A stretch of 64,000 nucleotides of DNA from an uncultured Actinomycetes bacterium (GTDB taxonomy: Bacteria > Actinomycetota > UBA4738 > HRBIN12): the NCBI GenBank assembly GCA_963704885.1, contig CAVPIB010000007.1, positions 64,001 through 128,000 on the forward strand. Direction: 5' to 3'. This document shows, one piece after another, positions 1 to 64,000 of the stretch. A program made the position numbers and the translations under genes. The notes under the pieces are model-generated. The model worked only from the letters and a program-made list of their open reading frames with translations, ran no database searches and was not told the DNA's origin. Each line of letters starts with the position of its first letter. Within the stretch, counting starts at the first letter, position 1.

Positions 1-855
1 GGCCACGACGATCGTCGTCCGACGTCCCACGCCGTAGAGCACCCGTCCGGCGAACAGGCGCCCGACGAACATCGAGGCGGCGAACGCCACGAACACCACC
101 GCCGCGACCGTGGCCGACGCGCCGAGTTCATCTCGCAGGTACAACCCGGCCCACGCGTCCATGGACCCCTCGATCAGGAACGACGCCAGCACGACGACCG
201 CGGGAACGACGAGCGCCGGGTAGCGGAACAACGCCGAGATCGACAGCAGGGAACCGTCACCCGCGGCGCTTCGGCCTCTGGGCACGGCGGCCCCCGTCCA
301 CGCGGTCGTGATCGCGAGCGTGGCGGCCGAGTACGCCATGGCGACACGGAAGTCGACCCCCGCGGACAAGATCACGCCCGCCGCGAGAGCACCCGTCACT
401 CCGCCGAGGGCGTAGGTCGCGTGCATCCACTGCAGGACCGGACGACGGATCGCGGATTCGACGCGCTGGCCGGCGACGTTCAGGTAGACGTCAACCAGGC
501 CGTTGCCCACCCCGGCCAACGCGAACCCGATCCAGATCGCGGAGCTCGGCAGAGCGGCGAGAGCGATCGTCGCGATGGACATCGAGCCGAGCGCCAGGGG
601 CACGGTGAGCGAGAGGGAGAGCTGGCGCATCCGGGGCGCGATGATGAGCATCACCACGAGAGCCACGATCGAGAGCAGCGTGTAGCTCAGCCCGATCCCG
701 GCGTCGGACATCCCATGCAGACGCTGGAACTCGAACACGGCTATGACCCAAACGCCCCAGAACTGGCCGAACGTCCAGTACCCGGCGACGAGCGACGGCA
801 CGCTCCTTCGACCGGCGGGCTCGAGGAGCGAGGCGGTCGCGCCCGGTTCATGCAT
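1..855 (-). CDS. MFS transporter (3' end runs off window)
   Basis: Manual translation (absent from ORF track): MHEPG...GYWTFGQFWGVW...GNGLVDVYLNVAGQ...MHATYALGGVTGAL...FLIEGSMDAWAGLYLRDELG...MFVGRLFAG; many hydrophobic segments and MFS-type motifs. Confidence 0.8.
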   Translation of the reverse strand, partial: MHEPGATASLLEPAGRRSVPSLVAGYWTFGQFWGVWVIAVFEFQRLHGMSDAGIGLSYTLLSIVALVVMLIIAPRMRQLSLSLTVPLALGSMSIATIALAALPSSAIWIGFALAGVGNGLVDVYLNVAGQRVESAIRRPVLQWMHATYALGGVTGALAAGVILSAGVDFRVAMAYSAATLAITTAWTGAAVPRGRSAAGDGSLLSISALFRYPALVVPAVVVLASFLIEGSMDAWAGLYLRDELGASATVAAVVFVAFAASMFVGRLFAGRVLYGVGRRTTIVVA

Positions 856-874
856 CGGCCCATCATGGCATCCG

Positions 875-890
875 TTGAACGGCGAGTCAG
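875..890. promoter_or_regulatory. Putative TetR/BetI-type operator TTGAAC-GGCG-AGTCAG between the divergent MFS and potA genes
   Basis: Imperfect 16-bp palindrome resembling those at 5258, 38061 and 51152; next to TTGACC(893-898)..TATGCT(918-923) promoter-like elements. Confidence 0.45.
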
Positions 891-932
891 ACTTGACCTC
901 GGGACCCGCGCCCGCGCTATGCTCCGCGGACG

Positions 933-2057
933 ATGGCCGGGGGAGAGGTTCAACTAGTCGAGCTGGTGAAGCGCTTCGGCGACTTCACCGCAGTGGCGGG
1001 CATCAACCTGCAGATGCCATCGGGTGAGTTCTTCTCCCTGCTCGGACCGTCGGGATGCGGCAAGACCACGACCCTGCGGATGATCGCCGGGTTCGAGCGG
1101 CCGAGCGAGGGCCAGATCCTCCTGGATGGGGTCGACGTCGGCCAGGTGCCGCCCCACAAGCGAAACGTGAACACGGTGTTCCAGAGCTACGCGCTCTTCC
1201 CGCATCTCAGCGTGGAGGAGAACGTGGCGTTCGGACTTCGCTACCAGAAGGCATCCAAGCAGGAGACCACCGAACGCGTCGGTCGTGCCCTGGAGCTGGT
1301 GCAGCTGGGGGTGTTCGCGAAGCGGCGCCCTGGGCAGCTCTCAGGCGGACAACAGCAACGCGTGGCGCTCGCTCGAGCGCTCATCCTGAACCCCGCGGTG
1401 CTGCTGCTGGACGAGCCGCTCGGCGCGCTCGACGCCAAACTGCGCAAGGGTTTGCAGATCCAGTTGAAGACGCTGCAGGAAGAGGTCGGCATCACGTTCA
1501 TCTACGTGACACACGACCAGGAAGAGGCTCTCACCATGTCCGACCGGATCGCGGTGATGTCGCAGGGCCAGGTCGAGCAGGTCGGCGGGCCCAAGGAGAT
1601 CTACGAGGAGCCCCTCACGGCGTACGTGGCGGATTTCCTCGGTGTGTCGAACCTGATGGAGGCCGAAGCCAAGGGCCAGACGACCGGTGGGTGCCGAGTG
1701 CTGCTCGGGGAGTTCGAGCTGGTGGCCGGCGAGGGGGAGTCGGACACGCTCGGCACCTCGAAGATCACCGTGCGACCCGAGCGAGTGAACCTGGAGGCTG
1801 CCGGGACGGCAGGCGAGAACCGCGTTCCCGGGATGGTCGAACGGGTGGTCTACGTCGGTTCGATCCTGCAGGTGTTCGTGACGCTCGCTCCCGGCCAGCG
1901 GATCCAGGTGTGGATCCAGAACGAGGGCGGTGGTGTCGCGTACCCGTCCGGAACCTCGGTCGCGGTCCACATGCCGCGTGAGGCGCTGAGGGTGCTCCCC
2001 GACGCTGGAACGCCGGTATCGATCGGCACCGACCTAGAGGACGCCGAGGCGAGCTGA
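933..2057 (+). CDS. potA: Polyamine-type ABC transporter ATP-binding protein (PotA family)
   Basis: Walker A GPSGCGKTT, LSGGQQQRVALARAL, LLLDEPLGALD, VFQSYALFPHL, C-terminal TOBE-like region. Confidence 0.9.
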   Translation: MAGGEVQLVELVKRFGDFTAVAGINLQMPSGEFFSLLGPSGCGKTTTLRMIAGFERPSEGQILLDGVDVGQVPPHKRNVNTVFQSYALFPHLSVEENVAFGLRYQKASKQETTERVGRALELVQLGVFAKRRPGQLSGGQQQRVALARALILNPAVLLLDEPLGALDAKLRKGLQIQLKTLQEEVGITFIYVTHDQEEALTMSDRIAVMSQGQVEQVGGPKEIYEEPLTAYVADFLGVSNLMEAEAKGQTTGGCRVLLGEFELVAGEGESDTLGTSKITVRPERVNLEAAGTAGENRVPGMVERVVYVGSILQVFVTLAPGQRIQVWIQNEGGGVAYPSGTSVAVHMPREALRVLPDAGTPVSIGTDLEDAEAS

Positions 2058-2061
2058 AGCC

Positions 2062-2991
2062 CTAGAGCTGCACGAAGCTGCCGACGTCGCTTTGATCCTG
2101 GCCCCGCGTGAAGCGACGGTAGGCGAACCACCCCGCGGCGATCACGAGCATGGTCGAGATGAGCATCACGGTGGCTGCCGCGTTCACCGCCGGCGTCGGT
2201 GAAGAGCGTGCCGCGCTATAGATCTTCACCGACAGCGGCTCGGTGGGCGCCTGCGCCGACAGGTACCGGACTATGACGAAGTTGTCGACCGAGTCGGCGA
2301 AGACCAAGGCGATGCTCGCCAGGACGGCCGGCCACAGCAACGGCATGAGCACCCGACGGAGCGATTGACTGGGTGTCGCCCCCAGATCCATCGCGGCCTC
2401 CTCGAACTCCGGACCGATCGAGAGCAGCCGCGCTCGCACGATGATGAACGGATACGACATCTGGAACGTGACTAACCCGAGCACCTGCGCCGTCGTTCCC
2501 AGGCTGAGGAGGTCCTTGAACAGGTTCGTGAACAGAAGGAACAACGAGACACCCAGGATGATCTCGGGCACCACGAACGAGAACAGCATCCCGAAGTTCG
2601 CGCCTGCGGCGGGACGGCCGCGCCAGCGGTCGATCCCGATCGCGAAGAGCGTCCCGAGTGGGACCGCGAGCACCACCGTGAGCAGCGAGAGCTTGAACGT
2701 CTGGAACATGGCGGACCGTAGCGCCAGATCGGTCCAGAGCGAATCGAACGGGTCCTTGAACCACCACCGGAGCGAGAAGCCCTGCCACGTGCTCCGAGAT
2801 CGTCCGGAGTTGAACGAGAAGATCACCGCGATGATCACCGGGACTATGGACCAGGTCAGGTATCCCCAGGTGATCGCCTGGAGGAACCGGGGCTTCCGCC
2901 ACGGGTTCTGGAGCCAACCGCCACCCGCGCTCTTCGGGATATCGGTGAGCGATGGGGTGCCGTACAGCGCCTGATCCCTGGCGTCGCTCAC
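2062..2991 (-). CDS. potC: Polyamine-type ABC permease (PotC family)
   Basis: FSFN..WQGFSLRW, EEAAMDLGA EAA loop, hydrophobic helices. Confidence 0.85.
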   Translation of the reverse strand: MSDARDQALYGTPSLTDIPKSAGGGWLQNPWRKPRFLQAITWGYLTWSIVPVIIAVIFSFNSGRSRSTWQGFSLRWWFKDPFDSLWTDLALRSAMFQTFKLSLLTVVLAVPLGTLFAIGIDRWRGRPAAGANFGMLFSFVVPEIILGVSLFLLFTNLFKDLLSLGTTAQVLGLVTFQMSYPFIIVRARLLSIGPEFEEAAMDLGATPSQSLRRVLMPLLWPAVLASIALVFADSVDNFVIVRYLSAQAPTEPLSVKIYSAARSSPTPAVNAAATVMLISTMLVIAAGWFAYRRFTRGQDQSDVGSFVQL

Positions 2992-3944
2992 GTGGCTCCC
3001 TCCGCGGCTCGGCGCGTGGCGCGCAGGTAGTAGAGCATCGGGAACATCACCAGCACGATCAAGATCAGGGTGAGCGAGCCGGCCTCCGGCCCCTGACCCG
3101 CTTGTCCCACAGCAGAGTCAAGAAGGTTGCCGTACATCGATGTCGTCGTGGCCCCGAGCAGGGTGTTCGTGTAGTAGTCGCCGAACATCGGCAGAGACAC
3201 GATCACGAGTCCGGCCAGGATCGCGGGCTTGGAGAGCGGAAGCGTCACCCGTCGGAACGTCTGGAACGGGCTGGCCCCCAGATCGCGCCCTGCTTCCAAG
3301 AGGCTCTGGTCGATCCGATCGAGCGAACCGAAGAGCGGGAGGATCATGAAGGGGATGTAGCCGTACACGAGACCGAGCACCACCGTGACCGGTTTGCCCG
3401 CCAGCCACTCGACCGGCGTGGCACCGAAGATGCCCAGGAAGTCGTTCACGTATCCGTCGGGCGTCAACAAGCTCTGCCACGCGTACACCCTCATCAGGTA
3501 GCTGATCCAGAAGGGCGCGACCAACAGGACCAGGATCAAGCCCTTCCGCTTCCCGGCGTAGCGAGCCGTGTAGTAGGCGACCGCGTAACCGATCACCAGG
3601 CAGATCACGCTCGCCAGGATCACGTACTCGATGGTGCGGACCAGCGGGTTCAGGTAGATGCGATCGCCGGCGTAGAACTTCTGCAGCGTGGTCGCGAACG
3701 TGTCGAAGCTCCACCACCAGGGCTGATAGACGGGGAGCGGAGCCCGGAAGAAGGGATCGACGGTGCCGAACCCCACCGAGACCACGACGTAGAACGGCAG
3801 GATGAAGAAGAGGATCAGCCAGATGAGACCCGGAGCCGTGAACGACGGCCAGTACCACCGCGGATACAGTGCCCCGCTGCGGTCATCCAGCGAGTCCCGA
3901 CCGCGCCGCTTGCTGCGGCGCGGTGCGACTTCCTCGTTAGCCAC
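2988..3944 (-). CDS. potB: Polyamine-type ABC permease (PotB family)
   Basis: PFWISYLMRVYAW, YGYIPFMILPLF, LLEAGRDLGASPFQTFRRVTLPLS. Confidence 0.85.
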   Translation of the reverse strand: MANEEVAPRRSKRRGRDSLDDRSGALYPRWYWPSFTAPGLIWLILFFILPFYVVVSVGFGTVDPFFRAPLPVYQPWWWSFDTFATTLQKFYAGDRIYLNPLVRTIEYVILASVICLVIGYAVAYYTARYAGKRKGLILVLLVAPFWISYLMRVYAWQSLLTPDGYVNDFLGIFGATPVEWLAGKPVTVVLGLVYGYIPFMILPLFGSLDRIDQSLLEAGRDLGASPFQTFRRVTLPLSKPAILAGLVIVSLPMFGDYYTNTLLGATTTSMYGNLLDSAVGQAGQGPEAGSLTLILIVLVMFPMLYYLRATRRAAEGAT

Positions 3945-5220
3945 CGGCCAGGATCTCGTTCCAGGCGGCGAGCCACAGGGCGTCGGCCTCGGGCGTCAGC
4001 TCACTCTGGATGTATCCCTGGGTGAAGTTCTCCTCTCCTAGGATCGCCGTCGAGAGCGAGGGCGAGACGACACCCTCCTCGATCAGTCGATCCGGCACGA
4101 TGGAGTTGAACGGCGGCTGATACCCGTTCCAGTCGGCGAAGTTCAGGTATCCCCACTTCTCGTCCAGGAAGAAGTTGAGGAACTCATGGGCCAGTCGCGG
4201 GTGCGGCGCGTCGGAAGGGATCGTGATGGTGTCGTTTCCGATCAGGCCCTTGTTGTCGCTCGGGTACCAATAGCCGAGCACGTCCTCGCTGGTGCCTTTC
4301 GGGAGGTAGTACTTAGCCCCGACGATATCGCCGGACCACGACTGGGAGACCGTGAACTCCCCCTCCGGGAGCTTCGCGTACGTGCCGTTGATCGCCAGGC
4401 GTGCCCCGTTGTCGTTGACCATCTGAAGTATCGCTTCCTTCGCGGCATCGATCGCCGCAGGGTCGTCCGAGTCGGGGTCGGTGACACCGTTGCGGAGCAG
4501 CATCATCCCGAGCGCGTCGCGGTACGAGTCGTAGTAGGCCACCGCGTCCTTGAACTCGGGATTGAAGAAAGCCTCGTACCCCATCGCCTCGGCCTCGGCA
4601 TCGTCGACCCGGTCGCGACGGTAGGCGACGCCGGTCGTGTAGATCGTGTACGGGACGGTGTAGTGGGCGCCGAGGTCGTACCAGGGGCCCGGGTCCGAGA
4701 ACGCCGGCCAGACGTTGGCCGCCAGGTTCGGGATCAGCTCCAGGTTGAGCGGCTGCAGGTTGTCGGTCGCCACCAAGCGCCGGATGTAATCGGTGGTCGG
4801 GAAGAAGACGTCCGCGGTCACCTGTCCCGCGACCAGCTTCTGGATCCCCTCCTCCATGTTGTTGAAGGTTGTCCACTCGATCGTGACGTCGTACTCGTCC
4901 TCGAACGCCTTCAGGACCTTCTTGTAGAAGTAGGCGTCCCAGTTGTAGACCTGGAGCGTGGCGCCGGCCTCGATCGGGGTGTCGGTGGGGATCGGGTCGC
5001 GCGTCAGAGGGAGCTCTACCGGGTTGTTCGGGCTCGCGATCGGGATCTCGCCTACCGCGGTGGAGCTTCCGGATCCGTTCCCGCCGCCCGGGGGGGTCGT
5101 GCCCGGCTTCGCGCACGCGGCCAGGATCGCGGCCAGGCTCGGCATGGCGATCGCGGTGCCGCCGGCTCGGCGGAGGAAGTCACGCCGGTTCATCGGGTGA
5201 GGTCGTCTTTGCGCTGGCAT
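3937..5220 (-). CDS. PotD/PotF-family substrate-binding lipoprotein, Tat-exported
   Basis: RRDFL twin-arginine motif, LAAC lipobox, VYNW..Y, YTVPY, WSGD. Confidence 0.85.
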   Translation of the reverse strand: MPAQRRPHPMNRRDFLRRAGGTAIAMPSLAAILAACAKPGTTPPGGGNGSGSSTAVGEIPIASPNNPVELPLTRDPIPTDTPIEAGATLQVYNWDAYFYKKVLKAFEDEYDVTIEWTTFNNMEEGIQKLVAGQVTADVFFPTTDYIRRLVATDNLQPLNLELIPNLAANVWPAFSDPGPWYDLGAHYTVPYTIYTTGVAYRRDRVDDAEAEAMGYEAFFNPEFKDAVAYYDSYRDALGMMLLRNGVTDPDSDDPAAIDAAKEAILQMVNDNGARLAINGTYAKLPEGEFTVSQSWSGDIVGAKYYLPKGTSEDVLGYWYPSDNKGLIGNDTITIPSDAPHPRLAHEFLNFFLDEKWGYLNFADWNGYQPPFNSIVPDRLIEEGVVSPSLSTAILGEENFTQGYIQSELTPEADALWLAAWNEILAGG

Positions 5221-5257
5221 CTTGCTGAGCCTCCTCGGTGGGTTCGCTCGCGCCGGA

Positions 5258-5273
5258 TTGACCGGTCATTCAA
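5258..5273. promoter_or_regulatory. Putative TetR/BetI-type operator TTGACC-GGTC-ATTCAA
   Basis: Palindrome in the divergent potD / amine oxidase intergenic region; close match to the 51152 site beside the TetR gene. Confidence 0.55.
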
Positions 5274-5358
5274 CCCTATATGTTGCTGAGTACCATAGGT
5301 TCGCCGCGAAGCGCAAGGTTGGCCCGGCGGGTGCGGCGCGCCATCATCACCGTCATCT

Positions 5359-6600
5359 ATGAGTACGCATCCCGAGGTCGTCGTGGTCGGTGCCGGCCTG
5401 TCCGGCCTGGCGACCGCGCACGAGCTCGTCGACGCCGGGTGTGAGGTCACAGTGCTGGAGGCGCGCGACCGCGTTGGCGGTCGCGTCTGGTCGGTCCGGC
5501 TGGGCAACGGAGAGATAGCTGAGCTCGGGGCCGAGTGGATCATGCCGCGCGACGAAGAGCTCCGTCGGTGGGCGGCGCGCTTCGACTTGGAGCTCTGCCC
5601 TGCCGGCATCGACTATGGGCGGCGCGAGGCGCGCGGGCCGGATGCGGCGAGCATCGAGGAGCAGGACGCATTCCTCGCGGCCGCGAACGACGCGCTCTCG
5701 ATCCTGCCCGCAGACGAGTTCGCCGCGCTCACCGTGGGCACGTTCCTGTCTGCGATCGACGCGCCCCAGACCGGTCGCGCGGCCGTACAGGCTCGACTGC
5801 AGGGAACGTGCGCGCTCGACCTGAACCGGGTCGCCCTAAGGGCCATGGGCGAGCGCGGTGCGTTCGCGCCTCCTCGGCCCGCCACTTATCATCGCATCGG
5901 TGCGGGCAACCAGTCGTTGCCCGAGGAGATGTCGAGGTCGCTCCCCGACGTACGGCTCGGACACCGGGTCCGCTCGATCGCGCACGGCGCAGCAGGTGCG
6001 ACGGTCCAGCTCGACGACGGGAGCAACCTGCCGGCCGACGCGGTCGTCGTGGCCGTGCCGGCTCGGATCGCGGCACGTCTGCGCTTCGACCCGTTCCTCC
6101 CCGAGGACCTGGCGATCGCGCTCCGTGAGCTGCCGATGGGCGCCGCGTCGAAGCTCGCGATCCCACTCGAAGGCACGCCGGCGCCGCGCGCCGTCCAGAG
6201 CGCCGAACAGCCGTTCTGGTGCTGGGTGGCGGATGGGACCGGTGGCTCGCCCAGACGATGTCTGACGTCGTTCGCGGGCTCGCAGGTGGCCCAGGATGTC
6301 CTGCTTGAGGGCGACGGCGACCCCGCACCGTGGGTGGAGCGGCTCTTCGCGCTGAACCCCGATCTGTCCGTGGCCGGCCCGCCCGTACTCGTGTCCTGGG
6401 CGGACGACCCGCTCGCGCTGGGGGCGTACTCCGCCTGGGACAACCGCTCCTGGGATCGCCTGGGTGAGTTCGATCGGACCGTGGGCCGCCTGGCGTTCGC
6501 CGGAGAGCACACCGCCGGGTCCGAGCATCACGGGACCATGGAGGGCGCGCTGCTCTCCGGGGTCCGTGCCGCCGGGCAGGTGCTGCAGCTCCTCGGCTGA
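5359..6600 (+). CDS. Flavin monoamine/polyamine oxidase family protein
   Basis: VVGAGLSGL dinucleotide fold, EARDRVGGR, ELGAEW, FAGEHT, GTMEGALLSG. Confidence 0.85.
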   Translation: MSTHPEVVVVGAGLSGLATAHELVDAGCEVTVLEARDRVGGRVWSVRLGNGEIAELGAEWIMPRDEELRRWAARFDLELCPAGIDYGRREARGPDAASIEEQDAFLAAANDALSILPADEFAALTVGTFLSAIDAPQTGRAAVQARLQGTCALDLNRVALRAMGERGAFAPPRPATYHRIGAGNQSLPEEMSRSLPDVRLGHRVRSIAHGAAGATVQLDDGSNLPADAVVVAVPARIAARLRFDPFLPEDLAIALRELPMGAASKLAIPLEGTPAPRAVQSAEQPFWCWVADGTGGSPRRCLTSFAGSQVAQDVLLEGDGDPAPWVERLFALNPDLSVAGPPVLVSWADDPLALGAYSAWDNRSWDRLGEFDRTVGRLAFAGEHTAGSEHHGTMEGALLSGVRAAGQVLQLLG

Positions 6601-6661
6601 CGGTTCGCGGGTCCGAGCCGATACGATGCGCCCACCCCTGAGGCCGAAGAGAGGTATCACC

Positions 6662-7486
6662 GTGACCGACGATGCACCCGTCTTGCTGATCGAGGACCTG
6701 GGCCCCGTCAGGCGCCTCACCATGAACCGCGAACGCGCGTTGAACGCGCTGAACGGCGAGCTTACGAGCGCCATCTCCCAGGCGATCCGTGCCGCCGGCG
6801 AGGACGATTCGGTATCGGTCGTGATCCTGCGTGGCGCCGGGCGAGCCTTCTGCGCGGGCTACGACCTGAACGAGGATGCGGGGGTCGGACCGCTCGACGC
6901 CAAGCACTGGCACGAGGAGCTCCGGAGCTCGACCGCGAAGATGCTCGAGATCTGGGACTGCCCCAAGCCCGTGATCGCGAGCGTGCATTCGTATTGCCTC
7001 GCGGGCGGAACCGACCTGATGCTCGCGTGCGACCTGGCGGTCGCGGCCGACGACTCGTTCTTCGGCTACGTCGATGTGCGCTTCGGGTCCGGCGTGGTGT
7101 CGATGTTCCTTCCGTGGGTGGTGGGCGTCCGCACCGCGAAGGAGCTGTTGTTCACCGGTGAGGATCGGATCCCGGCGGACGAAGCCTTGCGCCTGGGATT
7201 GGTGAACCGCGTGGTGCCGCGGGACCAGCTGGACGACGCCACGCTTGCGCTCGCCGAAGAGATCGCCAAGAACGAGCCCTTCGTGATCCAGACGACGAAG
7301 CGTGCCGTGAACCGGGCGCTCGACGTGGCAGGCTTCCGGCAGGCGCTGGAGGCGAACACCGAGCTGGACGCCCTGATCGAGACCGCCGACCTGCCGGCGC
7401 GCGCGGAGTTCCGACGGATCACCACCGAGGGAGGGCTGAAGGAAGCGATCGCGTGGCGGGACGCGCGGTTCCGCGGCGAGCCATGA
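6662..7486 (+). CDS. Enoyl-CoA hydratase/isomerase (crotonase) family
   Basis: LTMNR..ALNAL, FCAGYDL, PKPVIASVHSYCLAGG, A.EALRLGLVNRVVP; GTG start chosen. Confidence 0.85.
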   Translation: MTDDAPVLLIEDLGPVRRLTMNRERALNALNGELTSAISQAIRAAGEDDSVSVVILRGAGRAFCAGYDLNEDAGVGPLDAKHWHEELRSSTAKMLEIWDCPKPVIASVHSYCLAGGTDLMLACDLAVAADDSFFGYVDVRFGSGVVSMFLPWVVGVRTAKELLFTGEDRIPADEALRLGLVNRVVPRDQLDDATLALAEEIAKNEPFVIQTTKRAVNRALDVAGFRQALEANTELDALIETADLPARAEFRRITTEGGLKEAIAWRDARFRGEP

Positions 7487-9585
7487 CGCGCTGGAACCTC
7501 CGGCCGCTACTTGCGCCGCGCTCGATCGCGATCGTCGGCGCGTCGGAGGCCCAGGACAGCTGGGCGCCCGAGATCGAACGCTCGCTCCGCCACCTGGGGT
7601 TCGACGGAACGCTCTACCCGGTCAACCCGAAGTACGACGAGGTGTGGGGACGTCGTTGTCATGCGTCCGTGCGAGAGCTGCCGAGCGGGGTCGACCTCGC
7701 AGTCGTCGTGGTTCCGGCGCGCGTGGCGGTTCGCATGGTGGACGATTGCGGTCGCGCCGGGGTCCGGAGCGTCATGGTGGTCTCGTCCGGCTTCGCAGAG
7801 GCCGGCGACGAGGGGCGCGCTCTACAGGACGCGTTGCGGAAGAGCGCACTGCGGCACCGGCTGCCGGTGCTCGGGCCCAACGTCGAAGGGTTCGTGAACT
7901 ACGTGGATCACGTGGCGCCCTACGGCACCACCCCGCCTCCCGAGCCCGTGGCTGGGGCGATCAGCGTCATCTCGCAGTCGGGCACGGTCGCCTGGACCAT
8001 GAACCAGATGGCATCGGATCGCGGCGTGGGCTTGAGGATCATCCTGGGTGTGGGCAACGAGGCCGTGCTGGGGTTGGGCGATCTGTTCGGATGGGCGGCC
8101 AGCGATCCGCACACCAAGCTCGTTTGCACCTATGTCGAGACCATGCGCGACGTGGAGGGGATAGGCCGTGGTCTGGACGCGCTCCGCGCCGCCCGCAAAC
8201 CGATCCTGGTCTGCGCGCCCGAGGGACGGAGCGAGGCGGCGCGACGTTCGATCGTGGCTCACACGGGGGCGCTGGCCGGCAACACCGCGCTCCGCGACGC
8301 GTGGCTCCGAGGCCGCGGAGCGATCCTGGTCGATGACCCCGTCGCCATGTTCGAGGCCGCCGTGCTCTTGTCGTACGGCACCAAGCTCCGCGCTTCGGGG
8401 GTCGCGGCGGCTCTGCAATCGGGTGGGGCATGCACGCTCTTCGCCGAGGCCGCCGGCGCTCAAGGTCTGACGCTCCCCGAGTTCTCTCCCAGCACGAAGC
8501 GCGAACTGCGGAAGGCGCTGCCGCACTTCGCATCGCAGAACAACCCGCTAGACGTAACGGGGCAGGCGGCCGTGGAGACCGATATGTTCTGCGCTGCGCT
8601 CGAGGCACTGTCGCGTGATCCCGCGGTCGGGCTGATCGCGTTCGATGCGTTCCCGCCCCGGCTCGAAGGCGAGGAAACCTGGGCGGAGCCGGTCCTGCGG
8701 AAGGTACGGGCGCTTCGGAAAGACACGGGCGCCTCGTTCGCCTCGGTGGCCATGAGTCCGATGGCGTACACCCCGGTCGCTAAGGAGTTCGTGAGGCGTG
8801 CGCGTCTGCCGTTCCTGCAGGGACATCGCGCGGCCGCAGGTGCGTTCCGGGCGCTCACGGATCTGCAGACCGCGCGCTCGCGTTCGATCCCGGACATCCC
8901 CGCGCACCCGAACCGCGCCAGGGCGATGCGCCTGCTCCGAGGGCTGAGCGGCCCGCTCGACGAAGCACAGGGCGCGAAGCTGCTGGAGCTCTACGGCATC
9001 CGCCGGCCGGAGGAGCGCACGGTGAGGACACCCGCCGCGGCCGCGGAGGCGGCGAGGGCCATCGGGTTCCCCGTAGCGGTGAAGGCCCTCGCCCCCGAGC
9101 TGCCGCACAAGGCGAAGCTCGGCGGCGTTCGGTTGTCACTGGCGAACCCGACCGATGTGGAGGTCGCCGCGGCCGAGGTGCTGCGGGCGGCTCGGCGCGC
9201 CGGCGCCCCGTCCGCGCGCGTGCTCGTACAGCAGATGGTCTCGGGGTCGGAGGTGCTGGTGGGCGCGGTGATCGACGAGGCGTTCGGCGCCTGCGTGACC
9301 ATGCGGCCCGGAGGGATGATGGCGGAGGCGGGCGAGGCTCAGTTCGTGGCGGCCCCGCTCACCCGCGCTCAAGCGCTCGCATTCGTGCGGGAGCAGGCGT
9401 CTCGCTGCGGTCTGGCCGAGGCGAGTCACGACCTGCGAGCCGTGTCCCGAGCCGTCGAGGCTATCGCCCGAGCTGCGCACGACCTCCGCGGCCGTCTGAC
9501 GTCGCTTGAGGCGAACCCGTTGCTGGTCTCGGATCGAGGAGCCGTCGCGGTCGACGCGCTCGCCGAGGCCTGGCAGCCCGCGTGA
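7483..9585 (+). CDS. NDP-forming acyl-CoA synthetase (acetate-CoA ligase family)
   Basis: SIAIVGAS, YPVNPK, SSGFAE, LGPN, SQSG, HTGALAG, NPLD, GFPVAVK..HK..LGGV ATP-grasp region; ATGA overlap with upstream gene. Confidence 0.85.
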   Translation: MTRWNLRPLLAPRSIAIVGASEAQDSWAPEIERSLRHLGFDGTLYPVNPKYDEVWGRRCHASVRELPSGVDLAVVVVPARVAVRMVDDCGRAGVRSVMVVSSGFAEAGDEGRALQDALRKSALRHRLPVLGPNVEGFVNYVDHVAPYGTTPPPEPVAGAISVISQSGTVAWTMNQMASDRGVGLRIILGVGNEAVLGLGDLFGWAASDPHTKLVCTYVETMRDVEGIGRGLDALRAARKPILVCAPEGRSEAARRSIVAHTGALAGNTALRDAWLRGRGAILVDDPVAMFEAAVLLSYGTKLRASGVAAALQSGGACTLFAEAAGAQGLTLPEFSPSTKRELRKALPHFASQNNPLDVTGQAAVETDMFCAALEALSRDPAVGLIAFDAFPPRLEGEETWAEPVLRKVRALRKDTGASFASVAMSPMAYTPVAKEFVRRARLPFLQGHRAAAGAFRALTDLQTARSRSIPDIPAHPNRARAMRLLRGLSGPLDEAQGAKLLELYGIRRPEERTVRTPAAAAEAARAIGFPVAVKALAPELPHKAKLGGVRLSLANPTDVEVAAAEVLRAARRAGAPSARVLVQQMVSGSEVLVGAVIDEAFGACVTMRPGGMMAEAGEAQFVAAPLTRAQALAFVREQASRCGLAEASHDLRAVSRAVEAIARAAHDLRGRLTSLEANPLLVSDRGAVAVDALAEAWQPA

Positions 9586-10430
9586 TCTTCGGTCTGGTAG
9601 CCGCGCTCGGATTCGGCTTCGCCGATTTCGGGGGGGCGCTGGCCGGCCGGCGGATCGGGAGCCTCTGGACGGTGATGGTCGGCCAGGCATTGTCGGCCGT
9701 CGTGGTGACCGGGATCCTCGTGTGGTCCGGGCGGTCCCTCGCCGTGCTCGTCCCGGTCGCGGGGCTGGTGGTGCTGAACGGCATCTGCGCCGCGGTCGCC
9801 TACCAGACGCACTACCACGCGCTCGAGCTCGGGCCCGTGGCGGTCGTCTCACCCATCGGCGCCGCGTACGCGGTCGTCGGTGTGACGCTCGCGATCGTCT
9901 TCCTGGGCGAGCGACCGGGCCCCGTGGCGATCGGCGGCATGCTCGTGACCGTGGTCGGCGTGATGCTGGTATCGACCGATCTGCGCAAGTTCCGGGATGG
10001 TCTGCACGGCGTGGGACCGGGCGTGCCGTGGGCGGTTGCCTCCGCGTTCGCCTTCGGAGTGGCGGGCTTCCTGCTCGGCTATCTATCGCAACGTGGCGGG
10101 TGGATCGTGGGGCTTTGGGCCTCGCGCGTGGCGCAGGTCGCGTTCTACGTGCCGCTCGCCTTCTTGGCTCGTTCGCAGCTGTCACGGCTCCGTGACCGAC
10201 GCGGGCTGAGGATCGCGATCGCCGCGGGCCTGGCCGACATCGTGGGGGTGATCGGGCTCGCCGTGGGAGCCGATCGCGGGTACGTCTCGGTGACGCTCGC
10301 GGCCAGCGCCATCTTCCCGCTCGTGGCCGTGGTGCTGTCCATCGTGATCCTGCGGGAGCGGTTGGTCCTCAACCAGCAGGCCGGGATCGCGCTCGTGGTC
10401 GCCGGCCTCCTGATGCTCGGCCTCGGCTAG
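9582..10430 (+). CDS. EamA/DMT family transporter
   Basis: About 10 hydrophobic segments, ALELGPVAVVSPI, VFLGER and ILRERL repeats. Confidence 0.8.
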   Translation: MIFGLVAALGFGFADFGGALAGRRIGSLWTVMVGQALSAVVVTGILVWSGRSLAVLVPVAGLVVLNGICAAVAYQTHYHALELGPVAVVSPIGAAYAVVGVTLAIVFLGERPGPVAIGGMLVTVVGVMLVSTDLRKFRDGLHGVGPGVPWAVASAFAFGVAGFLLGYLSQRGGWIVGLWASRVAQVAFYVPLAFLARSQLSRLRDRRGLRIAIAAGLADIVGVIGLAVGADRGYVSVTLAASAIFPLVAVVLSIVILRERLVLNQQAGIALVVAGLLMLGLG

Positions 10431-10447
10431 TCGCGCCCCCATGCCGT

Positions 10448-10470
10448 TACTAGTCTGGCTCAGACTAGTA
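10448..10470. repeat. Perfect palindrome TACTAGTCTG-GCT-CAGACTAGTA between convergent genes (possible bidirectional terminator or repeat element)
   Basis: 10-bp stem; same CTAGTCTG-NNN-CAGACTAG core recurs at 55321-55343. Confidence 0.6.
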
Positions 10471-10481
10471 GGAGTGCCGCA

Positions 10482-12138
10482 CTACGCTCGGTGGCGGTAG
10501 AACTCGACCGGCTCCGGATCGAGCGGGGTGTTGCCCAAGATCAGGTCGGCGGCCTTCTCCGCAACCATCATCACAGGCGCGTAGATGTTCCCGTTGGTCA
10601 CGTACGGCATCACCGACGCGTCCACCACGCGCAACCCCTCCAGTCCGTGAACCCCCATGGTGAGCGGATCCACCACGGACATGTCGTCGGTTCCCATGCG
10701 GCAGGTGCACGAAGGATGGAGTGCTGTCTCGCCGTCCTTGGCCACCCAGGCCAGGATCTCCTCGTCGGTCGCCACGCCGGGTCCGGGCGACATCTCGCCG
10801 CCGTTGAACGGCGCGAACGCTCGCTGGTTGAGGATGTCTCGGGCCACATGGATCGCCTCGACCCATTCGCGCCGATCCTGATCCGTCGACAGGTAGTTGA
10901 AGCGGAGCGCCGGGTGCACGCGAGGGTCTGTGGTCGTGATCTTGACCGAGCCGCGCGCGTCCGAGTACATGGGGCCGATGTGGACCTGGTAACCGTGGTC
11001 GCCCGCCGGGGCGGAACCGTCGTAGCGGATCGCGATCGGCAAGAAGTGGAACATGAGGTTCGGGTAGTTCACGTCGTCGTTGCTGCGAACGAACCCACCG
11101 GCTTCGAAGTGGTTGGTGGCGCCCAGGCCTGAGCGCAAGGAAGAGCCACTGTGCGCCGATGAAGGGCCGCCGCCACATCTTCATCCCGGGGGCGACCGAC
11201 ACCGGGAGCTTGCACGCGTACTGGATGTAGACCTCCAGGTGATCCTGGAGGTGTTCACCGACGCCGGGGAGATCGTGCACCACATCGATGCCGAGCGGCG
11301 TCAGCTCGTCGGCGTTGCCCACCCCCGACAGCTGCAGGAGTTGCGGTGAGTTGATGGCCCCTCCGCACAGGACGACCTCGCCCGCGCGAACCTGCTGCGC
11401 CGAACCTCTCCCGTGCGTGAACTCCACGCCGACCGCGCGTGTCCCCTCGAACAGGATCCGCGTCACGAACGCCCGGGTCTTCACGTCCAGGTTGGGACGG
11501 CTCATCACGGGGTGGAGGTAGGCGCGGGCGGCGCTCAGCCGTCGGCCATGGCGGATGTTGCGGTCGAACGGAGCGAATCCCTCCTGGCGGAACCCGTTCA
11601 CGTCGTCGGTGAGCGGGTAGCCGGCCTGCTGCACGGCCTCGAAGAACGCGCCGAACAACGGGCTGGTGGCCGGGCCGCGTTCCAGGACCAGCGGCCCCGC
11701 GCGACCTCGGAAGGCGTCTTCGCGATCCGCAGCCATGCAGCTCTCCATGCGTTTGAAATAGGGGAGGCAGTGCGCGTGGTCCCACGTCTGCATGCCGGGG
11801 TCGGCGCCCCACCGTTCGTAGTCGAGGGGGTTCCCGCGCTGGAAGATCATGCCGTTGATGCTGCTCGAGCCTCCCAGCACCTTGCCTCGCGCGTGGTACA
11901 CGCGCCGCCCGTTCATGTGGGGCTCGGGCTCGGACTCGTACTTCCAGTCGTAGAAGCGGCTACCGATCGGGAACGCGAGCGCCGCCGGCATGTGGATGAA
12001 GACGTCCCAGATGTAGTCCGGTCGGCCGGCTTCCAGGACGAGCACACGGTTGGTCGGGTCGGCGGACAGGCGGTTGCCGAGGGCGCTGCCCGCCGAGCCG
12101 CCTCCCACGATCACGAAGTCGTAGAGCGCGCTGGCCAT
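10482..12138 (-). CDS. betA: Choline dehydrogenase (GMC oxidoreductase); one frameshift near 11130
   Basis: [42 protein letters not shown], then a second frame with [34 protein letters not shown]. Confidence 0.85.
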
Positions 12139-12181
12139 CTCGGGCGATTCTGACCCACCGGGAGGCCTCCCTGCACGCGCC

Positions 12182-12202
12182 CGGTTGCTCATATCGCAAC
12201 CG
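12182..12202. promoter_or_regulatory. Operator-like palindrome CGGTTGC-TCATATC-GCAACCG (GTTGC-N7-GCAAC)
   Basis: Lies in the divergent betA / betaine-ABC intergenic region; same motif at 17296 and 36175. Confidence 0.6.
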
Positions 12203-12265
12203 CTACCTTGCGCGCGCGACACCGTTCACCCCAATATGGCCGTCTGAACACCCGAGGGGGAGCCG

Positions 12266-13288
12266 GTGGCTGACGCAACCGTTTCGTGTCGCAGCGTCTG
12301 GAAGGTGTATGGGCCGAAGGCTGATCGCATCGTCGGTTCACCGGATGCCGGGCTGTCCCGCCAGGAGCTCTTGGAGAAGACCGGGTGCGTGGCCGCGGTT
12401 CGGGACATCTCCTTCGACGTCGAGCGCGGTGAAGTCTTCGTGGTCATGGGGCTCTCGGGCTCGGGCAAGTCGACTCTGGTCCGGATGATCAACCGGATCC
12501 ACGAGCCCACCGCCGGCCAGGTCCTGATCGACGGCGAGGACGTGATGAAGGCGAGCGACGATCGCCTGCGTGAGCTCCGCCGGGAGAAGATCAGCATGGT
12601 CTTCCAGCATTTCGGTCTCCTGCCGCACCGCCGGATCGTCGACAACGTCGCGTTTGGCCTGGAGATCCAAGGCAAAGAGAAGGCCGAGCGAACGGCCGCT
12701 GCCGACGCTGTCATCGAGAAGGTCGGCCTGGGCGGATGGGGGCAGGCGTTCCCGGAAGAGCTCTCCGGCGGCATGCAGCAGCGTGTGGGGTTGGCGCGGG
12801 CTCTGGCGAACGACCCGGAGATCCTGCTCTTCGACGAGCCGTTCAGCGCGCTCGACCCGTTGATCCGCCGCGACATGCAGGACGAGGTGATCAAGCTCCA
12901 GCGCGATCTGAAGAAGACGATGATCTTCATCACCCACGACCTGGCCGAGGCGCTGAAGCTGGGCGACCGGATCGCGATCATGAAGGACGGACACTTCGTC
13001 CAGGTGGGCACGCCCGAAGAGGTCGTGGCGCATCCGGCCGACGACTACGTGGCTGATTTCACGAAGGACGTCCCGAGGACGCACGTGCTGACGGCTCGTG
13101 CGATCATGCGCCCGGCCAACGGCCACCCCCCGACCGACGGGCCGACGGTCGCGCCGGCCACGATCGTGCAAGACCTGATCCAGATGGTGGCCGACGCCGA
13201 CCGCACGATCTGGGTCGTCGACGGCGATGACGTCGTCGGGATGATCGATCGTGGATCGGTCATGGCCGCGCTCGTCGAGGAGCGGTAG
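12266..13288 (+). CDS. proV: Glycine betaine/proline ABC transporter ATP-binding protein (ProV/OpuAA family)
   Basis: [56 protein letters not shown]-terminal CBS-like region. Confidence 0.88.
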
Positions 13289-13291
13289 CTC

Positions 13292-15356
13292 GTGGCGGTC
13301 GCGCCACCCCGCCGCGTTCGCCCACGCTCGGCGACGCTTCCGCGCCTGGGTCGGCTCTCCAGCCCCCCAATCCGTGGCCGAGGCGCATCGCGTGGGCCGT
13401 GGCGGCGATCGCCGTCGTTTGGATCGGGCTGACGTGGCTGAATCCAGGCTTCTCGGAGCGGTTGGTTGTCGATGTCACCGGCTGGTTCGATGCGTTCCGG
13501 GACTGGGCCATCCAGAACCGCACGACGAGCTGGCTGTTCGTCTACCTGATCACGCCGATCGAGAAGACGATCACGGTTGTCTACGACCAGGTGCTCACGA
13601 TCCTCGAACGCATGACGTGGCTTGGCCTCCTCGTCGGCGCCGCATCGCTTGCTGGCCTCGTCGCAGGTTGGCGCATGGCCCTGCTCACGGCGGCCGGCGT
13701 CTTCACCTTCGGCCTCCTGGGCGTGTGGGAGGAGAGCCTCGAGACGCTCGCGCTTGATGCTGATCTCGGTGGTCACGGCGCTCGCGATCGGGATCCCGAT
13801 CGGGATCTGGGCGGGCCGCCGCCCCAACGTCGAACGCGTGCTCCGACCCATCCTCGATGCGATGCAGACGATCCCCGCTTATGCCTATCTGCTTCCGTTC
13901 GTGTTGCTCTTCGGGATCGGTGAGCCCCCGGCCTTGTTCGCAACCCTGGCGTTCGCGTTGCCACCGGCGATCCGGTTGACAGCCCTCGGGATCCGGACGG
14001 TGCCCGAGACCTCGCTCGAGGTCGCCGACTCGTTCGGTTCCACTATCCGCCAGAAGCTGCGACTGGTGCAGGTGCCCCTCGCGAAGCCGTCGATCATGCT
14101 CGGGGTGAACCAGACGATCATGATGGCGCTCGGCATCGTCGTGATCGCCGCGTTCGTCGGTGCGGGTGGATTGGGACAGAAGGTCCTGGATGGCCTGCAA
14201 CGGCTTAACGTCGGCGAGGCGCTGAACGGTGGGATCGCGATCGTGGTGATGGCGATCGTGCTGGATCGTGTCACGACGGCGTGGAGCCAGCGGGAGCGCC
14301 GGAAGACGAAGCCGCTCAGGGTGTTCGGTCGGGTCATCTCCCGCCGGATGGTGATCACCGCGGCGATCCTGGCGACGATCGCCGCGGTGCTGATCGGCCG
14401 CGAGGTCTTACGCCAGCAGGAGTTCCCGCCCGCCTGGGAGACGTCGGTCGGGGCGCCCGCGAACGCGGTCGTCGATTGGTCGCAGGAGAACCTGGGCGAC
14501 GCCACGAGCGCGATCAGCGACTTCGTTCTGATCAACCTGCTGGACCCGATCCAGGATCTCTTCACAGGCGTCCCCTGGTGGATGATCGCGGGCGCCTTCG
14601 CCTTGATCGCCTGGCGGGTTTCGGGGCTGCGTCTGGGGATCGGTCTGTTCTTGAGCGTGGCGGCGATCGGCATGCTGGGCATGTGGGACTTCGCGATGGG
14701 GACACTCAGCTCGGTCCTGGTCGCGGTGGCGATCACCGTCTCCGTCGCGATCCCGTTGGGGATCCTGGCGGCGCGGAGCGATCGGTTCGAGAAGATCTCG
14801 AAGCCGATCCTTGATGCCATGCAGACGATGCCGGCGTTCGTCTACCTGGTGCCGGTGTTGTTCCTGATGGAGCCGGGTCGCGTGCCGGGGATCATCGCCT
14901 CGTTCATCTACGCCTTGCCGGTCGGTATCCGTCTGACGAACCTGGGGATCCGCGAGGTGCCCAAGGAGATCGTCGAGGCGGGCCGGGCGTTCGGTGCGAC
15001 GTCTTGGCAGCTGCTTCGGAAGGTGCAGCTTCCCCTCGCCCGCCCGTCCATCCTGTTGGGCGTGAACCAGACGATCATGATGGTGCTCTCCGTCGTGATC
15101 ATCGCGGGGTTGATCGGTGCGGCCGGCCTGGGGCAGGAGGTCGTGTTCGCGCTGGGGAAGCAGCAGATCGGACGGGGGGTCGTGGCCGGTGTCAGCATCT
15201 TGCTCCTGGCCGTGGTCCTCGACCGTATAACTCAAGCGATGGGGTCGGCGCCGCGGACGATGCGTGGGCCGGTCGGGAATCGGCCTCGGGTGGTGGACTC
15301 GTGTCCGTGCGCTCGTGGAACCGGACGAGATGGTGGAGGGGGAGGAGGACTCATGA
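13292..15356 (+). CDS. proW: Glycine betaine ABC permease with two ProW modules; frameshifts near 13310, 13755 and 15280
   Basis: Two copies of [13 protein letters not shown] / RLT.LGIR.VP / [17 protein letters not shown]; reconstructed end ..EGEEDS* overlaps the next ATG (ATGA). Confidence 0.75.
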
Positions 15357-16381
15357 GGAAGCGGTCGTGGAGGTTGACGGTGGCCGTGATCGCGGTCTTC
15401 GCGCTGGGCTTGGCAGCCTGCAGCGATGTGAGCGAGGAGCCCGCAGACGGTAGTGAGACGGGTGGTACGGCGACCGATGGCACCGAGCCGGCCGTCGCCC
15501 AGTGCGGTAGCGAGACGATCGTCATCGCTGTCAACCCGTGGGTGGGCGCGGCGGCGAACGCGAACGTGGCCAAGGGCATCATGGAGAACGAGATGGGCTG
15601 CACCGTCGAGCTCCAGGAGGTAAACGAGTCGGCGCAGTTCCCGGCGATGGCCGACGGCGATGTCGACGCCACTCTCGAGGTGTGGCCGTCTGGCCACGCG
15701 AAGGACCGCAAGGACTACATCGACAAGGCCGGAACGGTCGTCGATGCCGGCCTGCTCGGCATCATCGGCAACATCGGATGGTTCACCCCGTCCTACGTGG
15801 TGGAGAACAACCCCGATTACGCCACGTGGGAGGGCTTCAAGGACAACGCGGACGAGTTCGCGACGGCCGAGACCGGCGACAAGGGCCGGTTCTTGGGCGC
15901 CGACACGACGTACTCGATCTTCGACGAGGCGATCATCGCGAGCCTGGGGCTGGACCTGGAGGTCGTCTACAGCGGTTCCGAGGCGGCGTCGTTAGCGGCG
16001 CTCGACAAGGCCTACTCGAACCAGGACTCGATCCTCATGTACTGGTGGACCCCCCAGTGGGCCAACGCCAAGTACGACCTGGTCGAGGTCGAGCTCCCTG
16101 CGTACACCGACGAGTGCGGCCAGATCGCTGCCGAGGACCCCGACGCGGCGGTGGGCTACGACTGTGACTATGCGGAGGACGTGCTCTACAAGGCGTTCAG
16201 CGCCGAGCTCGAGACGAAGGACCCGGCGGCGTTCGCGTTCCTGTCGAGCTTCAACTGGACCGATGTCGACCAGAACGAGGTCGCGCTGCAGATCCAGGAA
16301 GGCACCGACCCGGGCGAGGCGGCGCAGACGTGGATCGACGCCAACCCCGACGTTTGGCAGGCGTGGCTGCCGACCGCTTGA
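15353..16381 (+). CDS. Glycine betaine/choline-type ABC substrate-binding lipoprotein (ProX/OpuAC family)
   Basis: RBS GGAGGAGG, signal peptide with LAAC, ATLEVW, GWFTPSY, YWWTPQW. Confidence 0.8.
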
Positions 16382-16403
16382 TGGATCGATAGGAGCATGG
16401 GAT

Positions 16404-16430
16404 GCGGAGCGGCGCTTAGCGCCGCTCCGC
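16404..16430 (+). terminator. GC-rich hairpin after the betaine ABC operon
   Basis: GCGGAGCGGCGC-TTA-GCGCCGCTCCGC, 12-bp perfect stem, no U-tract. Confidence 0.55.
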
Positions 16431-16449
16431 TCCGTGTGAGAGGGGTCCC

Positions 16450-17287
16450 ATGAGCAAGCACGCCCGGCTATCTGTCGGCGGCGACCGAAAGGTGGCTGAG
16501 GCGGGTGGCAATCCGGTGACGGACGGGTTGCGTGCTCGATTCGCGACTGGCGGAACGGCCCTCGGCACCATGGTGTTCGAGTTCAATACGCTGGGGATGC
16601 CGCGGATCCTGTCATCGGCCGGCGCGGACTTCGTGCTGATCGATCTGGAGCACACCGGCTGGGGGATCGATGGCGTTCGTCCGCTGCTCGCGGCCGCGCG
16701 ACGCGGAGGCCGTCGTGCCGATCGCCCGCGTCCAGGGCTCGGCCCGCCACCTGATCTCTCCGGCGCTCGACGCCGGGGCCGCCGGCGTGATGGTGCCGAT
16801 GATCGGCGACGCGATCGAGGCGGAGCGCGTGGTCCACGCGGCGAGATTCGCCCCCAACGGCGGCCGGGGGTTCGGGCTCCTCTATCCGGACCAGCTCGCG
16901 CACGGTGTGGGGGCAGCGATCGAGCGCGCCGAGGCCGAGACGCTGGTGATACTGCAGATCGAGACGACATCCGGCGTGGCCCATGTCGAGGAGATCGCGG
17001 TCACGCCCGGAGTGGACGTGCTTTGGGTCGGAGAGTTCGACCTGAGTGTGTCGATGGGGATCCCGGGGGGATTCGACGACCCGCGCCTGCGCGAGGCCGA
17101 GGATCGCGTGGTAGCGGCGTGCTCGGACGCGGGGATCGCGGCGGGCATGCTGGTCGCGGATGTCGATGCAGCCCGCTCGATGCTGGAACGCGGCTTCCGG
17201 ATGATCGCGCTGGGTTCGGACATCGACCTCTACGGTCGCGCCCTGCGGAGCGGACTAGAAGAGCTCAGGAGCGAGCGGCTCCAGTGA
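16450..17287 (+). CDS. HpcH/HpaI aldolase family protein; frameshift near 16705
   Basis: GADFVLIDLEHT, then ALDAGAAGVMVPMI, RFAPNGGRG, LQIET..GV..VEEI...PGVD.LWVGEFDLS. Confidence 0.75.
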
Positions 17288-17295
17288 GGCGACCG

Positions 17296-17322
17296 GTGGT
17301 GTTGCTGGGTCCGCAACACCAC
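17296..17322. promoter_or_regulatory. Operator-like palindrome GTGGTGTTGC-TGGGTCC-GCAACACCAC (GTTGC-N7-GCAAC)
   Basis: Upstream of the corrinoid operon; same core and spacing as the 12182 site. Confidence 0.55.
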
Positions 17323-17383
17323 ACTTGCCACCGCAACAGCTGAGTCCCACCATCATGGGTGTGGAGGAACCGCTGAGGAGACC

Positions 17384-18079
17384 ATGAGCGACGACGAGCT
17401 GGATCTCTCAGCACTGCCCGACGACGAGCTGACGAAGCAGATGCACGACGACCTCTACGACGGGTTGGCCCCCGAGATCGTGGAGGGCACGAACATCCTG
17501 CTGGGTCGAGGGTGGCCCGCCGACCGCGTGCTGAACGAGGCGCTCGTTGAGGGCATGCGCATAGTCGGGATCGACTTCCGAGACGGCATCCTGTTCGTGC
17601 CGGAGGTCCTTCTGGCCGCGAACGCCATGAAGGCCGGGATGGAGATCCTGCGACCGCTCCTGGCCGAGACGGGGGCCGCCCGGACCGGCAAGGTGGTGAT
17701 CGGCACCGTGAAAGGCGATATCCATGACATCGGGAAGAACCTGGTGGCCATGATGCTCGAGGGCGCCGGCTTCGAGGTTGTCGATCTGGGCATCAACAAC
17801 CCGGTCGAGAGCTACCTGGCTGCGCTCGAGGAGCACGAGCCCGACATCCTGGGGATGTCCGCGCTGCTGACCACGACCATGCCCTACATGAAGGTCGTTA
17901 TCGACGAGCTGGTGGCCAAGGGTCTGCGCGAGAGGTACATCGTCATGGTGGGGGGCGCACCGCTGAACGAGGAGTTCGGCAGGGCCGTGGGCGCGGACGC
18001 GTACTGCCGCGACGCGGCCGTGGCCGCCGAGACCGCTCAGGCGTTGGTGATGGCTCGCCGTGCAGCCGCGACTGCTTGA
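17384..18079 (+). CDS. Corrinoid (B12-binding) protein, MtbC/MttC-like
   Basis: Cap domain FVPEVLLAANAMKAG, GTVKGDIHDIGKNLV (DxHxxG), GMSALLTTTM, VGGAP. Confidence 0.9.
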   Translation: MSDDELDLSALPDDELTKQMHDDLYDGLAPEIVEGTNILLGRGWPADRVLNEALVEGMRIVGIDFRDGILFVPEVLLAANAMKAGMEILRPLLAETGAARTGKVVIGTVKGDIHDIGKNLVAMMLEGAGFEVVDLGINNPVESYLAALEEHEPDILGMSALLTTTMPYMKVVIDELVAKGLRERYIVMVGGAPLNEEFGRAVGADAYCRDAAVAAETAQALVMARRAAATA

Positions 18080-18716
18080 CGACGAGGTCACGTTCGAGGC
18101 CGCGGGCGCCTCGGGCGGGTTGCTCGTCATCGCCTGCGGCGCGATCGCGCGCGAGGTCCTGGCGGTGATCCGGTTGAACGGATGGACCCACGTCACGCTG
18201 CGGTGCCTTCCGGCCAAACTGCACAACACGCCGTCGCGGATCGCGGAGGCGGTGGACGCGAAGCTGGCGGAGTCCGCCGGGCGCTACGACGACGTGTTCG
18301 TCGCCTATGGTGACTGCGGGACGGCCGGCGCGCTCGACCGCGTGCTCGACGAGCGAGGCGTGGAGCGGTTGCCCGGCGATCATTGTTACGGCTTCTTCGC
18401 GGGCGTCGAGGCATTCGCCGCCATGCACGAGGCGAACCCGTACACGTTCTACCTGACCGACTTCCTCTGTCGACACTTCGACCGACTGGTCGTGCAGGGT
18501 CTGAAGCTCGACACGCAACCTGAGCTCTTGCCCACGATCTTCGGGAACTACCGGCGCCTGGTGTACCTCTCGCAGACCGACGACCCATCGCTGGTCGCGC
18601 AGGCGCGCGCCGCCGCCGACTTCCTGGGGCTCGCGTTCGAGCATCGCCGGAGCGCGTACGGCGATCTCCAGCCCTCGCTGGAGGCGTTCGTGGGAGGAGC
18701 GGCCGATGGCCGCTGA
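18060..18716 (+). CDS. DUF1638 family protein (start uncertain)
   Basis: VIACGAIARE, CLPAKLHNTP..I, YGDCGTAG.LD, HCY.FF, TFYLTDFL; typical of corrinoid methyltransferase clusters. Confidence 0.75.
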   Translation: MQPRLLDDEVTFEAAGASGGLLVIACGAIAREVLAVIRLNGWTHVTLRCLPAKLHNTPSRIAEAVDAKLAESAGRYDDVFVAYGDCGTAGALDRVLDERGVERLPGDHCYGFFAGVEAFAAMHEANPYTFYLTDFLCRHFDRLVVQGLKLDTQPELLPTIFGNYRRLVYLSQTDDPSLVAQARAAADFLGLAFEHRRSAYGDLQPSLEAFVGGAADGR

Positions 18717-19014
18717 GCTCACGGTGATCTGGTGGCGCGACATCCCGGCGCAGGTCGTGGCGAAGTCGGGACGTACGACTGCCCGTGTGCAACTGACGGA
18801 CCGGTTCCAGGAGGCGATCGACATGGCCGCGACCCGGGCCGGCCTGATCGGTACCGACGACTACCTGGCCGAGTGGCGCCGCGAGTCCCACCCCTGCGGC
18901 GACGATCTGGAGGCAGAGGCGGCCGCCGAGGCACATCGCCTGGAACAGACGTACGGCGACGCGGCGTTGGATGTCCTCACCAGGGCCGGCGGATCGGCCG
19001 AGGCGGGCTCGTGA
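18706..19014 (+). CDS. Small conserved protein of the so-called virulence factor family found in B12 methyltransferase clusters
   Basis: WRDIPAQV, L.DRFQEAID.AA, GTDDYLAEWRR. Confidence 0.65.
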   Translation: MAAELTVIWWRDIPAQVVAKSGRTTARVQLTDRFQEAIDMAATRAGLIGTDDYLAEWRRESHPCGDDLEAEAAAEAHRLEQTYGDAALDVLTRAGGSAEAGS

Positions 19015-19943
19015 CCGACACGGTCCTCAGCTCGGCGAGCCGCGAGGTCGTGATCGGCAGCGGCCGCCCGTTCGTGATCATCGGAGAGCGGATCAATCCG
19101 ACGGGGCGCAAGAAGCTCGCCGAGGAGATGAAGGCCGGCGACTTCTCGACCGTGGTGACCGACGCGCTTGCGCAGGTCGAAGCGGGCGCCCAGATGCTGG
19201 ACGTGAACGCCGGCATCCCGCTCGCAGATGAGCCGGCGATCCTGGCCGAGACGATCAAGCTGGTTCAATCGCTCACCGACGTGCCGCTGTCGATCGACTC
19301 GTCGATCGTTGCGGCGCTCGAGGCCGGCCTCGCCGTGTATCAGGGCAAGCCTCTCGTCAACTCCGTGACCGGCGAGGACGAGCGTCTGGAGCAGGTCCTG
19401 CCTCTCGTGGCCAAGTACGGCGCCGCCGTCGTAGCGATCACGAACGACGAGACCGGGATCAGCGAGGATCCCGACGTGCGCTTCGCGGTCGCGGAGAAGA
19501 TCGTCCAGCACGCCGCCGACCACGGGATCGGGCCCGAAGACATCGTGGTCGATCCGCTGGTGATGCCGATCGGCGCCATGGGGACCGCGGGCCGCCAGGT
19601 GTTCACGCTCGTCCGCCGGCTGAGCCAGGAGCTTGGCGTCAACACCACGTGCGGCGCATCCAACGTGAGCTTCGGCCTGCCCAACCGCAACGCGCTGAAC
19701 GGGGCGTTCCTGTCCATGGCGATCGCGTCGGGCATGACCTCGGCGATCACGAGTCCGCTGCACGAGGAGGTCCGCGCCGCGGTGATGGCGGCAGACGTGA
19801 TGATGGGCAACGACCAGGACTGCGGCGCGTGGATCGCGAGCTTCCGCGAGCAACCGGCCGGGGGTACGGGCGGACGGCGTGGCGGCCGTGAAGGACGCCG
19901 GCGGGCTGCGACCGAGGCAGGGGAGGCCTCGCCCCCGTCGTGA
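19011..19943 (+). CDS. Methyltetrahydrofolate:corrinoid methyltransferase (pterin-binding domain, AcsE/MetH-pterin-like)
   Basis: IIGERINPTGRKKL, QVEAGAQMLDVNAG, PLSIDSS, KPLVNSVTGE, GASNVSFGLPNR; GTGA overlap. Confidence 0.88.
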   Translation: MTDTVLSSASREVVIGSGRPFVIIGERINPTGRKKLAEEMKAGDFSTVVTDALAQVEAGAQMLDVNAGIPLADEPAILAETIKLVQSLTDVPLSIDSSIVAALEAGLAVYQGKPLVNSVTGEDERLEQVLPLVAKYGAAVVAITNDETGISEDPDVRFAVAEKIVQHAADHGIGPEDIVVDPLVMPIGAMGTAGRQVFTLVRRLSQELGVNTTCGASNVSFGLPNRNALNGAFLSMAIASGMTSAITSPLHEEVRAAVMAADVMMGNDQDCGAWIASFREQPAGGTGGRRGGREGRRRAATEAGEASPPS

Positions 19944-21978
19944 ACGCCGCGACCGACGCACTCGTCGTCTTCACGCCCTCGGGCCAGCGGGGGCGGTTCG
20001 CGCACGGGACGAACCTTCTCGACGCGGCTCGCGCTCTGGGCGTGGATCTGGACTCGGTCTGCGGCGGGCGCGGGATCTGTGGGCGCTGCCAGGTGGTCGT
20101 GGCCGAGGGCGAGTTCGCGAAGCACGCGATCACGTCCAGCGCGGAGCACCTGACGCCTTTCTCGGCACCGGAGCAGGCCTATCGAGACCGATCCGGTCTG
20201 GCGCCGGAGCGCAGATTGGGTTGCCATTCGCGCGTGCTCGGGGACCTGGTCGTGGACGTGCCGCCGGAGAGTCAGCTCCATCGACAGGTCGTACGGAAGG
20301 AGGCCGACGCCCACGCGATCGAGGTCGATCCGGTCGTTCGGCTGCATTACGTCGAGGTGCGCGAGCCGGACATGAGCGATCCGTCCGGCGATCTGGAGCG
20401 CGTGCTCGAGTCATTGGAACGAGATTGGTCGCTCACCGGGCTGGACTGCGACGACCATGTGCTCGCGGTCCTACAGCGAACCCTTCGCGCCGGCGACTGG
20501 ACGGCGACGGTCGCCGTGCACGACGGTTCGACGATCGTGGGTGTTTGGCCGGGGTTCCACGACCGCATGTTCGGTGTGGCCTTCGACGTGGGGTCGACCA
20601 CCGTGGCGGGACACCTGTGCGACCTGGCGAGCGGGGAGGTCCTGGCGTCGGCCGGCGCCATGAACCCGCAGATCCGGTTCGGCGAGGATCTGATGAGCCG
20701 TGTGTCCTACCTGATGATGAACCCAGGCTCGGAGGGCGAGCTGACGCGCGTGATCCGGTCGTGCGTGAACGAGCTGACCGCGGAGCTTTGCTCGCACGCC
20801 GGCGCCGACGCGACGGACATCCTGGCGCTCACCGTGGTCGGGAACCCGATCATGCACCATCTCTTCCTGGGCCTGGACCCGACCGAACTTGGCGGCGCGC
20901 CGTTCGCCCTGGCCACGGACGGCGCCGTGCACCGGCGGGCCTCTGAGTTCGATCTCCACGTGCACCCCGGCGCGCGTGTATACCTGTTGCCCTGCATCGC
21001 GGGTCATGTGGGTGCGGACACCGCAGGCGTGATCCTGTCCGAGGCGCCCTACGACCAGGAGACCGTGAACCTGATCGTCGATGTCGGGACCAACGCCGAG
21101 ATCGTATTGGGCAACCGCGATCGACTGCTGGCCGCGTCTAGCCCGACCGGCCCTGCGTTCGAAGGCGCTCAGATCAGCTGCGGTCAGCGGGCGGCGCCCG
21201 GCGCGATCGAACGCGTCCGGATCGATCCGGCGACGTTGGAGCCGCGATTCAAGGTGATCGGCAACGACGCGTGGTCTCGACGAAACTGGGTTCGACGCAT
21301 CGCAGGTCACGGGCGTGTGCGGCTCCGGGATCATCGAGGTCGTGGCCGAGATGTTCCTTGCGGGCATCCTCACCACCGACGGCGTGATCGACGGCGGGCT
21401 CGCCTCGCGGACCCCGCGCATCGTTTCCGACGACCGTACGTTCTCCTACGTGCTGCACGAGGGCACGCCCCACCTCGCGATCACGCAGCCGGACATCCGA
21501 GCCATCCAGCTCGCCAAGGCCGCGCTGTATGCGGGGTGCCGGTTGTTGATGGATCACCTCGGTATCGACCACGTCGATCGGATCCGGCTGGCCGGGGCTT
21601 TCGGCGCCCAGATCGATCCGGTGCACGCGCTGATCCTGGGCCTGGTCCCCGACTGCGACCCGTCGCACGTGACGTCCGCCGGCAACGCGGCGGGTACGGG
21701 AGCGCGGATCGCCCTGCTCAACCGTGCCGCGCGCGCCGAGATCGAGGGATGTCGTTCGTCGGGTGGAGAAGATCGAGACGGCCCTGGAGACGCGGTTCCA
21801 GGAGCACTTCGTGGGCGCCATGGGGATCCCACACACGACGGAGCCGTCTCCGCGGCTGGCCGAGGTCGTGGAGCTCCCCGCCCCGCGCACGTCGGGCGGC
21901 GTCACCGGGAACGACCGCCGGAGACGCCGCCGCGTGCCCACGCCCGCAGACGGCACCGACGGAAGGAGCACCGGATGA
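19940..21978 (+). CDS. ASKHA-domain corrinoid reductive activator (RamA/RACo, DUF4445); frameshifts near 21280 and 21748
   Basis: N-terminal 2Fe-2S CGGRGICGRC..RLGC, DVGSTT, NPQIRFGED, DVGTNAE, GPAFEGA, CGSG, IQLAKAA, LAGAFG, GNAAGTGA. Confidence 0.8.
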
Positions 21979-23519
21979 GCGACGAACCCAGGACCGGGCG
22001 AAGGACCGGCGGCCGCGCCGGGAGGCAGGCCGCCCGGCTGGCCGCGGCGCCGGAGCGTGTGCCGTTCATCACCCGGACCCTGCCGCCGTTCGAGGTGCTT
22101 GCCACCGAAGGGCTCGAGCTGATCGAGAACAACGCCGACACGATCTTGGAGCAGGTGGGGATCGACTTCCGCGGCGCACCCGACGCCTTGAAGCTGCTGA
22201 AGGAGGCCGGAGCCGACGTCGACGGCGAGCGCGTCAGGTTCCCTCGGGGGATGTGTCGCCAGCTGATCCAGGCGACCGCCCCGCCGGTGTTCACGCAGTA
22301 CGCGCGCAACCCCGCCAACAACGTCCAGATCGGCGGCGACGCCACGGTCCTGGCGCCCGCCTACGGCTCTCCGTTCGTCCGCGATCTAGACGGTGGACGC
22401 CGGTACGGCACGATCGAAGACTTCCGCAACTTCGTGAAGCTCGCGTACTCGACGCCGTACCTCCATCACTCCGGCGGGACGGTCTGCGAGCCGGTCGACC
22501 TGCCGGTGAACAAGCGGCACTACGACATGGTCTACGCGCACATGCGGTATTCGGACAAGCCGTTCATGGGCTCGGTGACGCATCCGCAGCGCGCCCAGGA
22601 CACGGTGGATATGGCCCGGATCCTCTTCGGTGAGGACTACCTGGAGGACCACACCGTTGTCATGAGCCTGATCAACGCGAACTCGCCACTCGTATGGGAC
22701 TCGACCATGCTGGGCGCCGCGCGCGCGTACGCGCAGGCGAACCAGGCTGTGATCATGACTCCGTTCATCCTGGCCGGGGCTATGAGCCCGGCCACGGTGG
22801 CAGGCGCCGCGGCGCAGACGCTCGCCGAGTCCATGGCCGGCATGACGTACGTGCAACTCGTCCGCCCCGGGGCGCCGGTGGTGTTCGGGTCGTTCGCGTC
22901 GTCGATGTCCATGCAGTCGGGCGCGCCGACGTTCGGCACGCCCGAGCCCGCGCTGGTGCTCTACATCCTGGCGGCGTGCGCACGGAGGCTGAACGTGCCG
23001 TTCCGCAGCGGCGGCTCCCTGTGCGGATCCAAGATCCCGGACGCACAGGCGGCGTACGAGTCGGCGAACACGCTGCAGCCAACCATCCTGGGCGGCGCGA
23101 ACTTCGTGCTGCACGCGGCGGGCTGGCTGGAAGGCGGGCTGACCATGGGTTACGAGAAGTTCGTGATGGACCTGGATCAGTGCGGCATGATGCATGCGTT
23201 CGCGAAGGGAGTGGACCTGTCGCCCAACGGCCAGGCGCTGGACGCCATCATCGAGAACGGACCCGGCCAGCATTTCCTGGGGACGGCTCACACCTTGGCC
23301 AACTTCGAGACAGCGTTCTACCGGTCGTCGATCGCCGACAACAACAGCTACGAGCAGTGGGAGGACGACGGCTCGCTCGACGCGACTCACAGATCCGATG
23401 CCATCTGGAAGAAGATGTTGGCCGACTACGAGCCACCGCCGATAGATGAAGCGGTGGATGCAGAGCTACGAGACTGGATCGAGCGGCAGAAGGCCTCCTT
23501 CCCCGACTCGAACGTGTAA
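21975..23519 (+). CDS. Trimethylamine methyltransferase (MttB) superfamily, non-pyrrolysine; possible glycine betaine:corrinoid methyltransferase
   Basis: RR.GT.EDF, NANSPL, PFILAGAMSP.T.AG, GAPTFGTPE, SKIPDAQAAYES, HAAGWLEGGL; Leu at the Pyl-equivalent position. Confidence 0.85.
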   Translation: MSDEPRTGRRTGGRAGRQAARLAAAPERVPFITRTLPPFEVLATEGLELIENNADTILEQVGIDFRGAPDALKLLKEAGADVDGERVRFPRGMCRQLIQATAPPVFTQYARNPANNVQIGGDATVLAPAYGSPFVRDLDGGRRYGTIEDFRNFVKLAYSTPYLHHSGGTVCEPVDLPVNKRHYDMVYAHMRYSDKPFMGSVTHPQRAQDTVDMARILFGEDYLEDHTVVMSLINANSPLVWDSTMLGAARAYAQANQAVIMTPFILAGAMSPATVAGAAAQTLAESMAGMTYVQLVRPGAPVVFGSFASSMSMQSGAPTFGTPEPALVLYILAACARRLNVPFRSGGSLCGSKIPDAQAAYESANTLQPTILGGANFVLHAAGWLEGGLTMGYEKFVMDLDQCGMMHAFAKGVDLSPNGQALDAIIENGPGQHFLGTAHTLANFETAFYRSSIADNNSYEQWEDDGSLDATHRSDAIWKKMLADYEPPPIDEAVDAELRDWIERQKASFPDSNV

Positions 23520-23533
23520 CCGGAAGGAACCGA

Positions 23534-24409
23534 GTGGCCCTGACGCTTCGACGACGCAAGCAGCACGAGCCCACCCCAGATGAGCGGGGGGCGCTGGCGG
23601 CACTCGTCGCAGGAGCCAAGCTCGAGGTCATCCCGCTCCTGAACGCGCTCGGAACCTGCGAGGCCCTGCCACCCGGTTCGATGGTGACGGTCACCTCGTC
23701 TCCGAGCCACGGGATCGAGGCGACCGTCGAGCTGGCCGAGAAGCTCGCGACGCTCGGCCACACCGTCATCCCGCATCTGTCCGCGCACATGATCTGGACA
23801 CGCCAGCACCTCGAGGACCTGCTGGAGCGCCTGGCGGAAGGAGGCTTCCGTCGCGTGTTCGTCGTGGGCGGCGACGCCCAGGACCACGGCGACTTCCACG
23901 ACGGCCTGTCGTTGCTCCGCGCCATCGACGAGCTCGGCCGTCCGTTCGACGAGATCGGCGTGCCCTCCTACCCCGAGGGTCACCCCAGGATCTCCGACGA
24001 GCGGCTGCTGGAGGTCCTGCTCGAGAAGCAGCGGTACGCGTCGTACATGACCACGCAGATGAGCTTCAACCCGAGCGCCATCGCCGGGTGGATCGGCCGG
24101 ATGCGCGCCTCCGGGGTGACGCTACCGGTCCACATCGGCCTGCCCGGCGTCGCGGACCTCACCAAGCTCATGACGATCGCGGCTCGGATCGGCGTGGCCG
24201 ACTCGGCCCGCTACCTGAAGAAGAACCGCAACCTGATCGGCCAGGTGATCAAGGGTCGTTTCGGCCCCGACGCGCTGCTGCGGGAGCTGGCCCCGACCCT
24301 CGCGGATCCCGCGGCCGACGTCGCAGCGCTCCACGTCTTCACGTTCAACCAGGTCGAGAGAACCGTGGCCTGGCAGCGCGGCATGCTTGGCTCGCTGAGC
24401 ACGGGCTGA
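23534..24409 (+). CDS. metF: Methylenetetrahydrofolate reductase family protein
   Basis: VTVT, VIPHLSA, FVVGGD, YPEGHP, L.EK, TTQMSF, G.TLPVHIG.PG, LHVFTFNQ. Confidence 0.75.
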   Translation: MALTLRRRKQHEPTPDERGALAALVAGAKLEVIPLLNALGTCEALPPGSMVTVTSSPSHGIEATVELAEKLATLGHTVIPHLSAHMIWTRQHLEDLLERLAEGGFRRVFVVGGDAQDHGDFHDGLSLLRAIDELGRPFDEIGVPSYPEGHPRISDERLLEVLLEKQRYASYMTTQMSFNPSAIAGWIGRMRASGVTLPVHIGLPGVADLTKLMTIAARIGVADSARYLKKNRNLIGQVIKGRFGPDALLRELAPTLADPAADVAALHVFTFNQVERTVAWQRGMLGSLSTG

Positions 24410-24473
24410 GGGCTCGCGCGCACCGGGCCGCACCCCCGTAGGTGCCCAGAGTGAGGCGAGGCGAAGCGTCTCC

Positions 24474-25244
24474 TCAAGGCTTCACGGCGCGGATCGGGTA
24501 CCCGTAGGTTCCGAACTGCCGGGCCTGGTCTTCACCGCCGGCTCCGCCGAACGTGTCAACGATGGGTCCGAACTCCACCTCGGTGAGGCCCGCGCCCTGG
24601 ATCACCGTCACCCACCCTGCGCACGGCAGGGCACCTGCTATTCAGCCGGTCCAAAGATCGATGTCGCTGAGCGCGGACTCAGGGACGGGTTCCTCGACGC
24701 AGATGTCAGCGATCTGGGCGCGACCGCCTGGCTTCAGGACCCGGGCGATCTCCCGGTAGGCGCCGAGCTTGTCCGGGACGAGGTTGATCACCCCGTTCGA
24801 GATAACGACATCTGCCCATCCGTCGTCCACAGGGAGCTTCTCGGCGAAACCGTCGCGGAACTCGACGTTTGGGATCTCAGCCTCTTCGGCACCCTCCCGA
24901 GCCCGCTCGAGCATCTCGGGCGTCATGTCGACGCCGACGACGCGCCCTTCGACGCCGACGGCGTTGGCCGCGACCATGGCGTCCATGCCGGTTCCTGAGC
25001 CGACGTCGACGACGCGCTCCCCGGGCCGGGGCAAGCCCCAATGGAACGGGTTGGCTACGCCGGCGAACGACGCGATCGAGGACTTCGGGAGCCCTTCCAA
25101 CCACTCGTCCAGATAGCCCGCATTAGCCGCTGCGCGGAGACCGGTATGGAAATGGAACGTGGCGTCAGGGTGCTCGACGACCTCCACGTACTTGGTCCGG
25201 ATCTCATCGCGCAGCTTGGCGACGTCCACCGCGATCCCGGCCAT
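24474..25244 (-). CDS. ArsM/AS3MT-fold SAM-dependent methyltransferase, probable selenoprotein (in-frame TGA at 24642-24644)
   Basis: VVDVGSGTG.D, GVDMTPEML, DVVISNGVINL.PDK, RVLKPGG...IAD; reading continues DLWTG-(TGA)-IAGALPCAGWVTVIQGAGLTEVEFGPIVDTFGGAGGEDQARQFGTYGYPIRAVKP* with GC-rich codon usage. Confidence 0.8.
24614..24632 (-). other. Putative bacterial SECIS hairpin
   Basis: mRNA after UGA: AUAGCAGGU GCCCUGC CGUGC GCAGGGU; 7-bp stem, apical loop starts 17 nt after UGA with G at loop position 2. Confidence 0.55.
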
Positions 25245-25256
25245 GGTCTTCACTCC

Positions 25257-25622
25257 TCACGCGAACGCCACGGTCTTGGCGCCCGCCACGACCTCCTCGA
25301 CCACCTTGGCCGCGCCGACGATGATAGACCCCTTGCGCACCTGCTCTTCGCCGATGCCCCTGGGCTTCGCGCAAGCCCCACAGATCCAGACCGTGCCGCC
25401 GTTGTCCACGAACTCCTGGTAGAGGTCGTCCAGGACGGGCAGTCCCGGCTGGGCGATGCCGTCCGTTCCGTCCGTGGTCCCGAGCCAAACGGCCTCGATC
25501 GTGCAGAGGACCACTGCTTCTTGCCCGGCCGTCGCTGCGATGTTTGCTGCCACGAAGGGGAGCGTCGCCCGCTCTGGTTCCTCCTTGCCGTACGTGCAGT
25601 TGAAGATCAGCTTCTCGCTCAT
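25257..25622 (-). CDS. DsrE/DsrF-family protein (putative sulfur carrier)
   Basis: T.G.E.PERATLPFVAAN.A, LCTIEAV.L, GGTVWICGAC...RG, IVGAA. Confidence 0.8.
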   Translation of the reverse strand: MSEKLIFNCTYGKEEPERATLPFVAANIAATAGQEAVVLCTIEAVWLGTTDGTDGIAQPGLPVLDDLYQEFVDNGGTVWICGACAKPRGIGEEQVRKGSIIVGAAKVVEEVVAGAKTVAFA

Positions 25623-25624
25623 CC

Positions 25625-26266
25625 TCACCGTCTCCTTTCCACCGTCATCAGGAGGCGTCCGTCATCGGGCGTCTCTATCGATCGAACCTCATGTCCCATC
25701 ATCCGGGCCAGCGGAGGCAGATCCTCTTTCGCCGCGGGATCACGCGCGGTCACCACGAGCACGTCGCCGACCGGGATCGCTCCGATCCGCCGACGGAACT
25801 CCGTGGCCAGGCCGTCAGCGCACCCGAGGTCGCCCGCGTCGTAGGGATGGGCGCCGCTCGACTCATCTCCAGGCCCCATGACCGGAAGGAAGCCCGAGCA
25901 CAGGAGATCGATCCCTTCTAGGCGCCCGTCCGGCGCGACGTCGGCCACCACATGTTGCTCGATCACCTGCCAACCGTCGGCATCGTGGAGGCTGAACCGG
26001 TACGTGAGCACCAGCCGGTCCGCCACGGTTCCGACGTTCGAGGACTCGAGGCGCAGCTCGTCGACGTCTCCGTACCAGCCGACGAACGCCTCAACCGCTT
26101 CGGCGACTCCCGAGTGAGCTTGCGGTCCTTTGGGCAGGAGCAGTCGGAACCGCACGTCGTCGGCGATCAGCGCGTGGAACCTCACGAAGTCGCGATCCGC
26201 AAGGGCCTTGACGAAAGCCTCCCCAACCTTCTGCATGAGGTCTTCGGAGGTCGTTGCGATGGTCAT
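25625..26266 (-). CDS. NTF2/SnoaL-like domain fused to a TusA/SirA-like sulfurtransferase domain
   Basis: N-half F..ALA.RDF....LIADDVRFR...GRLEGIDLLCSGF; C-half DAGDLGC.DGL..EFRR.I...GDVL.V.ARDPAAKEDLPPLARMMGH. Confidence 0.7.
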   Translation of the reverse strand: MTIATTSEDLMQKVGEAFVKALADRDFVRFHALIADDVRFRLLLPKGPQAHSGVAEAVEAFVGWYGDVDELRLESSNVGTVADRLVLTYRFSLHDADGWQVIEQHVVADVAPDGRLEGIDLLCSGFLPVMGPGDESSGAHPYDAGDLGCADGLATEFRRRIGAIPVGDVLVVTARDPAAKEDLPPLARMMGHEVRSIETPDDGRLLMTVERRR

Positions 26267-26272
26267 GAGGCG

Positions 26273-26317
26273 ACGATAGGCAGAGCGCGCCCGTGCCACA
26301 TGAGGCGTCTACCCCAT
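26273..26317 (-). promoter_or_regulatory. Promoter of the NTF2-TusA operon: inverted repeat ATGGGG-N6-CCTCAT (26300-26317) and -10 TATCGT (26273-26278), probably leaderless
   Basis: The -10 element lies 6 nt before ATG 26266; the palindrome is centred 42.5 nt upstream of that ATG. Confidence 0.5.
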
Positions 26318-26331
26318 CTTTGGGGCGGATA

Positions 26332-27897
26332 TCAGTCGGCTACGGCAGCCACGTCGATCAAGCCATGCCGCATCGCGAAGAGCGCAGCCGCACCGCGGCT
26401 CCTTACGCCGAGTTTGGCGTAGATGTGCTCCTCGTGGTTGCTGACCGTCTTGGCCGAGATGGTCAACTCCTGCGCGATCTGCTTCTGGGTCGATCCGCGA
26501 GATAGCAGTACCAGTACCTCGACCTCGCGGGCGGTGAGCCCGCCCGCATGGCTCGTCTTACGGCGCACCCGATGCCCGGCTGCGTCCAGCACCGCGCGAA
26601 CGGCGTCGCCGTCCAGGCGACCATCGGTCACCTCCGCTGTGAGCACTGTTCGGGCCTCGTCCCGCGGCCACGCGGCGCGATGGGGTCGCGGTTCCAGCAG
26701 CGCGTGGTACACGTCGGCGGCCGCGATCACACGTGCGGTCATCGGGAGGCTGTCGGCCGTTAGGCCCGACGGGTAGCCGGATCCGTCCATCCGCTCATGG
26801 TGCTTCGCCGCGAGCTGCCCTATCGCGGCTAGAGGCGGGGGCTTGGAGAACGTTCGCGCCGTGAGATAGGGATGGGTGCGGATCCGCTCTCGTTCGGCCT
26901 CGGTGAGCGGCCCGACCTTGTCCAAGATCCCGGCCGGAACACCGATGGAACCTACGTCGTGGATGAGCGAGGCTCGACGCACGAGCACGATGTCGTCGTT
27001 AGGCAGACCGACGATGGCGGCCGCGGCCGCCGCAAGATCCGCGACGCCTCGGGAACGTCCGAGCAAGAACGGCGACTTCACGTCCGCGTAGTCGGCGAAG
27101 GCTTCCAACGCTCGATCGAGTTCCTCACCGCTGAGCTCACGCGCCAGCTCGCCGTGCCCGCCGATCAGCGTGTCCCAGCCGTCGAGCTCGTCTATGGAGG
27201 CGAGCAGCTCGTCGGCATGGATGCAGAACCGGTCGACGAGCTCTGGATCGAACTCCGTGCCACGTCGGGAGCGAAGCATCTCGACAGCCGCGTCCACCCC
27301 GCCTATCCGATGTAGGGCCTCAACGTCGTTGGCGATATGGACGATCCGCGCTATGCGGGCGATCTCGCCACCCGCCAACTTGGCCGGATAGCCCTTGCCG
27401 TCCCAGCGTTCGAACGCTTGCTGCAGCGGGTCACGCACTTCGGGACCCAGTCCGAGTCGGAGCGACAGGTCGCCCGAGGTCTCACAGTGGGAGGCCATCG
27501 AGCGCTGGACCTCCTTAGACCCGCCCGCGAGGAACCTGCCGATCATCGTGAACCGCCGGATCGCCGAGCTCCCGCTGGCGACGTGACCGATCATGAAGCG
27601 CATCATCGGCAAACCGGTCATGTCGACGAGGTAGCTGTCGGCCCGCACGGCTGTGTCGTCGCCGAACCACTTGCCCATCTCGTGCGCGTCGGCCACGCAA
27701 CCGACCCACGCGAGGAGCGACACGTAGAAGATCGCGGCCCGCTCGTCGTCGGACAGGCCCTCGAGCTCGGCCATGCGCAGGGCGATAAGCGTCTGCCGGA
27801 TGATGTGCTGCTGCGGTTGACCCAGTCCTAGATCCGTCGCCAGCGACAGCGCCGCCACCAGCTCAGCTAGCCGAACGCCGTCTCCGGCTCCCGTCAT
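26332..27897 (-). CDS. HD-GYP domain / LuxR-HTH transcriptional regulator
   Basis: RLAELVAALSLATDLGLGQP, degenerate first HD, FERWDGKGYP, LIHDVG, HHERMDGSGYP, AAADVYHAL.E.RPHR, C-terminal LTAREVEVL...IA..L.IS.KTV.NH..HIY.KLGV. Confidence 0.88.
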   Translation of the reverse strand: MTGAGDGVRLAELVAALSLATDLGLGQPQQHIIRQTLIALRMAELEGLSDDERAAIFYVSLLAWVGCVADAHEMGKWFGDDTAVRADSYLVDMTGLPMMRFMIGHVASGSSAIRRFTMIGRFLAGGSKEVQRSMASHCETSGDLSLRLGLGPEVRDPLQQAFERWDGKGYPAKLAGGEIARIARIVHIANDVEALHRIGGVDAAVEMLRSRRGTEFDPELVDRFCIHADELLASIDELDGWDTLIGGHGELARELSGEELDRALEAFADYADVKSPFLLGRSRGVADLAAAAAAIVGLPNDDIVLVRRASLIHDVGSIGVPAGILDKVGPLTEAERERIRTHPYLTARTFSKPPPLAAIGQLAAKHHERMDGSGYPSGLTADSLPMTARVIAAADVYHALLEPRPHRAAWPRDEARTVLTAEVTDGRLDGDAVRAVLDAAGHRVRRKTSHAGGLTAREVEVLVLLSRGSTQKQIAQELTISAKTVSNHEEHIYAKLGVRSRGAAALFAMRHGLIDVAAVAD

Positions 27898-27949
27898 CTC
27901 CCCAGGGTACAAGTGCACGCAGCTGGCCTGGGGACCGCCCGACAGCGGG

Positions 27950-28083
27950 TGAGCATCGAGTATCCGTACGGCTTAGGCGAGGTCGTGACCGCCGCCGCCC
28001 AGGGCGGCTTTCGGATCCGGTTCGTCCTACCGATGGCGGGAGGTCATCCTCCGACGATGTTCTCCTTGCGTGCCCAGAAACAA
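27950..28083 (+). pseudogene. Probable C-terminal remnant of a class I SAM methyltransferase
   Basis: SIEYPYGLGEVVTAAAQGGFRI...LP..GGHPPTMFSLRAQK resembles methyltransferase C-termini; no N-terminus or SAM motif I. Confidence 0.3.
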
Positions 28084-28350
28084 GGGCGCCACTCGGTGAC
28101 CGCCTCTTCGCCCCCAGGGGCGCGGCCCGCGGTGCTCGATCGTTGGTGCTGACCACTCCTCCTGGGACGGCGTCGCCATGGCCCACATAGGCTTCTCCTA
28201 CCGGCGCGACCGGCCCAACTAGCTCGAAACAGCCCCGGGCCCAGTGCGATCTATCCACCGGGGTCCGAAGGGGTCAACGCCGGAACACATCATGTCGGTC
28301 CCGTGCGCTACGCTTCGCTGAGCTCCTCCCCCCATGCACGAGGAGACACG

Positions 28351-28695
28351 ATGTCAGCGGAGCTGGTCCAAACGCTCGTGAACGCCATCTTGCTGATCGG
28401 CGTGACGCTCATCGCGGGATCCATCGGCCTCAAGCGGTTCGAAGCGATCGACCGACGATTCGAAGTCATCGATCGCCGGTTCGAGGTCATCGACGCGCGG
28501 TTCGAGTCCTTGGAGCGTTCGCTTACCGCCTCGATCACGGGAGCGATCGATGGCCTGCGCAGCGAGCTGAAGCACGACATCGCGCTCGTAGACGCTCATG
28601 TGGGAGAGGTTCGAACAGAGGTGGCGCAGACGCGATCCGACCTCACCTACGTGGCCTTGGCGGTAGGGGCGCGACGAGCCGAAGGCTCGAACTAG
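28351..28695 (+). CDS. Small membrane-anchored coiled-coil protein with heptad repeats
   Basis: RBS GAGGAG, N-terminal hydrophobic helix, RFEAIDR RFEVIDR RFEVIDA RFESLER. Confidence 0.6.
   Translation: MSAELVQTLVNAILLIGVTLIAGSIGLKRFEAIDRRFEVIDRRFEVIDARFESLERSLTASITGAIDGLRSELKHDIALVDAHVGEVRTEVAQTRSDLTYVALAVGARRAEGSN
28435..28518 (+). repeat. Four degenerate 21-bp tandem repeats within the coding sequence
   Basis: cggttcgaagcgatcgaccga / cgattcgaagtcatcgatcgc / cggttcgaggtcatcgacgcg / cggttcgagtccttggagcgt. Confidence 0.75.
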
Positions 28696-28748
28696 CTTCT
28701 CCTGGGCGTGACGAAGCTCACAGACACCCGTTCATCGAACCTCTAGAG

Positions 28749-28764
28749 TCGAACACATGTTCGA
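28749..28764. promoter_or_regulatory. LexA SOS box
   Basis: TCGAAC-ACAT-GTTCGA, exact actinobacterial consensus, 33 nt upstream of ATG 28798. Confidence 0.8.
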
Positions 28765-28797
28765 TACACCAACTCAGCATCCGGCCGGAGCGATCGC

Positions 28798-28945
28798 ATG
28801 AGCGAGCTCCGGTCGGCGGTCGAGTCGTTGCGTGGCGAGACGCTCGCCGAGCTTCCCGACGCGCGGATCGAGGACGACTTCGCCGAGATCCGGCGCATCG
28901 TCGACCAGCTCGAGCTGGAAGCGCTCCGACGTCTCGGTGAGAAAC
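28798..28945 (+). pseudogene. N-terminal fragment of a DUF222/HNH (13E12-like) gene
   Basis: MSELRSAVESLRGETLAELPDARIEDDFAEIRRIVDQLELEALRRLGE, after which coding quality is lost; SOS box upstream. Confidence 0.5.
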
Positions 28946-29065
28946 GTTCGATGACGAGACGGTATACGAGCTCGATAGCCTTCCGCTCGCGGAGCACAGG
29001 CGGCCGTGATGACTCGATCGAACTCCGCGGAGACAAGCCTGTCCCCCAAGAGACCGACTGGCGGT

Positions 29066-29080
29066 GTACATCCGATGTAC
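29066..29080. promoter_or_regulatory. Putative TA operator GTACATC-C-GATGTAC
   Basis: Perfect 7-bp inverted repeat about 32 nt upstream of the antitoxin start. Confidence 0.55.
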
Positions 29081-29112
29081 GTACTTTGTTCAAGGGAAGG
29101 AGGTCGATCTAG

Positions 29113-29421
29113 ATGGCAGCGGCGAACGCGCGAGACTTGAAAAAGGCACGCCTGAATCTGCGTCTGTCAGCTCGCGAGAAGGCGGACTTGGAGGAAGCTG
29201 CGAGATCGCGAGCAGAGTCCGTGTCCTCCTTCGTCAAAGGCGCGGCCAACGCCGAGGCGCAGAAAGTGCTGTCTGAGCGGGTCTTGTTCGCGATCGACGC
29301 GAAGCGATGGGAGCTCTTCAATCAGGCTCTAGATCGTCCTGTCGTAGACAAGCCCCGTCTGCGCGCGCTCCTTGAGTCGCCCTCCATCTTCGAGACCGCT
29401 ATCGGTTCCGAAGAGGTGTGA
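29113..29421 (+). CDS. DUF1778 (TacA/AtaR-like) RHH antitoxin
   Basis: K.ARLNLRLS..EK..LEEAA....SVSSFV..AA..EA..VL.ER..F......WE.F..ALDRP....PRL..LL. Confidence 0.85.
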   Translation: MAAANARDLKKARLNLRLSAREKADLEEAARSRAESVSSFVKGAANAEAQKVLSERVLFAIDAKRWELFNQALDRPVVDKPRLRALLESPSIFETAIGSEEV

Positions 29422-29921
29422 CCAGGCTCGTACCTCCCGAACCCCTGGAGGAGCGTCATCTCACGCTCGGCTTCAACTGTGGTGAGCCAGCTCTGGATGA
29501 CTGGTTGTCCAGGTACGCCCTGATCAGCGAGCGCTCGAGCACGGCGCGAACATACGTGACGCACGCCGGAAAGAACGAGGTGAAGGGTTTCTACACGCTT
29601 GCTGCGGGAAGCGTGTCACCCGACGCGGCTCCAGACCGAGTGAGCAAAGGGGGAGGGCAGCAGCAGGTACCTGTGATCGTGCTTGCCCGACTCGCTGTTG
29701 ATCAGAGCGTGCAGCGCCAGGGTGTAGGTAGAGGACTCGTCAAGGACGCACTCGTTCGCGTTGCCAGTGCCAGCAAGATCATAGGGATCCGAGCGGTTCT
29801 CGTTCACCTCAAAGACCCGGCGATGTCGGGCTTCTACGAGCAGTTCGACTTCGAGGCTAGTCCTACCGAGGAAGGCCAGATGTTCTTGCTCATGAAGGAC
29901 CTCTTGGCGGCACTCCCCTAG
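29418..29921 (+). CDS. GNAT acetyltransferase toxin (TacT/AtaT-like)
   Basis: F.CGEPALDDWL.RYA, ARTYV, GFYTLAAGSV, VPVIVLARLAVD...Q.QGVG..LVKDA, IGIRAVLVH, FYE.F.F; GTGA overlap. Confidence 0.88.
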   Translation: MTRLVPPEPLEERHLTLGFNCGEPALDDWLSRYALISERSSTARTYVTHAGKNEVKGFYTLAAGSVSPDAAPDRVSKGGGQQQVPVIVLARLAVDQSVQRQGVGRGLVKDALVRVASASKIIGIRAVLVHLKDPAMSGFYEQFDFEASPTEEGQMFLLMKDLLAALP

Positions 29922-30076
29922 AAGCACACTGTGATCGTTCGGAGGCCTCCGGCTTTCAGTCTCGGTCGGGGTGCTAGCCCGGGGGACTCCCTCCCCCTCG
30001 GACAGACCGTCCGGTGAACGGACCGTCCTGCGCCCTTCCCTCTGTCAACCTCAGATGAGGATCGTGGCCGCAGGAT

Positions 30077-30330
30077 TCAGACGGATCCGGAGCGCCGCCC
30101 GAGAGCCAGAGCCGATCGGCTGAGGGACGCCTCGGTCGTCGGTTGGAGTTGGAGGATCAGGTGGCCGATGTCGAGTGCTGCATACTCGTGGATGGCGCGG
30201 GCGAGCTCGTCGACCGAGCCGCTGAAGGAGGCGTCTTCTCCGTCTTCTTCGTCCGGCACGTCATGCGCGGGGTCGTGGACGACCATCCAAACCGTTCGTG
30301 TCTGAGAACCGCGATCGATCTCGTTCCCTG
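30077..30330 (-). pseudogene. Possible C-terminal remnant of a luciferase-like (LLM) oxidoreductase
   Basis: FSGSVDELARAIHEYAALDIGHLILQLQP resembles LLM C-termini; upstream sequence is degenerate. Confidence 0.3.
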
Positions 30331-30443
30331 AGCGCCCACGGGACCTTCGGTCACATCCGGCTCATGCCACGACGGCGCGCGCCGTGCCAGACTCCGCTTC
30401 CGCGAACCTGATCGGAGTTCAGTCGTTCGATATGGTGCGCCCG

Positions 30444-31520
30444 ATGCCGGTCCTGGAACTTCTCGGAGACGCCTTCGAGCGCGGCGTCGCCCATGGGCGG
30501 TTCGCCGCTACGGCCATCCGACGGTATTGGGAGGAGATGCTGCGCGACGTGGGTGAGCGGGTGGCGAACCCCATGTCGGAAGGCGAGCTCCGGGACTGGC
30601 TCCGACAGAAGATAGCGTTCGCGGCGCGGATCGAGCCCGGGATGGCGGAGGAGGTGCGCGGCGTCGCGATCGGAGCAGACGTCGACCTCGACGTCGCGTG
30701 GGCGATCGGGTTCGGGGAGGAGATCGGCGATCTCGCTGGGATGCTCGAGGGACCGTCTACGCCGCGATGTCTCGGGATCGTCGTGCCTCCAAGTCGGTCG
30801 TCGACCGGCGGATGGCTCCTGGCCCAGAGTTGGGACGGTCCCGAGTGGTCCGACGACGCCTGGGCGTTCGTGGTGCACGACGACGAAGGCGTGATCGCCT
30901 ACACGGCCGATCCCGGGTGGCTCGGAGGACCGGGTATCAACGCCCGAGGGATCGCGAGCGTTCACACGAGCGTACCCACCGTCGCGAGCCCAGCGGGGCT
31001 CCCCTACCCGTTCCTCGCCCGCCGGATCCTCCGTGCCGGCGATGCGGAGGAGGCGGCGATCGCCGTGTCCACGGTCACCCAGACCACAGGATGCAACTGG
31101 TTGATCGCGGCGGGGAGCGACGAGACCAACGTCCGAGCGGCTCACGATCGGACGGCGCGGTGGGATCTGGACGGGCTGTTCACCACGTGCACGCACTTCG
31201 ACGATCCGACGTGGGCCGACCTCGAACAGGGGGTGCCAGACAGCCACTTCCGCGCCGACCGGCTGCGCGCGCTCGCCGACGGCCATGCGCTCCTCACGCC
31301 CGACGAGGTGCTCGGTCTGTATGCGGACCACGCGGTGGGTCGGCACGGCTATGCGGTGTGTCAGCACGCGGGCGCTGGCTGGGCCGTCAAGGGTGTCACG
31401 GTCGTGGATGCCGCCACGTCATCGCTCTGGCTCCGACCCGGCCTTCCCTGCTCGGGTGCGCCCGTCACGCGGATCACGCTGCGGCCGAACGGTACGGCTG
31501 AGTGGGCAACCGATGCCTGA
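30444..31520 (+). CDS. C45 family autoproteolytic Ntn hydrolase/acyltransferase
   Basis: G.AFERG.AHG, EEVRGVA.GA, candidate nucleophile Cys in PRCLG, LLAQSWD, GIN.RG, CTHF. Confidence 0.7.
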   Translation: MPVLELLGDAFERGVAHGRFAATAIRRYWEEMLRDVGERVANPMSEGELRDWLRQKIAFAARIEPGMAEEVRGVAIGADVDLDVAWAIGFGEEIGDLAGMLEGPSTPRCLGIVVPPSRSSTGGWLLAQSWDGPEWSDDAWAFVVHDDEGVIAYTADPGWLGGPGINARGIASVHTSVPTVASPAGLPYPFLARRILRAGDAEEAAIAVSTVTQTTGCNWLIAAGSDETNVRAAHDRTARWDLDGLFTTCTHFDDPTWADLEQGVPDSHFRADRLRALADGHALLTPDEVLGLYADHAVGRHGYAVCQHAGAGWAVKGVTVVDAATSSLWLRPGLPCSGAPVTRITLRPNGTAEWATDA

Positions 31521-31631
31521 GCCGGAGCACGTGCTGACCGTGATCCTCGGCCACGTTGGGGTCGCACGGGAACGGGCCTTCCGCCCTCAGGCGCCGCCGA
31601 GTCGTCCCGACCGAGCCGCCGGGGCGCTCGC

Positions 31632-31859
31632 GTGGCGCTGATGATCCCGTGCGCCCACTGTGGACCTCGCGCGTTCACCGAGTTCAGCTTCGGCGGCGAG
31701 CTGAGGGCGCTCGACGCGCCCGATCCCGAGGCCGACTTCGCCCGGGTGTTCCTTCCCGAGAACCCGGCCGGGCCGCAGACGGAGCGCTGGTTCCATGCGC
31801 TCGGCTGCAAGACGTGGACGACGGTCACGCGCGATACGCGTACCAACGAGGTCGGCTGA
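31632..31859 (+). CDS. soxD: Sarcosine oxidase delta subunit-like protein
   Basis: IPCAHCGPR...EFSFGGE, NPAG...ERWFH..GC..W..V.RDTRTNE. Confidence 0.8.
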   Translation: MALMIPCAHCGPRAFTEFSFGGELRALDAPDPEADFARVFLPENPAGPQTERWFHALGCKTWTTVTRDTRTNEVG

Positions 31860-31860
31860 C

Positions 31861-34471
31861 GTGGGTTCGATCAGGTTCGAGGGCCGAGAGGTCGAGTTCG
31901 ACGAGGGCGACACGGTGGCCTCGGCGCTCTTCCGCCACGGCGTGCGCACGTTCTCGCGCTCGCTCAAGTACCACCGGCGGCGCGGGCTGTACTGCGGGAC
32001 GGGCGACTGCCCGAACTGCCTGATCACGGTCGACGGCGTGCCGGCCACCCGGTCGTGCCAGACGCCATGTCGCGACGGCCATGACGATCGAACGCGAGCA
32101 CGGGTGGCCCTCGACCGAGCGAGACCTGCTGCACATCACGGACTACGCTCCACCGTTTGATGCCGGTCGGCTTCTACTACAAGACGTTCATCAGGCCTCG
32201 GTTCGCGTGGGAGGTGGCCGAGAGGGTGATCCGCCGAGCCACCGGACTGGGCAAGCTCCCGGTCGTCGAGCGGTGCCTCGCGGATCGTCGTCCGACACGA
32301 GCGGACGGATGTGCTGGTCGTGGGCGCCGGGGCGGCAGGACTCCAGGCCGCGCTGGATGCGGCCGGTGGGGGCCGGCGCGTGATCATCTGCGACGAGTCG
32401 ACCATCGGCGCGGCGATCGCGCCTGGAGCGGCGCTCGACCGGGTACGCGCACTGGAGGCCGAGGTCCGCGCCAGGTCGGAGATCACCGTGCTCGAGGGCC
32501 ACGCCGCCATCGGGATCTACGAAGGGCTCGAGGTGCCGCTCGTATCCGAGGGCGAGTTCGTGCGCGTGCATCCCGAACGCGTCGTGGTCGCCACCGGCGC
32601 GGCGGAGATCCACCCGATCTTCCCGGGCAACGACCTCCCCGGCGTGTGGCTCGGCCGCGGCGCCGCGCGCATGGCGGGCGTCCACGGGGTTCCCCCGGGC
32701 GAGGTGGCCGTCGTCGTGGCCGGAACCGATGAAGCCCTCGCGCACGTGGAGACGCTGCGGGCCGCCGGGGTCCGCATCGCCGCGGTCGCGGTTCCGGCAG
32801 GCGCTCGCGGACCGCGTGCCCGCGGGGGTGGGCGAGATCGTCGTCGACGGTGTGGTGCACGAGGCGCGGGGTCGGAAGTCACTGGTCTCCGTGGTGCTCC
32901 GCCGCGGGACGGACGCGAAGCGGTTCGACTGCGACGTGCTGGTGCTCTCGCTCGGGCTCGCCCCCCGCGATGGGCTCGCGCGGATGGCGCTCCCGGGCGA
33001 GGCCGTCGAGCTGGTCGGCGACGCCGCCGGTCCCGACGCCACTCCCGCGACCGGGCGTGCCGGCACCGTCTGCCTCTGCGAGGACGTGTCGGTGCACGAC
33101 CTGCGTCAGGCCTTCGACGAGGGCTACCGCAACGTGGAGATCCTGAAGCGTTACACGACGGCAACGATGGGGCCTTGTCAGGGCGCTATGTGCGGCCGGG
33201 CGCTCGCGTACTTCTCCCGGGAGCGGAGCGGGGAAGGTGGGTTGCCCGACGGAGGGCCGCGCTTGAGCGCCCAGCGGACCACCGCCACGCCCTCCGGCGC
33301 GCCCGGTCACGCTCGAGACCCTGGCCGCGGGAGTGCACGAGCTCTTCGACAAGCGAACGTCGTTGCACGAGCTGCACGTCGCCGCCGGCGCCCGCCTCGA
33401 TCGCTCCGGAGGCTGGCTCCGTCCGCTCGGGTACCGAGACTGGCGCGACGAGTACCGGGCCGTACGCGAGCGCGTGAGCCTGATGGACGTCGGAACGCTC
33501 GGCAAGTTCGCGATAGCCGGGTCCGATGCGGCGCTGCTCGTCGACCGCATGTTCCCGTGCCGCACCCAGGACCTCATGCCCGGCGGCACGCGGTACGTGC
33601 TGAGCCTGGACGAGGCCGGGTACGTGATGGACGACGGCCTGCTGTGCGCCATCGGCGACGGCATCGTTCTACCTGACTTCAACCTCGGGTGGAGCGGGCC
33701 GTATGGACGCCGGAATCCGCGACCTCGCCGACCGCATGACGCTCGACGTTCACGTGCTCGACCGGACCGCGCAGTGGGGCGCGATCAACGTGGCGGGCCC
33801 CCACGCACGGGAACTGCTCGAGGGACTCACCGATGACCCCGTCGACGCGGGGTCGCTGCCCTACCCGGGTCATGCGGCCATCGTCGTCGCCGGCGTCCCG
33901 TGTCGGGCGATCCGCACCGGCTTCGTCGGTGAGCTCGCGTTCGAGCTCCACCATCCGCGCTCGCGAGGGCCCGAGCTGTGGGGCGCGCTGATGGAGGTCG
34001 GCGCCGACTGGGATGTGCTGCCTCACGGCCTCGACGCCCTCGAGCTGCTCCGGCTGGAGAAGGGGCACGTGTACCTCGGCCAGGACACCATGCCCGACGA
34101 CACGCCCGCGAAGCTCGGCATGGCGTGGGCCGTCGCGATGGACAAGGAGTGGTTCATCGGCAAGCGAGCGCTCGAGCGGTTGGCCGAGCTCCCCATGGGC
34201 CGGAGGCTCGTCGGATTCGAGTTCGACGGGGCACCGACCGACGTGGCGGAGCTCCGAGGGGCGCCGCTCCTGGTGGGCGGCGCGATGGTCGGCCGGGTGA
34301 CGTCGGCGGAACGCTCGATCGTGCTCGACCGCGCGATCGGGCTCGGCTGGTTGCGCGCTCAGAGACGGTGTCTTCCCGTCGGAGCTCGACGTCGCGGGGC
34401 ACCGCGGAGCACGAGCGCGTGTCGTGTCCACGCCGTTCTACGATCCCACCGGAGCGCGTGTCCGTGGCTGA
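31861..34471 (+). CDS. Sarcosine oxidase alpha-like multidomain protein (2Fe-2S, FAD/NAD, BFD-like, GcvT); about 8 frameshifts
   Basis: GDTVASAL, FSRSLKYHRRRGLYCGTGDCPNC, MPVGFYYKTF, VVGAGAAGL, VATGA.E....FPGND.PGV, CLCEDV, KRYTT.TMGPCQG, DVGTLGK, RTGFVGELAFEL, LRLEKGH, FYDP.G.RVRG*. Confidence 0.65.
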
Positions 34472-34883
34472 GCTCCGGCGCGGCCTCACCCACGGTCGTC
34501 GCGGTGCTCGCATCCGAGGCGGCCTGTGACCGCGTCGTCGCACCTTCGGGCGCGACCCTGTGCCGCGTGGCTCCGCGCGAGGTGCTCCTGATCGGCGACC
34601 TCGCGGTCGGGGACGTTCGCGTCCAGGAGGACTTCGCGATCGTGGAGGACGTCACCGACGGTTGGACCGCGTTCGAGCTCGTCCGGGGAGGACATCGCCG
34701 AGGTCTTCGCGCGCCTGTCCGAGCTCGCCGCTCCCCGAGGCGGGCTTCGCCCAGGGCGAGGTCGCGCGGATCGGCGCGAAGATCCTCGTCGAGCCCGGCC
34801 GCCTCACGATCCTGGTGCCGGCGATGCTCGGTGCGTTCATGGAGGAGCGCATCCGCGTGGACTGCGCGGAGGTGCTCGCGTGA
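34464..34883 (+). CDS. Sarcosine oxidase gamma-like subunit, frameshifted
   Basis: RVAPREVLL, VEDVTDGW..FEL, EVFARLS; position between the alpha- and beta-like genes. Confidence 0.45.
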
Positions 34884-36091
34884 CCGGGCTGTTGCGTCGC
34901 CGCGAGTTCCTGAGCCGTCGCGAGTTGAAGCCACGGTACGACGTCGTGATCGTCGGCGGCGGCGTCAACGGCCTCTCTCTCGCGTTCCACCTGGCCGAGT
35001 ACCACGGGATCCGCGACGTCGCGGTGCTCGAGCGCAACTACATCGGCAGCGGGGGCAGCGGTCGCAACACCCAGGTCGTGAGGGCCACCTACAACACGAC
35101 CGAGACCGTGCCGCTGTATGCGACCAGCCTGGGGATGTACCGGACGCTCTCGCAGGAGCTCGACTACAACATCCTGTTCAGCACCCAGGGGAACCTCGAC
35201 CTCTGCCACTCGACGGACACCCTTCAGGTCGAGCGGGAGAAGGTCGCGATCCACCGCCAGTACGGCGTCCAGACCGAGATGCTCACGCCGGAGCAGGTGC
35301 TCGAGGTCTGCCCGCTCGTCGACCTCACCGCGGGCGGCGAGCTGCCGGTGATCGGCGCCTCCCATCATCCGCCCGGCGCCTTCGCGCGCCACGACTCGGT
35401 CGTCTGGGGCTATGCGGCCGCCGCCAACCGGCGCGGGGTGCATATCCACGAGGGCGTCGAGGTGATCGGCATCGACGTGGCCGACGGGGTGTGCACCGGT
35501 GTCAGGACCACGGCGGGATCGGTCTCCGCCGGGCGCGTGGTCTCGGCGGTGGCCGGGCATTCGTCGGAGCTGGCGCGGATGGCGGGCGTCCGACTCCCCA
35601 TCGAGACGATGGCGCTCCAGGCGTTCGTGACCGAGGCTTACAAGCCGGTGCTGTGGGGCCTGGTCTCGTCGATGGACCTGTACGTCTACACCCAGCAGAC
35701 CGCCCGCGGCGAGCTGGTGGTGGGCGGCGAGACCCTCCCGTACAACACGTACTCGACGCGCTCGACGTTCGACTTCGCGGCCGAGACGGCCAAGCGCACG
35801 ATCCAGCTTCTGCCTTTCATGGCGAAAGCGCGACTGATGCGGCAGTGGACCGGCCTGTGCGACATGACGCCCGATTCATCACCGCTGCTGGGGGAGTCGG
35901 AGGTGGGGAACTTCTTCCTGATGTCGGGGATGGGTACCTGGGGGTTCAAGGGCGCCCCTGTCTTCGGAAGGACGATCGCCGAGCTGCTGGCGACCGGAAG
36001 GGTCGACCCGTTGATCGCACCGTTCGCGCCCGACCGCTTCCGCAACGACCGGATGGTCCCCGACGCCGCGAGCGCCGGGACGCATCGCTAG
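34880..36091 (+). CDS. soxB: Sarcosine oxidase beta subunit family FAD oxidoreductase
   Basis: YDVVIVGGG..GL..A..LA..HGI..VAVLE..YIGSGGSGRNT, ARHDSV.WGYA, LQAFVTE, RQW.G.CDMTPD.SP, GTWGFK. Confidence 0.8.
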   Translation: MTGLLRRREFLSRRELKPRYDVVIVGGGVNGLSLAFHLAEYHGIRDVAVLERNYIGSGGSGRNTQVVRATYNTTETVPLYATSLGMYRTLSQELDYNILFSTQGNLDLCHSTDTLQVEREKVAIHRQYGVQTEMLTPEQVLEVCPLVDLTAGGELPVIGASHHPPGAFARHDSVVWGYAAAANRRGVHIHEGVEVIGIDVADGVCTGVRTTAGSVSAGRVVSAVAGHSSELARMAGVRLPIETMALQAFVTEAYKPVLWGLVSSMDLYVYTQQTARGELVVGGETLPYNTYSTRSTFDFAAETAKRTIQLLPFMAKARLMRQWTGLCDMTPDSSPLLGESEVGNFFLMSGMGTWGFKGAPVFGRTIAELLATGRVDPLIAPFAPDRFRNDRMVPDAASAGTHR

Positions 36092-36117
36092 TCTGGCTGC
36101 GAGCAGCCGATCCGCGC

Positions 36118-36191
36118 TTGACAGCCTCCGACGAGCGAGCCTACGGTCCGCGAGCGCTGCGCTGAGCGGAGAGGGTTGCGGTATGCGAAAC
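36118..36191 (+). promoter_or_regulatory. IclR gene promoter TTGACA-N18-TACGGT and operator-like GTTGC-GGTATGC-GAAAC over the start codon
   Basis: -35 at 36118-36123, -10 at 36142-36147; operator at 36175-36191 differs by one base from GTTGC-N7-GCAAC. Confidence 0.5.
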
Positions 36192-36971
36192 ACCGAGGGT
36201 GCCAATCTCCAGTCCGTCGACCGGGCGATCCGGGCCCTCGAGTTGATCGCGGAGGCCGGGTCGCTCGGCGTCACCGAGCTGGGACGCCGTCTGGACGTCC
36301 ATAAGGCGACGGCCTCGCGGCTCGTGTCCACGCTCGCCGCGCGGGGTCTGGTCGAACGCGATCCGGTCACCGAGAGATACGGGTTGGGGTTCGGCTTGAT
36401 CCGACTGGCCGGCGCCGCTATGGCCGGCCTGGACCTGGTGCGGGCATCGCACCCCGTCCTGGAGGACCTCGCCGAGCGCACCCGCGAAACGGTGAACCTG
36501 GGCGTGCTCTCCGGCGACGCCGTGGTGTACGTCGATCAGGTCTCGGGGACCCGGGCGATCGTGAGCGTCAGCTGGGTTGGACGGCGCACGCCACTGCACT
36601 GCACGTCCAACGGGAAGGTGCTGTTGGCTCACCTGCCACCGGCGGAGCGCGACAGGTTGCTCGCACTGCCGTTGGAGCGGGCGACGCCGGCAACCATCGT
36701 TGATCCCGACGTCTTGAACTCGCAGCTACAGGAGATCAAGGTCCGCGGCTACGCGCAAACGCTGGAGGAGCTGGAGGAAGGGCTGAACGCGGTCGCGGCG
36801 CCGGTACGGCAGGCCGACGGGGAGGTCGTTTCGGCACTCTCGGTCTCGGGACCGGCGTTCCGCATGCGTCCGCTCGACCTGCCGCGCATCGCGCGACTGA
36901 CGGTGCAGGCGGCCGGTGTGGTGTCGCGAAGGCTTGGGTACGTGGATCGTGGACGGAGCGCCGCGGGGTGA
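36183..36971 (+). CDS. IclR family transcriptional regulator
   Basis: QSVDRA..LE, GVTEL...L.VHKATASRL, ETVNL, PLHCTSNGK.LLA, GYA...EE.E.GL.AVAAPV, ALSVSGP. Confidence 0.92.
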   Translation: MRNTEGANLQSVDRAIRALELIAEAGSLGVTELGRRLDVHKATASRLVSTLAARGLVERDPVTERYGLGFGLIRLAGAAMAGLDLVRASHPVLEDLAERTRETVNLGVLSGDAVVYVDQVSGTRAIVSVSWVGRRTPLHCTSNGKVLLAHLPPAERDRLLALPLERATPATIVDPDVLNSQLQEIKVRGYAQTLEELEEGLNAVAAPVRQADGEVVSALSVSGPAFRMRPLDLPRIARLTVQAAGVVSRRLGYVDRGRSAAG

Positions 36972-37003
36972 TGGTCACCGCGCGACGAAGGAGGGGCTGA
37001 GGG

Positions 37004-38044
37004 ATGTCGATCGAGTGGGATGCTCATCGCCGCCGGGTCTCGACGCTGCTCGACGCCATCGGCCGGACGCCGCTCGTGGATCTGACCCGCGTCGCGCCGC
37101 CGGGTCTCGAGCTGCTCGCGAAGGTCGAGTGGTACGGCCCCACGGGTTCGGTGAAGGACCGCATCTACGCGCACATGCTGACCCGAGCCGAGGAGCGCGG
37201 GGAGCTGCGACCGGGCATGACGATCATCGAATGCACCACCGGCAACGCCGGTATCGCGTGCAGCGCCGTCGCCGCGATCAAGGGCTACCCATGCGTCATC
37301 GTGATGCCGGAAGGCATGAGCCAGGAGCGCAAGCGGATGATCGCGGCCTACGGCGCGGAGTTGATCCTCACCCCCGGCGCCGGCACGGACATCGACCTCG
37401 CGCTTGCGAAGATGCGGGAGATCGTGGCGTCGGATCCGTCGGCCTACTTCTTCCCGGGTGAGTTCGAGAATCCCGACAACCCCCAGGCGCAGCTCGCGTC
37501 CGGCGAGGAGATCTGGGAGCAGGCCGAGGGCCGTATCGACGCCGTGGTCGGCTCCCAGGGGACCGGCGGATGGATCACCGGCGTGACGCGGGCGCTGAAG
37601 GGGCACGACGCGCAGGTGCGCTCGTTCGCGGTGGAACCTTCGGAGTGCCCGTTGATCTCGGAGCGGCGGTGGGGGACCCACGGCGTCCCGGGCATCGGGG
37701 ACGGCATCATCCCGTCCAACCTGGACCTCGGCGTGCTGGATGGCGTCGTGACGGCCTCGACCTCCGAGGCGCTCGACATGGCGGGCCGGCTTGCCCGCGA
37801 GGAGGGATTGCTTTGCGGGCCGTCTTCGGGCATCAACGTGGTGGCCGCACTCAAGGTCCACGCGAGGCACCCGGAGCTCGCGCGGATAGTGACGCTCATC
37901 GCCGACACGGGGCAGCGCTATCTATCGGGGGAGCTGTTCGGGGACCGACCCGACGTGGAGGAACCTGAGCGTCCCCACGTGATCGACGCTCGAACCCTCG
38001 AGCAGCTCGACGCGAACCGCGACAGACTGGAGTTCATCGCCTGA
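37004..38044 (+). CDS. PLP-dependent cysteine synthase / cystathionine beta-synthase family protein
   Basis: IGRTPLV, K.E...PTGSVKDR, E.TTGN.G, GTGG, PGIGDG, EEGLL.GPSSG.N, DTG.RYLS. Confidence 0.8.
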   Translation: MSIEWDAHRRRVSTLLDAIGRTPLVDLTRVAPPGLELLAKVEWYGPTGSVKDRIYAHMLTRAEERGELRPGMTIIECTTGNAGIACSAVAAIKGYPCVIVMPEGMSQERKRMIAAYGAELILTPGAGTDIDLALAKMREIVASDPSAYFFPGEFENPDNPQAQLASGEEIWEQAEGRIDAVVGSQGTGGWITGVTRALKGHDAQVRSFAVEPSECPLISERRWGTHGVPGIGDGIIPSNLDLGVLDGVVTASTSEALDMAGRLAREEGLLCGPSSGINVVAALKVHARHPELARIVTLIADTGQRYLSGELFGDRPDVEEPERPHVIDARTLEQLDANRDRLEFIA

Positions 38045-38060
38045 GGTCCCGCTGAGGAGA

Positions 38061-38076
38061 TTGAACCGTCGTTCAG
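38061..38076. promoter_or_regulatory. Putative TetR/BetI-type operator TTGAAC-CGTC-GTTCAG
   Basis: Overlaps a probable -35; -10-like TATGCT at 38086-38091. Confidence 0.45.
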
Positions 38077-38098
38077 TTCTCGCGATATGCTGCTCGCC

Positions 38099-39277
38099 GT
38101 GAGCACCTATCGCATGGGCGATGAGGACCGGGAGATCCAACAGCGTGCTCGGCGCTTCGCGGACGAGGAGTTGATCCCCTGGGAGCTCCACGCCGAGGAG
38201 CACGAGGGCCAGATCGCCGTCGAGATCGCCCAGCGCCATCACGACCTGGCGATCGAGCTCGGGCTGTTCGCCATGAACATGCCGGTCGAGCTCGGGGGGA
38301 CCGGCATGACCATGCTCCAACAGGTTCTCGTGTCCGAGCAGCTCGGCCGGGTCACCAACGCCCTCGGGTGGTGCGTGCACACGCCGCCCGCGTGGGCGCC
38401 GGCGGTGTGCACGCCTCACCAGATCGAGACCTGGATCCGCCCGACCGTGGCGGGTGATATCCACGAGTGCTACGCGATAACCGAGGCGGGGGCCGGCTCG
38501 GACGTGGACTCCATCGCCGCCACCGCACGGCGCGACGGCGACGACTACGTACTGCGTGGCGAGAAGATGCACGTGACCTCGTTCAACAAGGCCGCGTACT
38601 GCTTCTTCCAGGCCAAGGTCGTCGGCGGATCGAACGAGGGCGCGCACGCCATGTTCTTCGTGGACAAGAGCACCCCCGGCGTTCGCCTGATCCGTGAACC
38701 GAAGTACACGCACACGTATCCCGATTCACACGCGGTGGTGGCCTTCGAGGATGTGCGCGTGCCGGCGGCGAACCTCGTCGGAGACGAGGGTGACGGCATG
38801 GCCTTCACCTACGAGTGGTTCCGCTACGAGCGATTGATGATCGCCGCGCGCTGCTGCGGCGCCATGGAACGACTCATCGATGAGGCGACGGCGTTCGCGA
38901 AGGAGCGGGTTCAGTTCGGGCGGCCGATCATCCAGAACCAGGCGATCGGTCACATGCTCGCCGACTCGTTGACCGACTTGTGGGCGTCGCGGCTGATGAC
39001 CTACGAGCTGGCGCGCGGCATAGACAGTGGCCTGGACGTGAAGATCCAGCACGCGCGGTGCTCCATGGCCAAGCTGTTCGCCTCCGAGGCCGCGAACCGT
39101 GTTGCCGACCGGGCCGTGCAGATCTTCGGGGGGCGCGGCTACATGCGAGAGAACGTGGCCGAGCGCTTCTGGCGCGAGCTGCGCGTGGATCGGATCTGGG
39201 AGGGGACGTCCGAGATCCAGCGCTCGATCGTGGCCGATCAGCTCGCGAAGCGCGGGGCGCGAGGTCTGATCGGATAG
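38099..39277 (+). CDS. Acyl-CoA dehydrogenase (start uncertain: 38087, 38099 or 38114)
   Basis: YAITEAGAGSD, L.GEK, G.EG.G, ERVQFG.PI, AKLFASE, AVQIFGGRGY, RIWEGTSEIQR. Confidence 0.9.
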   Translation: MSTYRMGDEDREIQQRARRFADEELIPWELHAEEHEGQIAVEIAQRHHDLAIELGLFAMNMPVELGGTGMTMLQQVLVSEQLGRVTNALGWCVHTPPAWAPAVCTPHQIETWIRPTVAGDIHECYAITEAGAGSDVDSIAATARRDGDDYVLRGEKMHVTSFNKAAYCFFQAKVVGGSNEGAHAMFFVDKSTPGVRLIREPKYTHTYPDSHAVVAFEDVRVPAANLVGDEGDGMAFTYEWFRYERLMIAARCCGAMERLIDEATAFAKERVQFGRPIIQNQAIGHMLADSLTDLWASRLMTYELARGIDSGLDVKIQHARCSMAKLFASEAANRVADRAVQIFGGRGYMRENVAERFWRELRVDRIWEGTSEIQRSIVADQLAKRGARGLIG

Positions 39278-39590
39278 GACTAGGCGCGAACGCCTGTAAC
39301 GCAACGTTCACTGGCCGTTCAGCCCGATCCGATCCGACCTGGTACGGTTGGCCCGACGGTTCCACGGAGATAGCGGTCGAAACGCGCGACTTTCGCGCGG
39401 CGTCGCCCATGCGGAACGAGGCTCGCGGGACTCCTGTGGGAAGCGGGTCGGCCGGGGACGCGAGGCTTCGCGTCGCAGGCGAACCGCCGGACCAGGACCG
39501 GATGGGCTGTCGTACCGGGGTCGGTTGGCTATCCGACCGTTCACGTGTGTGTGCGACCGTGGGCCTGAGGGAAGGACGAGGAGCCAGATC

Positions 39591-40709
39591 GTGGACCCGC
39601 TCGACATCTGCTTCGTCGGCACCTATCCGCCCACGCACTGCGGCCTGGCAACGTTCGGCGCTTCGCTGCGTGAGGCGATGGCCGCTCCGCGGAGCGGCGT
39701 CATCCGCGTGTTGGAGGAGCCCGACCCACCCCGCCAACCCGAGGTGACCGTGGAGTGGTTCATGGGGGATCGCGCCTCACGCAACGAGGCCCTCGCGGCT
39801 TTGCGCGCGTACGACGTGGCGATCGTCCAGCACGAATACGGGATCTACGGCGGTGCCGACGGCGAGGAGATCGTGGGATTCCTCCGCGCCTCCCCCATCC
39901 CGACGATCGTGGTGATGCACACCGTGCTGACGGATCCGATGCCGCACCAACGGCTGGTGCTGGAGGAGGTCATGGAGGCCGCCGACCTGCTGGTCACCAC
40001 CACCGACGCGGCGCGCCGCCGCTTGATCGCCGTTCACGGCATCGAGCAGGATCAGGTCGCCGTCGTGGCGCACGGGGCTCCTCCGAACATCGAGGGCGAG
40101 CGCGCCATCCAACGCTCGGAGCCCGTCGTCCTCACCTGGGGTCTGATCGGGCCAGGCAAGGGGCTGGAGTTCGGCATCGGAGCCATGCGGCATCTCGACG
40201 ATCTGCGTCCTGCCCCCGTATACGTGATCGCGGGCCAGACCCACCCCAAGGTCCTTACGCGCGAGGGAGAACGCTATCGCGAAGGTTTGCGCGAACTGGC
40301 GGCCGACGAGGGCGTGAGCGATCGGGTCGTCTTCGAGGATCGGTACCTGGACAAGGCTTCGCTCCGCTCGTTGATCCGCAGCGCCGACGTGGTGCTGCTG
40401 CCCTACGATTCCCGCGAACAGATCAGCTCCGGCGTGCTCGTGGAGGCGGTCGCCGCGGGTAAGCCGGTAGTGGCCACGGCCTTCCCTCATGCGATCGAGC
40501 AGCTCTCGAGCGCCTGCGGGATAGTGGTGCCCCACGAGGATCCCGGGGCCATCGCCCGTGCGCTCAGGCGGCTCCTGACCGATGAGGCGCTGGCCGGCTC
40601 GATGCGCGGCCAAGCGGAGCGTGAGTCAGAACTGTTGGCCTGGCCGGCGGTCGGTCGCGAGTACTTGCGGCTGGCCCACCGCGTCCTCGCTGGGCGAGAG
40701 GCGGCATGA
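39591..40709 (+). CDS. Glycosyltransferase family 4
   Basis: RBS GAGGAG; GTYPPT.CGLATF, QHEYGIYGG.DG, TWGLIGPGKGLE, GQTHP, LPY..REQ.SSGVL.EA. Confidence 0.85.
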   Translation: MDPLDICFVGTYPPTHCGLATFGASLREAMAAPRSGVIRVLEEPDPPRQPEVTVEWFMGDRASRNEALAALRAYDVAIVQHEYGIYGGADGEEIVGFLRASPIPTIVVMHTVLTDPMPHQRLVLEEVMEAADLLVTTTDAARRRLIAVHGIEQDQVAVVAHGAPPNIEGERAIQRSEPVVLTWGLIGPGKGLEFGIGAMRHLDDLRPAPVYVIAGQTHPKVLTREGERYREGLRELAADEGVSDRVVFEDRYLDKASLRSLIRSADVVLLPYDSREQISSGVLVEAVAAGKPVVATAFPHAIEQLSSACGIVVPHEDPGAIARALRRLLTDEALAGSMRGQAERESELLAWPAVGREYLRLAHRVLAGREAA

Positions 40710-41758
40710 CGACACCGGAGCCCTCGCTCCGGCACCTGATGCGCATGCTGGACGACACGGGGTTGTTCGAGCATGCGATAGGGGCACTGCCTCGACGCTC
40801 GCACGGGTACTGCACCGACGACGCCGGGCGCGCGCTCGCCGTGGCCGTTCGCTCCGGCGACGATGGGGACGCCATGCTGCTCGCGGAGCGCTGTTTAGCG
40901 TTCCTCGCCCATGCGCACGAAGGAGAGGGTCGGTTCCGCCTCCGTATGTCGTTCGATCGGCGTTGGACCGCCGATCCGGCGTCCGACGACGCGTGCGGCC
41001 GCGCGATCTTCGGCATCGGGGTCGCGGCCGCTGCCGCGCCCTGGGCCCACGTGCGCCGGGAAGCTGGGCGCCTCTTCCGGGAGGCGGCAGCGTTCCGTTC
41101 GACGTTCGTGCGCGCTACGGCGCCCGCGGTCATCGGCGCAGCCGAACTCCTTAGGACCGAACCGGGCGACGCTGCTGCGACATCCTTGATCGACGATGCG
41201 CTCGGGCGATTCCCGCGTCCGTCCGCGGACGAGCGGTGGCCGTGGCCCGAGGAGCGACTGGCTTACGCGAACGCCGTCCTTCCCGAGGCCATGATCGCGG
41301 GTGGCGCCGCGGTCGGTGACATGGCCACGATCGACGATGGCCTGCGGTTGCTGGGCTGGCTGGTCGAGGCCGAGCGCCTGGGTGATCACTTCAGTTTCAC
41401 GCCCACCGCCGGCCGGGGCCCCGACGACCCCCGCCCCGGGTTCGACCAGCAGCCGATCGAGGCGGGCGCCCTGGCCGACGCGTGTGGCCGCGCGTTCGGC
41501 GTTACAAGTGACCCAGTCTGGATCGAACCGGTAGTGCTGGCCGCAGGGTGGTTCCAAGGCCGCAACGACGTCGGCGTTCCGATGTTCGATCCGGACACCG
41601 GCGGCGGGTTCGACGGACTCCATCGCGACAGGGTGAATCAGAACCAAGGAGCCGAGTCGACGATCGAGTTGATCACGACGCTGCAGCAAGCTAAGAGGGT
41701 CGACGCGGTGGTCGCGAGGACGTCTCAGCCGGACTCGGCGAGCGCGTCCAGCAGCTGA
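40706..41758 (+). CDS. GT4-associated (alpha/alpha)-barrel glycosidase-like protein
   Basis: HL..M.D.TGLFEHA, HGYCTDD..RAL, W.E..L.Y.NA, FDQQPIEA, WF.G.ND, GG..DGL....N.NQGAEST. Confidence 0.7.
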   Translation: MTTPEPSLRHLMRMLDDTGLFEHAIGALPRRSHGYCTDDAGRALAVAVRSGDDGDAMLLAERCLAFLAHAHEGEGRFRLRMSFDRRWTADPASDDACGRAIFGIGVAAAAAPWAHVRREAGRLFREAAAFRSTFVRATAPAVIGAAELLRTEPGDAAATSLIDDALGRFPRPSADERWPWPEERLAYANAVLPEAMIAGGAAVGDMATIDDGLRLLGWLVEAERLGDHFSFTPTAGRGPDDPRPGFDQQPIEAGALADACGRAFGVTSDPVWIEPVVLAAGWFQGRNDVGVPMFDPDTGGGFDGLHRDRVNQNQGAESTIELITTLQQAKRVDAVVARTSQPDSASASSS

Positions 41759-42738
41759 TCCTCCCGGACGGTCGCCGCGCCCACGCAGCGATCTCCCGCT
41801 CCATAGGTCATGTAGATCGTGCCGTCCTCGCGTCGGTGCGCGCCCTGCACGTAGACGACGTTGTCGGCATCACCCGCGCGTTCCCAGGCGAGCTCCGCCT
41901 CCAGCAGCGGATCGGGGAGCCGGGCGATCACCTGACCGGAGCCGGCGTCGAGGAGCGCCACGTTAAGCGTGTACGAGCCGTCGCCTCGCCGCTCGTGGAA
42001 GAACAGGACCAGGCCGTCGGTCGTAGGGATGGGTGGCGCCCCCGCGCCGACGTTGATGGCACCGGGCGATGGACGGATGATCGTGTGCCGGTCCAGGTTC
42101 GCCACGTGATCGTCCCAGTACGCGGCGTCCGCGTGCCACATAGCGTCGAGCGAATCGAAGACGGCCACCTGCACGCTCGGGTGGATCCGATGAAGGAGCG
42201 CCACGCGGTCGTCGGCCAGGTTGAACACCACCGCGTCCTTGTTGGCGATGCCGGCCGGGCCGATCAGGCGACCGCTGGCCTCGTTGACGTGGAATCGACC
42301 ATCCGTGAACGTCAGGCGCTGCACGCCGATGCGCCAGGGGTCCCCGTCGGGGATCGGGGGCAGATCCGTGTAGGTCATCACCACCTGCTTCTCGCCGCTG
42401 CTTCGCACGCGCTGGACGCGCGGATCTTCGAACGCGTGTGAGCCGTGCTCTCCGGGCGTGGCCAAGACGTAGCGGAACGTGTAGTCGATACCGTCAGCGG
42501 ACTCGAAGACCAGGATGTCGGATACGTAGTCCAGGAACCGGGGGCCTTCGCCCGTGTTCCGCCGGTACCCTGAGCGGACCCCTCGGGCGAACAGGTGATA
42601 GGTACCCTCGTGGTAAAGCAATCCGGCGTTGAAGATGGGCTCGTAGCCCGGCACCACCCCGGCTTGGACGATCGGGAGGTCCCGCACCCGTTGGGCGCGA
42701 AGGGCTCCTTCAGAGGCGTTTCCGGAGAGTCGTTCCAT
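41725..42738 (-). CDS. GH130-family beta-mannoside phosphorylase/glycosidase
   Basis: IFNAG, EDPRV, MTYT, NKD.V.F, HRI.P, GAGAPP, WE..G...NVVY, YGAGD. Confidence 0.7.
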   Translation of the reverse strand: MERLSGNASEGALRAQRVRDLPIVQAGVVPGYEPIFNAGLLYHEGTYHLFARGVRSGYRRNTGEGPRFLDYVSDILVFESADGIDYTFRYVLATPGEHGSHAFEDPRVQRVRSSGEKQVVMTYTDLPPIPDGDPWRIGVQRLTFTDGRFHVNEASGRLIGPAGIANKDAVVFNLADDRVALLHRIHPSVQVAVFDSLDAMWHADAAYWDDHVANLDRHTIIRPSPGAINVGAGAPPIPTTDGLVLFFHERRGDGSYTLNVALLDAGSGQVIARLPDPLLEAELAWERAGDADNVVYVQGAHRREDGTIYMTYGAGDRCVGAATVREDQLLDALAESG

Positions 42739-42848
42739 GGTCAGCGCGTGAGGATAGTGGACGGGAGCACCATATGGTGTATCTCAAGCATCGGAACGAG
42801 CCTCCCTCTACCTGAGGGGTGGCCGAAAGCCCCGCCGGAAGGATCAAC

Positions 42849-43808
42849 ATGAGTCACCAGCCCGACCCTCGGGAGTTGTTCACCAGATACGAAGCCAACC
42901 CCGTGATCACGGCGGCGCGCTTCCCGAGCATGGTGAATGCAGCCTTCAACGCGGGGGCCACCACGTTCGATGGCGAAACTCTGCTGCTCGTGCGCGTGGA
43001 GGATCGGACGGGTCGGTCGCGGCTGGTGGTGGCTCGTAGTCCCGACGGGCTCTCCGACTGGTCGATCGACCTTGACCGCGGCATGACTCCCGACCACAGC
43101 TCCTTCGAGGAGCGGTGGGGGATCGAGGATCCCCGGATCACGCCGACCGACGAGGGCTACCTCATCGCGTATACCGGGTACTCGCGAGGGGGTCCGCTGG
43201 TGTGCCTGGCCGTGACCCACGACTTCGTCACCTTCGAGCGTCGCGGCGTGATCCAGCCCCCCGACGACAAGGACGCGGCCCTGTTCCCAGTGATGTTCGA
43301 TGGACGATGGGCGTTGATCCATCGTCCGGCGCCGGCCACATCGGGGCTGGGCGCCCATATGTGGATCTCGTGGAGCCCCGACCTGCGTCACTGGGGTGAC
43401 TCGCGGATCCTGCTGTCGGCACGCGAGGGCGGGTGGTGGGACGCCAACAAGATCGGTCTGGGCCCACCGCCGTTGCTCACCGACCGCGGCTGGTTGCTCT
43501 GCTACCACGGCGTTCGTCAGACGGTATCCGGATCGATCTACCGATTGGGTCTGGCGCTCCTGGATCGCGACGATCCGTCCAGGGTGATCGCCCGCGGAAG
43601 GGAATGGGTGTTCGGACCGCAGACCATCTACGAGCGATCGGGAGACGTGCCCGACGTCGTCTTCCCGTGCGGTTGGGTCCTGGGGGATGATGGAGAAGAG
43701 GTCCGCCTGTACTACGGGGCGGCCGACAGCGTCGTGTGTGTCGCGACCGCCAGCTTGCGGGAGCTGCTCGACCACCTCACACGACACGAAGGAGAGGACG
43801 AGGTCTGA
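42849..43808 (+). CDS. GH130-family beta-mannoside phosphorylase/glycosidase
   Basis: RYEANPVI, FNAGA, LLVRVEDR.G.S, GIEDPRIT, DDKDAALFP, HRP, WDANKIG.GPPP, YHGV, YERSGDVPDVVFPCG, YYGAAD. Confidence 0.85.
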   Translation: MSHQPDPRELFTRYEANPVITAARFPSMVNAAFNAGATTFDGETLLLVRVEDRTGRSRLVVARSPDGLSDWSIDLDRGMTPDHSSFEERWGIEDPRITPTDEGYLIAYTGYSRGGPLVCLAVTHDFVTFERRGVIQPPDDKDAALFPVMFDGRWALIHRPAPATSGLGAHMWISWSPDLRHWGDSRILLSAREGGWWDANKIGLGPPPLLTDRGWLLCYHGVRQTVSGSIYRLGLALLDRDDPSRVIARGREWVFGPQTIYERSGDVPDVVFPCGWVLGDDGEEVRLYYGAADSVVCVATASLRELLDHLTRHEGEDEV

Positions 43809-44263
43809 TGGAGCGCAACGAGGAGCTCTTGGCGAGCGAAGAGGCAGCATGGCGTCGCCTGTCCGAGCAGGTCGATCGCGTGGCTGAACCCGATCGGAAG
43901 CGCCCGGGGGTCGTGGGTGACTGGTCGGTGCAGGACCTGGTGTGGCATTGCGCCCACTGGGCAGACTTCTGCGGCGCGCACCTGGAGCGCGCACAGGAGG
44001 GTCCGGTCGGTGATCCGTTCGCCGGTGGGTCCGACGAACAGTTCGATCGCGAGAACGACGAGATAGCGGAGCGCTCCAAGGCGATGTCGTGGGAGGACGT
44101 GGTGACCGGGACCGACGCGGCGCGTGCCCGGGTCCGAACCGCCCTCTCCGCGCTCCCCCAAGTCGCCGACGACGCGGCCGGCTGGTTCGCCGACGAGACC
44201 TTCACCCACTACGACGAGCACGCGGAGCAGATCGCCGCGTTCGTGGATCAGACGAGGAGCTGA
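43808..44263 (+). CDS. DinB/maleylpyruvate isomerase N-terminal-like protein
   Basis: PGVVGDWSV.DLV.H.A.W, N, ..HY.EH. Confidence 0.65.
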   Translation: MERNEELLASEEAAWRRLSEQVDRVAEPDRKRPGVVGDWSVQDLVWHCAHWADFCGAHLERAQEGPVGDPFAGGSDEQFDRENDEIAERSKAMSWEDVVTGTDAARARVRTALSALPQVADDAAGWFADETFTHYDEHAEQIAAFVDQTRS

Positions 44264-44268
44264 ACGAC

Positions 44269-45759
44269 ATGGAACCCATCAACCACTGGATCGGCGGGAA
44301 GACCGTAGCGGGCGAGTCCGGCCGGACGGGTCCGGTCTTCAACCCTGCGACGGGCGAGCAGACCCACCAGGTGGATCTGGCGGACGCGGAGGAGGTCGAC
44401 CTGGCGGTACAGGCTGCGGTAGATGCGTTCCCGGCGTGGCGCGCGACGTCGCTCGCGCGCCGGTCCGAGATCCTGTTCCGCCTCCGTGAGCTGGTGGATC
44501 AACATCGGATCGAGCTGGCCAGGATCCTAACGTCGCAGCATGGGAAGGTGCTGTCCGATGCGACCGGGGAGGTCTCTCGCGGGCTGGAGAACATCGAGTA
44601 CGCGTGTGGGATCCCCAACCTGCTCAAGGGCGGCTTCTCCGAGCAGGTGTCGACTGGCATCGACGTCTACTCGATCCGTCAGCCGCTGGGCGTAGTGGCA
44701 GGCATCACGCCGTTCAACTTCCCCGCCATGGTTCCCATGTGGATGTTCGCGAACGCGATCGCGTGCGGGAACACGTTCGTGCTGAAGCCTTCCGAGAAAG
44801 ACCCGAGCGCCTCGATGTTCGTGGCCGAGCTGCTGCGTGAGGCAGGCCTTCCCGACGGGGTCTTCAACGTCGTGCACGGTGACAAGGTCGCGGTGGATGC
44901 CATCTTGGAGCACGCGCGGATCGCGGCCGTGAGCTTCGTGGGTTCGACACCGATCGCCCGGTACATCTACGAGACCGGGACAAGGAACGGCAAGCGCGTG
45001 CAGGCGCTCGGCGGCGCCAAGAACCACATGGTGGTCCTGCCCGACGCCGACCTCGACATGGCGGCAGACGCGGCCGTCTCGGCGGGCTACGGGAGCGCCG
45101 GCGAGCGGTGCATGGCGATCTCAATGGTGGTGGCGGTTGGGGCCATCGGCGATGAGCTCGTCGGCAAGATCGCCGAGCGCCTGCCGAAGGTGAAGGTCGG
45201 CGACGGAGCCGATCCCGGATCGGAGATGGGCCCGCTCGTCACCCGCGAACACCGAGACAAGGTCGCGTCGTACCTGGACTCCGGGGTCGCCCAGGGCGCC
45301 ACGCTCGTTCGGGACGGAAGGCTGGATCCGGTGGCCGAGGGCCAGGGCTTCTTCCTCGGGGTCTCCTTGATCGACCACGTCACGACCCAGATGGACTGCT
45401 ACCGCGATGAGATCTTCGGTCCGGTGCTCGGCGTGACTCGTGTCGGAACCTACGATGATGCCCTTCGGATGGTGAACGACAACCCGTATGGGAACGGGGT
45501 CGCGATCTTCACCCGTGACGGCGGGGCCGCACGTCAGTTCCAGTTCGACGTGAACGTTGGGATGGTGGGTGTGAACGTTCCGATCCCCGTGCCGGTCGCT
45601 TACTACTCGTTCGGAGGCTGGAAGGCGTCCCTGTTCGGCGACAACCACATGTACGGGCCTGAAGGAGTGCAGTTCTACACGAAGGGCAAGGTCGTCACGG
45701 CTCGCTGGCCCGACCCCGCGACGTCTTCCGTGGATCTGGGATTCCCCAGGAACAGATAG
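44269..45759 (+). CDS. mmsA: CoA-acylating (methyl)malonate-semialdehyde dehydrogenase
   Basis: ITPFNFPAMVPMWM, LKPSEKDP, SFVGSTPIA, LGGAKNH, GSAGERCMA, EIFGPV, VPIPVP, FGGWKASLFGD. Confidence 0.92.
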   Translation: MEPINHWIGGKTVAGESGRTGPVFNPATGEQTHQVDLADAEEVDLAVQAAVDAFPAWRATSLARRSEILFRLRELVDQHRIELARILTSQHGKVLSDATGEVSRGLENIEYACGIPNLLKGGFSEQVSTGIDVYSIRQPLGVVAGITPFNFPAMVPMWMFANAIACGNTFVLKPSEKDPSASMFVAELLREAGLPDGVFNVVHGDKVAVDAILEHARIAAVSFVGSTPIARYIYETGTRNGKRVQALGGAKNHMVVLPDADLDMAADAAVSAGYGSAGERCMAISMVVAVGAIGDELVGKIAERLPKVKVGDGADPGSEMGPLVTREHRDKVASYLDSGVAQGATLVRDGRLDPVAEGQGFFLGVSLIDHVTTQMDCYRDEIFGPVLGVTRVGTYDDALRMVNDNPYGNGVAIFTRDGGAARQFQFDVNVGMVGVNVPIPVPVAYYSFGGWKASLFGDNHMYGPEGVQFYTKGKVVTARWPDPATSSVDLGFPRNR

Positions 45760-45780
45760 CGCGCCCGGTCGCGCCTTGCC

Positions 45781-46368
45781 TCATGGGTCCAGGCGCATGA
45801 ACCAGATGTGAGGGCCCCCCATCGGGGAGGCTCCTTCCTCGACCACTCGGAAGCCGAAGCGCTCGTAGTAGGCGACGTTGGCCGCCACCCCGGTCTCCAG
45901 GAAGGCCGGCGTCCGGTCCCGACGTGCGTGCTCCAGTCCGATCTCCATCAACGCCCGTCCGATCCCCTCGCCCCGTCGATCGGGGTCGACGCCGATCTGA
46001 TCCAGGAACCAGACAGGTTCGGCCGGGATCCACGACTCGACCCAGTTCCACATCGCATCGTGGCGCGCACCGCCGTCGGGCGAGAGCGTATGGAATCGGT
46101 CGCGCAACGCTTCATCCAGGTCGGCGAGTCCGCCCATCTGCTCGGGCGGGACCCAGGCCGCAGCGCCCGCCGCGTCTTCGGCCTCCCACAGGACCCCCAG
46201 GTCGGCCCACGCCTCATCCATCAGGGTGAAGTAGCTGGGCATCAGGTCGGCGGCTTCCTGGGGCGAGAACGTAACCAGGACCATCGGATCGTCCGCGAAG
46301 GCTCGTGCGAGCATCGCCGCGATCGCGGGAACGCGTTCGCGGGTAGCCCGTCGGATCTCGATCGTCAC
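45781..46368 (-). CDS. GNAT N-acetyltransferase
   Basis: LARAF.DDP, WFL..IGVDP.RRG.GIG..L, AFLET...NV.YY.RFGF. Confidence 0.85.
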   Translation of the reverse strand: MTIEIRRATRERVPAIAAMLARAFADDPMVLVTFSPQEAADLMPSYFTLMDEAWADLGVLWEAEDAAGAAAWVPPEQMGGLADLDEALRDRFHTLSPDGGARHDAMWNWVESWIPAEPVWFLDQIGVDPDRRGEGIGRALMEIGLEHARRDRTPAFLETGVAANVAYYERFGFRVVEEGASPMGGPHIWFMRLDP

Positions 46369-46448
46369 GGGCGGAAGCCTAAGTCGCAGCTACCGCCCGC
46401 GCACCCCTCGGCCGTATCCTGGGTCAACACACACGAGGAGACTTGGAT

Positions 46449-47612
46449 ATGCAGACCGACCGAAGCCCGCTGGATCACCTCCGCGAGGACCGCGGCCCAT
46501 GGCGTCCGCGCCCTACGCTCGAGGGCGCCGACTACACGAGTTGGGAGGTGTACGAGCAGGAGCGTGAGCGGATCTGGTGGGGCGATTGGATCTGCGCCGG
46601 CCGTACCGAGGAGATCCCGAACCCCGGTGACTACATCGTGCGCGATATCACCGGCGAGTCGATCTTCGTAGTGCGGACCGAGACCGGGGAGCTACGTGGC
46701 TTCTACAACGTCTGCAGCCACCGAGGAACCAAGTTCGTAGACGACATCGAGGGGACCGGTCACACCCGCAAGGCGTTCGTCTGCCCCTACCACGCCTGGA
46801 CGTACGACCTGAACGGTCAGCTGATCGGCTCGCCGAACGTCAAGGAGGACGAGCTCTTCGACCGGTCGGCCTACCCGCTCCACGGGGTCACGGTCGACAG
46901 CTACGCCGGCTTCCTGTTCGTGAACCTCTCCGGCGAGCCTCGGCCCCTGATGGAGGCCTTGACGGACGGCGCCGAATCCATCACGGCGTTCGAGCGATTC
47001 AAGATGGACGAACTCCGGATCGGGGTTCGTCTCGTGTACGAGGTCGAGGCGAACTGGAAGATCGTCGTGGAGAACTACAACGAGTGCCTGCACTGTCCGC
47101 AGGTCCATCCCGAGCTGGTGCAGGTCGTCCCGCTGTTCCGCTTCGGCGAGGTCTGGGACGAAGAGCTCCGCGACGACGGCAACCGGATGGTCGAGGGCGC
47201 GACGAGCTTCACGATGACCGGCTCGGTCGGAGCTGCCGAAGCTCCCCGGGTCTTGCTCCCGAGGACCACGACATGTACTACGGGACCTACGAGTTCCCGA
47301 ACCTGATGCTGAACCTGCACCCCGACTGCGCGATGTACTACATCGGCTACCCGAAGGGATCCGAACCACACGACGATCGTCTCCGAGTACCTGTTCCGCC
47401 CCGAGACGATCGCCGGACCGAACTTCAAGCCGGAGCCGGTCGTGGAGCTCTGGGACCTGATCTCCAAGCAGGACTGGGAGGTCTGCGTTCGGGCGCAGAC
47501 GGGGGTTGGTTCGCGGGCGTTCAAGACGGGCGTTTACCCGCGTCAGGATCGCTTCCTCTACTGGTTCAACGAGGAGTACCGCCTGGCCATGGGCCGCGAA
47601 GCTCAGGGCTGA
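46449..47612 (+). CDS. Rieske non-heme iron oxygenase alpha subunit (choline monooxygenase / GbcA-like group); frameshifts about 47225-47380
   Basis: NVCSHRG, CPYHAWTY, ANWK...ENYNECLHC...HPEL, later FPNL.L.LHPD, QDW.VC...Q.G..S; RBS GAGGAG. Confidence 0.75.
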
Positions 47613-47613
47613 C

Positions 47614-48495
47614 GTGGAGGACGGCTTCACGTTCATCGGCGTGCCGATCGACTCCGTCGGCCGGTCGGGGGGAACCGAGTTGGGGCCCGCCAAGCTCAGG
47701 GCTCTTGGTCTGGCCGAGCTGTGCGAAGGAGACGCGGGCGACCTGGACGTGCGGATCCGCGGCGAGGAGCGGGACACGGTTACGGGGATCATCGCGAGCG
47801 CCGACGTGTTGACCACGACGGCCGTGATCCGCGAGGCCGTGACGGCAGCGCTGTCCGCCGGCGAGCGCCCGTTCCTGGTCGGGGGCTGCTGCACGCTGCT
47901 GCCCGGAGCGCTGGCAGCGGCGCGCGACGTCCTGGGTCGCACCGGGGTGGCATACCTCGACGGACACCTCGACCTTTCCGACGGCGCCACCTCGCCGACG
48001 GGCGAGGCGGCGGACATGCCCCTGTCCGTGGTGCTGGGACGAGGGCCCGCGGCGTGGGTCGACGCGTGCGGCGGCGCGTCCGCGCGGATCGAGGACGTGG
48101 TGCCGATCGGCTACCGCGACCCCGACGAGGTGCCCACGTTCGATCAGATCGCCCCCGAGCTCGGTCCGGCGTTCCGCCCCGTTTCCAAGGACGACGTGAT
48201 GTCGGAGGGACCAGGCGAGATCGGACGGCGTGTCGCCTCGGAACTGGCCGGATCGGCGGGCCGGTTCTGGATGCACCTCGACGTGGACATCCTGGGCGAA
48301 GACGTGTTCCCGGCGACTGACTACCTGATGCCGGACGGCCTGGACATGGACGAGCTCGTCGACCTGATGCGACCTTTCGCCGCGTCGCCTGCGCTCATCG
48401 GACTCTCGATCGGCTGCTACAACCCCGAGAAGGACCCGCGAGACGTGTGCGGCGGCGCCCTGGTCGAGGCGTTCGCCTCCGTCCTGGCGGGCTAG
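47614..48495 (+). CDS. Arginase/ureohydrolase family protein
   Basis: GTELGP..LR, GGCC, YLDGHLD, T.SPTGEAADM, HLDVD.L, PDGL, YNP..D. Confidence 0.8.
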   Translation: MEDGFTFIGVPIDSVGRSGGTELGPAKLRALGLAELCEGDAGDLDVRIRGEERDTVTGIIASADVLTTTAVIREAVTAALSAGERPFLVGGCCTLLPGALAAARDVLGRTGVAYLDGHLDLSDGATSPTGEAADMPLSVVLGRGPAAWVDACGGASARIEDVVPIGYRDPDEVPTFDQIAPELGPAFRPVSKDDVMSEGPGEIGRRVASELAGSAGRFWMHLDVDILGEDVFPATDYLMPDGLDMDELVDLMRPFAASPALIGLSIGCYNPEKDPRDVCGGALVEAFASVLAG

Positions 48496-49397
48496 CCGGG
48501 GAGCCGGGCGAGAGCCTCTTCGATCGCATCCGCATCGGGCATGCCTTCTCGAGCCCCCGATACGGTGACGGATATCGAGGCCGCTGCCACCGCGGCGCGA
48601 ACGGCATCCTGCAGATCGCGTCCCAGAGCTAATGCGGAGGCCAATACCCCGTTGAAGCAGTCCCCGGCGCCCGTCGTATCGATGACGTCGACCCGTGGTG
48701 CGGCGACGCGCTCCCGCGCGTCGCCCCTATGCAGTAACGCGCCTTCGGCCCCTCGAGTCTCGATCACCACCACCTCGCCGGGGGTCGCGCCCAGGGCCTC
48801 GAGTTCGCGCTCGTTGGGAGTGACGTAGGTGGCCAGGGCGGCGAGCGCCCTTGCCCATGGCTGCGAGGGCGCGGGGTTCAGAACGGTGGGCACGTTCTGT
48901 TCGCGGCACCACTCGAGGGCGGCGGTGGCCACCACCTGCGGCACCTCCAGGCTGGCGAGCAACAGGCTGGGTTCGATCATCTCCAAGGCACCCACGACGG
49001 CGTTTGGCTCCAACCGGCCGTTCGCGCCGGCCGCCACCGAGATCTGGTTCTCGCCTCCTGCGTCCACGGCTATCAGAGCCACGCCGGTGCGAGCCTGCTG
49101 CGTGACCAGCACGTGCTCGACGTGAACGCCATCCGAACGCAGAGCCTCGATCGAACGGTGTCCGAACACGTCGTCACCGACCGCGCCCAGCATCCACACG
49201 TCTAGGTCCCGCGTCGTCGGTACGCCCGAGGACGAAGCCCGAGCGGCGGCTACGGCCTGATTGCCCCCTTTCCCGCCATGGTGCTCCGAGTACGTTCCCC
49301 CGGTGACGGTCTCGCCCGGTCTGGGCAGCGGCGCACCGGATACGACCAGGTCGACGTTGATCGCGCCGAGGACCGCGAGGACCGGCTCGCCGGTCAC
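48492..49397 (-). CDS. rbsK: Ribokinase (PfkB family)
   Basis: GAINVDLV, P.PGETV.G, GGKGGNQAVAAAR, VGDD.FG, TPNE.E, DTTGAGDCF.G. Confidence 0.8.
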   Translation of the reverse strand: MTGEPVLAVLGAINVDLVVSGAPLPRPGETVTGGTYSEHHGGKGGNQAVAAARASSSGVPTTRDLDVWMLGAVGDDVFGHRSIEALRSDGVHVEHVLVTQQARTGVALIAVDAGGENQISVAAGANGRLEPNAVVGALEMIEPSLLLASLEVPQVVATAALEWCREQNVPTVLNPAPSQPWARALAALATYVTPNERELEALGATPGEVVVIETRGAEGALLHRGDARERVAAPRVDVIDTTGAGDCFNGVLASALALGRDLQDAVRAAVAAASISVTVSGAREGMPDADAIEEALARLPG

Positions 49398-50395
49398 CTC
49401 GCCGAAGCCTCGACCAGCGAGCGGAGCCGACCGATGAAACGGGTCATGAACGCGGGCGAATCGACGTCCAGCGCCACGCGAGCGTTGTCCTCTGGCATCC
49501 AGCCGGTCGGCCACGGGCTGCGGCGGATCCCTCGCAGGTCCGTCACGGTCGCGCCACGGGTCCACGTGCCATCGGTCTCCACCTCGACACGGGTCGTCTG
49601 CAGTGTGGCGAGCGAAGGGTCGATCGCGATCGCGAGCGCCAGCGGGTCGTGCATCGCCGCGCCCTCGTCCGAGCCGAACCGTTCGTAGAACTCGATGTAG
49701 AACGGCACCATGTCCTGCAGGAACCGGGCGATCGCCGAACCCCGCGCCGGTTCGCACATCTCAGCGAGCCCAACTCTGTCCAGCCTTACTCGCTCCGTGA
49801 CGTCTAGCCCCACCCCGATCGGCAGCCGCTCTTCCGACGCTCCCGCGAACCCGCGGAACACGATCTGCGCTGCATCGGGGTCCCACCAGATGTTCGCCTC
49901 GGCGGCGGGCGTGATGTTGCCCTGATGATCGAACGCGCCACCCATGATCACGACTCCGCGCAGCAGCGATGGAAGCTCCGGCTCCATCGTCAATGCGATC
50001 GCGACGTTCGTTAGCGGGCCGGTCGCCACCAGCATCATTTCGCCGGGGCGTTCGCGCGCGCACTCGACGATCAGCGTCGCGGCGTCGCGATCCGATGGTG
50101 CGCTCGACGCGGGCGGCAATTCCGCCCGTCCCAATCCACGCTCGCCGTGGACGACCGGGAAGGGCAGGTAGTCGCGCCGGAGCGGACGATCGGCGCCGCG
50201 GGCCACCTCTACCTCGCCGTATCCGCATAGCTCCAGGACGGCGAGCGTGTTCTCGGTCGTGTGCTCGATACCGACATTGCCCATCACCGTCGTGGCGGCA
50301 ACCAAGTTGACCTCGGGCGAGGCGAGCGCCAGGAGGATCGCCAGGGCGTCGTCGACCCCCGTGTCGACGTCCAGGATCAGGGGAACGGGTTCCAC
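49394..50395 (-). CDS. Nucleoside hydrolase (IUNH family)
   Basis: DVDTGVDD, GNV, VHG..GLG, TGPLTN.A, MGGA, AEANI..DP.AA, GLDVT, HDPLA. Confidence 0.9.
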   Translation of the reverse strand: MEPVPLILDVDTGVDDALAILLALASPEVNLVAATTVMGNVGIEHTTENTLAVLELCGYGEVEVARGADRPLRRDYLPFPVVHGERGLGRAELPPASSAPSDRDAATLIVECARERPGEMMLVATGPLTNVAIALTMEPELPSLLRGVVIMGGAFDHQGNITPAAEANIWWDPDAAQIVFRGFAGASEERLPIGVGLDVTERVRLDRVGLAEMCEPARGSAIARFLQDMVPFYIEFYERFGSDEGAAMHDPLALAIAIDPSLATLQTTRVEVETDGTWTRGATVTDLRGIRRSPWPTGWMPEDNARVALDVDSPAFMTRFIGRLRSLVEASAR

Positions 50396-50396
50396 G

Positions 50397-51029
50397 TCAC
50401 GCCGTGGCTGGTTCCAGCGCGAAGCCGATCAACTTCGCGCCCACGTCCATGCACATGCGCTTCATCGCCTCCGGCGTCACCTGGGGAGCGTTCATCAGGA
50501 CCTGGACCGCCATCCCGTCGATCAGGGCGCCGAGCTGCAGGCCCAGGTCCTCCGGATCGCCACCGTCGGGGAACTCCCCGGTCTCCCGGCCGCTGCGGAT
50601 GATGTCGGCGATCGACTGACGCCACCGCCGGTCCAAGACCTCCGCCTCCTTCGCCAGCGCCGGATCGCGCAGCGCCCTGACCCAGATCTCGATCCAAAGA
50701 GCCCATTCCTCCAGACGCTCGAATTCGGCCAGCAACCCCGGGACGGACAGATCGACCAGCCGTTCGAACCGTTCGCGCGCCGTAGACAAACGGCGCAGGT
50801 CGCGTGCCTGCGCCAGGTAGTACTTGTCGTTCGCGTAGGTGAGCGCCTCTACCAGCAGGCGATCCTTGGACTCGAAGTAGTACAGGATCAGCCCGGGGGA
50901 TACCCCGCACTGTTCGGCGATGTCTGAGATCCGGGTCTCGCCCAAGCCTCGGTCCGTGATCACGCGAGCGGCGGCCTCCAGGATCTCCTGGTGCCGGTCC
51001 TTCGACTGCTTCTGACGGGTTCTGCTCAT
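50397..51029 (-). CDS. TetR family regulator (BetI-like C-terminus)
   Basis: ILEAA..VI..RG...TRI.DIA...GVS.GL..YYF.SKD.LL, W..W..A.RDP, ALIDG...Q. Confidence 0.88.
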   Translation of the reverse strand: MSRTRQKQSKDRHQEILEAAARVITDRGLGETRISDIAEQCGVSPGLILYYFESKDRLLVEALTYANDKYYLAQARDLRRLSTARERFERLVDLSVPGLLAEFERLEEWALWIEIWVRALRDPALAKEAEVLDRRWRQSIADIIRSGRETGEFPDGGDPEDLGLQLGALIDGMAVQVLMNAPQVTPEAMKRMCMDVGAKLIGFALEPATA

Positions 51030-51151
51030 CGAGGTCTCCTGTTGAACGCCGCACAGGTTGGAGGGTTACGGCCTCGCTCGACTGGCTGACGGTTCAGGGC
51101 ACTCTACCCCTCTGAACTGCGATGTCAAAGCCGCAGGTCCGGGGTGCGGAG

Positions 51152-51181
51152 TTGACTCATGATTCAAACTCAGGGCATAAT
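51152..51181 (+). promoter_or_regulatory. Promoter TTGACT-N18-CATAAT with palindrome TTGACT-CATG-ATTCAA overlapping the -35
   Basis: In the TetR / oxidoreductase divergent region; a weaker copy lies at 51082-51097. Confidence 0.6.
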
Positions 51182-51236
51182 CCATCGGTTCGCGGTCGGG
51201 CCGGCCGGGCGCGACGGATGGAGGGAACGAGACGGC

Positions 51237-52853
51237 ATGGCGAACGTCTACGACGCGATCATCATCGGCGGGGGTCACAACGGGCTCACGAGCGGGGCGT
51301 ACTTCGCGCGCGGCGGCGCCCGCACTGTGGTCCTTGAGGCCAGGGGCAAGACCGGCGGCGCTGCCGACACGAGCGCCCCGTTCCCCGATCACCCGGAGAT
51401 CAATGTCACGACGTACTCCTACGTCATGTCGCTGATGCCGCCGACGATCATCCGAGAGCTGAACCTCAAGCAGCACGGCTACGACGTCACGCCTTTCGGC
51501 CCGTACTACCAGGCGTTCCCCGACGGCCGTTCGATCACCGTTTACGCCGACGATGCGAAGAAGAGCTACGACTCGATCGCACAGTTCAGCAAGAAGGACG
51601 CGAACACGCTGCCGAAGTGGGAGGCGTGGTTGAAGGGTGTGGCCGACGTGCTGGGTCCGCTCCTGCTGCAGTCGCCGCCGAAGGTCGGCTCCATGGCGTT
51701 CGGGGATCTGATCGCGAGCGCCCAGTCCGCCTGGAAGATGCGCAAGCTCGGGGTCCGCGGCGTGGCCGACGTGACCCGTCTGTTCACGATGAGCGTCACC
51801 GACCTGCTGGACGACTGGTTCGAGTCGGACGAGATCAAGGGCATGCTCGCGGTGAACGGGGTGATCGGGACGTGGGCCGGACCTGATGAGCCGGGCACCG
51901 CCTATGTGATGCTCCACCACTCGATCGGGGACGTCGGAGACGGTCACCTCGGATCGTGGGGTTTCCAGCAGGGCGGGATGGGCGCGGTCTCCGATTCGAT
52001 CCGCCGCTCGGCAGAGTCGTTCGGCGCCGAGATCCGCACCGACGCCAGGGTGAAGAAGATCCTGGTGCGCGGCGGCCGTGCGGTCGGCGTCACCCTGGAG
52101 AACGGCGACGAGCTCCGCGCCCCCGTCGTGGTGACGTGCATCCATCCGCAGATCGCGTTCCTGGATCTGATCGACCGCCACGAGCTGCCGGCGGACTTCG
52201 TCTGGGACATCGAACGGTGGAAGACCCGGAGCGGCGTGGTCAAGGTCAACGTCGCGCTCTCCGAGCTGCCCGACTTCATCGCCGACCCGGGCAAGAACCA
52301 GCAGGACCATCACACTGGCTCGGTGGAGCTCTGCTTCAGCCCGCAGTACGCGGAGCGTGCGTTCCAGGACGCCCACATCGAGCGGAAGGCCGCCGTGGCA
52401 CCGTTCGTCGACGGAACCATCCCGACCACGCTCGACAAGAAGCTCGCGCCCGAGGGGGTTCACGTCTTCTCGATGTTCAGCCAGTGGGTGCCCGATGACT
52501 GGAACACCGAGCCCCACCGCGACGAGCTGGAGCAGTACGCGGACCGGATCATCGACAAGTACACGGAGCTGGCGCCCAACTTCAAGTCCGCCGTGATCGA
52601 CCGCCAGGTCATAGGGCCCTACGACATGGAGCAGGACCTCGGACTGATGGGAGGCAACATCTTCCACGGCGAGCTCAGCGTGGATCAGCTCTTCCACATG
52701 CGGCCGGCGCCGGGCTACGCCGACTACCGCACGCCTATCAAGGGCCTCTACCACGGGTCGTGCGCCACGCACGGCGGCGGCGGGGTGAACGGCATCCCCG
52801 GCTGGCAGGCGTTCAACATGGCTAAGAAGGACAAGGCCGTCGGCAAGAAGTAG
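51237..52853 (+). CDS. Phytoene desaturase-like (PYROXD2-type) FAD oxidoreductase
   Basis: IIGGGHNGL, GGAA, YSYVMSL, PGTAYV.LHH..G, GGMG.VS, GGNIFHGEL...QLF..RP, YRTP.KGLY, THGGGGV.G.PG. Confidence 0.85.
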   Translation: MANVYDAIIIGGGHNGLTSGAYFARGGARTVVLEARGKTGGAADTSAPFPDHPEINVTTYSYVMSLMPPTIIRELNLKQHGYDVTPFGPYYQAFPDGRSITVYADDAKKSYDSIAQFSKKDANTLPKWEAWLKGVADVLGPLLLQSPPKVGSMAFGDLIASAQSAWKMRKLGVRGVADVTRLFTMSVTDLLDDWFESDEIKGMLAVNGVIGTWAGPDEPGTAYVMLHHSIGDVGDGHLGSWGFQQGGMGAVSDSIRRSAESFGAEIRTDARVKKILVRGGRAVGVTLENGDELRAPVVVTCIHPQIAFLDLIDRHELPADFVWDIERWKTRSGVVKVNVALSELPDFIADPGKNQQDHHTGSVELCFSPQYAERAFQDAHIERKAAVAPFVDGTIPTTLDKKLAPEGVHVFSMFSQWVPDDWNTEPHRDELEQYADRIIDKYTELAPNFKSAVIDRQVIGPYDMEQDLGLMGGNIFHGELSVDQLFHMRPAPGYADYRTPIKGLYHGSCATHGGGGVNGIPGWQAFNMAKKDKAVGKK

Positions 52854-52856
52854 TCG

Positions 52857-54979
52857 GTGACTGAGGCGAGCGACGAACCCGAGGCCCGGATCACGCTCGA
52901 GCGCATGCTCGAGGCGCGCTCGGTCGCCGTCGTCGGCGCCAGCGTCAAGGAGGGCTCGCTCGGCCGCCAGATGATGGTCGAACTTCGCCGCGGAGGCTTC
53001 GACGGCGCCGTGTATCCCGTGAACCCCGGCTACGACGAGGTGCTCGGCGAGCGCTGCTATCCGTCGATCGCGGAGGTTCCCGAGGCTGTGGATCTGGCGA
53101 TCCTCGGCGTCGCGAACCAGCGCGTGGAGCAGGCGCTGCGCGATGCGATGGCGGCAGGCGCCCGGTCGGCGGTCACGTTCTCGTCGCTCTACGAGGAGGC
53201 GCCGCCGGAGCCCGGGATGCCCGGTCTGGCTCGAGCGGATCGCCTCGATCGCGCGTGAGGCGGGTATCCCGCTCTGCGGCGGCAACGGGATGGGGTTCCT
53301 CAACCTCGAGACCGACCTGCGAGCGACCGGGTTCCCCACGCCCGATCACATCCGCAGCGGTCCGGTCGCGTTCATCAGTCATTCGGGTTCCGCGTTCGCG
53401 GCGCTCGCGTTCAACGACCGCGGGATCGGGTTCAACCTCCTCGTGTCGTCGGGCCAGGAACTGGTGACGGATCTGACCGACTACATGGAGTACGCGCTCG
53501 ACCTCGCCTCGACCCGCGTCATCGCGCTCCTCATCGAGACGGTGCGGCGACCCCGAGCCTTCCGGGAGGCTCTTTCAGCGGGCGGTCGATCGAGACATCC
53601 CAGTGGTCGCTCTGAAGGTCGGGCGGACCGAACGTTCCAAGTCGATGGTGACCGCGCACTCGGGTGCACTCGCCGGCGAGGACGGAGCGTACGAGGCCCT
53701 GTTCGACGCGTATGGGGTGATGCGCGTGTCCTCGCTCGACGAGATGGCCGACGTCATGGAGCTGTTCTCGTCTCCGCGTCGCGTCACGACCGGACGTGGC
53801 ATCGCGTCGATCCACGACTCGGGCGGCGAACGTGCGCTCTTCGCAGACCTGGCTGCGGATCTCGCCGTCCCCTTCGCCGACATCTCCGAGGCCACGACGG
53901 CGCGCATCCAGGGAGCACTCGATCCTGGGCTCGAGGCTGCGAACCCCTTGGACGCCTGGGGGACCGGGATCGACGCCGATCGGATCTTCACCGAATGCTT
54001 CCGGGCGTTGCACGACGATCCCGACACCGCGGCGCTGGCCTTCGTCGTGGATCTGACTCGCCAGGGTGAACCGCACGACGAGGGCTACCTGAGGGTCGCG
54101 CGCGACGTTTCTTCTTCTACGACCAAGCCGTTCTGCGTGCTCTCCAACCTCGCGAGCGCCGTTGCGAACGACGAGGCAGGGCTCCTTCGTGACTCGGGCA
54201 TCCCGGTGCTCGAGGGGACCCAGTCCGGCCTCACCGCGCTCCGGCATCTGCTCGCATACCGGGACGCCCGCGCGCGAGCGCCGTTGGAGGCTCCTCCGCC
54301 GGTGCCAGACGATCTGCGCGAGCATTGGGTGAGGCGGTTGGACGCGAAGGACGAACTAAGCGAGCTGGAAGCGTTGGCCATGCTGACCGATTACGGCATC
54401 CTCACGACGACGGCGATGGGGGCTTCGTCCGAGATGGACGCCGTCGCGGCGGCGAACGAGATCGGGTGGCCGGTGGCGCTGAAGACCGCCGCTCCCGGCG
54501 TGCAGCACAAAACCGAAGTCGGAGGGGTCTCACTGGACCTGGCCGATCCCGATGCGGTGCGAGCCGCGTACACCGAGATCGCCGGGCGTCTGGGGCCGCA
54601 CGTCGTGGTCGCAGCGATGGCGCCGGCCGGGGTGGAGCTGGCCCTCGGCGTGGTGCGCGATCCGCAGTTCGGACCGCTAGTGCTTGTCGCGGCCGGGGGA
54701 GTGCTGGTCGAGGTGCTGCACGACCGACGACTGGCGTTCCCTCCCCTGGACGAGCCGCGTGCGCGAGCGTTGGTCGACGGACTAGGCGTCCGTCCGTTGC
54801 TCGAGGGCGTCCGGGGCGCGCCGCCCGCAGACGTCGACGCGCTCGCGCGGGCGATCGCCCGTCTCTCGGTGTTGGCCGCCGACCTGGGTGACCTCCTCGA
54901 GGCGCTTGACGTGAACCCCGTGATCGTCTCGGCCGGAGGATGCGTCGCGGTCGACGCTCTGGTCGTGCCTCGTCGATGA
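52857..54979 (+). CDS. NDP-forming acyl-CoA synthetase (acetate-CoA ligase family); frameshifts near 53225 and 53580
   Basis: SVAVVGAS, YPVNPGY, GGNGMG, SHSGS, HSGALAG, SGG, NPLD, GWPVALK..HKTEVGGV, DPQFGPLV, LDVNP. Confidence 0.8.
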
Positions 54980-55020
54980 CGGACGATAGTCTGCGAGCGT
55001 CGTCGTTGGAAGGAGAGCAC

Positions 55021-55326
55021 ATGATCGCCAGGGTGTGGCGCGGAGTTACACGCGCCGAGGACGGCGAGGCGTACGCCTCCTATATGGGCGGCACGGGCGG
55101 GAGAGCGCTCCTGGCCACTCCGGGCAATCGAGGCATCTACATGCTCCGACGCATCAAGGAGGAGAGAGCGGAGTTCGTGATGATCTCGCTGTGGGAGTCC
55201 GAGGAGGCGATCCGCGGCTTCGCGGGCGACGATATCGGTGTCGCGGTGTTCTACCCCGAGGATGAGCAGTACCTCGTGGAGCGCGAGCTCACCGTTTCCC
55301 ACTACGAGGTGATCGAAGACTTCTAG
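55021..55326 (+). CDS. Antibiotic biosynthesis monooxygenase (ABM)-like protein
   Basis: MIARVWRG, TPGNRG, EF..ISLWES.EAI..FAG.D...AVFYPED. Confidence 0.75.
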   Translation: MIARVWRGVTRAEDGEAYASYMGGTGGRALLATPGNRGIYMLRRIKEERAEFVMISLWESEEAIRGFAGDDIGVAVFYPEDEQYLVERELTVSHYEVIEDF

Positions 55327-55343
55327 TCTGAGTCAGACTAGAA
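55321..55343. repeat. Perfect palindrome TTCTAGTCTG-AGT-CAGACTAGAA containing both stop codons of two convergent genes
   Basis: TAG 55324-55326 (+) and TAG 55338-55340 (-) are the two CTAG arms; same core as 10448-10470. Confidence 0.65.
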
Positions 55344-56747
55344 GGGATCCTCTGCGGGCACGGTTCCCTCCGGCCAGCCTGGATACTCGTCGGGGTACTC
55401 GAAGGCGTCGCCGAACGTCTGGGCTCGGTCGGTGCTGACTACCGGCGCGCGTGGTCCGGCGGCGAAATCGAACACGTGCTCGAAGTTGTGGGTGTTCGCG
55501 ATCCGGGGCGTGAGGTAGTCCAGTCCCCAGTTGTCCGAGATGAACCGCAGCGGGGTCGAGAACTCGCCCACCTCGTCATCGATCAGGCCACGCCGGGCGT
55601 ACGGCGAGATAGTGAGCAGCGGGACCCGGAACCCCAGGCCGGTCTCGTCCAGCACGGGCGGCATGACGCTGTCGTAGAACCCGCCCCATTCGTCCCAGGT
55701 GATGAAGATCGCGGTGTGCTCCCACATGTCGCTCCTCATCACCGCGTTCACAACGTCCGTCAGCCAGTTGTGCGCGAACGCCGAGCTGGCCGGCGGGTGA
55801 TCGGAGAGCGCGAAGTGCGGCGTAACCCAAGTGACGGCCGGCAGCTCGTCCGCCTCGATGTCGTGCACCAGCCGGTCCACCGAGTTCGCGGCGTGCTCTT
55901 GCCACAGATCCGTGTGGAAGACGCCCTCGATCCCGTTGTACGCGTTCCAGAAGTACCCCACCTGACCGGGGACCGACGCGTAGTATCGCCAATCCACGCC
56001 GATCTCCGTGAGCTGTTCGCCCACCGTCTTGAACCGGAAGCACGTGTTGTGTTTCGTGAGGTTCCCCTGGTCGTCCTTGACCAGGACGAAGACGTCGTCG
56101 CCGATCGCGTCGCATCCCCAGCTCTTGAACCTGTAGTCGTTCGGTCCTAGCTCGACCTCGATGTTCTCGGGGTTGTCGATCACGCCGCCCGACTGCCCGG
56201 CGACGAAGAAGAAGTGGTTCGGGTAGGACGGTCCCAGTGCCGAGGCGAAGAAGTTGTCGGAGAGTGCGTACTCCTTGGCCCAGGACCAGTAGTTGGGGAG
56301 CTGTCCCTCCTGGAACTGCGAGTAGGACCACGGATCGCCGTACACACCCCCCGCGAATCCGTCCAGCTTGCCGTCGTTCAAGCAGTTCAGCGCCGCCGCT
56401 CGATCGTGGGGCAGGTCGCCTGGCAGCCAGTCGGGGCATCGGATGAGCTTCGTCTCCTCGCCCCATTTGACGCCCGTCGTGGTGCCGTTCACGCCTGGGA
56501 AGCGGCCGAAGAGATTGTCGAAGCTCCGGTTCTCCATCATCACGTAGAGCACGCGCTTGATCGGCCAGCGTGTGTCGATCCCGGTAGTTGCCGGTGACAC
56601 GCGGGGGATGACCTTCCCTCCGGTGCAGCTAAACAGCACGCCGCCGGCCACGGCCATAGCGGAGCCCTGCAGGAACTTCCGGCGGCTGACGGGGAGGGGG
56701 TGGGCGTCGCCACGCTCCTCGTGGTTGGGGTGGACTCGGTCGGGCAT
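55338..56747 (-). CDS. Phosphoesterase / phospholipase C family, Tat-exported (lipo)protein
   Basis: RRKFL, ENRSFDN.FG, DNFF....GPS.PNH, LPAV.W..P, HPP, TWDEWGGFYD, GFRVP...ISPYA. Confidence 0.85.
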   Translation of the reverse strand: MPDRVHPNHEERGDAHPLPVSRRKFLQGSAMAVAGGVLFSCTGGKVIPRVSPATTGIDTRWPIKRVLYVMMENRSFDNLFGRFPGVNGTTTGVKWGEETKLIRCPDWLPGDLPHDRAAALNCLNDGKLDGFAGGVYGDPWSYSQFQEGQLPNYWSWAKEYALSDNFFASALGPSYPNHFFFVAGQSGGVIDNPENIEVELGPNDYRFKSWGCDAIGDDVFVLVKDDQGNLTKHNTCFRFKTVGEQLTEIGVDWRYYASVPGQVGYFWNAYNGIEGVFHTDLWQEHAANSVDRLVHDIEADELPAVTWVTPHFALSDHPPASSAFAHNWLTDVVNAVMRSDMWEHTAIFITWDEWGGFYDSVMPPVLDETGLGFRVPLLTISPYARRGLIDDEVGEFSTPLRFISDNWGLDYLTPRIANTHNFEHVFDFAAGPRAPVVSTDRAQTFGDAFEYPDEYPGWPEGTVPAEDPF

Positions 56748-56819
56748 GCCCTCCAGTTCTATCAGGGAACCGGGCCATCGGTATCCTCGACGGGTCTAGG
56801 TCGGTTCGGAGGTCGTCGG

Positions 56820-57486
56820 TTGCGTAGGTTCTCGCGGTTCGTGCTGGCCTTGGCTGCGATCGGCGTGGCCCTGGCCGGCTGCGACTCGGATCGGCCTCCA
56901 GCGGAGAGCGCCACGCCCACGGTCTCGGCTCCGATAACACCCGCGTCCCCGACCGCATCTCCCACGCCGCCCGCTACACCGGCGAGCCCGCCGCCCACCA
57001 GAGGCGTCGCCTCGGCGGAGTGCGTAGAGGGGTGGGTCACCCCCCCGGCCGGAACCCCAAGATCAACCGAGCCTCTCGGCGTGATCCGTCGGACGACCGG
57101 TGTGAAGGGCCCGCTGGTGGTGGTCGACATGCGCTACTTCACCGGTCCGGATTCGCCCCCGTCGGATCAGCTCTACCTCCTCTTGGTCGAGCGCTGGTAC
57201 ATCAAGCTGCTACGCGCAGGAAGACCTCGCATTCCAGGGCCGGTTCCTGGTGGAGGCTCGCCGATTCGGTCGCGGCCTCGCGGCCGTTGCGCCCTACGAC
57301 TCGAGCGGGTTCGCCTCGCCCGACTGGATCGGGTTCCAGTTCGACAGTGCCAACACCGGTCGCAAGAGCTATCCGGGCATCCCGGGAGGCTGGTCCGGGA
57401 TCCCGTACGACTTCGTCCGGGGTGGTGAGGGACTCAAGATTCCGGGGCTGCCGGACGAAGTTAAAGGGTGCCTGGAGGGGACGTAG
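56820..57486 (+). CDS. Hypothetical lipoprotein; frameshift near 57210
   Basis: RBS GGAGG, LAGC lipobox, Pro/Thr-rich linker, continuation in a second frame. Confidence 0.5.
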
Positions 57487-57490
57487 CGCT

Positions 57491-57859
57491 ATGGGTATCT
57501 ACCAGAGTTCAGGCCACACTCGGAACCCGCTCGGCGTCGTTTCGGTGACCGTCGGTGCCGTCGGCGCGTTCATCTCCGCCGTGCTTTGGGCCTACCAGTA
57601 CGACCCGGGCGGTCCGTTCGTGCGCTCGATCGCGTCGAAGCTCGGGCCTGGCCTTGCGCTCGGCGACGGGATGGTGCTCCTGGCGGCGATCTGCGGAGGT
57701 CTGGCGATCGCGATGGCGATCGCGGGATCGGTGGGCGGCAGCACGAAAGGATCGTCCGCCATCGCGATCGTCTTCGGCGCCATCGCCCTCAGCTACCCGG
57801 TGCTCGGTTGGCTGAAGGTTCTCTCGCGACCCGTGCTACACCGGTTGCAGACGGGCTGA
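57491..57859 (+). CDS. Hypothetical membrane protein (3 TM)
   Basis: ATG start with three hydrophobic segments. Confidence 0.55.
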   Translation: MGIYQSSGHTRNPLGVVSVTVGAVGAFISAVLWAYQYDPGGPFVRSIASKLGPGLALGDGMVLLAAICGGLAIAMAIAGSVGGSTKGSSAIAIVFGAIALSYPVLGWLKVLSRPVLHRLQTG

Positions 57860-59035
57860 TCAAGGCTCGGACGGCCACGACGTGTAGGCGCCCACGCCGC
57901 GCTTCGATAGCTCGTTCGTGATGACCAGTCGCTGGATCTCTGACGTTCCCTCCCAGATCCGATCCACGCGGAGCTCCCGCCAGAGCCGCTCCACCGGCTG
58001 CTCACGCATGTAGCCGCGGCCGCCGTGGATCTGCACCGCCTCGTCGATAACACGCCCGGCCGTCTCGCTACAAACGAGCTTCACCGCGGAGGCTTGTGCA
58101 TGGAGCTCCTTCCGGCCGGTCCCGCCGCGGGCCGCCATCCAACACACCCGATAGAGCATGGATGTGGCGGCCATGAGCTCGGCGGCCATGTCGGCCAGCA
58201 TGAAGCCGATCGCCTGGAACCCGATGATCGGTTGGCCGAACTGCTCTCGTCCCTTCGCGAACGCGAGCGACAGCTCGAGCGCGCGCGCGGACGCGCCCAT
58301 CGTCCGCGCGCCGATCATCAGCCGCTCCTCCACGAACCAGTCTTTCGTCAGCTCGTACCCCTCACCGACCTCGCCCAGCACGGAGTCGCCGTCAAGTAGT
58401 ACGTCGTCGAACGCGAAGATCGGGTGTTCGAACACGAAGGTGTGCGTGTACTTGGGTGTGCGGACGAGGCGAACGCCCGGCAGGTCCTTGTCGACGAGGA
58501 ACACGGTGGGTTTCGCTGGATCGCCGTCGACGTGCGCGTGCACCAGGAAGAAGTCGGCGACGTCGCCGGAGGTTACGTGCCACTTCTCCCCGGTGAGCAC
58601 CCAACCGTCCCCGTCGCGCCGGGCGCTCGTTCGGACCATCGATGGGTCCGAGCCCGCCTCCTCCTCCGTGATGGCGTAGGCATCGCGCCGTTCGCCGCGC
58701 GCCGCGGGCCGGAGGTAGCGTTCCTTCTGGCCTTCGGTGCCCCGGGCGAGCGGTATAGATGGGCGCCACGGGATGTCCCACAACGCCCCCGTCGCCCGAC
58801 CCCACTGCTCCTCCACCAGCATCTGTTGGAAGGTGTCGAGGCCCTGGCCGCCGTCCTTCCGGGAGTGGTTGATCGCGTTGAACCGCTCGTCCAGCACGGC
58901 CTGCTTCGCGGCCGCGTGGCTCTGCGGCGAGAGTCCGTCGTTGGCCTCGCACTCGTCCTCGAGCGGGATCAGGACCAGTTCGGTGAACGCGCGGGCTCGT
59001 TCCTGTAGCTCGCGGTCCTCTAGGGAAAGGCGCAT
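57860..59035 (-). CDS. Acyl-CoA dehydrogenase
   Basis: AYAITEEEAGSD, L.GEKW, REQFGQPI, AVQIHGGRGY, RIWEGTSEIQR. Confidence 0.9.
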   Translation of the reverse strand: MRLSLEDRELQERARAFTELVLIPLEDECEANDGLSPQSHAAAKQAVLDERFNAINHSRKDGGQGLDTFQQMLVEEQWGRATGALWDIPWRPSIPLARGTEGQKERYLRPAARGERRDAYAITEEEAGSDPSMVRTSARRDGDGWVLTGEKWHVTSGDVADFFLVHAHVDGDPAKPTVFLVDKDLPGVRLVRTPKYTHTFVFEHPIFAFDDVLLDGDSVLGEVGEGYELTKDWFVEERLMIGARTMGASARALELSLAFAKGREQFGQPIIGFQAIGFMLADMAAELMAATSMLYRVCWMAARGGTGRKELHAQASAVKLVCSETAGRVIDEAVQIHGGRGYMREQPVERLWRELRVDRIWEGTSEIQRLVITNELSKRGVGAYTSWPSEP

Positions 59036-59137
59036 GTCCACGGGTCGGCGCTCCTCGTCTTGGGGGTTGCCTCTGGAGTGTAGGAGGACGCCTCGGGTAG
59101 GCGTGAGTCGGGTCAACGTTAGGTAGGCTCCGCCGCG

Positions 59138-60529
59138 ATGACGCTCGAGGAGCTAGCCGGCGCGGTCCGGGAGGGCACGGTCTCGTCCGTGGAGTTGGTG
59201 ACCATGTCGCTCGAACGCATCGAGCGGCTGGATCCCTCGCTGAACGCTGTGATCTTGGTCTGCGCGGACGCGGCGCTCGCACAGGCGCGCGAGGTCGACG
59301 CCCGGGTCGCCCGAGGCGAAGACCCAGGTCCGCTCGCCGGCCTGCCGCTCCTGGTGAAGGACATGGAGGACGTGACCGGGCTTCCGTCGACCTTTGGCTC
59401 CGCGGTGTTCGCCGACGCGCCGCCGGCAACGAGAGACGCGCTCGTTCCACGCCGGCTCCGCGAGGCCGGCGCGATCGTCGTTGGCAAGACGAACCAGCCG
59501 GAGTTCGCCTTCGCCGGTTACACGACGAACATGCCCTACGGCACCACGGTGAACCCCTGGGGTACGGACTGGTCGCCGGGAGGGTCGAGCGGCGGATCCG
59601 GTGCGGCGCTCGCATCCGGCATGGCGGCGATCGCCACCGCTACCGACGGCGGCGGTTCGATCAGGATCCCGGCCGCGTTCTGCGGACTGGCCGGCTTGAA
59701 GCCGACCAACGGCGTGATCGGCCGCGACCCGATCCCCGATTGGATCGACCTGTCGACATGCGGACCGCTGGCCACGTCGATCGCCGATCTGCGTCTGCTG
59801 CTCTCGGTTGAGGCCGGACCCGTGGATGGTGATCCATCGGCCTTGCCGGTGGCTCTGGCGATGCGCGGCGGACTGCCCGTTCGTGCGCTCTCGGCGCCCC
59901 GCTTCGAGGACTTCGGGCCGCTGCCCGAAGACGTCGCCCGCCGCTTCGATGAGGCTCTGGTGAGTATCGAGCGGGATCTGGGCCTTCCGATCGAAACGCT
60001 TGACCCCGGCGAGATCTTCTCGGTCGACGAGGTCGGCAGGGATTGGTTCATCACGTGCGCGTTCGAGCATCTCCACGTGCTGGGGCGTGGGTTCGTCGAG
60101 GCCAACTTGGAACGGTTCTCGCCGGACTTCCGGGCGGTCATGACCGCGGCGCTCAAGATCTCGGCCGATGAGTACATGGCCGTGCGCCGCCGCCGGTTCG
60201 ACATGGTGCGCGACCTCGACCTGCTGCTCGGCGATGACGCCGTCTTCCTGATGCCCACCATGTGCGTGGCGGGACTGTTCCCGGACGGCCGCGCACCGGA
60301 CGGTGACCGCCCGTCAGACAGCTCGATCTACAACACCGATCCGCAGAACCAGACGGGTCACCCCGCGCTCTCCGTCCCTGCGGGCGTCTGTGACAACGGG
60401 ATCCCGTTCGGCCTGCAGATCACGGGGCCGCGGTTCCGCGACGACATGGTGTTGAACGTCGGCGCCGCCTGGGAGGCCGAGAACCCGTGGCCGCTCGTGG
60501 CGCCCGGCTACCAGCCGTTCGCCATCTAG
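59138..60529 (+). CDS. Amidase signature family protein
   Basis: GLP..VKD, GKTN.PEF, PGGSSGGS, TDGGGSIR.PA..CG..G.KPT. Confidence 0.9.
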   Translation: MTLEELAGAVREGTVSSVELVTMSLERIERLDPSLNAVILVCADAALAQAREVDARVARGEDPGPLAGLPLLVKDMEDVTGLPSTFGSAVFADAPPATRDALVPRRLREAGAIVVGKTNQPEFAFAGYTTNMPYGTTVNPWGTDWSPGGSSGGSGAALASGMAAIATATDGGGSIRIPAAFCGLAGLKPTNGVIGRDPIPDWIDLSTCGPLATSIADLRLLLSVEAGPVDGDPSALPVALAMRGGLPVRALSAPRFEDFGPLPEDVARRFDEALVSIERDLGLPIETLDPGEIFSVDEVGRDWFITCAFEHLHVLGRGFVEANLERFSPDFRAVMTAALKISADEYMAVRRRRFDMVRDLDLLLGDDAVFLMPTMCVAGLFPDGRAPDGDRPSDSSIYNTDPQNQTGHPALSVPAGVCDNGIPFGLQITGPRFRDDMVLNVGAAWEAENPWPLVAPGYQPFAI

Positions 60530-61324
60530 TCAGGTCGTCAGATCGCGTCGCTCGAACGCGAAGAGCGCCAACCCAAGACCGCCCGCCGCGATCAGCACCA
60601 GGACGAGGACATGGACAGGGTCGAGTCCGTTCTTCAAGGGGTCATTCTCCATGTAGTAGTAGAAGGGCGAGAGCGTGCGCAGCGAGCGGATGGCATCGAC
60701 CGAGGGCGCGAACACGTTGAGCAGGTAGGTGGCGACCGCGACGGACGTCGCCACCCCTATGGCGAGACCACGCTTCCCGCGCCAGCAACCGATCGCCAGC
60801 GCGGCCGCCCCGAAGCCGACCGCCAGCAGGACCGCCGAGAGCACGGCTCCCGCCAACTTCGCCACGCTCACGTGTAAGCCGAAGACAGGTCCGAACGCGA
60901 TGATGGCCGTCCACAGCACCACGCCCACCCCGACGGTCGCCGCCACCATCGCCCAGAACTTCTCGAGCAGTACCCGTCGCCGCGCGATCGGGTTGGCCAG
61001 CAGGAGGTCGAGCGTGCCGGCCTCCTCCTCGCCCGCGATCGCACGCGCGCCTGCGCCGATCGCGAGGATCAGGAGCAGCAGCGGTCCCATGATGCTGAAG
61101 ACCTCGCCCTTGAGGTAGCCCGCCGGGGTTGAGAACTCGCCGGCACTCCCAACGATGTTGCGTAGGGCCTCAGGCAGCGTATCGAGGTACTCGGTCAGCT
61201 GGGAGGCGTTGGCCTTGATGCTCGGATAGAAGGACGCGTACAGCAGCACGAGGGCGGCCATCCCCACCGCCCATCCGATCAACGCCCTGCGTTGATCGCG
61301 GATCGTCTTGGTGAACACGATCAC
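60530..61324 (-). CDS. ABC-2 type exporter permease
   Basis: IAGEEE.GTLDLLLANP..R, LSPFYYY, FERRDL. Confidence 0.8.
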   Translation of the reverse strand: MIVFTKTIRDQRRALIGWAVGMAALVLLYASFYPSIKANASQLTEYLDTLPEALRNIVGSAGEFSTPAGYLKGEVFSIMGPLLLLILAIGAGARAIAGEEEAGTLDLLLANPIARRRVLLEKFWAMVAATVGVGVVLWTAIIAFGPVFGLHVSVAKLAGAVLSAVLLAVGFGAAALAIGCWRGKRGLAIGVATSVAVATYLLNVFAPSVDAIRSLRTLSPFYYYMENDPLKNGLDPVHVLVLVLIAAGGLGLALFAFERRDLTT

Positions 61325-62229
61325 GCGGGGTCGCCTCCGTCTCCGCCGTAGAACGTGAGGAAGATGTCCTCCAGGCTCGGCTCGTGGCTCTGCACATCCA
61401 AGACCTCGAAGCGGGCGGCGGCTTTCACCAAGGCGTCCATGGACCCAGCCACCGAGCAGCGGACCACGTCGCCATGCACCTCCAGGTCACGGACCCCCGA
61501 AAGGCTAGAGAACACCTCGGCAGGCACCGGGTGAGCGAAGTGCAGGTCGACCACGCGAACGGCCCGGGCCTTGAGTGCTCCAACGTCCTCGACGGTGATC
61601 AGGCGACCTTCGCGGATGATGCCGACCCGGTCGCACATGCGCTCGACCTCCGGGAGGACGTGGGAGGAGAGGAACACGGTCTGGTCCGACGCTCGCGCTT
61701 CAAGGACGAGCGCGTGGAACACCTGCTGCATGATCGGATCGAGCCCCTGCGTCGGTTCGTCCAATATCAGCAAGGGCGGCCGGTGCATGAACGCTTGTAT
61801 CAACCCCAGCTTCTGCTTGTTGCCGTGGGAGAGCGACTCGATCTTGAGCGACAGGTCGGCCTGGAGACGCTCGGCCAGCGATCCGATCCGTTCGTTCGCC
61901 ACGCCCCCCCGCAGCTCGGCTAGGAACTCGAGGTAGTCCCGGCCCGTCATCTGCTCGTACAACGAGAACTCTCCCGGGAGATAGCCGACCAGGCGGTGGA
62001 TCTGGACGACGTCCCTCTGGGGATCCAAGCCCATCACGGTCGCTTGGCCGGAAGTGGGTCGGATGAAGTCCAGCAGCGTACGTATCGTCGTCGTCTTCCC
62101 CGCGCCGTTGGGTCCCAGGAATCCGAACACCTCACCGGTCCCGATCGACATGGTCACGTCGATGATCCCTCGGCTGGATCCGTAGGACTTCGTCAGGCCC
62201 GTCGTCGAGATGACGGGGTCGGCTCTCAA
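61321..62229 (-). CDS. ABC exporter ATP-binding protein
   Basis: GFLGPNGAGKTTT, LSHGNKQK, ILDEPT.GLDP, FLSSH; TTG start overlapping the upstream stop. Confidence 0.88.
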   Translation of the reverse strand: MRADPVISTTGLTKSYGSSRGIIDVTMSIGTGEVFGFLGPNGAGKTTTIRTLLDFIRPTSGQATVMGLDPQRDVVQIHRLVGYLPGEFSLYEQMTGRDYLEFLAELRGGVANERIGSLAERLQADLSLKIESLSHGNKQKLGLIQAFMHRPPLLILDEPTQGLDPIMQQVFHALVLEARASDQTVFLSSHVLPEVERMCDRVGIIREGRLITVEDVGALKARAVRVVDLHFAHPVPAEVFSSLSGVRDLEVHGDVVRCSVAGSMDALVKAAARFEVLDVQSHEPSLEDIFLTFYGGDGGDPA

Positions 62230-63083
62230 CGATCCTGCCGCAGGTAGACGAACCAGTACACGAGCCCGACGAGGCAGGCGCCACCAACGATGTTGCCGAG
62301 CGTGGCGGCTGCAAGGTTGTTGGCCAGTCCCGCCAGATCGAGGCTCGACAGTTGATCGTTCGTCAGTCCGGCCGTCTGCGCCAGGCCGGGCTGGTCCTTG
62401 ATGAGCATCCCCATGGGGATGAAGTACATGTTCGCGATGCTGTGTTCGAACCCGGCGGCCACGAAAGCGCTGATGGGGAAGATGATCGCGATGATCTTGT
62501 CGAACACAGTGCGGCCGCCCACGGCGAGCCATACCGCGAGGCAGACCAGCGCGTTCGCCAGGATGCCGCGCACGAAGACGACGCCGAACGGCAGACCGGC
62601 CTTCGTTGCAGCCGTGGTGAGAGCCGTGGCCCCGACACCGCTTTCGGCCTGCTTCCACCACTCGGCCAACCAGACCATGACTGCGATGCTGAGCGCACCT
62701 ACGGCGTTCCCGGCGAAGACGATCGCCCAATTCCTGAGGAGCCGTCCGACGGTGATGTTCCGGCTCACCAGGCTCATGACGATCAGGTTGTTCCCGGTGA
62801 ACAGCTCGGCCCCCGCCACCACGACCAGGATCAGCCCGAGCGAGAATCCGATGCCCGCCAACCACCTGGTGGGCCCGAAGCCCAGGTTCGAGCCCGTCGA
62901 GATCGTGGTCGAAAGCACGGCGCCCAGTCCGATGAACGCGCCGGCCAAGACCCCGAGAACGAAGGTCGCTACGGTAGGCGCGTTGGCCTTGGCGACGCCG
63001 CGCGTTTGGACTAGCTGCGCGATCTCATTGGGCGCGAACGCGTCCATCCCGGTCATGGGGTGCTCGGGTCCGGGCATGCTCAT
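62226..63083 (-). CDS. Formate/nitrite transporter family protein (start uncertain)
   Basis: LAGAFIGLG, FSLGLILVVVAGAELFTGN, GN.VGA, GIL.N.LVCLA, FEHSIANM, LGNIVGG. Confidence 0.9.
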   Translation of the reverse strand: MSMPGPEHPMTGMDAFAPNEIAQLVQTRGVAKANAPTVATFVLGVLAGAFIGLGAVLSTTISTGSNLGFGPTRWLAGIGFSLGLILVVVAGAELFTGNNLIVMSLVSRNITVGRLLRNWAIVFAGNAVGALSIAVMVWLAEWWKQAESGVGATALTTAATKAGLPFGVVFVRGILANALVCLAVWLAVGGRTVFDKIIAIIFPISAFVAAGFEHSIANMYFIPMGMLIKDQPGLAQTAGLTNDQLSSLDLAGLANNLAAATLGNIVGGACLVGLVYWFVYLRQDR

Positions 63084-63146
63084 GCTGTGATGTAACCGCA
63101 TCATGAGGGTGAGCGCCAGGTGACGAACGGCCCCGCGACGGTGGGA

Positions 63147-64000
63147 CTACGGGCCGAGGTTGTATCCCATGCGCCGGGGCAGGTGCGCCACGAAGTCGAC
63201 GATCGGGCTCGGCTCCTCGTCACGATCCTCCAGCTCGTCCTTGCGCCAGATCGCCTTGTTGGCCACATAGGCTCCGGGCGACCGCACCGGCTCTGGCGGG
63301 AACTTCATCGGCTTTTCGGTGACGACGGGCAGCGACAACAGCTCACTCGACCGTCCGAGGGTGAGCGCGGCCAAGATCTGCCCGCCCAGATGTGATGGAC
63401 CCACCCCGTTGCCGGTGTAGCCGTGGCCGTAGTGAACGGTGCCGCCGTCGAGAGAACCGAAGAACGGGATGTGGTGCCCGGCCACGTCGATCGGACCGCC
63501 CCACGCCGCCTCGATCGGCACGTCCTTGAAGGACGGGAACATCCGGTGCAGATCCTCGGCCGCCACGCCAACCGCACGCTCGTCCCACGCGAACCGCGGC
63601 CCGATCGTGCGTGCCAGCCCGGGCTGCATCCCGCCGACCCCGAACGCGATCCGCCCATCCGGTGTGGTCCGCACGTAGTGCAGCGCGGCCCGGTGATCCC
63701 ACAGGCCCATGCCGTTGGTCCAGCCGAGCTCCTCGAGCTTCTCCGGCACGGGCGCGGTGAGCGCGATGTAGCTACCGCGAACCGTGAGCACCCGGCGGAA
63801 GCGCTTCCAGCGCGCGGCCCAGGCGTTGAGAGCCACGACGGCAGACCCGGCTCTCACCGTCCCCTTCGGTGTCTCCGCGATCGAAGGGGAGCCGGCGCCG
63901 AACCGCGACACCGTCGTTTGCTCGTAGATCCTCACCCCCCTTTCCAGCAGAACGCGGCGAACCCCCCGGGCCAGCCTGGCCGGCTGCACCGTGGCGCCCG
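63147..64000 (-). CDS. FAD-dependent oxidoreductase (DAO/PuuB-like), 5' end outside window
   Basis: QPARLARG, GV.IYE.T, Y.RTT.DGRI.FG, AWGGPID, GYTGNGVGPS. Confidence 0.8.
   Translation of the reverse strand, partial: GATVQPARLARGVRRVLLERGVRIYEQTTVSRFGAGSPSIAETPKGTVRAGSAVVALNAWAARWKRFRRVLTVRGSYIALTAPVPEKLEELGWTNGMGLWDHRAALHYVRTTPDGRIAFGVGGMQPGLARTIGPRFAWDERAVGVAAEDLHRMFPSFKDVPIEAAWGGPIDVAGHHIPFFGSLDGGTVHYGHGYTGNGVGPSHLGGQILAALTLGRSSELLSLPVVTEKPMKFPPEPVRSPGAYVANKAIWRKDELEDRDEEPSPIVDFVAHLPRRMGYNLGP

What the first reader, a model, noticed from the sequence alone, without database searches (positions are those of the whole stretch)
24474..25244. Hidden selenoprotein: ArsM-fold methyltransferase with in-frame UGA and SECIS-like hairpin, missing other As-binding cysteines
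Seen: the ORF track stops at DLWTG*, but the frame continues TGA-IAGALPC... for 55 codons to a stop at 24474, and a hairpin (GCCCUGC-CGUGC-GCAGGGU) starts 10 nt after the UGA. Established: arsenite methyltransferases (ArsM/AS3MT) have a conserved Cys in W.GC(I/L)(A/G)GAL, and bacterial SECIS elements lie just 3' of the UGA with a G early in the apical loop. Seen: two other canonical Cys motifs (GCGNP, SNCV.NL) read GVANP and SNGVINL here. Inference: this is a Sec enzyme whose chemistry differs from classical arsenite methylation, for example methylation of a persulfide, thiol, selenide or tellurium species.
Basis: partly seen in the sequence, partly recalled or inferred. Interest (0 to 1): 0.85.

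Follow-up and report, generated by a model that had tools for sequence, protein, structure and literature searches.

The report
Selenocysteine methyltransferase related to ArsM
The gene really does encode a selenocysteine-containing relative of arsenic methyltransferases that gene callers cut short, but such selenoproteins are already known; what is new is that this widespread branch has lost the other arsenic-binding cysteines and sits beside sulfur-carrier genes.

Summary
The minus-strand ORF 25244-24477 reads through a TGA at 24644-24642, giving 256 aa with U201. A 7-bp/5-nt hairpin starts 10 nt after the UGA.

Evidence that it is a real selenoprotein gene:
- The own genome has tRNA-Sec, selA, selB and selD.
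- 69 of 80 related loci, carrying seven phylum labels, keep the TGA. Ten have TGC and one has TAG.
- The 55-codon extension is as conserved as the body of the gene.
- The hairpin is kept with compensatory changes in TGA forms and lost in TGC forms.
- selA was found in 36 of 38 Sec-form genomes and 5 of 10 Cys-form genomes.

Sec sits at the CmArsM Cys224 site. No family member has Cys at the Cys72 or Cys174 sites. The genome also carries a canonical arsR-arsM pair elsewhere. Neighbours are enriched in rhodanese, DsrE-like, TusA-like and MBL-rhodanese genes.

ArsM selenoproteins with the same UxxG Sec site have been in print since 2007-2008 and are modelled in NCBIfam, so this is a variant of a known kind. 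Its substrate is untested. My best guess, about 0.4, is sulfane sulfur or sulfide; selenium or tellurium comes next.

The parts
24474..25244 (-). Full selenoprotein gene: ATG 25244-25242 to the terminal TGA 24476-24474. It encodes 256 aa, an ArsM-like class I SAM methyltransferase with U201.
   Evidence: translation. Pfam Methyltransf_31, 107 bits. NCBIfam ArsM-type models, 192-227 bits, all below their cut-offs; full-length relatives that read through one TGA.
24642..24644 (-). In-frame UGA, codon 201, read as selenocysteine. It is the position of CmArsM Cys224 in the W-x-G-C/U-I-A-G motif.
   Evidence: alignment to 4fr0/5evj. TGA in 69, TGC in 10 and TAG in 1 of 80 related loci; the column is invariant once U is written as C.
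24614..24632 (-). SECIS-like hairpin. 5' arm 24632-24626, loop CGUGC 24625-24621, 3' arm 24620-24614. It starts 10 nt after the UGA.
   Evidence: fold; 52 of 69 TGA loci have all 7 pairs (mean 6.7), while the 10 TGC loci average 3.4 of 7; 95.8% of cells paired, two pairs with compensatory changes, 0 of 500 shuffles reach the observed value, slid controls 22-52% paired.
24477..24641 (-). 55-codon C-terminal extension, residues 202-256, which gene callers drop. It includes C208.
   Evidence: amino-acid identity 0.600 here against 0.602 for residues 1-200, with the same codon-position pattern (position 3 > 1 > 2); 119 of the 120 listed database proteins stop at 195-221 aa.
25257..25628 (-). DsrE/DsrF-like gene (123 aa) directly upstream. 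Its stop codon lies 12 nt before the methyltransferase ATG, so the two are probably co-transcribed.
   Evidence: coordinates. PF02635, 41.7 bits; the only match to this protein in the 3.0-Mb genome.
25625..26299 (-). SnoaL-like plus TusA-like gene (224 aa). It overlaps the DsrE-like start by 4 nt and is the first gene of the apparent three-gene operon.
   Evidence: PF12680, 31.5 bits, and PF01206, 32 bits; the same pair lies next to the methyltransferase in the closest relatives, L043 and L044.

Best explanation
SHOWN. This is a genuine bacterial selenoprotein gene. It encodes a 256-aa ArsM-fold, SAM-dependent methyltransferase in which UGA codon 201 is decoded as selenocysteine. Decoding uses a SECIS hairpin that starts 10 nt downstream and the genome's own SelA/SelB/SelD/tRNA-Sec system. 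Sec occupies the substrate-binding Cys224 position of CmArsM.

The gene belongs to a distinct family found under seven phylum labels. The family has lost the Cys72 and Cys174 equivalents and has an invariant H-F-H-T-G motif in its N-terminal region. Automatic gene calling routinely truncates it at 200 aa.

INFERRED, about 0.4 for this particular substrate class. The enzyme does not methylate arsenite. Instead it methylates a chalcogen species held on the selenolate, most likely sulfane sulfur or sulfide. In this proposal a persulfide carrier (rhodanese, DsrE-like or TusA-like neighbour) passes sulfur to Sec201, giving Se-S(-). The terminal sulfur attacks the SAM methyl, as the As lone pair does in ArsM. 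Methanethiol is then released when a thiol attacks the Se-S bond: C208 where present, otherwise an external thiol. The confidence figure below is for the selenoprotein identity plus non-arsenite chemistry in general, not for the detailed cycle.
For: Sec machinery in the own genome:
- tRNA-Sec, 70.9 bits, anticodon TCA.
- selA 493 bits, selB 321 bits, selD 373 bits.

Conservation of the UGA and the extension:
- Ten other genomes among 60 relatives have a full-length match with exactly one TGA.
- Of 80 loci from public genomes, 69 have TGA, 10 TGC and 1 TAG at codon 201.
- The extension is under the same coding constraint as the body of the gene.

SECIS hairpin:
- 95.8% of cells are paired.
- Compensatory changes C-G to G-C occur in 21 sequences and C-G to U-A in 10.
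- 0 of 500 shuffles reach the observed value.
- TGC forms lose the hairpin, averaging 3.4 of 7 pairs against 6.7.

Link to the Sec trait:
- selA was found in 36 of 38 Sec-form genomes, 5 of 10 Cys-form genomes and 0 of 1 TAG-form genome.
- A SelB winged-helix domain occurs in 3 of the 149 adjacent ORFs.

Not a classical ArsM:
- V/T/M/I at the GCGNP Cys position in 81 of 81 rows.
- G151 invariant at the SNC position in 80 of 80 rows.
- CmArsM C174A and C224A are inactive on both As(III) and MAs(III) (PMC3877260, passages).
- NF008823 scores 199 bits against a cut-off of 263.
- A canonical arsR-arsM pair with all three motifs lies elsewhere in the genome.
- The family is separated from canonical ArsM by a long branch with support 100 (quick tree).

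Sulfur context:
- DsrE-like and TusA-like genes share the operon.
- Rhodanese is the commonest domain among the 149 ORFs within 381 nt of the gene, with 18 members, followed by ArsR-type HTH with 14.
- 34 of 80 loci have a rhodanese-fusion, MBL-rhodanese, DsrE-like or TusA-like gene within 3 kb (22 of the 49 loci with full flanks).
- The same queries find only 4 places in the whole 3.0-Mb genome, which gives a chance expectation of about 1% per window.
Against: - No selenium incorporation, expression or activity data exist for this protein.
- The hairpin is not more stable than shuffled sequence (z = 0.29), and no Rfam family matches it.
- The sulfur context is absent from 46 of 80 loci. The only cultured carrier found, Pseudonocardia zijingensis (L110), has the gene beside ileS and divIVA-like genes with no sulfur genes.
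- ArsR-type regulators are also typical of arsenic operons.
- C208 is present in only 47 of 81 rows, so it cannot be an essential resolving residue for the family.
- Relatives are not independent and many are incomplete MAGs, so the selA contrast overstates its own significance.
Confidence: 0.8

Rival explanations
1. It is a selenium or tellurium methyltransferase. Sec201 binds selenide or a tellurium species as a Se-Se or Se-Te adduct, and SAM methylates it to volatile methylselenol, DMSe or DMTe for detoxification. The rhodanese and TusA/DsrE-like neighbours would carry selenium rather than sulfur.
For: The structural arguments are the same as for the best explanation: a single Sec at the substrate site and loss of the As-binding cysteines. 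The family is nearly confined to genomes with the Sec trait, and selB is adjacent in three loci. Rhodaneses are known to handle selenium as well as sulfur; this last point is recalled from general knowledge and comes from no call.
Against: The MBL-rhodanese neighbour looks like a persulfide dioxygenase fusion. It lies within 3 kb in 19 of 80 loci. Together with the DsrE/TusA pairs it points first to sulfur. Nothing computed here can tell sulfur from selenium.
Confidence: 0.2
2. It is a classical arsenic methyltransferase that merely uses Sec in place of one Cys. It would methylate As(III), MAs(III) or Sb(III), with C182, C208 and/or the His pair replacing the missing ligands.
For: The best family-level matches are ArsM models and solved ArsM structures. 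The ArsM selenoprotein in print has the same UxxG site. ArsR-type regulators are frequent neighbours. The closest clade has two extra Cys, C182 and C208.
Against: The Cys174 equivalent, needed for both As(III) and MAs(III) in CmArsM, is Gly in 80 of 80 rows. C182 is confined to the nearest clade and C208 to 47 of 81 rows. The genome already has a canonical arsR-arsM pair. No arsenic-specific family is among the 25 commonest neighbour domains. Only those top 25 were shown, so rare cases are not excluded.
Confidence: 0.1
3. It methylates some other small molecule or protein thiol, and Sec201 acts only as a redox switch or regulatory residue, not as the substrate-holding site.
For: Class I methyltransferases are versatile. 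H2S/MeSH methyltransferases of the UbiE/UbiG type, MddH and MddM1/2, need no Sec. A second small class I methyltransferase is adjacent in about 10 of the 149 neighbouring ORFs.
Against: Sec sits exactly at the substrate-ligand position of ArsM. It lies in the most conserved block of the family, L197 W198 U201 I202 A203 G204, all invariant.
Confidence: 0.1
4. The TGA is a true stop. The gene makes a 200-aa protein, or is a pseudogene, and the downstream frame is open by chance in GC-rich DNA.
For: Every automatic gene call stops there. GC-rich DNA gives long chance ORFs. One relative, L085, has TAG at this codon.
Against: The extension is conserved at 60% amino-acid identity with a coding pattern of substitutions. 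Cys-codon homologues are full length. The hairpin co-varies and disappears in TGC forms. The Sec machinery is present.
Confidence: 0.02

Closest known systems
Arsenite S-adenosylmethionine methyltransferase ArsM/AS3MT (CmArsM, PDB 4fr0/4fs8; Chlamydomonas ArsM, 5evj)
   Same: Same fold and the same motif order. phmmer E-values are 6e-24 to 1e-20. The W-x-G-C/U-(I/L)-x-G-A-L block is conserved, with Sec at the Cys224 position.
   Different: - 3 of the 4 conserved cysteines are missing: V63 for Cys72 and G151 for Cys174, and no Cys at all in residues 1-181.
- It falls below the NF008823 cut-off.
- It is separated by a long branch in the tree.
- An invariant HFHTG motif stands in the N-terminal region.
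'Arsenite methyltransferase' selenoprotein of the literature (Fomenko et al. 2007 Science; Zhang & Gladyshev 2008; Table 1 of PMC13188914: NF008823, motif UxxG, one Sec)
   Same: A Sec-containing ArsM homologue with Sec in a UxxG motif; here the motif is U-I-A-G.
   Different: I could not see the representative sequence (WP_011987699.1) or the 2007 paper. I therefore cannot say whether those proteins keep the other cysteines, or whether the eight GOS sequences belong to this same family. The reviews I read in passages do not discuss loss of the As-binding cysteines or a sulfur-carrier context.
NCBIfam selenoprotein fusions: NF041537 (ArsM/AhpD domain), NF041536 (ArsM/DUF2284) and NF047649 (methyltransferase/UXPK-star), from Haft & Tolstoy 2025
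   Same: These are the best-scoring models for the methyltransferase part: 227, 197 and 192 bits over residues 6-225. All 80 family members match them. They have the same UxxG Sec site according to Table 1 of PMC13188914.
   Different: - The scores are far below the cut-offs of 510, 575 and 460.
- The protein is a stand-alone 256 aa with a single Sec. It has no AhpD or DUF2284 domain and no C-terminal UXPK.
- The source paper is not held, so its discussion was not seen.
H2S/methanethiol S-methyltransferases MddA, MddH and MddM1/MddM2
   Same: They have the function I propose: SAM-dependent methylation of reduced sulfur for detoxification. MddM enzymes are common in Actinomycetota (abstracts and passages).
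   Different: They belong to different families (membrane MddA; UbiE or UbiG type, 204-210 aa). The two papers do not mention Sec or ArsM (0 occurrences of 'selen' and 'arsm').
Persulfide-responsive sulfide-detoxification operons (ArsR-family BigR/SqrR-type regulator with an MBL-rhodanese persulfide dioxygenase) and DsrE-TusA sulfur relays
   Same: The neighbour set is of the same kind: an ArsR-HTH fused to rhodanese, an MBL fused to two rhodaneses, and DsrE-like and TusA-like genes.
   Different: The comparison with BigR/Blh and DsrE3-TusA is recalled from general knowledge and was not tested by any search. Those systems are not known to me to include a methyltransferase or a selenoprotein.

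Membership tests
Bacterial selenoprotein gene | An in-frame UGA that is conserved in orthologues, with conserved coding sequence downstream | tested here: met
   69 of 80 loci have TGA. Ten related genomes each have exactly one TGA. The extension shows 0.600 amino-acid identity against 0.602 upstream, with the same codon-position pattern.
Bacterial selenoprotein gene | Cys in place of Sec in some homologues (a Sec/Cys pair) | tested here: met
   Ten of 80 loci have TGC at the same codon. They form one clade nested inside the Sec forms. Canonical ArsMs have Cys there.
Bacterial selenoprotein gene | A SECIS stem-loop immediately 3' of the UGA | tested here: met
   A 7-bp stem and 5-nt loop start 10 nt after the UGA. 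95.8% of cells are paired, two pairs co-vary and 0 of 500 shuffles reach the observed value. The hairpin is lost in TGC forms. G is the second loop base in 59 of 69 loops. The published consensus for bacterial SECIS elements is recalled from memory, and no dedicated SECIS program was available. Rfam gave no match.
Bacterial selenoprotein gene | selA, selB, selC and selD present in the genome | tested here: met
   all are above the curated cut-offs.
Bacterial selenoprotein gene | Selenium actually incorporated into the protein | not testable with these tools
   This needs 75Se labelling or mass spectrometry. Contigs from RNA libraries of relatives bridge the UGA (X17 record 13 and X19 record 17). 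That shows at most transcription.
ArsM/AS3MT arsenite methyltransferase | Class I SAM-binding methyltransferase domain of the ArsM type | tested here: met
   Pfam Methyltransf_31, 107 bits. Solved ArsM chains are the best PDB matches.
ArsM/AS3MT arsenite methyltransferase | As(III)-binding cysteines equivalent to CmArsM Cys72, Cys174 and Cys224 | tested here: not met
   Only the Cys224 site is kept, as Sec. The Cys72 site is V/T/M/I in 81 of 81 rows. The Cys174 site is Gly in 80 of 80 rows. The need for these residues is taken from passages of PMC3877260.
ArsM/AS3MT arsenite methyltransferase | Score above the curated NCBIfam cut-off (NF008823, 263 bits) | tested here: not met
   199.1 bits.
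NCBIfam ArsM-fusion selenoproteins (NF041537, NF041536, NF047649) | Score above the cut-off, plus the second domain or second Sec | tested here: not met
   227, 197 and 192 bits against cut-offs of 510, 575 and 460. The matches cover only profile positions 8-227. The protein ends at residue 256 with a single Sec.
Mdd-type H2S/MeSH S-methyltransferases | Sequence membership in the MddA, MddH or MddM families, and methanethiol/DMS production | not tested

The most novel reading that the evidence does not exclude
This family is a selenocysteine-dependent sulfane-sulfur methyltransferase. Persulfide carriers (rhodanese, DsrE-like, TusA-like) load sulfur onto Sec201, SAM methylates the Se-S(-) adduct, and methanethiol is released. 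That would be a previously unrecognised, selenium-dependent route from sulfide or persulfide to volatile methylated sulfur. It would occur in soil and sediment Actinomycetota, Chloroflexota, Dormibacterota and others, and it would be invisible in annotations because the gene is always truncated at the UGA.
Probability: 0.3. Interest if true: 0.8.

Novelty: new variant of a known kind. Interest (0 to 1): 0.55.

Why it matters
Three things follow if the reading holds.

1. A whole family found under seven phylum labels is systematically mis-annotated. Of the 120 listed database entries, 119 are truncated products of 195-221 aa, some named 'arsenite methyltransferase'. Surveys that count arsM genes to estimate arsenic methylation potential may therefore include proteins that cannot bind As(III) in the classical way.

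2. It is a clean natural experiment on the ArsM active site. One ligand is kept and upgraded to Sec, while the others are lost.

3. The repeated neighbourhood of persulfide-handling genes makes a concrete question testable. Does a selenoenzyme methylate sulfane sulfur, or selenium or tellurium? That bears on microbial production of volatile sulfur and selenium compounds.

Tried and rejected
- Thermodynamic test of the hairpin. It is not more stable than shuffles, so I dropped energy as evidence and used comparative data instead.
- Rfam scan of 24400-24800 at E up to 10. No family matched.
- Structure prediction of the family alignment A2, to measure distances from U201, C208, C182 and H31/H33 to SAM.
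- Sequencing runs. No run holds more than 0.22 of the sampled words. Laying X1, X2, X17 and X19 at 85% likeness gave only contigs of relatives. No difference at 24642-24644 is among the rows shown, but 153 rows were not shown, so I make no claim from it. A sequencing error at the TGA is excluded anyway by the 69 independent loci.
- Pseudonocardia zijingensis (L110) as a cultured example with informative context. Its neighbours are ileS, DivIVA- and SepF-like genes, which tells nothing about function.
- Literature. Searches found no paper on a Cys-poor ArsM-like selenoprotein linked to rhodanese, DsrE or TusA. Haft & Tolstoy 2025 (mSystems) and Fomenko et al. 2007 (Science) are not held. They and their supplements may already describe this family.
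- MddH and MddM papers. They concern unrelated methyltransferase families, so a match to a characterised enzyme was rejected.
- In the script my counters for G151 and C182 were off by one residue. I rely instead on the printed motif strings and the invariant-column list.
- The careful tree did not finish in the time allowed. Only the quick IQ-TREE tree (SH-aLRT support, midpoint root) is reported.
Full report
**What is in the sequence.**
On the minus strand, an ORF that table 11 closes after ...DIDLWTG at TGA 24644-24642 continues in frame for 55 codons to a second TGA at 24476-24474. From ATG 25244 the read-through product is 256 aa with the UGA at codon 201. A GAGGAG stretch lies a few bases upstream of that ATG. 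It overlaps the stop codon of the preceding gene, which ends 12 nt before the ATG.

Nine bases after the UGA comes a hairpin: GCCCUGC (24632-24626), loop CGUGC, GCAGGGU (24620-24614). It appears in the minimum-energy fold. The 66-nt stretch is no more stable than shuffled GC-rich sequence (z = 0.29; 112 of 200 shuffles fold at least as well), so energy alone proves nothing.

**Is it a selenoprotein gene?**
The window's genome (3.0 Mb, 20 contigs) has the full Sec machinery, all above curated cut-offs:
- a tRNA-Sec, 70.9 bits, called SeC with anticodon TCA by ARAGORN;
- selA at 493 bits, selB at 321 bits next to selA, and selD at 373 bits.

In the large protein database, 119 of the 120 listed hits are 195-221 aa and cover only 76-78% of the query. 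Gene callers everywhere stop at this codon.

Six-frame searches tell another story.
- Among 60 relatives, ten genomes have a match to residues 1-256 (or 2/3/8-256, or 1-255) at 50-91% identity with exactly one TGA inside.
- A scan of one genome per species returned 80 loci at 50-92% identity. By the records' own titles they come from Actinomycetota, Chloroflexota, Dormibacterota, Acidobacteriota, Gemmatimonadota, Pseudomonadota and Eisenbacteria.
- At codon 201, 69 of the 80 have TGA, 10 have TGC and one (L085) has TAG.
- Residues 202-256 are as conserved as residues 1-200: amino-acid identity to the window is 0.600 against 0.602. Nucleotide differences fall in the same coding pattern in both parts, position 3 at 0.52, position 1 at 0.29 and position 2 at 0.25.

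**The hairpin.**
- In a fixed register (nt 10-16 pairing with nt 22-28 after the UGA), 52 of the 69 TGA loci form all seven pairs and 14 form six, a mean of 6.7. The ten TGC loci average 3.4 of 7.
- On the 70-sequence alignment A1, 95.8% of cells pair.
- Two stem positions show compensatory double changes: C-G to G-C in 21 sequences and C-G to U-A in 10. That is 31 such cells against 8.9 expected, and 0 of 500 shuffles reach it.
- Sliding the 3' arm by 1-3 columns drops pairing to 22-52%.
- The loop has G as its second base in 59 of 69 loci.
- In the nine loci with a CCCGU loop, the sequence can also be drawn as a 4-bp stem with a CGUGC loop. This is my own reading of the alignment.
- Rfam has no matching family.

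**Link to the Sec trait.**
- selA was found in 36 of 38 Sec-form genomes examined, in 5 of 10 Cys-form genomes and not in the TAG-form genome. These genomes are related to one another and many are incomplete, so this is supportive, not a statistical test.
- Three of the 149 ORFs adjacent to the gene carry a SelB winged-helix domain.
- In a quick maximum-likelihood tree the ten Cys forms are one clade (support 97) nested among Sec forms. This fits a single Sec-to-Cys replacement.

I regard the selenoprotein status as established as far as sequence analysis can take it.

**What kind of protein is it?**
Pfam sees a class I SAM methyltransferase (Methyltransf_31, 107 bits). The best solved relatives are arsenite methyltransferases (5evj, 4fr0/4fs8, 4kw7, 5eg5; E from 6e-24 to 1e-20). 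In those alignments:
- U201 pairs with the Cys of GEC(L)xGAL;
- V63 pairs with the Cys of GCGNP;
- G151 pairs with the Cys of SNCVINL.

By CmArsM numbering (PMC3877260, passages) these are Cys224, Cys72 and Cys174. That paper states that C174A and C224A are inactive on both As(III) and MAs(III), and that C72A is inactive on As(III).

Across the family:
- the Cys72 position is V, T, M or I in 81 of 81 rows;
- G151 is invariant in 80 of 80 rows;
- the window protein has no Cys at all before residue 182;
- other invariant positions include H31, F32, T34 and G35 (the HFHTG motif, with H33 nearly invariant) and L197, W198, U201, I202, A203 and G204;
- C208 (U-x6-C) is present in 47 of 81 rows, and C182 only in the nearest clade.

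NCBIfam's ArsM model NF008823 gives 199 bits against a cut-off of 263. The best-scoring models are three selenoprotein 'exception' models: ArsM/AhpD at 227 bits, ArsM/DUF2284 at 197 and methyltransferase/UXPK-star at 192. All are far below their cut-offs and match only the methyltransferase part.

In the tree the family is separated from canonical three-Cys ArsMs by a long branch with support 100. The same genome also carries an ordinary arsR-arsM pair on another contig, with GCGNP, SNCVINL and GCIAGAL intact. A second Sec-containing ArsM-like group (WAGU[L/V]SGA) in related genomes also lacks the first two cysteines and has its own hairpin.

**Surroundings.**
In the window the gene is the last of three tightly packed minus-strand genes:
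- a SnoaL-like plus TusA-like protein (25625-26299);
- a DsrE/DsrF-like protein (25257-25628);
- the methyltransferase.

An HD-GYP/LuxR regulator lies upstream.

Across the 80 loci:
- The commonest Pfam domain among the 149 ORFs lying within 381 nt of the gene is rhodanese (18). Next come the ArsR-type HTH (14; mostly ArsR-rhodanese fusions just upstream on the same strand), a second small class I methyltransferase (10) and MFS transporters (5).
- An MBL-fold protein fused to two rhodanese domains lies within 3 kb in 19 loci, a DsrE-like gene in 13 and the SnoaL-TusA gene in 6.
- In all, 34 of 80 loci have at least one of these, or 22 of the 49 loci with 3 kb on both sides.
- As a rough control, the same queries at the same threshold find only four places in the whole 3.0-Mb genome, one of them this locus. 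That gives about 1% expected per window.
- No arsenic-specific family is among the 25 commonest neighbour domains (only the top 25 of 102 were shown).
- The context is not universal: 46 of 80 loci lack it, and the cultured carrier Pseudonocardia zijingensis has unrelated neighbours.

**How it most likely works.**
Shown:
- SECIS-dependent insertion of Sec at the ArsM substrate-ligand position;
- loss of the other As(III) ligands;
- a separate canonical ArsM in the same genome;
- association with persulfide-handling genes.

Inferred: the substrate is not arsenite but a chalcogen species held on the selenolate. My preferred version, at about 0.4, runs as follows.
1. A rhodanese, DsrE-like or TusA-like carrier delivers sulfane sulfur to Sec201, giving Se-S(-).
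2. The terminal sulfur attacks the SAM methyl, in the place where the arsenic lone pair does so in ArsM.
3. A thiol, C208 where present, resolves the Se-S bond and releases methanethiol.

The conserved His pair could act as a base or help bind the substrate.

A selenium or tellurium substrate is the main rival (about 0.2). Classical or modified arsenic or antimony methylation is at about 0.1. A redox-regulatory role for Sec is at about 0.1. A true stop codon is at about 0.02.

**Comparison with what is known.**
ArsM-type selenoproteins are not new.
- The 2026 review PMC13188914 (Table 1, read in passages) lists 'Arsenite methyltransferase, NF008823, motif UxxG, one Sec, WP_011987699.1'. It places this among experimentally verified selenoproteins, citing Fomenko et al. 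2007.
- The same table lists the three fusion families of Haft & Tolstoy 2025.
- The 2008 GOS analysis (PMC2398784, passages) lists eight Sec-containing ArsM sequences.

The motif here, U-I-A-G, is the same site. I could read neither Fomenko 2007 nor Haft & Tolstoy 2025, and I could not see the representative sequence. So I cannot tell whether the Cys-poor, sulfur-linked form has been pointed out before. My searches found no such description. The characterised H2S/MeSH methyltransferases MddH and MddM1/M2 belong to other families and involve no Sec.

**Verdict.**
It is a real, conserved, systematically mis-called selenoprotein gene. It belongs to a known kind, the ArsM-fold selenoproteins with Sec at the UxxG site. 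Within that kind it represents a distinct, widespread variant with a remodelled active site and a sulfur-trafficking neighbourhood. Its substrate is unknown and worth testing.

Noticed in passing
window 13622-24409 (+ strand): Convergent with the selenoprotein operon lies what looks like a quaternary-amine (glycine-betaine type) demethylation cluster. It holds an OpuAC/permease ABC transporter, a B12-binding corrinoid protein, DUF1638, a pterin-binding methyltransferase, the RACo activase, an MttB-family methyltransferase with no in-frame stop (756 bits) and an MTHFR-like gene.
   Followed up: partly
window 19940-23519: The RACo activase appears split between two reading frames. ORF 19940-22633 holds Fer2, the RACo linker and middle regions and RACo_C_ter positions 2-78. 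ORF 21315-23519 starts with RACo_C_ter positions 74-223 and runs on, without a stop, into the MttB domain. This could be a frameshift, an assembly error or a fusion; I did not resolve it.
   Followed up: no
G000:C1, locus L123 4795-5894: The same genome has a canonical arsR-arsM pair. The ArsR is 119 aa with a CVC motif. The ArsM is 247 aa with GCGNP, SNCVINL and GCIAGAL, and its start overlaps the arsR stop.
   Followed up: partly
L085 (Geodermatophilus sp. MAG), codon 201 of the orthologue: This locus has TAG instead of TGA at the Sec codon, while the downstream frame and the hairpin sequence are still recognisable. No selA was found in that genome. It may be a relic left after loss of the Sec trait, or the result of an incomplete MAG or a sequencing error.
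   Followed up: partly
L035, L038, L039 (genomes G042, G032, G027): A second ArsM-like selenoprotein group with the motif WAGU(L/V)SGA. It also has GVGNP and SNGV(I/M)NL in place of the cysteine motifs. It carries its own 7-9-bp hairpin with a CGGGU, CGUGU or CGUGC loop about 12-14 nt after the UGA. In the quick tree it groups with canonical ArsMs rather than with the window's family.
   Followed up: partly
protein P0003 (431 aa; metagenome contig) and locus L026: In some close relatives the upstream ArsR-HTH/rhodanese gene and the methyltransferase lie in one open frame, called as a 431-aa fusion that again ends at the UGA. I did not determine whether this is a true fusion or a mis-called start.
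   Followed up: no
G000:C20:5731-6654 and G000:C14:8433-9356: There are two selD matches with the same score (372.7 bits) on two small contigs. This may be a real duplication or assembly redundancy.
   Followed up: no
window 26332-27918 (-): An HD-GYP (HD_5) plus LuxR-type HTH regulator lies just upstream of the three-gene operon. A homologue lies within 3 kb of the methyltransferase in 8 of the 81 loci compared, the window included.
   Followed up: no
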